NCBI GenBank assembly: GCA_964654165.1 | Contig: CAZZGN010000003.1 | Location: forward strand, 1-34,327 | Source: an uncultured Methanosarcinales archaeon | GTDB lineage: Archaea; Nanobdellota; Nanobdellia; Woesearchaeales; CAZZGN01 | Direction: 5' to 3' | Length of the DNA: 34,327 nucleotides | Part shown: piece by piece, positions 1-34,327 of the stretch | Numbering within the stretch: position 1 is the first letter of the stretch | How the letters are laid out: the number at the start of each line of letters is the position of its first letter | The notes under the pieces: generated by a model | The model's input: only the letters and a program-made list of their open reading frames with translations | Database searches by the model: none | Told to the model about the DNA's origin: nothing | Position numbers and translations under genes: made by a program

Positions 1-654
1 TGACACCAAGTAAAAATTCCATAATATAGCTGAATATGCCAATAGCTCAAGTATGTGGCCAATTGCATAACACACTCCATGGTTAGTAATAAAAAGAAAA
101 TGCATATTGCTTGCGAGAAGCAACATAAAAGCTATAGCAATAAGTAATGTTTCCTTTTTTCTGTTTTTTCTGTAATTATCTATAAAATGCCATGAAAGAA
201 ATGCAAGGTAAATTGTTGAAAATAAGAAGAATATTTGTAATGAGTTTCTACTTACGAAAACCCCAATAAGTGAAACAGTAAGCAACAACCAAAGAAGTTT
301 TTCTTTATATGTTTTAAATGTGGTAAACGTTAGTATAACCAATCCAGCTGTCATAAACAAAATATGTGTGTAAATTCCCAATACATTGAAAAGATGTATC
401 GATTGTATCTTCATCACATTACAAATGTGTTCATTTGCTTTAGTTATTGTAAGGATGTTAAAAATAGATTGGATAAAATATGAAATGGATATGAGAAAAA
501 ATGCTATACTAAATAATTTAATATTTTGTTGAGATGTTTTTTTGTATATTTTAATTCCAAATAAGGCTATCATTAAGCATATGATGGCGAAAACTAGCTC
601 TAATACTGCGTCATAGCCAAAAAACCAGCTTGGAGAAAATAGTGTGAAAGACAT
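1..654 (-). CDS. Multi-pass (about 7 TM) membrane protein, 3'-truncated by the window edge
   Basis: ATG at 654 (MSFTLFSPSWFFGYDAVLELVFAIICLMIALFGIKIY...) reads through to ...GHILELLAYSAILWNFYLVS at position 1, with successive hydrophobic helices. Not in the ORF track because the stop is outside the window. Confidence 0.8.
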   Translation of the reverse strand, partial: MSFTLFSPSWFFGYDAVLELVFAIICLMIALFGIKIYKKTSQQNIKLFSIAFFLISISYFIQSIFNILTITKANEHICNVMKIQSIHLFNVLGIYTHILFMTAGLVILTFTTFKTYKEKLLWLLLTVSLIGVFVSRNSLQIFFLFSTIYLAFLSWHFIDNYRKNRKKETLLIAIAFMLLLASNMHFLFITNHGVCYAIGHILELLAYSAILWNFYLVS

Positions 655-767
655 CTTAACAATTGTGAATATTTCTTCATTTATATATTTTATGAAGTTT
701 TACTCAGATTTTAGCTTTATAGCATTTATAAGCTAGTTAATAATTATTATTAATTGAGGTGGTTTTT

Positions 768-926
768 ATGGAGAATGAATTTTTTGAAGATTTGATTGTG
801 AATATACAATCTAGTGTGAGTGATGATTTATATGCAGAAGATTTTTTGAATATGGTTCTTGATGCAGGAGGGATATCAGCTGAAGAAGAAGGTTTTATGA
901 AAGGCTACAATATGGATTCATATTGA
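768..926 (+). CDS. Small acidic protein (52 aa)
   Basis: MENEFFEDLIVNIQSSVSDDLYAEDFLNMVLDAGGISAEEEGFMKGYNMDSY*. Shine-Dalgarno GAGGTG at 756-761. Fills the intergenic gap; below the ORF-track cutoff. Confidence 0.7.
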   Translation: MENEFFEDLIVNIQSSVSDDLYAEDFLNMVLDAGGISAEEEGFMKGYNMDSY

Positions 927-965
927 CCGAAAGGTATAATAAGCTCGTTCTAATTGTTCTCTTAA

Positions 966-2909
966 ATGAGATATAAAGATTTTGAATTAGATGATTTTCA
1001 GATAGATGCGATAAAATATATTGATAACAACAAGAATGTTGTTGTTTCTGCTGGAACCGGAACTGGAAAAACGTTAGTTGCAGACTATCTTATAGACAAA
1101 GCAATAAAGAATAATAAAAGAATTATTTATACTTCTCCAATTAAAGCACTTTCTAATCAAAAATTTAAAGATTTTAGAAATGAACATGGCAAAGATAAGA
1201 TAGGTTTGTTGACAGGGGATTTAGCTGTTAATGCAAATGCCCAGATTTTGATTATGACAACTGAAATCTACAGAAACATGCTTCTTTCTAAAGATCCAAT
1301 ATGCGAGACAATAGCATATGTTATTTTTGACGAAATACATTTTATAAATGATATTGAACGTGGAACTGTTTGGGAGGAGAGTATAATTTTCTCTTTGCCT
1401 TCAACAAAAATGCTTGCTTTATCAGCCACAATCCCCAATGCAAATGAATTATGCGATTGGATTGGAAGCTTACGTAATGAAAAAGTTGAATTAGTTTATT
1501 ATGAAAAAAGAGCTGTTCCTTTAAATCATTATTTTTTTGAGCATTTTTCAGGATTGTTTCAACGTGAAAAATTAAGTTCGAAGATGGATGAATTAAAATC
1601 TTATTCCAGAGATCCATTTCAAAGAAGAAGAGGAAAAAGAAGAAAAGTTAGGTTACATTCTCCAGATATCTCAAAAAATCAATATCTTGAATTAGTAAGA
1701 ACTATGAAAGATAAAGAATGGTTGCCGTGTATATTTTTTTCTTTTTCAAGAAAAGCATGCGAACAGAAAGCTGAATTGTTGTCGAAGAAAATGAATTTTC
1801 TTAATCCAAGTGAAAGAGAAAGGATAGTTAAATTATTCCCTAAATATTTTAATGCTGATGCGAATAAATTAAAATCTGTTCAATTAGTCAAGGCTGCATT
1901 ATTAAAAGGAATTGGAGTACATCATGCAGGTTTATTGCCTGCGTGCAAGGAAATTGTTGAGGATCTTTTTGGGGAAGGTGTGTTAAAAGTATTGTTTGCT
2001 ACAGAAACTTTTGCTGTTGGAATAAATATGCCGGCAAAGTCAGTTGCTTTTAGTTCTATGGAGAAATATGATGGTGTAAATTTTAGGTTTTTGAATACAA
2101 AAGAATATTTTCAGATGGCTGGTAGGGCTGGTAGAAGGGGAATAGACACAGTTGGTTATGCAGTCACTTTAGTTGAGCCGGATTATGCGGAAATTGATAA
2201 GATGATGTACATAACTGATAAAGATACTGACCCAATACAAAGTCAATACACTTTATCTTATAACACAACTATTAATTTACTAAAAAGTCATGATGCTAAT
2301 GAGATAGAAAAGATATTGAAAAGCAATTTTGATTATTATATGAAAAAAAGAAAAGATTCTCATGTTCGAATTATGGCTACATTCAACAACCAAGTTAAAA
2401 GATTGAAGAAATTAAATTGCATTGATGAAAATATGAAAGTTTTACCTAAAGGACAATTTATGTCATATATTTATTCTAATGAAATTTTAACAACTGAAAT
2501 AGTTTTCTCGGGAATTTTAGATAACCTAAACCCAATTCAAATTAATATCTTAATTGCAGCAATTGCTTATGAAGGAAGGCAGAATGATTATTTTTCTTTT
2601 CGAGGTGCTGAAGGAGAATACAAAAGATTATCGAAGTTAGTATTAGGAAATGCGCTTGTAGATAAGGATTTGAATAAACTATCTTTGAAAAGAATGGTAA
2701 ATATAGTTTCTAAGTGGTCTAATGGTTGCGAGTTTTCTGAGCTGATGGAGTACAGTAATTTACTTGAAGGAGATTATATAAGATTATTTAGACAGATTAT
2801 GGATAGGGTACAGCAAATTTTGAAAGCAGGAGTAGATCATGAATTACAGGAAAAATTGGAAGAATGTTTGAAGTTGTTGGATAAAGGAGTTGTTAGGGTT
2901 GAGTTCTGA
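966..2909 (+). CDS. Ski2/HelY-like DExH-box RNA helicase (compact, C-terminal DSHCT-like domain)
   Basis: Motif I GTGTGKT, Ia YTSPIKALSNQK, II DEIH, III SAT, V ATETFAVGINMPA, VI QMAGRAGRRG; C-terminal EGDYIRLFRQ typical of DSHCT. Confidence 0.92.
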   Translation: MRYKDFELDDFQIDAIKYIDNNKNVVVSAGTGTGKTLVADYLIDKAIKNNKRIIYTSPIKALSNQKFKDFRNEHGKDKIGLLTGDLAVNANAQILIMTTEIYRNMLLSKDPICETIAYVIFDEIHFINDIERGTVWEESIIFSLPSTKMLALSATIPNANELCDWIGSLRNEKVELVYYEKRAVPLNHYFFEHFSGLFQREKLSSKMDELKSYSRDPFQRRRGKRRKVRLHSPDISKNQYLELVRTMKDKEWLPCIFFSFSRKACEQKAELLSKKMNFLNPSERERIVKLFPKYFNADANKLKSVQLVKAALLKGIGVHHAGLLPACKEIVEDLFGEGVLKVLFATETFAVGINMPAKSVAFSSMEKYDGVNFRFLNTKEYFQMAGRAGRRGIDTVGYAVTLVEPDYAEIDKMMYITDKDTDPIQSQYTLSYNTTINLLKSHDANEIEKILKSNFDYYMKKRKDSHVRIMATFNNQVKRLKKLNCIDENMKVLPKGQFMSYIYSNEILTTEIVFSGILDNLNPIQINILIAAIAYEGRQNDYFSFRGAEGEYKRLSKLVLGNALVDKDLNKLSLKRMVNIVSKWSNGCEFSELMEYSNLLEGDYIRLFRQIMDRVQQILKAGVDHELQEKLEECLKLLDKGVVRVEF

Positions 2910-2955
2910 TTTTTAAGTAGTAAATTTTATAAATAACTAGCACTTCCCTAGCTTC

Positions 2956-3507
2956 ATGCCTGATTCAAAAGAGACTTTGGATAAACTTGTGAATAATCTT
3001 TTAGATTTAGCTCCTAAGGACTTTGATTTGAATGAGTTTTCTTCTGAAAGAGGATTTGAGAATTTTTCTTCTTTTGTGAAAGGTCTTAATGTAGGTTATC
3101 ATAGATCAACAGAACTGTCTCCAGAAGTAATACAGATGCGAGGAGATTTCCTTGATTATGTAACTAAAAATATTGTCGTTAAGTATGTAGAAAAATATGG
3201 TGCTATAACTGAAAAAGAACTTCTTAAAGGACTTATACAATTTGTTAATAAAACATCAAACAATAATTATTCTGAATTAGTAGAAGGGCATAATTTGTTT
3301 ATAAAACAAACTAAACCTTTCAACATGAACTTAAAAAGTAAAATAAAGGAATTTGGTTTACGCTCGGAGGGGGTTTATTCATTTATGACAGATAAAGATA
3401 ATTATGAATATGTTTTTAAGAACGCATCACAAAAAAATATTTATTTCAAGGATGCTGAAAGGGCAAAGAAATATTTCGAAGCCAATCTCATAACGAAAAA
3501 GCCATAA
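2956..3507 (+). CDS. Hypothetical protein (183 aa)
   Basis: Long ORF with TATA box TTTATAAA at 2926-2933, 22 nt upstream; no recognisable motif. Confidence 0.7.
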   Translation: MPDSKETLDKLVNNLLDLAPKDFDLNEFSSERGFENFSSFVKGLNVGYHRSTELSPEVIQMRGDFLDYVTKNIVVKYVEKYGAITEKELLKGLIQFVNKTSNNNYSELVEGHNLFIKQTKPFNMNLKSKIKEFGLRSEGVYSFMTDKDNYEYVFKNASQKNIYFKDAERAKKYFEANLITKKP

Positions 3508-3547
3508 TTCGGTAAGTTTATATGTATATTTCTAATACAAGACTGTT

Positions 3548-3730
3548 ATGGATTATATAGAATTAAATGCGTTTCTTAAGAAGAAAGGAATTGCTTCTAC
3601 AGGTGGACAGGCTAAAATATTGATAAGGTCAGGTGTTGTTAAGGTTAATTCTGAAGTTGAGACTAGAAATAGGAAGAAATTAATTTCTGGAGATGTTGTT
3701 GAAGTTAATGGGGAGAAATTTAAAATATAA
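3548..3730 (+). CDS. S4-domain RNA-binding protein (YbcJ/YaaA family)
   Basis: IELNAFLK..G...TGGQAK..I..G.VKVN.EVETRNRKKL..GD.V pattern. Confidence 0.9.
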   Translation: MDYIELNAFLKKKGIASTGGQAKILIRSGVVKVNSEVETRNRKKLISGDVVEVNGEKFKI

Positions 3731-3732
3731 AA

Positions 3733-3807
3733 CGCCCGTGCTGGGATTTGAACCCAGGCCCTCCAGATCCGCAATCTGGCGCATTATCCATGCTATGCTA
3801 CACGGGC
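3733..3807 (-). tRNA. trnR: tRNA-Arg(GCG)
   Basis: Reverse complement GCCCGTGTAGCATAGCATGGATAATGCGCCAGATTGCGGATCTGGAGGGCCTGGGTTCAAATCCCAGCACGGGCG folds as a cloverleaf; anticodon arm CCAGA-TTGCGGA-TCTGG; no encoded CCA. Confidence 0.96.
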
Positions 3808-3861
3808 AATAAAGAGAAGTGTTTCTAAGAAGTTTATAAATTTATATAAAAAAGAAATAAA

Positions 3862-4170
3862 TTACTCAATTTTTAAGGCTTTCATGATTTTATTAAGTTT
3901 TTCATTAATTAAATCAAGATCCCTGTCAGATGTCTTATTAGAACTTTCTTTGTCATTCTTTCTGAAACATTCACTACAAAAAACTGGTTTGTTTGAAGTT
4001 GGTTTGAAAGGAACTTCACACTCTACACCACAGGATGCACATGTAACCTTAGTTTTTTGGAAATCTTCTCTGCCTCTGCTAGATCTTCCGTCCCTTCTAC
4101 TAGGGCCTCTTCTAGGTGAGGATGTATCTCTGGATCCCCCCTTATATTTTGATTGATCGAATCTTACCAT
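3862..4170 (-). CDS. CxxC-x17-CxxC zinc-ribbon protein with an Arg/Ser/Gly-rich N-terminus
   Basis: CASCGVECEVPFKPTSNKPVFCSECF is the hallmark of the CxxC-x17-CxxC family; C-terminal coiled segment. Confidence 0.88.
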   Translation of the reverse strand: MVRFDQSKYKGGSRDTSSPRRGPSRRDGRSSRGREDFQKTKVTCASCGVECEVPFKPTSNKPVFCSECFRKNDKESSNKTSDRDLDLINEKLNKIMKALKIE

Positions 4171-4210
4171 CTTGTGTGGGGGTAAGTTAGGGTATATAAG
4201 CTTATGTAAA

Positions 4211-4843
4211 TCACTGTTTTATAGAAAGTGTTGAAGGTGACTTCCTTCCAACAGGCGGAACATCTTTTACTTCAAAGCCTACCCTCTTCATATTCTTTCT
4301 AACAAATTTTGCACAAGAATATGTTGTTAATATGCCAGATTTCTTTAATAATTTATATTCTTCTTTGAAAAAATCCTCTGTCCAAAATTCTGGCATCTTT
4401 TTTGTTGAGAATGGATCGTGGAATATGAAATCGAATTTTTCTTTTAGGTTTTTTATTGTTTTTACTGCATCTCCAAGAATTAATTTGATTTTAATATTAT
4501 CTTTCTCATATTCATGGTTTTTTGCAACTTCCTTTATTATTTCATATGAATCAAAATCTGCATTTATTTCTAAAATTTTATTTAAAATTTCTTTATCCAA
4601 TTCTAAAGCTATTATTTCAATTTCGCAATTCTTCAATTCATCTATTGCAGCTGCAGAATTATAACCTAAGCCAAAACAAACATCAAGAATCCTTATTTTA
4701 CCTTTTATTTCATAATTTTCTAGAGATGGAAGGATGAATTTCTTCAATGCTTCTTCCTTAGCTCCTGATACAGAATGATATGTTTCATCAAATTCTTTAT
4801 TATGGAAAGTGATTGATGAGTCTTTTGTTATGATTTTTCTCAT
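4211..4843 (-). CDS. Stand-alone MnmC-type (MnmD-like) SAM-dependent tRNA wobble-U methyltransferase domain
   Basis: TKDSSITF....FDETYHS..GA..EA, ILDVCFGLGYN, FHDPFS..KMPEFWT, LTTYS. Confidence 0.85.
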   Translation of the reverse strand: MRKIITKDSSITFHNKEFDETYHSVSGAKEEALKKFILPSLENYEIKGKIRILDVCFGLGYNSAAAIDELKNCEIEIIALELDKEILNKILEINADFDSYEIIKEVAKNHEYEKDNIKIKLILGDAVKTIKNLKEKFDFIFHDPFSTKKMPEFWTEDFFKEEYKLLKKSGILTTYSCAKFVRKNMKRVGFEVKDVPPVGRKSPSTLSIKQ

Positions 4844-6339
4844 TTATCTACTTGAGTGAGAATTACCTTTTTATGTGTTTCTGTTAAAAACTTTTTCCCT
4901 ATATTGTCATATTCTATAGCAATCCCAGTTGAGATAAGATAAGCAGAAGGACCATGTAAAACTTTTATTTTGTGATCAAGATTATGCCAGATTAATTGGT
5001 CATCTAAAGCTTCTGAATATGGCACTGTATCTAATACAACTACCTGATGCAGATTGTGTACCTTAATTAAATCTCTGTGGATGTAAGGGGCCCTCATATG
5101 AGTGTTATCCATCACAACTTTGATATTAAATTCAACACCTTCTGCTGAATGTTCTTCGTTGTATCTAAGTCCTTCTTGATTTCTTATATAAGCATGACCA
5201 TCACCACTCCCTCCTGTGTTGAATTTATCATCTGGTAATATTACATAAATATCAGCTTTCTTTATTCCCCTTTTTACAAGGTCATCTAGATGCTTGTCGA
5301 GAGATTCTGCCTTACCTCCCGTGGCACTTCCTTCATCATTTCTAAATTTGAATTCGAGTGGTTCTAGGAATCTTAGACCATTTCTTTCGGCAAATCTTTT
5401 TGAACTGTGATAAGCACCTTCATCTACACAATCTACAAAAAATTCCTTATGGATACCTGGTTCTGATTCTTTCAATCCGTTTAAATGTTTATCAAATGGA
5501 AGGAGAAGATCAAAATCAATGTTATTTCTCGGAATATTAAGTTTGTTTGTTAAATAGTCTATCATATCATATTCCATTCCATTAATTTTTATGAGTCCTT
5601 CTTGCGGATTAATACTTGTAAAATTTAAGAAAGATTCTTTTGTAAGTTCAGGCATCTCTTTTCTAGCATGTTCGTGTAAATAGATTAAAGAATGTGCACC
5701 TGCAATAGAGAAATCTTGAATAACCTGTTTTAAAACATGTGTCTCCCACAGACCTTTTTCGTGAAGTGCTTTCTCATGATTATGATTCCATTCATATGAT
5801 GATTTTCTCGTAGCATAACATATATGTGCAGCCCCAGCATCATTAAAGAATTCTATCATACTTCTTGCCTTTCTTAGTTGTCTATCTGGGAGATTTTCAG
5901 CTATGATCATTTGTGAACCTGTTTTTGATTCAAAATCAGGAGTAACGAGAGGTTTTAGTTCATTTAACAATGTATACATTTGATCAAGAACACCATTTAA
6001 AGTTTCTCTTTCAAATCTACTTCTAAGTCTTGCAATATTTCTTTCCCATTCTTTTGCGTTTATGAGTAGTGTACGATATAAATTCTGAGCATAACTATCA
6101 TATATACGGGTATCTTGTGTTAAATAGACTATTTTTCCTTTGTAATCCCCACCCAAAACTTCTTTTGCTGGTCTGGATACTCTATTTTCATTATCTAAGT
6201 AGAGTTTTCTCATGTCTGCAAGATTTGGAGGCATTATAACTTTAAATCCGAAATTTTTTTCTAAATGATTCCTTACTACATGGCTAAAAAGTGTAGAAGT
6301 TTTGCCCCATCCAGCTACAACTATCTCTTTTTCTTTCAA
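4840..6339 (-). CDS. Highly divergent ribose-phosphate pyrophosphokinase (PRPP synthetase/Prs)-like protein with large insertions
   Basis: Colinear Prs-like motifs: LDNENRV (~FSDGEVSV), YKGKIVYLTQDT, DAGAAHI, AGAHSLIYLHEHA (~VLTVDLHA), CVDEGAYHSSKRFA (~SPDIGGVVRARAIA), KFR, ILPDDKFNTGGS (~LVDDMIDTGGT), NTH, QVVVLDTVP (~EVVVCDTIP). TTG start with SD-like GGAGTGA. Confidence 0.72.
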   Translation of the reverse strand: MKEKEIVVAGWGKTSTLFSHVVRNHLEKNFGFKVIMPPNLADMRKLYLDNENRVSRPAKEVLGGDYKGKIVYLTQDTRIYDSYAQNLYRTLLINAKEWERNIARLRSRFERETLNGVLDQMYTLLNELKPLVTPDFESKTGSQMIIAENLPDRQLRKARSMIEFFNDAGAAHICYATRKSSYEWNHNHEKALHEKGLWETHVLKQVIQDFSIAGAHSLIYLHEHARKEMPELTKESFLNFTSINPQEGLIKINGMEYDMIDYLTNKLNIPRNNIDFDLLLPFDKHLNGLKESEPGIHKEFFVDCVDEGAYHSSKRFAERNGLRFLEPLEFKFRNDEGSATGGKAESLDKHLDDLVKRGIKKADIYVILPDDKFNTGGSGDGHAYIRNQEGLRYNEEHSAEGVEFNIKVVMDNTHMRAPYIHRDLIKVHNLHQVVVLDTVPYSEALDDQLIWHNLDHKIKVLHGPSAYLISTGIAIEYDNIGKKFLTETHKKVILTQVDK

Positions 6340-6402
6340 TGCTCACTCCCCCAATGTCATAATCTACTTGAAAGTGATACTTATTTATAAAATTTACGGG
6401 AA

Positions 6403-7950
6403 TTAATAGTCTTTTAGGTTAATCTGCCCCTTTCTCTTATTCTCTTTTACAACAGCCACTTTTTCACCAACTTGTCTTTTAACGTCAGCTGCTAATTTTT
6501 TGCCTAGAATTTGATTTAATGTTGAAATGTCAACTTTTTTAACATCGGAGACTTCCTTTATCTTATTTCTGAATAAAGATCTAGCACGAACTCTTCCAAT
6601 GTTCTTGAATTTCAATAATGGCAGTAATTCTTCTTTTACGCCATATTTCAGCCTTACTCTTAATTTTCTAAACTCAGAAATTAAACTATGTTGCTTTTTT
6701 ATTCTGCAGATTTCTTCTGAAGCATATAATAACCAATCAGCTATGTTTAATTTGGCCTTAATTTCTCCTGGACGTATATTGAATTTTTCTAATAAGTTCT
6801 CTTCGTCTATTTCGTTTGTCCATTCTTTCATAAACAAAGCTGTTTTAATTGAATTCATATATTCTTGATACTCAAAATCATACATTGTTGGTTCTAGATC
6901 TATCAAACAATGATCAAATTCTAATAAAGCTTCTTCGACATATTCCATGTCTGCATTTCTTGTTGACAATAAAGGACGCATCTCCAAAGTATGGCTAATC
7001 ATTTGTAAGAAAGAAAAATCTTCAACTTTCTTTGCTTTTGTTCTTTCTGTGCATTCCATTATGTAATTTGCCGTTAGTGGGTCGAGGTATAATTCAGTTA
7101 CCCTTTTTCCCATTGTTGTTGATTTATATTTGATTGTTCCATATTCTTCTGCTGATAAAAAACCATCATTTGTATCACTACTTTCAATAAACTTCCATTC
7201 TTCTAATTGATGAAGCATTTTTTCGATTATGAATTTTAATTTTTCCATATCTTCAAATTGAAATGCCCAAAATGTTTTTGAGAAAAAATCAAAAATTTTA
7301 TCTTTAGCATTTAGGTATTTTGATGAGATTAAACTTAATAAGTACGTTCTCAGAACTGGTTCAACAGCAAGTTTTGAAAAAATTTCTTCTGGTTCTCCGT
7401 TTATGTAACGTTCTTCTATTTCTTCTGCTTCACTTTCTGTACTTGCTACAGAAATTGCTTCTCCTTCTTTGTCATATTTTGGCCGACCTGCACGACCAGT
7501 CATTTGCATATATTCTAAGACTGGAATAAACTGCATTCCTCTGTGGCCAAAACGTCTTAAATCTTTCATGATTACTCTGAAAGCTGGTAAGTCTAATCCA
7601 GCTGCTAAAGTTGGCGTGGCAGCAATGACTTTTATATTTCCCGTTCTGAAATTATCTTCAATTAATTCTCTTTGTTTTGATGTTAAACCTGAATGATGAA
7701 AAGCTATGCCTTTTTTTATGCAATTGCCAAGCCTAATGCATTGTTTTGTTGGTTTTGATAAGACTTTTAGAATTTCCTCTGAAAGATTTATTAATTCTAT
7801 ATTCTTTATTTTTTTGGCTATATCTTCCGCAGTTTTTTCTGCTCCACGTTTTGTATTTGCGAATATGATTGCTTGTTTTTTCTTTTGTATTGTGTCCAAA
7901 GCTAGAGAAATTGTGCTGTTGTTATGATTGTCAATTTGAAAGCCTTTCAT
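6403..7950 (-). CDS. hel308: Hel308/Hjm helicase C-terminal portion (RecA2, winged helix, ratchet, HhH); lacks the RecA1 ATPase domain
   Basis: IIFANTKRGAE (IV), GIAFHHSGL, ATPTLAAGLDLPA (V), QMTGRAGRPKYD (VI), LYLDP, RLKYGVKEELLPL, IGRVRARSL. No Walker A, DExH or SAT anywhere in the ORF. Confidence 0.85.
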   Translation of the reverse strand: MKGFQIDNHNNSTISLALDTIQKKKQAIIFANTKRGAEKTAEDIAKKIKNIELINLSEEILKVLSKPTKQCIRLGNCIKKGIAFHHSGLTSKQRELIEDNFRTGNIKVIAATPTLAAGLDLPAFRVIMKDLRRFGHRGMQFIPVLEYMQMTGRAGRPKYDKEGEAISVASTESEAEEIEERYINGEPEEIFSKLAVEPVLRTYLLSLISSKYLNAKDKIFDFFSKTFWAFQFEDMEKLKFIIEKMLHQLEEWKFIESSDTNDGFLSAEEYGTIKYKSTTMGKRVTELYLDPLTANYIMECTERTKAKKVEDFSFLQMISHTLEMRPLLSTRNADMEYVEEALLEFDHCLIDLEPTMYDFEYQEYMNSIKTALFMKEWTNEIDEENLLEKFNIRPGEIKAKLNIADWLLYASEEICRIKKQHSLISEFRKLRVRLKYGVKEELLPLLKFKNIGRVRARSLFRNKIKEVSDVKKVDISTLNQILGKKLAADVKRQVGEKVAVVKENKRKGQINLKDY

Positions 7951-7972
7951 TGCTTTTGGAAAAAGAATAGGG

Positions 7973-7980
7973 TATTTAAG
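7973..7980 (-). promoter_or_regulatory. TATA-like box for the truncated hel308 (leaderless geometry)
   Basis: Minus strand CTTAAATA ends 22 nt before ATG 7950, the same spacing seen at many other genes here. Confidence 0.6.
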
Positions 7981-8069
7981 ATTATCCGCGTGAACTCTAG
8001 GGGTTGTATACCACTTTATAGTAGTCTATTTCGAAAGGTTTATATTCTATTTTACTATACCTGTATAAA

Positions 8070-8519
8070 ATGTTGGGCAAAAAGGCTAATGCTGCGGTTG
8101 TTGTTCTTATAATCATTATAATCGTATTAATCATAATCTGGATAGTCGAAGCAGTAAATAGGGGAGAATGTAAATCTGATTTGGATTGTGGAGCAGAACA
8201 TTATTGTGATGTTCATCGTGATTGTAAAAAGATACCAGTGATAGAGAAAACCATTTCACCTGTATTAGTAGAAAAAAAATATAATTTTACACTACCTTCT
8301 ATATTGCTGGGATTAGCAATTATTGTAGGTGCAGCTATACTGAAAAATCGAAGAGATCAGGAAGATAATTTTCAACCTGAACCAATTGCACAAGAACCTC
8401 AACCACTTCCAAAATTTCAATATGAACCTATAACATATAAAACTAATACACTCGTAGGTGCGATTGTAGGTGGGATAATAGTTTGTGTTTTCTTGTTGAT
8501 TCTATTATTGATTTTGTGA
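8070..8519 (+). CDS. Membrane protein (3 TM) with a small extracellular Cys motif
   Basis: N-terminal KKA plus hydrophobic helix; CKSDLDCGAEHYCDVHRDC; two more TM helices; BRE/TATA CGAAAGG-TTTATATT at 8032-8046. Confidence 0.75.
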   Translation: MLGKKANAAVVVLIIIIIVLIIIWIVEAVNRGECKSDLDCGAEHYCDVHRDCKKIPVIEKTISPVLVEKKYNFTLPSILLGLAIIVGAAILKNRRDQEDNFQPEPIAQEPQPLPKFQYEPITYKTNTLVGAIVGGIIVCVFLLILLLIL

Positions 8520-9314
8520 GAAACACGTATCGTAGAAATCACATTGTCCAGTGGACCACTTGCATAATCCGGAGGGTTTTTTTTGATAATCTATTTTATC
8601 ATTAGTTTCTGTTGAAGCATGTATTTGTTCAATTTCAAATTTGGCTTCTTTGATAAGCGTTTCATCCGCATCTAGAAAAACTTCTTTATCTTTTAAGAAG
8701 AAAATTCCAACTTTATTAGGCATTTTATTGAAACGTTCAAAATATAATAATGTGTAAATAGATAATTGTAATTTATAAGCGTCAGTCATCTTTGATGATT
8801 TAGAAGTTTTATAGTCCATTATGTATGTTTTGCCATCCCTTTCTTCTATTGCATCAATAAAACCCATAACTTTGTACGTCTCTGATTGAAATTTTTCTTC
8901 TGTTAATGGTGTCAGTTTTTGAAATGCCTGTCTGTACTTTAAACCAGAGTCAATTAAAGGTTTTAATCTTTTAATTAAATGATCTGCAAAATTTAAGACC
9001 ATCATCATTGTTTCATCAAAATAAAAATTTAATTGTTCTTGAGTTAGTTTCAATTCGTCAAATTTAGCTTTGTTTTTTTGCCATGTATCAACTAAATGTT
9101 CTTGGAGAAAGTTTTTTATTTTTTCTTCGTAGTTTTCTTCGTCAATCTCTGCAATATCTTTCTCGAAGAATTCTTCTAATACTGTATGTGCGATATTACC
9201 TCTAATAAGGTGGATAGAAGGTGATGTAGGTAGTTTTTCTATATATTGATAATAATATTTTCTAGGACATTGTTTGTATGTGTTTATAGAACTTGGACTT
9301 TGTATTCTTCCCAT
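8505..9314 (-). CDS. PD-(D/E)XK nuclease, solo Cas4/RecB/AddB-like, with a probable 4Fe-4S staple
   Basis: SPSSINTYKQCP, G...H..LE, GFIDAI, IMDYKT, QLSIY, C-terminal CKW....CDFYDTC (1+3 Cys). Confidence 0.9.
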   Translation of the reverse strand: MGRIQSPSSINTYKQCPRKYYYQYIEKLPTSPSIHLIRGNIAHTVLEEFFEKDIAEIDEENYEEKIKNFLQEHLVDTWQKNKAKFDELKLTQEQLNFYFDETMMMVLNFADHLIKRLKPLIDSGLKYRQAFQKLTPLTEEKFQSETYKVMGFIDAIEERDGKTYIMDYKTSKSSKMTDAYKLQLSIYTLLYFERFNKMPNKVGIFFLKDKEVFLDADETLIKEAKFEIEQIHASTETNDKIDYQKKPSGLCKWSTGQCDFYDTCFSQNQ

Positions 9315-9362
9315 TTTATTTTCTTGGGTTAAGAGGTTGTATAAAAAAGTTGTTTATTTACG

Positions 9363-9803
9363 CTAATATCTTATTGTCGGTGGAGTGATTGAATAAGCTT
9401 TTTCTATATTTTTGATGATCGAACTTAAATCAGCTTTTTTAAACCCGTTGTAAATAAAATTGTATGTTATTAAAAATGGAGAGTGAAAGCTAATCTCGGG
9501 AGTTATGATATCAAATCTTGTAAGAGCGATTCTTCCAAGATTTATTGCAACGGCGGCTCCTGCAACCCCTAAACTAATTGTAAAAGCATTCATATCTGTA
9601 TATTCACTTATAGTTTTTGCAACTAAATCTCCACTCCAACCCATTCCCACTGTTATTCCTTGGGAAACAATTGTGACAAGGGAGCTTATTGTTGTTGTGA
9701 TTTTTGGATTGTATTTTGATTTTCTTTGTACTTTGGGAAGTTGCACGCCCACATAATAATGTGCCAAAAAGTTTTTCAATGTCAGCGGTCTGTATTCCTT
9801 CAT
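9363..9803 (-). CDS. Hypothetical membrane protein (146 aa)
   Basis: ORF with 2-3 hydrophobic segments, filling the gap between neighbouring genes. Confidence 0.6.
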   Translation of the reverse strand: MKEYRPLTLKNFLAHYYVGVQLPKVQRKSKYNPKITTTISSLVTIVSQGITVGMGWSGDLVAKTISEYTDMNAFTISLGVAGAAVAINLGRIALTRFDIITPEISFHSPFLITYNFIYNGFKKADLSSIIKNIEKAYSITPPTIRY

Positions 9804-9909
9804 ATAATAAGGAAATAATTAACCCCTATTTATATCTTTTACTACTAAATAATGCTCTTTGTCCGTTTTTTAGCAAGTTTTTTTATATAAGAGATTTTCC
9901 CGTTCTTAC

Positions 9910-10518
9910 ATGACAATTAAGGAAAATGTTATTAAGCTTAAGAAAGATGTATTTGTTCTTGCTGTAACAAAAAAAAGAACAGCAAATGAAATAAATGAAG
10001 CAATATCTTCAGGAGTAGATGCGATTGGAGAAAGTCAATTAAAGGAATTTCTTGATAAGAAGGATGATATTCTTCCATGTAAAAAACACTTCGTAGGCCA
10101 TATACAAAGCAATAAGGCGAAAAAGATTGTTGAAGAATTTGATGTCATTGAAGGTATAGATTCTTTTAAAATAGCAAAAGAAATAGATAATTCAGCAAGA
10201 AATTTGGGGAAATTGCAGGAAGTTTTTTTCCAAGTTAATATTGGCAGGGAAGACAGCAAATATGGTATGCTTTTAGAAGAAGCTAAGGAATTTTATGGAA
10301 AACTATTAAAATTTACAAATATAAAAGTTACAGGTATTATGTGTATTCCACCTTTTGATGAAGATCCAAGACCTTATTTTAGAAAAATGAAAGAATTATT
10401 TGATGAACTACCTGTAAAAAAGTTATCTATGGGTATGAGCGATGATTTTGAAATCGCAATAGAAGAAGGTGCGACGGAAATAAGAATTGGAAGGGCAATT
10501 TTTGGCGAGCGAATTTGA
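9910..10518 (+). CDS. yggS: YggS/PLPBP pyridoxal-phosphate homeostasis protein
   Basis: LAVTK (PLP Lys), HFVGHIQSNKAK, QVNIGREDSKYG, LSMGMSDDF..AIEEGAT.IRIGRAIFG. Confidence 0.95.
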   Translation: MTIKENVIKLKKDVFVLAVTKKRTANEINEAISSGVDAIGESQLKEFLDKKDDILPCKKHFVGHIQSNKAKKIVEEFDVIEGIDSFKIAKEIDNSARNLGKLQEVFFQVNIGREDSKYGMLLEEAKEFYGKLLKFTNIKVTGIMCIPPFDEDPRPYFRKMKELFDELPVKKLSMGMSDDFEIAIEEGATEIRIGRAIFGERI

Positions 10519-10566
10519 TTATAGGTAATAGAAATATTTTTATATTCTTAAGTAAAAAGTAGTTTT

Positions 10567-11049
10567 ATGAAGAAAGGATACGTAAAAACTGGCATTTATA
10601 TCGCTCTTATAGCCTTTTTGGGATATTTAACCTCATGTAAAGATCATGGTGATAAATCACAAAATTCAGAACAAACTACAAGTTCAATTGATTCGAAGTT
10701 TCAAAGTGATTACTTAATTCCTCATGATACACTTGTACACCTACCAAGAGATTTTAGAATATCTCTTGAAAGGTTTATCGATACGTACAATGAAGCTTCA
10801 GACTCTTTGGTACAAAATGGAGTTGTAATTGCACAACAGCTCTGGAATTCGACGGGAATAATAGGACATTATGTTTCAGATACTTCTAATTATGAAAAAA
10901 GACAGGAATATTATCAAAAAATATTGCCAGCATTCATTGCATTTGAAAACTTTAAAGCACAAATAAATGGAAATCAAGATTCTTTATTAACCGCTTATAA
11001 CCAATTTGATTCACTTACTCGGGGATTAAGACCCAAAGAATTAAAATAA
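10567..11049 (+). CDS. Putative lipoprotein (160 aa)
   Basis: MKKGYVKTGIYIALIAFLGYLTS-C lipobox-like signal, then a polar linker and a helical domain. Confidence 0.65.
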   Translation: MKKGYVKTGIYIALIAFLGYLTSCKDHGDKSQNSEQTTSSIDSKFQSDYLIPHDTLVHLPRDFRISLERFIDTYNEASDSLVQNGVVIAQQLWNSTGIIGHYVSDTSNYEKRQEYYQKILPAFIAFENFKAQINGNQDSLLTAYNQFDSLTRGLRPKELK

Positions 11050-11121
11050 GCCCCTGGGGAGAGTTGCACTCCCGACCTTCTGCTTACGAGGCAGACGCAA
11101 TAGCTACTATGCTACAAGGGC
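11049..11121 (-). tRNA. trnT: tRNA-Thr(CGT) with non-canonical D- and T-loops
   Basis: Reverse complement GCCCTTGTAGCATAGTAGCTATTGCGTCTGCCTCGTAAGCAGAAGGTCGGGAGTGCAACTCTCCCCAGGGGCT; anticodon arm TCTGC-CTCGTAA-GCAGA; U73 discriminator. Confidence 0.9.
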
Positions 11122-11122
11122 A

Positions 11123-11278
11123 TTATAACTTAGCAATGATGTCGTCTTTATTCTTCAAAGTCGATTGGCAGTCCTTGCAAACAATGTGCTTTTTCCCTTT
11201 CTTATTTTTTATATAAGTTCCCAAGGGTTTTTTTAGGAATGTCGTTTCGACCTTTTTAGAGCATATATCACATTTCAT
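11123..11278 (-). CDS. Small basic zinc-finger protein (51 aa)
   Basis: MKCDICSKKVETTFLKKPLGTYIKNKKGKKHIVCKDCQSTLKNKDDIIAKL*; two CxxC pairs; below the ORF-track cutoff. Confidence 0.8.
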   Translation of the reverse strand: MKCDICSKKVETTFLKKPLGTYIKNKKGKKHIVCKDCQSTLKNKDDIIAKL

Positions 11279-11371
11279 TTTTACTTGGAATGCAGTTTGT
11301 TTTAAAAGTTTAATTATTTGCTATATAGAAAATAAAAAAGATTTATATCTTAATTGTATTTAACAAGAAAA

Positions 11372-12838
11372 ATGTATGGAAAAAAATTCCCTCTTAGAAA
11401 GATAAATCCGAATAACCCTAATTATGAATGGTTGAATAAAAATTATCCTGGTCCTGTGCATTTAATTTTTATGCAGGGATTTTCGGCGGTTTCTCTTTCA
11501 AGTAAATATTACGATTTTGGTTTCAAATCTGGTTACTCTTTTCAAAATGATCTGGAATTTAACTGGCATTGGGACCTAAGGGAGCTTAGAAGAGTAAGAA
11601 AAATATTTTTGGATAAATCAAAAGATAATCTTGATTTTTTGAATAATTATTATTCAAATTGGGAAAAATTCTGTAATAAGAATATCAATGCTTATGAAAA
11701 AGCAGAAAAAATTAATTTTGCAGAATTATCAGATGATGAATTGTATGACCTTTATGAAGAATTGTATTCTGCAAATTCGGAGCAGGGTGCGCGTGGTTAT
11801 TTAGCTGATCTTTCTTTGACAGCTGGTAGGGAAGATTGGTTAGCTGAATTTATTAAGAATTATACAAATGATGTTGAAACATTAACATTGCCTGTAATCC
11901 CATCATATTCTAATGAGGAAGCAATATCATTGAGAAAAATATGGATTGAAATTGAAGATAGTTTTGAAAATTATGATGATTTTGTAGATTATTTGAAAAA
12001 AAGTGATTTGTGGAATAAATTAGAGAAACATGCATCTAGTTATTATTGGGTTGAGAATAGCTATTTTTCAAAAGTATTAGACGCAGATTATTTTGCGAAA
12101 AAATTATTTGAGATAAATGTTTTTCCTGATATTGAAAAAAAATTAAATGATAATAAAAAAAAGAAAGAAATTTTACTAAATAAAATTGGAGACAACTATC
12201 TTAAAAATATCATAAAATTATCAGAGTTATTAACCCATGTTCAAGATTATAGAAAAATGGTTGCAGTTAGATTTTCTCATTTTTTTTATAATTTTATTGA
12301 AGAATTTTCTAAAAGAACTGGTATTAAGAAAGAATTGTTTTATCATGCAGTTAATCCTGAGATGAAAGAGATTTTATCTGGAGATTTTGATTTATCAATT
12401 CTTGAGAAAAGAGCTGTTAAAAATTTCATATACATATTCCCAGAAGGATACATGATTTTTTCTGGTGATGAAGTTGATGAATATGTTAATAAATCTGATT
12501 TTATTGAAGATGTAAGCGGTGTGAATGAAGTAAAAGGAGTTCCAGCTTGTCATGGCATTGTTAGAGGAAATGTTAGATTGGTTTTTGATGCGCTGAATGA
12601 TAAGTTCAAAAAAGGAGAAATATTAGTAACTAACAATACAACACCTGATTTTGTTCCTTTGATGAAGAAAGCTGCTGCAATAGTTACTGAACAAGGTGGC
12701 ATAACAACACATGCTGCTATTGTTTCTAGAGAATTGGGTGTGCCTTGTGTTATTGGAACAAAGATAGCCACTCACGTTTTCAAAACTGGTGATAAAGTTG
12801 AAGTTGATGCGGATAAAGGAATAGTCAGAAAGATTTAA
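11372..12838 (+). CDS. PEP-utilising enzyme mobile (swivelling His) domain protein without ATP-grasp or TIM-barrel domains
   Basis: C-terminal GEILVT..TTPDFVPLM.KAAAIVTEQGGITTHAAIVSRELGVPCVIGT. ATG 11372 is preferred over TTG 11354 because TTTATATC at 11342-11349 lies 22 nt upstream. Confidence 0.85.
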   Translation: MYGKKFPLRKINPNNPNYEWLNKNYPGPVHLIFMQGFSAVSLSSKYYDFGFKSGYSFQNDLEFNWHWDLRELRRVRKIFLDKSKDNLDFLNNYYSNWEKFCNKNINAYEKAEKINFAELSDDELYDLYEELYSANSEQGARGYLADLSLTAGREDWLAEFIKNYTNDVETLTLPVIPSYSNEEAISLRKIWIEIEDSFENYDDFVDYLKKSDLWNKLEKHASSYYWVENSYFSKVLDADYFAKKLFEINVFPDIEKKLNDNKKKKEILLNKIGDNYLKNIIKLSELLTHVQDYRKMVAVRFSHFFYNFIEEFSKRTGIKKELFYHAVNPEMKEILSGDFDLSILEKRAVKNFIYIFPEGYMIFSGDEVDEYVNKSDFIEDVSGVNEVKGVPACHGIVRGNVRLVFDALNDKFKKGEILVTNNTTPDFVPLMKKAAAIVTEQGGITTHAAIVSRELGVPCVIGTKIATHVFKTGDKVEVDADKGIVRKI

Positions 12839-12863
12839 AAGTAGTTTATTTCTCCTTAAACTT

Positions 12864-13814
12864 ATGGAAGAACTATTAGAACGAGCTAACAAAGTATATT
12901 GGGAGAATTTTGATGGCGAAACGTATTTTGAGAGAGCCATATTCTTATCATGGTATTGTTCAATAGGTGATTGTAAATTCTGTTATATGTCAACACAGAA
13001 AAACAACGTAAAAGATCCTAAATTAGCAAAAAGAACTTTAGCATCCTTGTATGCAGAAGCAATAATAGCTAAACATCTAAATTGGAAAATCGGCTTCCTA
13101 TCTGGGGGTTATGGTGTTTATGATTATGAGCAGGTTGCAGAAGTTGCAAAGAATGTTATGAAAATAACTGGTTACAAGCAAATTTTGAATATAGGTGTAA
13201 TTCCTGAAGATAAACTTCCTTTATTTTCTCCTTACGTTGAAGGAATATGTGGAAGTGTGGAAACGGTTAACAAAGAATTACATACAAAAGTCTGTCCATC
13301 TAAACCTTTAGAACCAATTGAAAATATGTATTCTTATTGTGAAGGATATAAGAAAATAATGACTTTAATAATTGGTTTGGGTGAAACTTTAGATGATTTT
13401 CCTTTGCTTGTTAATTTCATTGAGAAAAATAAAATTGAAAAAATAGTTGTTTATGCTCTCAACCCGATACAGGGCACAGTGTTCAGTAAGGGACCAGAAC
13501 CAGATTATTATTTAGAATGGCTGGCTAAAATAAGAATTGCTTTTCCAAAATTAATAATTGTTGCAGGTGTTTGGACAAGTAGATTAGATTATCTTTCTTT
13601 AATGCTTAAAGCCGGAGCAAATCATATAACAAAATTGCCAGCTTGGAAAGTTATTGGAACTGATAAGGCTTTAAAGATTAAAGAGGAAATGGAAAAAGCC
13701 GGTAGAACTTTTGTTTCATCTTTTTCTGTTCCAAAAGCTGACTGGGAAAAAGAAGTTCAAGATTTAGATGATAAAGAAGTTATTCTTGAGAAGATTAATG
13801 AATATATAAAATAA
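12864..13814 (+). CDS. Radical SAM protein, BioB-like family, with a CX4CX2C motif
   Basis: WYCSIGDCKFCYM, FLSGG, VETVN..LH..VCPSK, IIGLGET, LNPIQGT, IRIAFP, AGAN. Confidence 0.85.
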   Translation: MEELLERANKVYWENFDGETYFERAIFLSWYCSIGDCKFCYMSTQKNNVKDPKLAKRTLASLYAEAIIAKHLNWKIGFLSGGYGVYDYEQVAEVAKNVMKITGYKQILNIGVIPEDKLPLFSPYVEGICGSVETVNKELHTKVCPSKPLEPIENMYSYCEGYKKIMTLIIGLGETLDDFPLLVNFIEKNKIEKIVVYALNPIQGTVFSKGPEPDYYLEWLAKIRIAFPKLIIVAGVWTSRLDYLSLMLKAGANHITKLPAWKVIGTDKALKIKEEMEKAGRTFVSSFSVPKADWEKEVQDLDDKEVILEKINEYIK

Positions 13815-13832
13815 GAGGAATTACTTCCTCTT
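13813..13832. terminator. Hairpin between convergent genes, possible terminator
   Basis: AAGAGGAA-TTAC-TTCCTCTT, a perfect 8-bp inverted repeat at the junction of two convergent stop codons. Confidence 0.35.
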
Positions 13833-13997
13833 TACAACAAAGTAATATATTATTGCAGTCAAGATGCTGAAAATTACAGCAGCTATTGTCCACAATACCT
13901 TGTGGCTTGTTTCCATTTTCTTTTGAGTTGTAAATATATCATAAATAACCCAAACTGCACAGATTAAGCCAACTATTCCCCAAATACCATAACCCAT
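13821..13997 (-). CDS. Small 2-TM protein, PLDc_N-like (58 aa)
   Basis: MGYGIWGIVGLICAVWVIYDIFTTQKKMETSHKVLWTIAAVIFSILTAIIYYFVVKRK*; W.IYD...K.LW....IYYF pattern; purine-rich SD GGGGGA upstream. Confidence 0.85.
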   Translation of the reverse strand: MGYGIWGIVGLICAVWVIYDIFTTQKKMETSHKVLWTIAAVIFSILTAIIYYFVVKRK

Positions 13998-14051
13998 ATT
14001 TATCCCCCCTTCAAATTAAATGGACTAATGATTTATATATTTTCTGGAGAA

Positions 14052-14576
14052 TTACAACAAAATAAGGATCCCTATAGCCCAAATCAAAGCTTCGAAAGCA
14101 ATTAAATATTTGTTTTTGAAATAATGTTTTGTCATGCTTCTGTACCCTTTCTTGTGAATATGGCGGGGATTGATGTTTCCATTATCTTTCTCTAGTTTTC
14201 TTAAACTATGTTCTTTTTTCGAAATGGGGTATAACAAAGGAATTCCAGAATATCTTCCTGTTATGAAATCTGATAATAAATGGCATTCTGTCGCAATGAA
14301 AAAAAGCAAAATTATTGGTAAGGAAATATATTTTGTCGGAACACCTACAACCAGTAACACTAAAGTTGCTAAAATCCAGAAGAAGGGGCTGTGTAACGGT
14401 GACGTATGGTGATTATGCATTTCTTTCTTTGACCACAATCCGCTTAAATCTGGTAGTAATGAGAAAAAAATGGCTAAGAGTATTAATTCTATGTTCATAG
14501 AAAAATAGTCAGGTCTTATGTAAGTCAATATTTTCAATATTATTATTCCCAAAAAACTATGTGATATTATATTCAT
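14052..14576 (-). CDS. YdjM-like membrane metal-dependent hydrolase
   Basis: N-terminal SH, LLPDL, H...LHS, HLLSD, GIPLLYP. Confidence 0.8.
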   Translation of the reverse strand: MNIISHSFLGIIILKILTYIRPDYFSMNIELILLAIFFSLLPDLSGLWSKKEMHNHHTSPLHSPFFWILATLVLLVVGVPTKYISLPIILLFFIATECHLLSDFITGRYSGIPLLYPISKKEHSLRKLEKDNGNINPRHIHKKGYRSMTKHYFKNKYLIAFEALIWAIGILILL

Positions 14577-15070
14577 TTTTTATAATGGTTTACAGTTTCC
14601 GTAAATCCCCATGGTTTAAGGTCTTCTTTTTTGTATCCGAGTTTTTCTGCTATTTCAATAATTGTTTTTTCATCTTCAGCTTCTATTTCTAATAAAGTCG
14701 GAACGTGTGAATATTCTTTAAGACTTGTATCAATTTCAACTTTTGCATTATCAAGTTTGTAAGTGATTCTTATTTTATAAAGTGTTATTTCTTCATCATA
14801 GCCAAGATTTATTAAAATTTTCTTCGTTTCTTCGAAATCCGAAATTTCAACTTCATATTCTTCTTTTATTTTTATATTTTCTTTCGAAATAGGCAATTTT
14901 AAAGTTAAATAAGATTTTCCACCCATCTTTCTCAATCTTAAAGTATTTTCATTTTTGAAAAAAGTGGAAATTACTTCCCCTTCAAATATCTTCTTCGCTC
15001 CTAAGTCTTCTAATTTTTTTATTATTTCTTCCTTATTTATATCAAGAATTTTGGCTTCAATTTCTTTCAT
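14573..15070 (-). CDS. CYTH-domain protein (class IV adenylate cyclase / triphosphate tunnel metalloenzyme)
   Basis: EIEAK (ExExK), LRLRK, LTLK, EYEV, K.R..Y, LEIEA. Confidence 0.9.
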   Translation of the reverse strand: MKEIEAKILDINKEEIIKKLEDLGAKKIFEGEVISTFFKNENTLRLRKMGGKSYLTLKLPISKENIKIKEEYEVEISDFEETKKILINLGYDEEITLYKIRITYKLDNAKVEIDTSLKEYSHVPTLLEIEAEDEKTIIEIAEKLGYKKEDLKPWGFTETVNHYKK

Positions 15071-15105
15071 ACCTTTTTCTTGTTTGGGATAATTTATATT
15101 ATTAT

Positions 15106-15121
15106 CGGAAAGGTTTAAATA
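15106..15121 (+). promoter_or_regulatory. BRE/TATA promoter of the HAD gene
   Basis: CGGAAAGG-TTTAAATA, 22 nt before ATG 15144. Confidence 0.65.
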
Positions 15122-15143
15122 CAGGTGTTTTTCTTCGCTAGTT

Positions 15144-15782
15144 ATGGTTAAACTGATATTCTTTGATATGGATGGGACTTTGTATGAAGGTAATACGTGG
15201 GATTCTGTAGCAAGAAGTTTAGGAAATCAATGTTATGAAGAAGAACAAAAAACTGTTGAGAAATGGAAGAATAATGAATATAAAGACTATATTGAATGGA
15301 TGGATGAAACAGTTAAAATTCATAAAAAATATGGTCTTACAAAGAAGAAATTTTTTGATATACTCAATTCTTTTGTATATCATGAAAATGTTGTAAACAC
15401 AGTAAAAGAATTAAAAAAAAGAGGGTATAAGATTGCTTTGATTTCTGGAGGTTTTATGGAAAAAGCCAAAATTGCCATAGAAGATATGGGATTTGATCAT
15501 GTATTTGCAGCTTGTGAATACATCTGGGATGAAGAAGGAAATATTGATGGGGCAAACTATACGGAATGTGATTATATTGGCAAAGTGCACCATATGCAAC
15601 ATATAATGGAAATCGAAAATTTAGAAAAAGAAGAGTGCGCTTTTGTTGGAGATGGACATAACGATGTTTTTTTAGCAAAGGCAGTGGGATTTTCTGTTGA
15701 TTTTAATGGGGTTCCGGAACTGAAGGAAGTGACTAATAAATCAATTGTGAAATTTGAAGAACTTCTTGAGATATTCAAATAA
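15144..15782 (+). CDS. HAD-IB family phosphatase (phosphoserine-phosphatase-like)
   Basis: FFDMDGTL, LISGGF, conserved K, VGDGHND. Confidence 0.9.
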   Translation: MVKLIFFDMDGTLYEGNTWDSVARSLGNQCYEEEQKTVEKWKNNEYKDYIEWMDETVKIHKKYGLTKKKFFDILNSFVYHENVVNTVKELKKRGYKIALISGGFMEKAKIAIEDMGFDHVFAACEYIWDEEGNIDGANYTECDYIGKVHHMQHIMEIENLEKEECAFVGDGHNDVFLAKAVGFSVDFNGVPELKEVTNKSIVKFEELLEIFK

Positions 15783-15855
15783 TTATTCATACCTCAAAGC
15801 AAACTCACTATCGTTCGTAGCTTTGAGAATACTCATCTCACTCGTACCTCAAGGC
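15783..15855 (-). repeat. Structured REP-like insertion with a duplicated gene 3' end
   Basis: GCCTTGAGGTACGAGTGA (15855-15838) and GCTTTGAGGTATGAATAA (15800-15783) both encode ALRYE*. Between them is the hairpin CTCAAAGC-TACGAACGATAGTGAGTTT-GCTTTGAG. Confidence 0.7.
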
Positions 15856-17052
15856 ATCTACAGGTTTTAAATGAGATGCTTGTCTTGAAGGAAAATATCC
15901 TGAAAACATTCCAACGAGGAATGAGAATAATAAACAGCCAACTATCAACCACCATGGAAAAGATGGCTGTAAAGAGGAATAACCAGAAGCTGCTGCTATA
16001 TTACCGCCTGCTTTTGCAACTAGATACCCAAAGAATATGCCAATCGCTCCACCTATTGCACCTAGTAATCCTGATTCAATGAGGAAAACTATTTGGATTG
16101 TTCTATTTTTTGCTCCTATTGCCTTCATCACACCAATTTCACCTGTTCTTTCAAGAACTGAAGTATACATTGAATTGGCTATGTTTATTGCACTCACAAC
16201 AACAGATATTAATGCAATAAGTACCAAAACTCCGTTAAGGACATCAATAATATTTGTGAAGACAGCTATTGCATCTTCAAATGTTTGCACAGTAAAATCT
16301 TCTTTGCCCTCATCAAGATTTCTTTCTCTTCTCAGAGATTTTTCAATTTTCCCTACAACTTCATCAGGAGTTTTATCAGGAGAAGTTTTTACATAGATAA
16401 ATTGGTATTCTTCTGTGTCTAGTAATTCTTTTATTGTGTTTTCTGGAAGGTAAACGTTTGCATCATCTCCTGGATTGCCAATAGAATCGTAAAATCCGAC
16501 AATTTTGAAAGGTGTGCCGAGAAGATATATTATATCTCTTAATTTTAAGGGTTTTGCAAAAATTTTATCTGCAACTAAATAATTATAACCTAATACAACT
16601 TTGTATTTATCCTGTGGGTTCAAACTTCTTCCTTTGAATATATCTACGGTCAACATCTGCATGATCAATTCTTCCTCTTCCCCAGATGCTGGAATACCCA
16701 TCACAAAGTTCCATTTTCCTGCTCTTTTTAAGTCGTATTTTACTTCAATCTGAGACATAATTGCAGGCACGACTGTATCAACGCCGACTGTTTTTCTTAT
16801 TGCATTAACATCATCATCCGTGAATGCAATTGTGGACGATCCTGGTGGTTGAAAACCACCTGGCTGGATTATTATTTTGTCCAAACCCATCTCTTCTGAG
16901 ATTTCATTTACATACCCTTTAACACCTACACCAAAACTTACAAGTGCAAATATAGCCATTATACCTATGAGTATTGAAAGAACTGTTAACCACGACCTTA
17001 CTCTTCTATTGAGGAGATTCTGAACCGCATATTTCATAATGTCTCTGTTCAT
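15838..17052 (-). CDS. ABC transporter permease (MacB/FtsX family)
   Basis: RSWLTVLSILIGI, extracytoplasmic domain, IANSMYTSVLERTGEIGVMKAIGA, PVDALRYE. Confidence 0.93.
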   Translation of the reverse strand: MNRDIMKYAVQNLLNRRVRSWLTVLSILIGIMAIFALVSFGVGVKGYVNEISEEMGLDKIIIQPGGFQPPGSSTIAFTDDDVNAIRKTVGVDTVVPAIMSQIEVKYDLKRAGKWNFVMGIPASGEEEELIMQMLTVDIFKGRSLNPQDKYKVVLGYNYLVADKIFAKPLKLRDIIYLLGTPFKIVGFYDSIGNPGDDANVYLPENTIKELLDTEEYQFIYVKTSPDKTPDEVVGKIEKSLRRERNLDEGKEDFTVQTFEDAIAVFTNIIDVLNGVLVLIALISVVVSAINIANSMYTSVLERTGEIGVMKAIGAKNRTIQIVFLIESGLLGAIGGAIGIFFGYLVAKAGGNIAAASGYSSLQPSFPWWLIVGCLLFSFLVGMFSGYFPSRQASHLKPVDALRYE

Positions 17053-18278
17053 TTTACATGCCTCAGTGCATCAACAGGATTCATTTTTGCAGCTTGTAAA
17101 GCGGGGAATGTTCCGAAAATGCTTCCAAGTAGGAATGAAAATATTAATGCCCCACCTATTAATGAAAATGTAATATGTGCTTGAATGAGATCTGATCCCA
17201 TCATCATTTTACCAACTTCCGACATCCCTATAGCAGTGCCTGCGCCAAGAATAACTCCAGCTATGCCTCCTGCCAGTCCTATAAAACCAGATTCTATGAA
17301 AAATAATAAAAATATCATACTGTTTCTCGCACCAATAGCTTTCATAATCCCTATTTCTTTTGTTCTTTCAACAACTGTTGTGTACATAGTGGTCATTATC
17401 CCAATACCACCTACAACTATTGAAATACCTGCTATTATGTAGACAAATAATTGAACAGCGAATAATGTTGAATTAAGATTATCAATGGCGCTTTGAGGCG
17501 TTGAGATTGTAAAATCTTCTTCCCCCTCTTTTACATCCCTTATTTTTCTTAATAATTTTTCTACGGATGCTTGCGATTCTTCAACAGAATATGTTTCAGT
17601 TTTATATTGAGCAGCGATTATTCCATACGTTCCAGGATCTCTTTCAAGAACTTCGTCAAAGTCATCATCATTCATTAATACAATTCCATCAATCATGAAA
17701 CTTCCTTTTTTTTCTAATATACCTATCACTTCGAAATCAACATCGTTGATTTTTACGTCTACTCCTAATTTAATTTCTTTTCCAAATGTACTCTCTTTTG
17801 CAAAATCAGTTCCAACAACAATTTTTCTTCTGTCACTGTCTTTGAGCATCCTTCCTTTTTTTGTTTCTATGCCAACACCATATTCAACAAGATCTCTATC
17901 ATCTCCACTAGGCATACTAACTGCGGCACCGAATGCAACTTTATTGTTGTATTCAGCTTTTCCGAATCCTATAGATCTTCCAGCGGCTCTATCAATTTCT
18001 TTTAAACTTTCAATGTTTCTGACATCTTTTTCTTCAAATGGAACGACAGTGCCTGTTCCTGGAGGACCCATGCCACCTCCAATACTTATTGAAATCAAAT
18101 CTGGAGCGAAGCTTCCAAATTGATTGTTTATAGTAACTCTTAAGCCTTCTCCAAGACCTATTAATGCAACTATAGACATTATTCCTACAAGTATACCTAT
18201 CATAGTCAGCCAGGAACGTAATTTACGGTTCCTGATATTCTTGATAGCTATAGAAAAATAGTCCGAAATCGTTTTCAT
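17049..18278 (-). CDS. ABC transporter permease (MacB/FtsX family)
   Basis: RSWLTMIGILVGI, VGGIGIMTTMYTTVVERTKEIGIMKAIGA, PVDALR. Confidence 0.93.
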   Translation of the reverse strand: MKTISDYFSIAIKNIRNRKLRSWLTMIGILVGIMSIVALIGLGEGLRVTINNQFGSFAPDLISISIGGGMGPPGTGTVVPFEEKDVRNIESLKEIDRAAGRSIGFGKAEYNNKVAFGAAVSMPSGDDRDLVEYGVGIETKKGRMLKDSDRRKIVVGTDFAKESTFGKEIKLGVDVKINDVDFEVIGILEKKGSFMIDGIVLMNDDDFDEVLERDPGTYGIIAAQYKTETYSVEESQASVEKLLRKIRDVKEGEEDFTISTPQSAIDNLNSTLFAVQLFVYIIAGISIVVGGIGIMTTMYTTVVERTKEIGIMKAIGARNSMIFLLFFIESGFIGLAGGIAGVILGAGTAIGMSEVGKMMMGSDLIQAHITFSLIGGALIFSFLLGSIFGTFPALQAAKMNPVDALRHVK

Positions 18279-18303
18279 TCACCTCAGAAAATAAAGAAAG
18301 GGA

Positions 18304-19569
18304 TTATTTTACCCTTCTCCTTCTTTTCTTTCTTCTCCAATACCAAATACCTGCTACAATAATAATTAATACAAATATTATGGTGCCTGTGTAACTTCTT
18401 GGTTTTTCAAAGCCAAACTTAAGTGCGTCTTCTCTGGAATAAAGTGGTACAGATACACTTTTTTTGTCGTTGTATTTGTTGTTGTATTCATCTTTGTAGT
18501 CAAGTTTTAAGTTTAAAGGTACATCATCTTTGTCACTTTTTACATAAATCTCAAAATCAGCAGTTTCAAAATCATCGCTGTCTAAATTGCCAAGATAAAT
18601 TTTATCTGCAGAGATTATATGATAATCTTCAGAAGGCTCTAACGTAATTGTTAGAAAATTTATCTGACCCATTCCTGTGTTTGAGATACTTGCAACAACT
18701 TTTCCTTTTTGACTTGATTTGTATATTTCTGTATTTTCTAAATTTAACAAATATTCAGGCTTTTCAAATACAGGAATTCCAACTATGAATTCTTTTGTAT
18801 ACGAAGTTCCCTGATTGTTGCTGTACGTAACTGTGACGGGAATTTTATGCACTTTTGACTGTGCGTCGGCATCTACAGCTAAATTAAATTCTACTTCTTC
18901 TGCTTCTCCTACTTTTATCATGTCAATTACAACTTTATCAGACGTTCCTAATGGTGTAAATGGAAGTTCAGTTCTTGTAATGGATGTTGTTGCTGTGTCT
19001 ATTTTTTCTACAGTTAGAGTTACAATAACATTAGTTATTTCCGAAGCTGCAAAATTTTCGATATTAAAATTAATTTTTACATCCTGACCTGGAGCGGTTT
19101 TTGAAGGAATGGTTTTTACATTCATAAGGCCAATATTATAATCGCTGTCTTCAACCCTTATACTGTCGCTTCCTTCTCTCCATGTGTTGCTGCCGGTTGA
19201 AAACCGATACTCTAAGTCGTATTGTCCGTCAACTGCATTTTGGTCGACTTTGACTCTATAAAAAACGACATATGCATCGTCTCCTACTTGATAAGAGTCA
19301 AGTTTTCCAAGTTTTTGAAGTGGATCAGCCCCAGGATCTAGGGAGAAAGGATATTTTGGGGTTATTTCAAAGATTACATCCTCTGTTGCTTCCCCCCCAT
19401 TATTTTCAACTTTCCATCTAATCTCAACATATTTTCCAGGTTCAACTGGATCTGGGTTTTGGTTCAATAATTGAACTTCTATTTTTGCTTCAAGCACATA
19501 AGTTGCTGTTACTAAAGATATCATTAGGCAAGCAATTATTGCCATAATCAAAATGTTAGTTTTTTTCAT
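18304..19569 (-). CDS. COG1361 S-layer-domain family protein (ABC accessory)
   Basis: Signal peptide, QNPDPVEPG, three Ig-like repeats, YLGNLDSDDFETA, C-terminal TM plus basic tail; typical position within archaeal MacB-type operons. Confidence 0.85.
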   Translation of the reverse strand: MKKTNILIMAIIACLMISLVTATYVLEAKIEVQLLNQNPDPVEPGKYVEIRWKVENNGGEATEDVIFEITPKYPFSLDPGADPLQKLGKLDSYQVGDDAYVVFYRVKVDQNAVDGQYDLEYRFSTGSNTWREGSDSIRVEDSDYNIGLMNVKTIPSKTAPGQDVKINFNIENFAASEITNVIVTLTVEKIDTATTSITRTELPFTPLGTSDKVVIDMIKVGEAEEVEFNLAVDADAQSKVHKIPVTVTYSNNQGTSYTKEFIVGIPVFEKPEYLLNLENTEIYKSSQKGKVVASISNTGMGQINFLTITLEPSEDYHIISADKIYLGNLDSDDFETADFEIYVKSDKDDVPLNLKLDYKDEYNNKYNDKKSVSVPLYSREDALKFGFEKPRSYTGTIIFVLIIIVAGIWYWRRKKRRRRVK

Positions 19570-20270
19570 TTTTTTACGCCTCCATTTTTTAATGTTTTAA
19601 CAATGCTACCATCTTTTAGATATTCTATCCTATCCGCAGATTTTGAAAGATTATCATCATGAGTGACCATAATTATTGTTTTGCCTTCTTCTTTGTTCAT
19701 TTTCTTTAGAAAATCCATAACTATCCTTCCTGTCTTGCTATCTAAGTTTCCTGTTGGTTCGTCTGCTAATATCACTTCAGGATCATTTGCTAGTGATCTT
19801 GCAATTGCTACACGTTGCTGTTGGCCGCCGGAAAGTTCTGAAGGTGTGTGGTACATTCTGTCATCGAGTTCAACGAGTTTTAGTAGTTTTACAGCTCTGT
19901 TGTATCTTTTTTCCTGGCCTATGTTTTGAAATGTCATGGGGAGCATTATATTTTCTAATGCGGTTAAGGTGTTTATTAAATTGAATTTCTGGAATATGAA
20001 CCCTATTTTTCTTCCTCTAATTTGTGCTAAGTTAGATTCAGATAGTTTTGAGATATCTTTTCCTTCAAGTTTGATAGTTCCTTTAGTTGGAATGTCTAAA
20101 CAACCGACCATATTTACAGCAGTAGATTTTCCACTGCCGGAAGGTCCCATAATAGAAACGAATTCCCCTCTTTTTACATTAAGTGTCATTCCTCTTAATG
20201 CAGCAACTTCTACGTCGCCCATTTTGTAAATTTTCCACACATCTTTCAGTTCAATTATTGTGTCTGTCAT
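19566..20270 (-). CDS. ABC transporter ATP-binding protein (LolD/MacB family)
   Basis: GPSGSGKST, LSGGQQQRVAIAR, ILADEPTGNLD, VTHD. Confidence 0.96.
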   Translation of the reverse strand: MTDTIIELKDVWKIYKMGDVEVAALRGMTLNVKRGEFVSIMGPSGSGKSTAVNMVGCLDIPTKGTIKLEGKDISKLSESNLAQIRGRKIGFIFQKFNLINTLTALENIMLPMTFQNIGQEKRYNRAVKLLKLVELDDRMYHTPSELSGGQQQRVAIARSLANDPEVILADEPTGNLDSKTGRIVMDFLKKMNKEEGKTIIMVTHDDNLSKSADRIEYLKDGSIVKTLKNGGVKK

Positions 20271-20764
20271 TTTTCATACTCTTTCAATGCTTTATTGTAT
20301 TCTGTTATTGTTTTTTTTAGGATATTATCAAGTATTAAGGTTTGTTTGTGATATTCTTCGATAATTTTTAATTTATTTTTTTCTTCTTTATTAAGGTTTT
20401 TCCCTTTGTATTTTGTTATTATCTCAGGTAGAAGTTCTTTTGACATCTTCATGCACGTAGCTTCTTTCATAACCATGACATCTCTATGCATTTTCAACAT
20501 GTTTTTTTCAGCTCTTACGAAAACTTTCTTACTTCCTGGTTTTTTTATTTTTCTCATAAAACCTATAGTTTCTAGTAGTTTCATCTTATTGCTTATTGAA
20601 GCTAATGAGTAACCTGTTTTCTTAGAAAGGTCTTCTAAAGGGATGTCATCTGGAGAAACATATGTTATGGCGAATATTTTGAGCATTAAAGGATCTAAAC
20701 CTTGTGCTCCGCCTGCTTTTTGCAGAAATAATGCAAAATCATCTTCGATTTCTGTTAGGTTCAT
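20267..20764 (-). CDS. GbsR/MarR-type winged-helix transcriptional regulator
   Basis: LEDLSKKTGYSLASISNKMKLLE..G...KIKKPGSKK.F; first gene of the ABC operon. Confidence 0.82.
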   Translation of the reverse strand: MNLTEIEDDFALFLQKAGGAQGLDPLMLKIFAITYVSPDDIPLEDLSKKTGYSLASISNKMKLLETIGFMRKIKKPGSKKVFVRAEKNMLKMHRDVMVMKEATCMKMSKELLPEIITKYKGKNLNKEEKNKLKIIEEYHKQTLILDNILKKTITEYNKALKEYEK

Positions 20765-20779
20765 TTTAGTATTTTTACA

Positions 20780-20801
20780 ACTTTTAGTATTTATTAAAAG
20801 T
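20780..20801. promoter_or_regulatory. Candidate operator of the GbsR-type regulator
   Basis: Inverted repeat ACTTTTAGTA-TT-TATTAAAAGT (9/10 match); direct repeat TTTTAGTATTT at 20764-20774 and 20782-20792, between the TATA box and the start codon. Confidence 0.5.
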
Positions 20802-20866
20802 AGTATAAGAACTTATTTATATATTTTATGGAATATTTTATATATTTGGGGGATTTTGGGGTATTT

Positions 20867-21649
20867 ATGGAAGAAAAGGTTTATTTTAAGGATGCCAGAG
20901 GAAGGAAGTTATGCGGGATTTTAGCCTTACCTAAGATGAAAGATGTGAAGTTTCCTCTTGTATTGATGTCACCTGGGTTTTTTTCTCATAAAAATTCCAC
21001 AACTTACAAATCAATAGCATCATTGTTGAAGAAAAAAGGTATTGTGTGTTTTAGTCTTGATTATCCCAGAAGGAAAGATAGTGAAGGATTATTATCTGAT
21101 ACAACAGTCTCTTCAGATTATATTGCTTTTGAAGCAGCTTATAAACTTGTTTTTGATATGAAATTTGTTGATAAAAATAGAATATGTCTTTTGGGCAGTA
21201 GTTTAGGGGGTTTAATGTCTTTAATAGGTTTATATAATCTTAAGGGAAGCTGTGGGGTCTTATTTTGTCCAATACCTAGCTGGAAAGAGAAATTTGACGA
21301 CCCTTCATATCGTTATCATGGAAGTACAGTATCTGAATGGAAAAAAAGAGGATATGTGAAAAGAAATGCTGGAAAACTTGGTGGATTTGTAAAATTGAAA
21401 TATTCGTTTTATGAGGATTCTCTAAAATATGATGGATATAAGCTTGCTAAAAAAATTAAAACACCTGTACTTATTGTTCATGGAGATAAAGACACGAGTG
21501 TTCCATTAAAGCAAAGCGAAAAACTCGTTAAAAATCTTAAAAATGGAGAGCTAGTTGTTATGAATGGTGCAGATCACTATTTTTCAGACCCAAAACTAAA
21601 GAAAAAACGACATGAGATAGCTATGGGGTGGATTTTAAAGCATTTATAG
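20867..21649 (+). CDS. Alpha/beta-hydrolase (serine aminopeptidase/esterase-like)
   Basis: GSSLG nucleophile elbow, IVHGDKDTSVP, ADH. ATG 20867 is preferred over 20828 because TTTATATA at 20837-20844 lies 22 nt upstream. Confidence 0.88.
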   Translation: MEEKVYFKDARGRKLCGILALPKMKDVKFPLVLMSPGFFSHKNSTTYKSIASLLKKKGIVCFSLDYPRRKDSEGLLSDTTVSSDYIAFEAAYKLVFDMKFVDKNRICLLGSSLGGLMSLIGLYNLKGSCGVLFCPIPSWKEKFDDPSYRYHGSTVSEWKKRGYVKRNAGKLGGFVKLKYSFYEDSLKYDGYKLAKKIKTPVLIVHGDKDTSVPLKQSEKLVKNLKNGELVVMNGADHYFSDPKLKKKRHEIAMGWILKHL

Positions 21650-21694
21650 AAAATATTATAAATAACTATTTTCTCTTCAAAGAAAGGTGAGTAA

Positions 21695-22288
21695 ATGGCA
21701 AGGTTGAATAGAGAAGCAAAGAAAACGAGAAGAAACAGAATATGGATGGGTGCCATCACTATAATCATTATGGTCAGTGGGGGTTTGGGCATATTTGCAG
21801 GAGAATTAGGACCTGGAGAAAACTCTATGGCTTATGGAGATTTTATGTTTGAAAACAAACCTCAAGGGTGGAAAATAGAGATTGACAATCAAAATATGTA
21901 TTTTGTTTATCATCCATTTGAAGTAGATAAATATAACTTATCTCAAAATGCAACAAATATGCTGAGTGGTGCAAGTGCCATCCATCTTTCCAATGATCCG
22001 AATTCCGCATTAGCTTTGCCAGTTGCAAGATCTCAAGATTACCTTGCGAGTTATTTATATCAATACAAAGGAAAAATAATATCGAATGGTTTTTCTGTTG
22101 AAACGCAGTATGAAGTTCCTTTAATAACATGTGATAATGCTACAAAGGACGTACCTGTTATTTTGTTTGAGGAAGGAGAATTAGAAATAGTAGAGGAAGA
22201 AAATTGCATACATCTTAATTCACCTGACGAATATGGATATGGGCTATTGGTTGACAGAGTTCTTTATGCAATATTTGGTGTGATATAA
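21695..22288 (+). CDS. Membrane-anchored hypothetical protein (paralogue A)
   Basis: SD GGTGA; N-terminal TM; ITCDNA...PVILF...CI.L...DRVLYAIFGVI. Confidence 0.8.
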   Translation: MARLNREAKKTRRNRIWMGAITIIIMVSGGLGIFAGELGPGENSMAYGDFMFENKPQGWKIEIDNQNMYFVYHPFEVDKYNLSQNATNMLSGASAIHLSNDPNSALALPVARSQDYLASYLYQYKGKIISNGFSVETQYEVPLITCDNATKDVPVILFEEGELEIVEEENCIHLNSPDEYGYGLLVDRVLYAIFGVI

Positions 22289-22905
22289 TGACAGAAAAGA
22301 CGAAAAAGAATAAAATTATCATTGCTGTCGTTATCGTAATATTAATTGTATTGGGAATTTCCATGGCCATAGATTATTTTATGGAAGATAAAGAACCTTC
22401 AGTTTTAATGTATAATGGATACTATTTTACAGAACTAGACAATGGTTTGTGGAGCACTTCTGTCGGTAAGTATGATGACAAGGATTTTGTTTTAGTTTTA
22501 CATAATACACCGAAAGAGGTAGAAGATATTTACGTTTATGGAAATCTATCGTCATTTTTCCCATCTAATTTGACATATTTATCATACAATCCAGAAACAT
22601 GGGAAAGAAGTCCAAGTTTGAAAGTAGCCTTAATGGATTTATCACTTAAATTAGCTGGTTCTGCGGCTTTGTTTCAGGATGACCTTTTCAATCCAACAAT
22701 TGTATGCAGTGAAAATAAAGCAGATGTTTGCAATGAAATTGGTGTTTCCAATTGTGAAAGTGGTGGAAAAGTTATACAATTTGTGGAGGCTGACTGGCGA
22801 TCAATTGCTATTAATGGAAGTTGTATAACTCTTTATTCAGATGTGGACAGTTTTACGGAAGTTGAGGATAGATTGCTGTATTCGTGGTTTGGGGTAATGC
22901 AATAG
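22288..22905 (+). CDS. Membrane-anchored hypothetical protein (paralogue B)
   Basis: TAATG coupling to the previous gene; N-terminal TM; NCE...VIQF...CITL...DRLLYSWFGVM. Confidence 0.8.
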   Translation: MTEKTKKNKIIIAVVIVILIVLGISMAIDYFMEDKEPSVLMYNGYYFTELDNGLWSTSVGKYDDKDFVLVLHNTPKEVEDIYVYGNLSSFFPSNLTYLSYNPETWERSPSLKVALMDLSLKLAGSAALFQDDLFNPTIVCSENKADVCNEIGVSNCESGGKVIQFVEADWRSIAINGSCITLYSDVDSFTEVEDRLLYSWFGVMQ

Positions 22906-22936
22906 TTTTTTATAATCCTTCTTTCTTTCTTTTATT

Positions 22937-23521
22937 ATGACGCATTATTACTCAAAAGAACAAGACTCTAAACTTGTGATAGAGAAGATTAAAGTAAGTG
23001 TCTTAGGAAATGAATTACAATTTGAAACGGGTAGCGGAGTTTTCTCCAAAGGAAGATTAGACAAAGGAACGGAAGTGTTGCTTAATCATATGAAAATTAA
23101 AGATAAAATGAGGATATTAGATCTAGGATGTGGTTATGGTGTTGTCGGAATTTCAATAAAAAAGAATTTTGATGTAGAGATAGTTATGACAGACGTAAAT
23201 AGTAGAGCCGTTAGGTTATCTAAGAAAAATGCTAAATTAAACGACGTCGACGTCGAAATTTTACAAGGAGATAGTTTTGAAAAAATCAATGGAAACTTTG
23301 ACTCTATTCTCTTAAATCCACCTCAACATGCAGGGAAAAAAATTTGTTTTAATATGATTGAAAAATCTAAAGATTTTCTTGTCGATGGTGGAATATTGCA
23401 GATGGTAGCAAGACACCAAAAAGGCGGAAAGCATCTTTCTGAGAAAATGGAAGAAGTATTCGGCAATTTAGAAATACTAGGCATTAAATCAGGATTTAGA
23501 GTTTATGCAGCAATAAAATAA
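22937..23521 (+). CDS. RsmC-like class I SAM-dependent methyltransferase (MTS family)
   Basis: HYY, GVFS...LD.GT..L, LDLGCGYG, DVN.RA, ILLNPP. Confidence 0.9.
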   Translation: MTHYYSKEQDSKLVIEKIKVSVLGNELQFETGSGVFSKGRLDKGTEVLLNHMKIKDKMRILDLGCGYGVVGISIKKNFDVEIVMTDVNSRAVRLSKKNAKLNDVDVEILQGDSFEKINGNFDSILLNPPQHAGKKICFNMIEKSKDFLVDGGILQMVARHQKGGKHLSEKMEEVFGNLEILGIKSGFRVYAAIK

Positions 23522-23715
23522 TTAGAATTCTCAGGAACCAAATCGTATAAGCTGTTAAATCTATTCCATCTGATTATTTGGATATAATGGGCTTTTATTG
23601 TTGGTGATGGGGTTTCCATTTTCAGTATACTTTTCTCTACATTAATTAGATATAGGAAGTATATAAATGTTTTCATCACGCTAAATTTATAAATGAGAAC
23701 TTTTTATTGTTATGT

Positions 23716-24357
23716 ATGGAGAAAGTATTATTTTTTTGTGCACATAATGATGACCAAGTTATTGGGGCAGGAGGCACAATAGCCAAGTATGCATCAGAAG
23801 GAAAAGAAATAACAACAGTCATTTTTTCGTATGGTGAGAAAAGCCACCCATGGATGAAGCCCGAGTACATCATTTCTACAAGAATAAAGGAAACAGAACA
23901 ATCAAATAAAATATTGCGAGGAAAAGAGATAATCTTTTTAGATCTTAAAGAAGGGCAGTACTTGAAAGATTACGAAGAGAAAAAATATGAAGGCAAACTT
24001 GTAAACCTCATAAAAAAAACAAAACCTTCTAAGATTTTCTATCATTCTGCAGATGACCATCACCCAGATCATAAGGTTGTAAATAAAATTGTAAACGAAT
24101 TATTGGATAAAATGAAATACAAAGGAGATGTGTATACATTTGATGTGTGGACACCTATCATTTATAGAAAAAGAAATATTCCTAAAATGGTTGTCGATAT
24201 AACTTCAACATTCAAAACTAAGATAAAAGCTTTCAAAGTACAAAAAAGTCAAAAAATGGCCATACTGTCATTACTTTGGAGCATTTATCTCAAAGCTTTT
24301 TTAAATGGGCTTAATTATGGGTGTAAGTATGCGGAGACTTTCAAGAAAGTAAAATGA
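23716..24357 (+). CDS. PIG-L/LmbE family N-acetylglucosaminyl deacetylase
   Basis: AHNDD..IGAGGTI, R..E, DHHPDH, VDIT, K..A....SQ, YAETF. ATG 23716 lies 22 nt after TTTATAAA (23686-23693). Confidence 0.88.
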   Translation: MEKVLFFCAHNDDQVIGAGGTIAKYASEGKEITTVIFSYGEKSHPWMKPEYIISTRIKETEQSNKILRGKEIIFLDLKEGQYLKDYEEKKYEGKLVNLIKKTKPSKIFYHSADDHHPDHKVVNKIVNELLDKMKYKGDVYTFDVWTPIIYRKRNIPKMVVDITSTFKTKIKAFKVQKSQKMAILSLLWSIYLKAFLNGLNYGCKYAETFKKVK

Positions 24358-25472
24358 AAAAATTATTAATTGCGACGGATTGTTTTTTACCAAGATGGGA
24401 CGGTATTGCTAGATTCCTTAATGAAATAATTCCGAATCTTTCTAAAGATTATAATATAACAATTATTGCACCACACTATGGAAAATCACCGTATATGGAA
24501 AATGTGAAATTAATAACAGTTCCAACAAGAAAAATAAAACTTGGAGATTATTCCCCTGCTAAAATTACTTGGAAGAAAGTTAGAAACGAAGTTGAGAAAA
24601 CAGATATAATCTTCGTGCAGACACAAGGACCAATAGGCATGAGGGCTGTTGTTCTTGGAAAAATATTGAAAAAACCGATAATATCATATGTACATTCAAT
24701 AGAATGGGAGTTGTTTTCTAAAAGTATGCCTTATATGAGACCAATTGTGAAATTTTTTACAAAGTTGTATGCAAAATTTTTGTATAATATGTCGGATATG
24801 TTATTTGTTCCTTTCTTGGAGCTTAAAGAAATAATGAGAAGATATGGTATAAAAAGTCCTGAGATGGTTGTTGTAAGACTAGGAACGGATGTGGAAAAAT
24901 TTAAGCCCGCTGAGGACAAATTTAAAGCAAAAGAAAAGATAGGGATAGACCCTGAAAGATTTGTAATAGGGTTCACAGGAAGAATTAGCAGAGAAAAAAG
25001 TTTGAAGACTTTAATTCACGCTTTCAAGGAGCTTCAGAAAGAATACAAAAATTTATCACTTCTTGTTGTGGGAAAGGGAGTGGAAAAGATTGAGACTGAA
25101 TTAAAGATCTCAAAAAACATAATAGCAGTTGGCAAAAGAGATGACATTGTTCCATATCTTCAAGCAATGGATGTTTTTGTGATGCCTTCTCTAACTGAAA
25201 CAACATCCCTCTCAACAATAGAAGCAATGTCTTGTGCTGTTCCAGTGGTTGTGACGCCAGTAGGATATGTGAAAAGTTATGTTAAGGATAAGTTTAATGG
25301 TTTGGTTTTTCCTGTGGGAAATTCTCTTGTTTTGAAATTAAAATTGAAGCAGCTTATAGAAGACAATACATTGAGAGAGATGTTATCAAAACATGCCCGT
25401 GCCACTATTGTTAAAAAATTCAACTGGGAAAAGACAGTTGAAAGATTGAAGTTTGTTCTAAAGCAGTTCTGA
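24354..25472 (+). CDS. Glycosyltransferase family 4 (GT-B fold)
   Basis: TDCFLP..DG, GRISREK, DVFVMPSLTET......EAMSC..PVV; ATGA overlap with the deacetylase. Confidence 0.92.
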   Translation: MKKLLIATDCFLPRWDGIARFLNEIIPNLSKDYNITIIAPHYGKSPYMENVKLITVPTRKIKLGDYSPAKITWKKVRNEVEKTDIIFVQTQGPIGMRAVVLGKILKKPIISYVHSIEWELFSKSMPYMRPIVKFFTKLYAKFLYNMSDMLFVPFLELKEIMRRYGIKSPEMVVVRLGTDVEKFKPAEDKFKAKEKIGIDPERFVIGFTGRISREKSLKTLIHAFKELQKEYKNLSLLVVGKGVEKIETELKISKNIIAVGKRDDIVPYLQAMDVFVMPSLTETTSLSTIEAMSCAVPVVVTPVGYVKSYVKDKFNGLVFPVGNSLVLKLKLKQLIEDNTLREMLSKHARATIVKKFNWEKTVERLKFVLKQF

Positions 25473-25548
25473 AAATCTTCCGGATTTTAAATAGAAATCT
25501 TTATATACTACTTTGTATTATATTGTATGACAACATAAGAGGTTGACA

Positions 25549-25821
25549 ATGGGAATCTTAGAAACCGGAATCAATATGGTCGTAGCTGGACAATATGCGG
25601 GGAAAAAAGAGAGTCATGGACAACCTTCTATCAATGTTAACACACAAGAAGGGCCAAAAGAGATAATATATGATAAATATACATGTGAGAATGGATGCAG
25701 TTATGATACTTGCATATTTCCAAAATGTATGGCCCCTGCAGATTTTATTAGTTTAGTGGCAGAGGATTATAGTGGTAAATTACACTTGAAAAAAGTTGAG
25801 AGAATTGACAGTTTTGATTAA
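25549..25821 (+). CDS. Hypothetical Cys-containing protein (~90 aa)
   Basis: SD-like GAGGTTGA before ATG 25549; TATA at ~25499-25506; CENGCSYDTCIFPKC. Confidence 0.55.
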   Translation: MGILETGINMVVAGQYAGKKESHGQPSINVNTQEGPKEIIYDKYTCENGCSYDTCIFPKCMAPADFISLVAEDYSGKLHLKKVERIDSFD

Positions 25822-25840
25822 ATTTACTATGGGGGAGAAT

Positions 25841-26089
25841 ATGGAGCAAAATTTCAACAAGGATGTAAGTTGTGTGATCAATACATGCAAACAGTGTTAT
25901 GATAGTATAAGAATGCCTGCATACATGCACGAAATCATACTAAAGCAAGAAAGTTTGCCATATTTGAAAAGAACCATCACAGGAAACCAGGACACTAGAT
26001 TAGGAAGTTTTTTTGTTAGCAAGTGCAATTTAATCTTTTGCAATGATAATTGCTTCCATATTTCACAGAAGATTAAACTTTCAAGCTAA
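25841..26089 (+). CDS. Hypothetical Cys-rich small protein (~82 aa)
   Basis: SD-like GGGGGAG before ATG 25841; CVINTCKQC...CNLIFCNDNC; 3' end overlaps the smc stop region. Confidence 0.45.
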   Translation: MEQNFNKDVSCVINTCKQCYDSIRMPAYMHEIILKQESLPYLKRTITGNQDTRLGSFFVSKCNLIFCNDNCFHISQKIKLSS

Positions 26090-29000
26090 CTATCTTGCTC
26101 ATGCCGTGTTCGTTCATACTGACACCATATAATGTGTCGGCTTCTGCAATTACCCCATCATTATGAGAAATAATTAAGTATTGGGCTCTTTCTGCGTATT
26201 TTTTTATTAAAGCAGCAAGTTTTTCAGCGTTTCTTTTGTCTAATGCTGCATCGACTTCATCAAGTATGTAGAAAGAAGCAGGGTCGTGCTCTTGTATGGA
26301 AAAAATGAATGCTAATGCGGTTAATGTCTTTTCTCCACCTGATAATGATCTTATGTCCAGGAATTTCTTTCCCGTAATTCTTACTTTAATCAGTACACCC
26401 TCAGCAAGAGGATCTTCAGAATTTTCAATTTCTAAATAAGCGTCGCCTTTTGTAGATAATTGCTGGAATATACTCTTGAAATTTTGATTTGCAATTTCAA
26501 ATGCTTTAATGAAAAGATCTTTCTTTTTTGATTCAATTTCATTCATCATCATAATTACATCTTCTTTTTCTAATCTTAACATGTCCTTTTTCTCATTTAA
26601 GTTGTTGTATTCTTTTTCTACAATATCATATATCTCAAGAGCTTTCATATTAACATTGCCGATAGAAGCCAATGCAATGTCATAACGTCTTATATTCTCC
26701 CTTAGATTATCTTTGTTTTTATTTGCTAGAAGTTCTGTTTTTTCATATTGTTTGTATTCTTCTTCTAATGCTGCAAGTTCAGCTTTGAATCTTGCAGTCT
26801 CAACAGAATATGAGTTTGATTTTATTTCAATCTCTCTCAATTGCTTATCTTTTACTATTTCTTTTTCTTCAAACTTTCTTATGTTATCGCTAATTTCATT
26901 TCTTTTTCCAAATAATCCTTTGAATTGCTTTCTGAATTCATTTTCTTTGACTTCTTTTATCTTGAGTTCTTCATTCTGTTTTTTTATCGTGTCTTTTAAA
27001 AGTCTTATTTCTTCATTGAAATCTGCTTCTTCTTTGTCATGCTGTTTTAATATCTTTAAGGTATTGTATTTTTCTGGTTCGAGAATTGTTTTAATTTGGA
27101 TGTCGATGTTTTTTGCTTCGCCTTCAAATTTCATTATATCTTCTTTAAGTTCATCTTTCTTTTGCTCGAATGCATTTAGTTCAGCAAGTTTTCTTGGATT
27201 TCTAAGTTCTCCAATTTGATCCCTTAATTTTTGCTTTTCTGTCTTGATTTTTGCCAGGTCTTGGTTAATTAAGCTGATTTTGTTTTGCATTTCTGTTAAT
27301 TCTTTATCTATTTGTGTGAGTTCTTTTATGAAATCTTCTTTAACTTGAACAGATGCTTTCACGTCATCAGAATCTAGATGAAGGCTTTTTTCTTTCTTAA
27401 TTATTTCTCCTTCTAAGTTTGCTTTCTTCTCTCTTAATTCTGTTATTTCATCTTCATTATTTTTTCTGTTATTTTCGACGTTTGTTAGAAGTTTTTGATA
27501 ATCAGCTTCTTGTTTTTCCAATTCCTTCGTTTCTGCCATTAGTTCGTCTTCTTTAAAACTGAATGTTGTTTTTTTTCTGAAACCACCGTGCATCGCCCCG
27601 CTTGTTTCAACTAAATCTCCAGTTAGTGACGACATTCTAACTGTACCCACTCCAATTCTTCTTGCTGTATCTATACTGTCTACGATTAATGTTCTTCCGA
27701 AAACATAAGAAAATATTTTATTGAATTTTGGATCGTAAGTTATCAAATCCGAAGCCAACCCATGTACACCGTTAGCTTTCATAAGTTTTTTTAGTTCTTC
27801 TGATTGTGTTGAGAATTTAATTTTATTTAGTGGGAGGAATGTTGCTGTTCCTAATTTGTTTTGTTTTAGATATTTTATACAGTCTGCTGCAACTTTATCA
27901 TCTTCAACGACGATGCTTTTTATTCTTGGACCAGCTGCAGTTTCTAATGCTTGAGAATATTTACTTTTTACACTTCCCAAATCATATACTGTCCCGTAAA
28001 CTTTTCCGAATTTAGACTTGTTTTCAAGAATTTTTTGTGTTGCAATGTCCCCGGCTGCTACTTGTCTCGCGGCGTTTGTCTTTGCGTTTATGGCTGCAAG
28101 ATTTTCTCTAATTTTCTCTAATTTTGTTCTTGCTGTTGTTGATTGTGCTGTGATGGATTGATTTTCGTCTAAGGATTTGCTTAATTTTAATGTAGTTGTT
28201 TTTAATTCTTCTCTGTCTTTTTTCAATTGATCAATTTCATGCTTGTATTCTTTTTCGAGTTCTTTGACTTTTATTATTTTATCATCTATAGATTGTATTT
28301 GAAATTCTATACGATCTTTATTTCTCATAAATTCCTGCTGTTGTTCTCTAAGTTTATGAATGTCTATTTGTTTTTTGTCAATATCTTTGTCTAAGCTGTC
28401 GATGTTTTTTTCTATGTCTCCTGCGTTATCTAATTGATTGTCAGACCTATATTGTTTTATTTTATCTTCGATTTGCTTTAATTGTTGTTTTTTGTCTTTT
28501 ACAGCTTTTGACAGTTCTTCTTTTTCTTTTTCAGAGTTTCTTATTTTTGTGTTTATATCTTCCAGATTTTTATTTAATTGATCTTTTCTTTGTGTTAATC
28601 TGGTTATTTCATTTTCGCACGAACCGATTCTTGTTTTGTTTGTCGAAACATCTACTTTTAATTGTTCTACTTCTTTATGGATTGTTACTTGTTCTTTTTC
28701 ACCCTGATTTTCGATGTCGTCATTTATTTTTCTCTCTTCTTCTTTTAGATTTTTTATTTTTTTATTTAGTTCGTCAATTTCTTTTTGGAGTTTGGAGACT
28801 TTGTTTCCATATCCTTCCATATTTTCGTTTACTTTTTTTATTTGGGATTCTTTTTCAAGAATTTGCGTGTTTAATAAAGTGGCTTTGCTTCTTGTCAACT
28901 TTGTTCGCAGATCTTTGTACTTTAGTGCTTGATCCCTTTCTGTTTTTAATTCATCTAAATGACCTTTTCTTTCTATTAAAATGATATCAGCTTCATTGAG

Positions 29001-29564
29001 TTTTTGCTCGACTCTGTTTAATTCGTTTTCCGCTTTTTTCTTTTTTTCTTCGTAAATTGAGATTCCGGAAATTTCTTCAATTATTTTTCTTCTTTCATCT
29101 GGGGGCATTTCTACAAATTTAACTATATCTCCCTGAAGAATTATATTGTAGCCGTCAGGATTTATTCTGGCTATGCTTAATAAATCTAAAATCTGTTGTT
29201 TTGTTCTTACTTTGTCGTTTATTTTGTAGACAGATTGACCTGTTTGTTTTACTATCCTTGTTATTTTGACTTCTTTTTCATCAGTTGGGAATGTCTTGTC
29301 ATTGTTATCAAAGTAGATTGATACTTCTCCCTGCTTTGAAGGAGGTTTTGCTTTTCCGCCGTTGTAGATAAGATTTGCGGCTTTTTCAGCTCTCATGCCT
29401 TTTGCTGAACCTTTTCCTAATACAAAAGATAAAGCGTCCATTACATTAGATTTCCCACTTCCATTTGGACCTAACACACAATTAAACTTCTCTCCGAGAA
29501 CTAATTCAGTCTTAGTTGCAAAAGACTTAAATCCGCTCATGACTATATTATTGATACGTGTCAT
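26073..29564 (-). CDS. smc: Chromosome segregation protein SMC
   Basis: GFKSF, Walker A GPNGSGKSN, Q-loop ILQG, hinge (G.ATFLPL; G.MHGG), coiled coils, LSGGEK, ILDEVDAALD, ISH. Confidence 0.97.
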   Translation of the reverse strand: MTRINNIVMSGFKSFATKTELVLGEKFNCVLGPNGSGKSNVMDALSFVLGKGSAKGMRAEKAANLIYNGGKAKPPSKQGEVSIYFDNNDKTFPTDEKEVKITRIVKQTGQSVYKINDKVRTKQQILDLLSIARINPDGYNIILQGDIVKFVEMPPDERRKIIEEISGISIYEEKKKKAENELNRVEQKLNEADIILIERKGHLDELKTERDQALKYKDLRTKLTRSKATLLNTQILEKESQIKKVNENMEGYGNKVSKLQKEIDELNKKIKNLKEEERKINDDIENQGEKEQVTIHKEVEQLKVDVSTNKTRIGSCENEITRLTQRKDQLNKNLEDINTKIRNSEKEKEELSKAVKDKKQQLKQIEDKIKQYRSDNQLDNAGDIEKNIDSLDKDIDKKQIDIHKLREQQQEFMRNKDRIEFQIQSIDDKIIKVKELEKEYKHEIDQLKKDREELKTTTLKLSKSLDENQSITAQSTTARTKLEKIRENLAAINAKTNAARQVAAGDIATQKILENKSKFGKVYGTVYDLGSVKSKYSQALETAAGPRIKSIVVEDDKVAADCIKYLKQNKLGTATFLPLNKIKFSTQSEELKKLMKANGVHGLASDLITYDPKFNKIFSYVFGRTLIVDSIDTARRIGVGTVRMSSLTGDLVETSGAMHGGFRKKTTFSFKEDELMAETKELEKQEADYQKLLTNVENNRKNNEDEITELREKKANLEGEIIKKEKSLHLDSDDVKASVQVKEDFIKELTQIDKELTEMQNKISLINQDLAKIKTEKQKLRDQIGELRNPRKLAELNAFEQKKDELKEDIMKFEGEAKNIDIQIKTILEPEKYNTLKILKQHDKEEADFNEEIRLLKDTIKKQNEELKIKEVKENEFRKQFKGLFGKRNEISDNIRKFEEKEIVKDKQLREIEIKSNSYSVETARFKAELAALEEEYKQYEKTELLANKNKDNLRENIRRYDIALASIGNVNMKALEIYDIVEKEYNNLNEKKDMLRLEKEDVIMMMNEIESKKKDLFIKAFEIANQNFKSIFQQLSTKGDAYLEIENSEDPLAEGVLIKVRITGKKFLDIRSLSGGEKTLTALAFIFSIQEHDPASFYILDEVDAALDKRNAEKLAALIKKYAERAQYLIISHNDGVIAEADTLYGVSMNEHGMSKIVSLKV

Positions 29565-29602
29565 GTTATTCTTTTTTATATTTCTTTTTATAAAACTGTC
29601 GT

Positions 29603-32600
29603 TTATGAGAGTATTTCGATTGGCTTGAAAGTGTAATTATCGCCGCAAAATTCTGAGGTGCAGCATGCTTGATACGTATCGTCTATTTCTTCTATACATC
29701 CAGAATCATTTACAAAAGTAGCTGGATCTTCATCAAGTTTCGTATTACATTCAGTTGTATTTGTGGGAGAATAACATCCACAAGGAATATCATCATAAAT
29801 GCATCGAAAGAATTCATCACATGAATCTACTGTGCAAGGTTCATTGTCATCACAAGTGTGAGGTCCATATACACAGATATTATCAACGCATTCCCAAGTT
29901 TCGCAAAATAAATCACGATCGCAATCATCGTCTATTAGGCAGCCGTCATAATTACAATTACTTGTGTCTATTTCACAGTTTTTATCACATACAAGCCACC
30001 CACCTAAAAATCCTTCAAAATCCCTACAGTCAACATCTCCATCTCCATCATCATCCCAATCTCCAACATTGTATCCATCAGCATCACATTCAGAGTCGCA
30101 AGCATCTACACTACATATTCTTTCAGGGCAATTGTCACCTATGATAGAAACGCATGTTCCGAAATTTAACTGGTAGAAATAGCCCTTCTCCTTCTTAGGT
30201 TTTTTCTTTTTAGAGTCTGAGCAGTCTGGTTCTTTACACCATTCACAGCTTTTATCCTTTTTACAGTCCTTTTCTTTTGTATAGTCATTACAATTTTCAC
30301 GAAGAACATGAATTTCATTTGTTATGTTGTCGCCTATTTGGATACAACCATCATTTATATAAGTGAATAAGTCTACAGTTGGGTTTTTTGTGCATGATTT
30401 TGCGATAGTTGAAGTATTAACTGTGCATGAGAAATTTCCTTTATTTCCGTTCCAGTTCCCTCCCCAATTGCAAGTGTTTTCGTCTAATGTGACCTTTAAG
30501 CAAGTGTGACCTATAATACTAACAGTTGAATTAACTTCGATAATAGTTGTGTTTGTTGTACAATCTACACTAGTTAAATCTAAAATTTCAACAGCGCAGT
30601 CATCGTCATCCCAGTCAATTAAACCATCTAAATCATCATCCTCGCCGTTTGTGCATATTTCTACTCCTGGTATTGGATCACAATTCATACCAATAGGACT
30701 GGCTGGTTGATATCCAGTATCACATTTGCAAGTAACCTCATTACATCCAGTTCCCCAAGCTACTCCATTATATTCACATTCTTCAGAGGTGTAAATTTCG
30801 CCATCACCACATTCATTACATCCTTCAGATTCATATTGAGGTGTTGATGGACCATAAACATAATATGGGGTAAAGCATGGATCATCATCCCATAAGCAAG
30901 TGTCTGAACAGTTTCTATTATATGAGATGTAATCTCTGAATGTTCTTGTTACACCACTTCCATAACAACCATCAATTCCTCCTTCAGGGCAAGTATTAGA
31001 AGAAGAACCATCGCAAGTATCAGAGCATTGTATAACAGAACAAACATAAGTTATCACTGTGCTAATATCAACACACCTATCAATACCCCCACTATACATT
31101 GGAGAGGAACCTTGACATTTAGTAACCCATTTACAAAGCCCATCCCCTGCACATGTTCCTATACCTCTTGCTGAACATAAACTTGGATTTACAGTTAGGA
31201 ATTCTGACTTAGGAGTTCCAATTTGATAAGAACGATCATCTGGTTCTGTAGCAGAACTGTATACATCACATACAATATTATCACTTTCTGTAAACACTCT
31301 ATTTCTAAAAGTTACTTGAGAAAATCCAACATTCCAAGAATCTCCTACTTGCCAACCTAAATCTAAATCACCAGCACTATAAACACCATTATTATCGTTA
31401 TCAATGAAAGTATAAATGCTATTATAACCAGCATCATTATCATTTACTGTACAAGTAATGTCAATAGAATCACCAGAAGTAATTGGATTTCCACTTAAAG
31501 TTATAGCAATTATTTCAACTCCACAATCATTATCACCGTGGAATGTATCTGAGCTATCCCAATTTGTATCTCCGTCACAATCTTCATCGATTGTTCCAAA
31601 AGTACAAACTTCTGAATCTGGTGTGCATGAAGAAGGTTCACCAACACAAGTATAACATATTTCTTGGGCACAACTATCTGAACAACCATCGTTATTGTTT
31701 GTATTTCCGTCGTCGCATCCTTCACCAATTTCTACAATGCCATTTCCACAGACAGGGATTAATTCACAATTCAATCCTGCAGGGATTGTCGGTTGATAAC
31801 CAGTATCACATTCGCAAGTCCAATCGTCTGTACATCCAGTTCCCCAAGTTAGTCCATTGTCTGGTGATTCGCATTCTTCTATTCCTGTTACAATTGAATC
31901 ACCACAACTACTAACTGTATCTCTACACCAGCAATTGCTTGCTGAAAAACAAAAGTAATATTCGCTTGCAGTTATACAACAACCGAGGTTCCCATAAGTA
32001 ACATCTAACATTGGAGATCTTGTATAATCTGTATCATCACATGTACATTCTCCAGGATTTCCAGAACCTATACAATTCAAATTCCCATCACATTCTTCTG
32101 GAGCTTCAATAATTAAGTTTCCACAATTGCTTCCTCCACTAGTTTCACAACAAATATCTTCATCATAACCTACTGTTCCACATTGAGCGACATGAGAATT
32201 TGTTGAATATTTTAAAGCTATGACGCACTTTTCTGTTGCACCACAACTTGCGCTTGTTGTGCAAGTTACACCTGTACTATCTGCACCCAAACATACTTCT
32301 TCGGTATATGTACCATCTGGGTTCGTTGTATCTGCTGCATGAGAATTACTAGTTTGGTATAAGTAAAATGCAACTTGACTACCTGTACAGGCAGAAGATT
32401 GACCTAAATCTGTCCCAGGACAGCATATCTTTTGTGGTCCTAATGTTGAGTCTTGAGAAACATGAGTATTTTCAGCGCTATTTACAGAAGCAATTGCAGT
32501 ATCAGTAGTACAATCTGCACTAATATAACAATTGTCTGTCAAGCTTAGAGCAAAAACACTAGTGGATAACAATATAATCGTTATAATAAAAATGAAAGCC

Positions 32601-32605
32601 CTCAT
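29603..32605 (-). CDS. Large secreted Cys-rich surface protein (Myxococcus-type Cys-rich repeats, DxDxDG Ca-binding motifs)
   Basis: Signal peptide; three N-terminal N(S/T)H repeats; CGNGIVEIGEGCDDGNTNNNDGCSDSC; EICTNGEDDDLDGLIDWDDDDC; CDDNEPCTVDSC. Confidence 0.88.
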   Translation of the reverse strand: MRAFIFIITIILLSTSVFALSLTDNCYISADCTTDTAIASVNSAENTHVSQDSTLGPQKICCPGTDLGQSSACTGSQVAFYLYQTSNSHAADTTNPDGTYTEEVCLGADSTGVTCTTSASCGATEKCVIALKYSTNSHVAQCGTVGYDEDICCETSGGSNCGNLIIEAPEECDGNLNCIGSGNPGECTCDDTDYTRSPMLDVTYGNLGCCITASEYYFCFSASNCWCRDTVSSCGDSIVTGIEECESPDNGLTWGTGCTDDWTCECDTGYQPTIPAGLNCELIPVCGNGIVEIGEGCDDGNTNNNDGCSDSCAQEICYTCVGEPSSCTPDSEVCTFGTIDEDCDGDTNWDSSDTFHGDNDCGVEIIAITLSGNPITSGDSIDITCTVNDNDAGYNSIYTFIDNDNNGVYSAGDLDLGWQVGDSWNVGFSQVTFRNRVFTESDNIVCDVYSSATEPDDRSYQIGTPKSEFLTVNPSLCSARGIGTCAGDGLCKWVTKCQGSSPMYSGGIDRCVDISTVITYVCSVIQCSDTCDGSSSNTCPEGGIDGCYGSGVTRTFRDYISYNRNCSDTCLWDDDPCFTPYYVYGPSTPQYESEGCNECGDGEIYTSEECEYNGVAWGTGCNEVTCKCDTGYQPASPIGMNCDPIPGVEICTNGEDDDLDGLIDWDDDDCAVEILDLTSVDCTTNTTIIEVNSTVSIIGHTCLKVTLDENTCNWGGNWNGNKGNFSCTVNTSTIAKSCTKNPTVDLFTYINDGCIQIGDNITNEIHVLRENCNDYTKEKDCKKDKSCEWCKEPDCSDSKKKKPKKEKGYFYQLNFGTCVSIIGDNCPERICSVDACDSECDADGYNVGDWDDDGDGDVDCRDFEGFLGGWLVCDKNCEIDTSNCNYDGCLIDDDCDRDLFCETWECVDNICVYGPHTCDDNEPCTVDSCDEFFRCIYDDIPCGCYSPTNTTECNTKLDEDPATFVNDSGCIEEIDDTYQACCTSEFCGDNYTFKPIEILS

Positions 32606-32798
32606 TCATTAACCTCTTTCTCATATTTAGATAGACAGACATTTATAAATTTAACTAATACAACGATGTATTATTTTTGATTCGAATGTCAAAAATTAAC
32701 GGCATTTATAAGTTTACTACCCTTCTGTGACAATAAAATAGAAAAGTTTATATACTACCTTCCCCCCTAACTCGATGAAAACACACGGGTGGTAATAA

Positions 32799-33542
32799 AT
32801 GGGTTTACTTAACAAAATTAAGAATTTCTATCATTATAATAAAGCAATTGTTAAAATAAGTACTTTAGCTACGATTTTGACTGGTATTGGGGTATTACTT
32901 TCAAACGATACTCAAGCTCAAGATTATTCTCCGACTGCTATAAGTGAAGACGAAGCAAAACATATTGACACTATTGTGGCTCAGAATTATGAGCTCAACC
33001 CAGTAGATTTTCATACTACTCAAACAGTATATACAACAGCTGGAAATAGATGGGATATTCCAATGGCAGTTACAACTTCGAATGATACAGTAGCTGGTGG
33101 AGACTTTAGTGGTTATGCATGGGTCCATAATACAACACCCGATCAAAGGACAGTTCTTAGAGATAGTCTGCCTAATACCTGTATAGATATTTTAGATTTA
33201 AATGATTACACACCTGAAGAATATCAAGAAGCAGCAGAAAATCATTGGGATGGGTGCGGGTATTTTCCAACAGCAATAAATCCTTTTACTGAACCTACAT
33301 CAACATTAAATGTCCAGGCATATCCAAATCCATTTACGAATGGTTTTACTATTAAACCAAACGAGGATATATCAAGAATTGTAATGTATAATCAGCTTGG
33401 ACAAGAAATATATAGAAATAATTCAGAAGTGAAAGCAGATAAAACACTAACAATTAATCAGGAATTGTCAAATGGTGTTTACATAATGAAATTGATAAAC
33501 GATAAAAATGAAGTTGTAACAAAAAAATTGGTGAAACAATGA
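32799..33542 (+). CDS. Secreted protein with a T9SS type A-like C-terminal sorting domain
   Basis: C-terminal AYPNPFT..F.I......I.MYNQLGQEI...L.NGVYIMKL.......TKKLVKQ; signal peptide ending TQA-Q. Confidence 0.82.
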   Translation: MGLLNKIKNFYHYNKAIVKISTLATILTGIGVLLSNDTQAQDYSPTAISEDEAKHIDTIVAQNYELNPVDFHTTQTVYTTAGNRWDIPMAVTTSNDTVAGGDFSGYAWVHNTTPDQRTVLRDSLPNTCIDILDLNDYTPEEYQEAAENHWDGCGYFPTAINPFTEPTSTLNVQAYPNPFTNGFTIKPNEDISRIVMYNQLGQEIYRNNSEVKADKTLTINQELSNGVYIMKLINDKNEVVTKKLVKQ

Positions 33543-34327
33543 AAAGGACAGTAATTTTTCTTTTAACATTGTTGTTAGTTTTTAGTTTAGCCATTGGAGT
33601 TTCAGCAACAAATCAACTTCCTCCTAAAATAGCAGATGTAGCTCCATTATCAACGCCAATTATTGATAACATAATCTTACAAACACCGACAATAGCCGGA
33701 GAATTTGCATCACTAACTATTCACGTTCAAAATGGAGACGCATTAACAAATAATGTTGTTGTTACAGTAGACCCAGTTGCTCCGCATATGGATCCAATAA
33801 CTGTAAACATAGGAACAATGCAGCCAAATCAAGGACAGCATATTTTACTTTATCTTAATTATCCACAACCTGGAATATTCACAGGAAATATCAACTTAAA
33901 TTATCAAGGTGGAAATAACAATTACCCGTATACAGCAAATGTTCAGTCAAATCCAATTCCAACTGCACCCATTGTTTATGAAATCCCAGACATAGAATTC
34001 GAAGAAAACGATCAATATGTATTAGATTTATCTGAATACGTAACTGATGTAAATGGAGATTCAATATCTTGGACATCAACATCACAAGAACCCAATATTC
34101 AAATTACAATAAACGGTCAAATTGCAACATTCACAGCAACAACAAATTGGAACGGAAACAGTGAAGGACAATTCCATGCTAATGATGGTATGTTCACAGT
34201 AGATTCAAATATGTTTGACATGGTGGTATACCCAGTTAATCAAGAACCAACTATGCTTACATTTACAGTAAGTCCAGATTCGGTTGTTGAAGGAGAAGAT
34301 TTTACAGCAACAGGAACTTTTGATGAT
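33539..34327 (+). CDS. Secreted cadherin-like/Ig-repeat surface protein, 3'-truncated by the window edge
   Basis: ATGA overlap with the previous gene; MKRTVIFLLTLLLVFSLAIGVSA signal; IPDIEFEEND...LDLSEYVTDVNGD...NWNG...ANDG...V.PVNQEP cadherin-like repeat; open to the end of the window. Confidence 0.85.
   Translation, partial: MKRTVIFLLTLLLVFSLAIGVSATNQLPPKIADVAPLSTPIIDNIILQTPTIAGEFASLTIHVQNGDALTNNVVVTVDPVAPHMDPITVNIGTMQPNQGQHILLYLNYPQPGIFTGNINLNYQGGNNNYPYTANVQSNPIPTAPIVYEIPDIEFEENDQYVLDLSEYVTDVNGDSISWTSTSQEPNIQITINGQIATFTATTNWNGNSEGQFHANDGMFTVDSNMFDMVVYPVNQEPTMLTFTVSPDSVVEGEDFTATGTFDD

Follow-up and report, generated by a model that had tools for sequence, protein, structure and literature searches.

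On the minus strand of the window, the whole stretch of 34,327 nucleotides of archaeal DNA that was analysed, an open reading frame (ORF) for a protein related to PRPP synthetases (Prs) is located between the C-terminal half of a Hel308 helicase and a MnmC2-like methyltransferase. The protein and its homologues are named here the X family. This part of the window contains:

6403..7950, minus strand: C-terminal half of Hel308, 515 aa, with RecA2, winged helix, domain 4 and HhH (Pfam)
6340..6402, minus strand: spacer of 63 nt 5' of the Prs-like gene, with A/T-rich TTTTATAAATA (6392-6382) and purine-rich GGGGGAGTGA (6352-6343)
4840..6339, minus strand: Prs-fold protein of the X family, ORF of 499 aa (AF2 model, VIA-align, hhalign)
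4211..4843, minus strand: MnmC2-like SAM methyltransferase, 210 aa (Methyltransf_30, E 1.9e-30)

The start codon of the 499-aa ORF is TTG, preceded by an in-frame TGA and by GGGGGAGTGA, and its position is shared by the homologues. Within the spacer, TTTTATAAATA is what we take to be an archaeal TATA box, and GGGGGAGTGA is presumably a Shine-Dalgarno site. At the other end of the gene, the stop codon (TGA, 4842-4840) overlaps the start codon of the MnmC2-like ORF (ATG, 4843-4841) to give ATGA, exactly as an earlier sequence-only reading of this DNA had described; 4-nt overlaps of this kind are frequent within the window, being found in seven gene pairs. The Hel308 half was recognized by Helicase_dom4_arc (E 7e-31) and Helicase_C (E 4e-13), the DEAD domain being absent. 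The methyltransferase scores 117.1 bits with the MnmC2 model NF033855, which is under the cut-off of 136. A check for MnmG with PF01134 (GIDA) in five genomes returned matches of 25-26 bits to the first 46-99 positions only.

Homology, fold and predicted dimer

No Pfam family and no Prs model of NCBIfam matches the 499-aa protein at E<=1. Searches of the PDB (phmmer), PADLOC and PHROGs gave no match for the protein itself, and all leads from the ESM Atlas were sub-threshold, with scores of at most 0.76. Among the 25 X-family members compared with Pfam, PF13793 was touched by one (E 0.018) and PF00156 by seven (best 1.8e-4). When a profile built from 25 homologues was compared with the PDB at E<=10, 26 of the 27 sequences found were Prs, the best at 5.5e-5. 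Profile-profile alignment (hhalign) of the X family with canonical Prs of the same archaeal order gave probabilities of 99.4-99.8% and E values from 1e-21 to 4e-27 over 272-309 columns, and the Prs-like motifs, proposed earlier to stand in canonical order, proved collinear. The AF2 model of the protein (pLDDT 91.3, pTM 0.91) was also used in structure searches, in which whole PRPP synthetases were matched. Foldseek placed only PRPP synthetases at the top of its list (E ~2e-12, target TM 0.70-0.77). With VIA-align, 299 residues were aligned to human PRPS2 (Z 27.5, rmsd 2.8 A, model range 4-480); entries 1-38 of the ranking were Prs or PAP39/41 (Z 22.9-27.5) and the next had Z 9.3. These profile and model comparisons support the assignment of the 499-aa protein as a remote PRPP-synthetase homologue, predicted to have the full two-domain fold.

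The length of the ORF, which had been noticed before, exceeds that of canonical Prs (499 aa vs 288-320 aa in the same order), and the largest insertion, of about 70 aa, was located where it had been expected, between residues ~79 and ~150:

5890..6105, minus strand: family-specific insertion of ~70 aa (residues ~79-150), helical hairpin; D81 and P151 invariant

In the AF2 model, the insertion consists of two long helices (83-103 and 108-132). It has no equivalent in canonical Prs by hhalign, and gaps in alignment A2 show it to be missing in 3 of the 25 members. The protein was predicted to form a homodimer with ipSAE 0.78, compared with 0.00 for the best control. The mark that it passed is attained by 20 of 30 proteins with structures solved as pairs, and also by 1 of 23 single-chain structures; since Prs dimers have already been solved, familiarity of the model with them may account for part of this result. 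Three runs shared at least 87% of the contacts, with partner pLDDT of at least 84. The predicted interface comprises residues 45-62, 181-184, 191-202, the insertion and R416, and the contacts with the lowest error are placed inside the insertion (e.g., 98 with 98, 98 with 117).

Active-site elements of the X family

The motifs quoted in the sequence-only reading were all located in the translation (YEWNHNH at residues 182-188, HEH at 222-224, KFR at 331-333, DDKFNTGGS at 370-378). Together with the other active-site elements, they are:

6187..6201, minus strand: Y47-L-D49-N-E51 loop, counterpart of the canonical F-x-D-x-E loop
5776..5796, minus strand: Y182-E-W-N-H-N-H188, rewritten RQD / regulatory-flexible-loop region
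5665..5676, minus strand: H222-E-H224-A225, counterpart of canonical D-L-H-(S/A)
5413..5424, minus strand: D306-E-G-A, counterpart of canonical (S)PD-x-G
5329..5349, minus strand: K331-F-R333-N-D-E336-G337, catalytic hairpin
5206..5232, minus strand: D370-D-K-F-N374-T-G-G-S378, ribose-5-phosphate / PP loop
5092..5103, minus strand: T413-H414-M-R416, canonical T-H kept, Arg new

Conservation is counted over 25 X-family members, with identity to the query of 22-55% across the alignment. In the available excerpts of PMC6332680, the nucleotide site of canonical Prs is completed by the F-x-D-x-E loop lent by the neighbouring subunit. The purine has two stacking partners, F35 from one chain and R96 from the partner chain, ribose and phosphate are contacted by Q97, D98, and H131, and D37 and E39 are supplied by the neighbouring chain (PMC6332680). 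In the X family, Y47 and E51 are matched by hhalign to F36 and E40, respectively, in a canonical Prs; D49 and E51 are found in 25/25 members, and position 47 is F in 12, Y in 9, and H in 4.

The nucleotide site is rewritten in the RQD loop and at DLH. The conserved RQD loop had been described as replaced by YEWNHNH, and the region is indeed rebuilt: W184 (22/25) is aligned with an Arg that is the same in all eight canonical sequences compared (R97 of the canonical Prs L039), E183 and H186 are invariant (25/25 each), and position 185 is S, N, or T. E183, W184, and H186 are thus kept family-wide, whereas H188 is present in only 8 of 25 members; the register after W184 is ambiguous, as a gap opens there in hhalign. 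The proposed exchange of DLH for HEH also stood in part. H222 and H224 are paired with D129 and H131 of L039, so the Asp becomes His (24/25) but the canonical His is retained (25/25). A225 is found in 23/25 members, and the commonest form of the motif is H-P-H, with P in 19/25. The canonical contacts to ATP base and ribose are swapped throughout the family, with Trp in place of Arg, Ser/Asn in place of Gln, and His in place of Asp, both in the RQD loop and in DLH. H186, H222, H224, and E183 would be expected, from the alignment, to lie close together in the pocket.

The remaining elements are largely canonical. D306 (25/25; G308 24/25) is aligned to the canonical invariant D170. K331 (22/25; three members are without it) and R333 (25/25) are aligned to the canonical invariants K193 and R195, and are followed by E336 (25/25) and G337 (23/25). 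A lysine of this hairpin in phage Adps, K185, is described as essential in the available part of PMC13586617. The ribose-5-phosphate loop, whose role in canonical Prs is covered in the excerpts of PMC6332680, has D370, D371, and N374 in 25/25 members, T/S at 375 in 24/25, and T at 378 in 23/25; the third Asp of canonical DD-x-x-D-T-G-G-T is Asn in all 25. Alignment to canonical Prs thus bore out the retention of this loop, apart from its third Asp, and of the K-x-R hairpin. H414 (25/25) is aligned to the canonical invariant H249, and R416 (25/25) has no canonical counterpart. Fixed non-canonical residues at 25/25 are E183, H186, E336, N374, R416, and D81. Because these new residues are conserved among homologues, the gene is not a decaying orphan.

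The reading we prefer, with slightly less than even confidence, is that the ORF encodes a putative catalytically competent, non-canonical diphosphokinase of the Prs superfamily whose nucleotide site has changed. Residues serving ribose-5-phosphate, metal, and the transferred diphosphate in Prs are retained (DD, T-G-G-T, the SPD Asp, the DLH His, K-x-R, and the partner D/E loop). Since the nucleotide pocket is rebuilt while the sugar-binding and catalytic parts are kept, the protein is predicted to carry out, probably, related chemistry with a changed partner molecule. It is proposed that in a Prs-type dimer the base would be sandwiched by Y47 from one chain and W184 from its partner, and that a diphosphoryl (or phosphoryl) group would be passed from the nucleotide to a 5-phosphoribosyl-type acceptor, at its C1 hydroxyl, with donor specificity, metal use, or regulation unlike those of canonical Prs. 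As the equivalents of R96, Q97, and D98, the canonical ATP contacts, are replaced, nucleotide binding could also be lost rather than changed.

Canonical prs, the F2 family and genomic neighbourhood

The X family is a rare and distinct clade that is missed by standard family models and found so far almost only in metagenome-assembled genomes (MAGs) of DPANN "Nanoarchaeota", to which most of the named records belong. It comprises 26 clusters among 1.84 billion proteins and is carried by 4 of 401 genomes of the phylum. A second profile search brought no new members, and a scan of metagenome contigs added one locus, similar to L035. No relatives were found in IMG/VR contigs or in 50,697 phage records. 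Among longer proteins no fused form naming a partner was found, which is weak evidence. Literature searches on Prs-like proteins and on Nanoarchaeota PRPP synthetase homologues turned up no account of the clade; excerpts of PMC13252144 refer to a DPANN/CPR part of PRPS sequence space as heterogeneous and name an archaeal class XII, and its supplement may list members.

The closest relative of the X family by profile is F2 (alignment A4; hhalign E 4.9e-36 over 361 columns), a second Prs-like family of the same archaeal order with proteins of ~400-430 aa, some of which match Pfam Prs models weakly. F2 shares with the X family a His at the RQD Asp position, N-P-(Q/F) after the H-x-H/D-P-H strand, and D-T-V-P. 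However, it retains the RQD Arg and the D-P-H Asp, and is without the long helical hairpin, E183/W184, and N374. A quick tree search, the only phylogeny made, separates the two clades with SH-aLRT of 99 for X and 95 for F2; L010 and L027 remain in it as long branches outside any group. Alignment A4 excludes L016, and alignment A2 excludes P0026-P0030 (92-318 aa). One weak match to F2 (23% identity) was seen in an unannotated phage record.

A separate canonical prs, which the sequence-only reading had suggested looking for, is present in the three other carriers of the X family, one or two genes in each, with TIGR01251 scores above the cut-off (396 bits in G290, 242 in G399, 367 in G247). In these genomes, therefore, the X protein is not simply the housekeeping enzyme. 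In the genome of the window itself (G000, 82.6% complete) no canonical prs was found, the best TIGR01251 match reaching 38.6 bits vs a cut-off of 113. This genome has PRPP consumers such as PurF, and an F2 copy on contig C207, so that the X protein or this F2 paralogue might simply be the PRPP synthase. A very divergent enzyme catalysing the canonical ATP and ribose-5-phosphate reaction would be consistent with the retention of all acceptor-side and catalytic residues, and with the fact that the slots of X genes are elsewhere occupied by Prs-type genes, once beside PurA. Nevertheless, we consider this very unlikely: the canonical invariant Arg is changed family-wide, three carriers hold a canonical prs as well, and the failure to find one in G000 concerns an incomplete genome, with no canonical prs found in 18 of 40 related genomes anyway.

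The same co-occurrence in 3/3 other carriers, together with the substituted ATP-site residues, could point to a non-catalytic regulatory or scaffolding paralogue (pseudoenzyme) that modulates canonical Prs in the manner of the eukaryotic PRPS-associated proteins. The structural matches include PAP39 and PAP41 (Z 26.6 and 25.6), and 37 independent PRPS pseudoenzyme events in eukaryotes are reported in the available part of a 2026 preprint (PMC13252144). Such a role appears quite unlikely, however, because the hairpin, metal-binding, and ribose-phosphate residues are invariant across the family at roughly 25% identity, and the replaced positions are fixed to specific new residues, unlike those of a relaxed site. 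In addition, the predicted interface is that of a self-dimer formed partly by the X family's own insertion, no canonical partner was detected in G000, and G203 has F2 without canonical prs at E<=1e-30.

F2 and X alternate in the same two syntenic slots. In the slot between FtsY-prefoldin, which is divergent from the gene, and Taw1 downstream, X is found in G399 and F2 in G196 (of the same genus label), G133, G252, and G228. The place beside the Hel308 C-half is taken by X in the window, G247, and L036, by F2 in G392 and G203, and by a near-canonical Prs with PurA in G071. Orthologues of the Hel308 C-half adjoin X-family or F2 genes in L036, L082, L077, and L078, and a near-canonical Prs in L088. 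The X gene may have arisen from a prs-type gene at a conserved locus or have taken its place, and would be interchangeable with F2. Across the six other X-family loci, no single partner gene recurs. A separate observation is that one cluster of neighbour proteins mixes HerA-like and Hel308 proteins, which may be due to a shared intein-like insert.

The functional link to the MnmC2-like methyltransferase and tRNA modification that the sequence-only reading had raised as possible did not survive this comparison. That the two proteins work together in a tRNA/RNA modification pathway could be suggested by the ATGA overlap, implying co-translation in this genome, and by Taw1, another tRNA-modification enzyme, downstream in G399 and several F2 loci. 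Yet no MnmC2-like gene is near any of the six other distinct X loci, 32 of 60 relatives carry the methyltransferase but no X-family gene, and 0 of 19 MnmC2 loci in relatives hold an X relative. In G258, the methyltransferase comes immediately after the Hel308 C-half, and no Prs-like gene separates the two. Three of the F2 loci have Taw1 in convergent orientation or at a distance, and the 4-nt overlap is one of the seven in the window. A shared pathway is thus highly improbable; since the MnmC2-like gene occurs in so many relatives without X, the coupling is local to this genome, and the overlap would reflect local operon packing.

Proposed activity and comparison with known systems

Central metabolism has few enzymes as conserved as PRPP synthetase, whose ATP-site residues are taken to be diagnostic. 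Canonical Prs (class I and archaeal class III; TIGR01251, PF13793 + PF14572) have the same two-domain fold as the X protein, with ~270-300 residues aligned, collinear motifs, kept catalytic and acceptor residues, and a predicted dimer mediated by the N-domain. The X protein differs in falling under every curated family threshold, in being ~180 aa longer through the ~70-aa helical insertion and several smaller ones, and in its new invariant residues E183, E336, R416, and D81. Pfam and NCBIfam overlook X and F2 almost entirely, and DPANN reconstructions scoring "no PRPP synthase" may miss candidate enzymes.

It is possible to go further than a changed nucleotide site and to propose that the Trp/His/Glu pocket (E183, W184, H186, H222, H224) forms a new metal or base site for an undescribed Prs-fold reaction and that, with F2, the family is a DPANN-specific phosphoribosyl branch. 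Candidate reactions would be diphosphorylation with a non-ATP donor, or of a phosphoribosyl acceptor other than ribose-5-phosphate. This extension is doubtful; if true, it would mean a phosphoribosyl branch invisible to standard annotation and repeatedly encoded beside a split Hel308 repair helicase.

A related proposal is that the fold was repurposed and now serves another acceptor or another reaction. Phage Adps (ADPR-PP synthetase) of the NARP1 pathway offers a precedent, showing how the reaction of a Prs fold can change when its nucleotide site is rebuilt (PMC13586617, in the part available). Candidates include diphosphorylation of ADP-ribose, a nucleotide, or ribose-1,5-bisphosphate, PRTase- or hydrolase-type reactions, and new His/Glu metal-site chemistry. 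The active-site elements hold invariant residues absent from canonical Prs (E183, H186, E336, N374, and R416 in 25/25, H222 in 24/25), and the canonical prs kept in three other carriers argues against redundancy. Adps, according to the same part of PMC13586617, switched acceptor while retaining DD, H, and D residues, and phrog_619 matches X member P0009 (E 1e-6) and the F2 protein of L009 (2e-18) better than Pfam Prs models do. On the other hand, NAMPT/Namat (PF04095) was found in none of five X- or F2-carrying genomes and not among the scanned neighbours, Adps retains the Arg that is Trp in the X family, viral contigs and phage records hold no X relative, and no fused form names a partner. 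RuBisCO is present in 4 of 20 X or F2 genomes vs 130 of 401 overall (family f12, 0 of 42), a tally that includes the unpublished genome G322. On balance, repurposing of this kind is judged unlikely. A link to the AMP / ribose-1,5-bisphosphate / RuBisCO pathway is not supported by co-occurrence, and identity with NARP1/Adps was rejected, there being no Namat and no viral relatives.

Two further known systems can be compared with the X protein. PAP39 and PAP41 (Z 25.6-26.6) resemble it in being Prs paralogues of increased length with insertions; they are found alongside an active Prs, and the X protein alongside a canonical prs in three of its four carriers. In contrast to them, the X family has invariant catalytic and ribose-phosphate residues, and its predicted partner is itself. 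Phage Adps, as far as the excerpts of PMC13586617 go, shares with it the Prs fold, the H, D, and DD residues, and the essential hairpin Lys, but retains the Arg (R87) and a third Asp (D216). Moreover, a Namat gene adjoins 97% of Adps genes, according to the available part of the preprint, whereas the X loci scanned have none, and Adps is phage-borne, unlike the X family with its lack of viral relatives. Because the acceptor and catalytic machinery is kept while the base-stacking Arg becomes Trp and two Asp become His, the X clade can be regarded, alongside phage Adps, as a natural experiment in re-specifying the Prs fold.

The Prs-like reading frame and its fold

The sequence-only reading singled out one frame of the window as a remodelled homologue of PRPP synthetase (Prs), and its observations on this frame are confirmed.

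4840-6339, (-) strand: Prs-like ORF, 499 aa, TTG start (X family, hereafter X)
4211-4843, (-) strand: MnmC2-like SAM methyltransferase ORF, 210 aa

An in-frame TGA and a GGGGGAGTGA stretch immediately precede the TTG, whose position is also that at which the homologues start. All of the quoted motifs are present (YEWNHNH at residues 182-188, HEH at 222-224, KFR at 331-333, DDKFNTGGS at 370-378), and the stop TGA overlaps the ATG of the methyltransferase ORF as ATGA (4843-4840). Single-sequence comparison of the 499-aa protein returned no Pfam family at E<=1, no relevant NCBIfam model and, with phmmer, no PDB chain at E<=10. The relationship emerges from the family profile. When the alignment of the 25 longest X members (P0026-P0030, 92-318 aa, omitted) was compared with the PDB, 26 of the 27 sequences at E<=10 were ribose-phosphate pyrophosphokinases (best 5.5e-5), and aligning this profile with that of eight canonical Prs from the same archaeal order gave probabilities of 99.4-99.8%. 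The AlphaFold model built on the X alignment (pLDDT 91.3, pTM 0.91) retrieved with Foldseek only PRPP synthetases as top matches (E ~2e-12, target TM 0.70-0.77). In VIA-align the first 38 entries were Prs or PAP39/41 (Z 22.9-27.5), the best being human PRPS2 (rmsd 2.8 A over 299 residues), and the next entry was a single-domain PRTase (Z 9.3). The fold is thus that of Prs, as had been proposed.

X is a real, conserved and rare family. Five members, the query counted, came from a word-indexed search of 5.8 billion proteins. When 1.84 billion cluster representatives were searched exhaustively with HMMER, 26 matched at E<=1e-3, eight of them at E<=1e-30; members from both searches are named only "hypothetical protein" and carry no precomputed Pfam domain. 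The 25 aligned homologues share 22-55% identity with the query and 18 invariant columns. Of five public genome records with a member, four are titled Nanoarchaeota MAG and one Methanosarcinales MAG. Strong matches occur in 4 of 401 sampled genomes of the phylum (the window's own genome, G000, with G290, G399 and G247) and in none of 60 nearer relatives of G000.

The insertion of about 70 aa noticed early in the protein was borne out: residues ~79-150 have no canonical Prs counterpart and are modelled as two long helices. Prediction with two copies of the protein gave an ipSAE of 0.78 (runs 0.77, 0.78, 0.80) versus 0.00 for the best control, with at least 87% of contacts shared between runs and partner pLDDT of at least 84. 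Among proteins with solved structures, 20 of 30 pairs and 1 of 23 single chains attain the mark applied to such predictions, and part of the pass may reflect model memory, because Prs dimers have already been solved. The predicted interface comprises the helical hairpin of the insertion (e.g., 98 with 98, 98 with 117), the loop carrying Y47, D49 and E51 (residues 45-62) and, from the other chain, residues 181-184 and 191-202. Such a dimer would complete the nucleotide site across chains, as in Prs. The prediction supports self-association of X rather than demonstrating it.

Residues of the active site and the proposed activity

Canonical Prs positions and their equivalents in X (counts among 25 members; equivalences from profile-profile alignment and canonical Prs invariants)
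F of partner-subunit loop: Y47; F in 12, Y in 9, H in 4
D and E of partner-subunit loop: D49, E51; 25/25, 25/25
Arg of RQD (base stacking): W184; 22/25, Leu in 3
Gln of RQD: position 185; S/N/T in 24/25
Asp of RQD: H186; 25/25 (register approximate, hhalign gap there)
Asp of D-L-H: H222; 24/25
His of D-L-H: H224; 25/25
Asp of S-P-D: D306; 25/25
K-x-R hairpin: K331, R333; 22/25, 25/25
DD pair: D370, D371; 25/25, 25/25
Third Asp of ribose-phosphate loop: N374; 25/25
T-G-G-T phosphate loop: T/S375, T378; 24/25, 23/25
T-H: H414; 25/25

Excerpts of the work on E. coli Prs describe the purine as stacked between F35 and R96 from two different chains, the ribose and phosphate as contacted by Q97, D98 and H131, D37 and E39 as supplied by the neighbouring chain, and the 5-phosphate as bound by D224-K231 (PMC6332680). 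Combined with these roles, the residue counts suggest that the acceptor and catalytic sides of the X pocket are intact and that the part of the donor pocket facing base and ribose has been rebuilt. Tyr/Phe and Trp could still enclose the base between them. The description of the replacements as His-rich has to be narrowed: H188 occurs in only 8 of 25 members, and the histidine of DLH is retained as H224. Five further residues are invariant in X and have no canonical counterpart (D81, P151, E183, E336, R416).

The most likely mechanism, proposed tentatively, is that X is a putative active diphosphokinase of the Prs type, whose dimer would transfer a diphosphoryl group to a 5-phosphoribosyl acceptor by means of a rebuilt nucleotide pocket. 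Action on a different acceptor or in a different reaction is unlikely. If the replacements had instead produced a pseudoenzyme, then D306, R333 and the DD pair would have remained invariant in an inactive protein, and this reading is harder to credit.

A further rival is a plain PRPP synthase. Whether the genome of X also has a canonical prs was a check that had been proposed. Such a gene lies above the TIGR01251 cut-off in G290, G399 and G247, but none was found in G000, where the best match scores 38.6 bits (cut-off 113) in an assembly 82.6% complete and where PurF is present. Only 22 of 40 relatives of G000 have a canonical prs over this cut-off, and by the same model none was found in the single-contig genomes G009 and G004, rated 99-100% complete. 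With the rebuilt donor pocket also considered, plain PRPP synthesis by X seems more doubtful still.

A second Prs-like family

Weaker matches to the X profile (E 1e-21 to 1e-6) were obtained in 20 further genomes, and 16 of these belong to a second Prs-like family, F2, of ~400-430 aa, found in 16 of 400 sampled genomes and in G000, whose own copy on contig C207 (L001:582-1613) is interrupted by a 10-N gap and by the contig end. Profile comparison places F2 (loci L009-L025 besides L001; 15 members aligned, L016 omitted) nearest to X (E 4.9e-36); it matches Pfam Prs models only weakly and phrog_619 at 2e-18. It has R-S-H where canonical Prs has R-Q-D and shares with X a His at the RQD Asp position; unlike X, it keeps the RQD Arg and has D-P-H. 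In a quick tree X (31 rows, SH-aLRT 99), F2 (15 rows, 95) and canonical Prs (8 rows, 96) separate.

Genomic neighbourhood and relation to known systems

The proposed coupling to a tRNA-modification methyltransferase finds no support beyond G000. An MnmC2-like gene is absent from the 6 other distinct X loci, and an X relative from 19 MnmC2 loci of relatives; the methyltransferase is widespread in the order, occurring in 32 of the 60 relatives, and X genes are lacking from all of these. Stop/start overlaps of 4 nt join seven co-directional pairs in the window, some of them seemingly unrelated (e.g., YdjM and CYTH). The link is local to G000, and a role of X as tRNA-modification partner, suggested by the ATGA overlap, is very improbable. 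In five genomes no full-length MnmG-type match was found, so the methyltransferase may act on a substrate other than that of its bacterial counterpart. In G258 the methyltransferase and the C-terminal half of Hel308 (Hel308C) form one open frame of 769 aa.

Two genomic slots are shared. The first, FtsY-prefoldin <-> [gene] -> Taw1 (a tRNA-modification enzyme), is found in GTDB family f12 and is occupied by X in G399 and by F2 in G196 (same genus label as G399), G133, G252 and G228. The other slot adjoins Hel308C.

Genes beside Hel308C
X: window, co-directional, 63-nt gap; G247, convergent; locus L036, 1.5 kb away
F2: G392, co-directional, 66-nt gap; G203, convergent
Near-canonical Prs of 350 aa with PurA, then MnmC2: G071
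No Prs-like gene, Hel308C running directly into MnmC2: G258

We infer that these slots represent one prs-type locus, diverged or displaced by distant homologues, which would give X and F2 the same kind of job in phosphoribosyl/nucleotide metabolism. In the G071 protein (L088:4596-5648), encoded between Hel308C and PurA-MnmC2, RQD is kept but the D-L-H position reads H-G-H, and the protein may represent an intermediate stage at this locus. In three genomes (L036, L082 and L077; F2 once, X twice) the Prs-like gene is next to a DUF460 (PF04312) gene, giving the block DUF460 / Prs-like / Hel308C.

Other features of the window are as follows.

6403-7950, (-) strand: 515-aa protein beginning at the RecA2 domain of Hel308, no DEAD domain
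26073-29564 and 29603-32605, (-) strand: adjacent very large ORFs, 1163 and 1000 aa, where the AT skew is strongly negative
32799-33542, (+) strand: ORF with a Por_Secre_tail domain (type IX secretion C-terminal sorting domain), E 5e-11, unusual in an archaeal genome

Hel308 in G000 appears to be encoded by two genes at separate loci: a stand-alone 217-aa ORF on contig C60 (L087:534-1187) matches residues 17-215 of archaeal Hel308/Hjm structures (2zj2_A, E 2.3e-58). Hel308C orthologues in relatives are also 519-526 aa long. The G247 orthologue (L082:3549-6656) has 1035 aa, with an insertion of ~517 aa relative to the window protein, between residues 116 and 634, that is probably an intein. In L075, both LAGLIDADG and intein-splicing domains are encoded by a HerA-like gene.

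Several functional links proved unsupported. RuBisCO, considered for the AMP pathway, was recorded for 4 of the 20 genomes with X or F2 versus 130 of 401 overall, a tally that takes in the unpublished genome G322. PADLOC gave no match indicating a defence role, and a search for fusions found none. NAD reconstitution of the NARP1 type, by the phage ADPR-PP synthetase Adps, is likewise unsupported, with its NAMPT-family partner in 0 of 5 carrier genomes and no viral relatives of X; in excerpts of its description, Adps retains the Arg that is Trp in X (PMC13586617). The Prs fold and its capacity for repurposing are already known. The X clade, its fixed Trp/His substitutions and the F2 sister family appear undescribed in the literature searched, and the heterogeneous DPANN/CPR region of PRPS sequence space outlined in excerpts of PMC13252144 might include the X clade.
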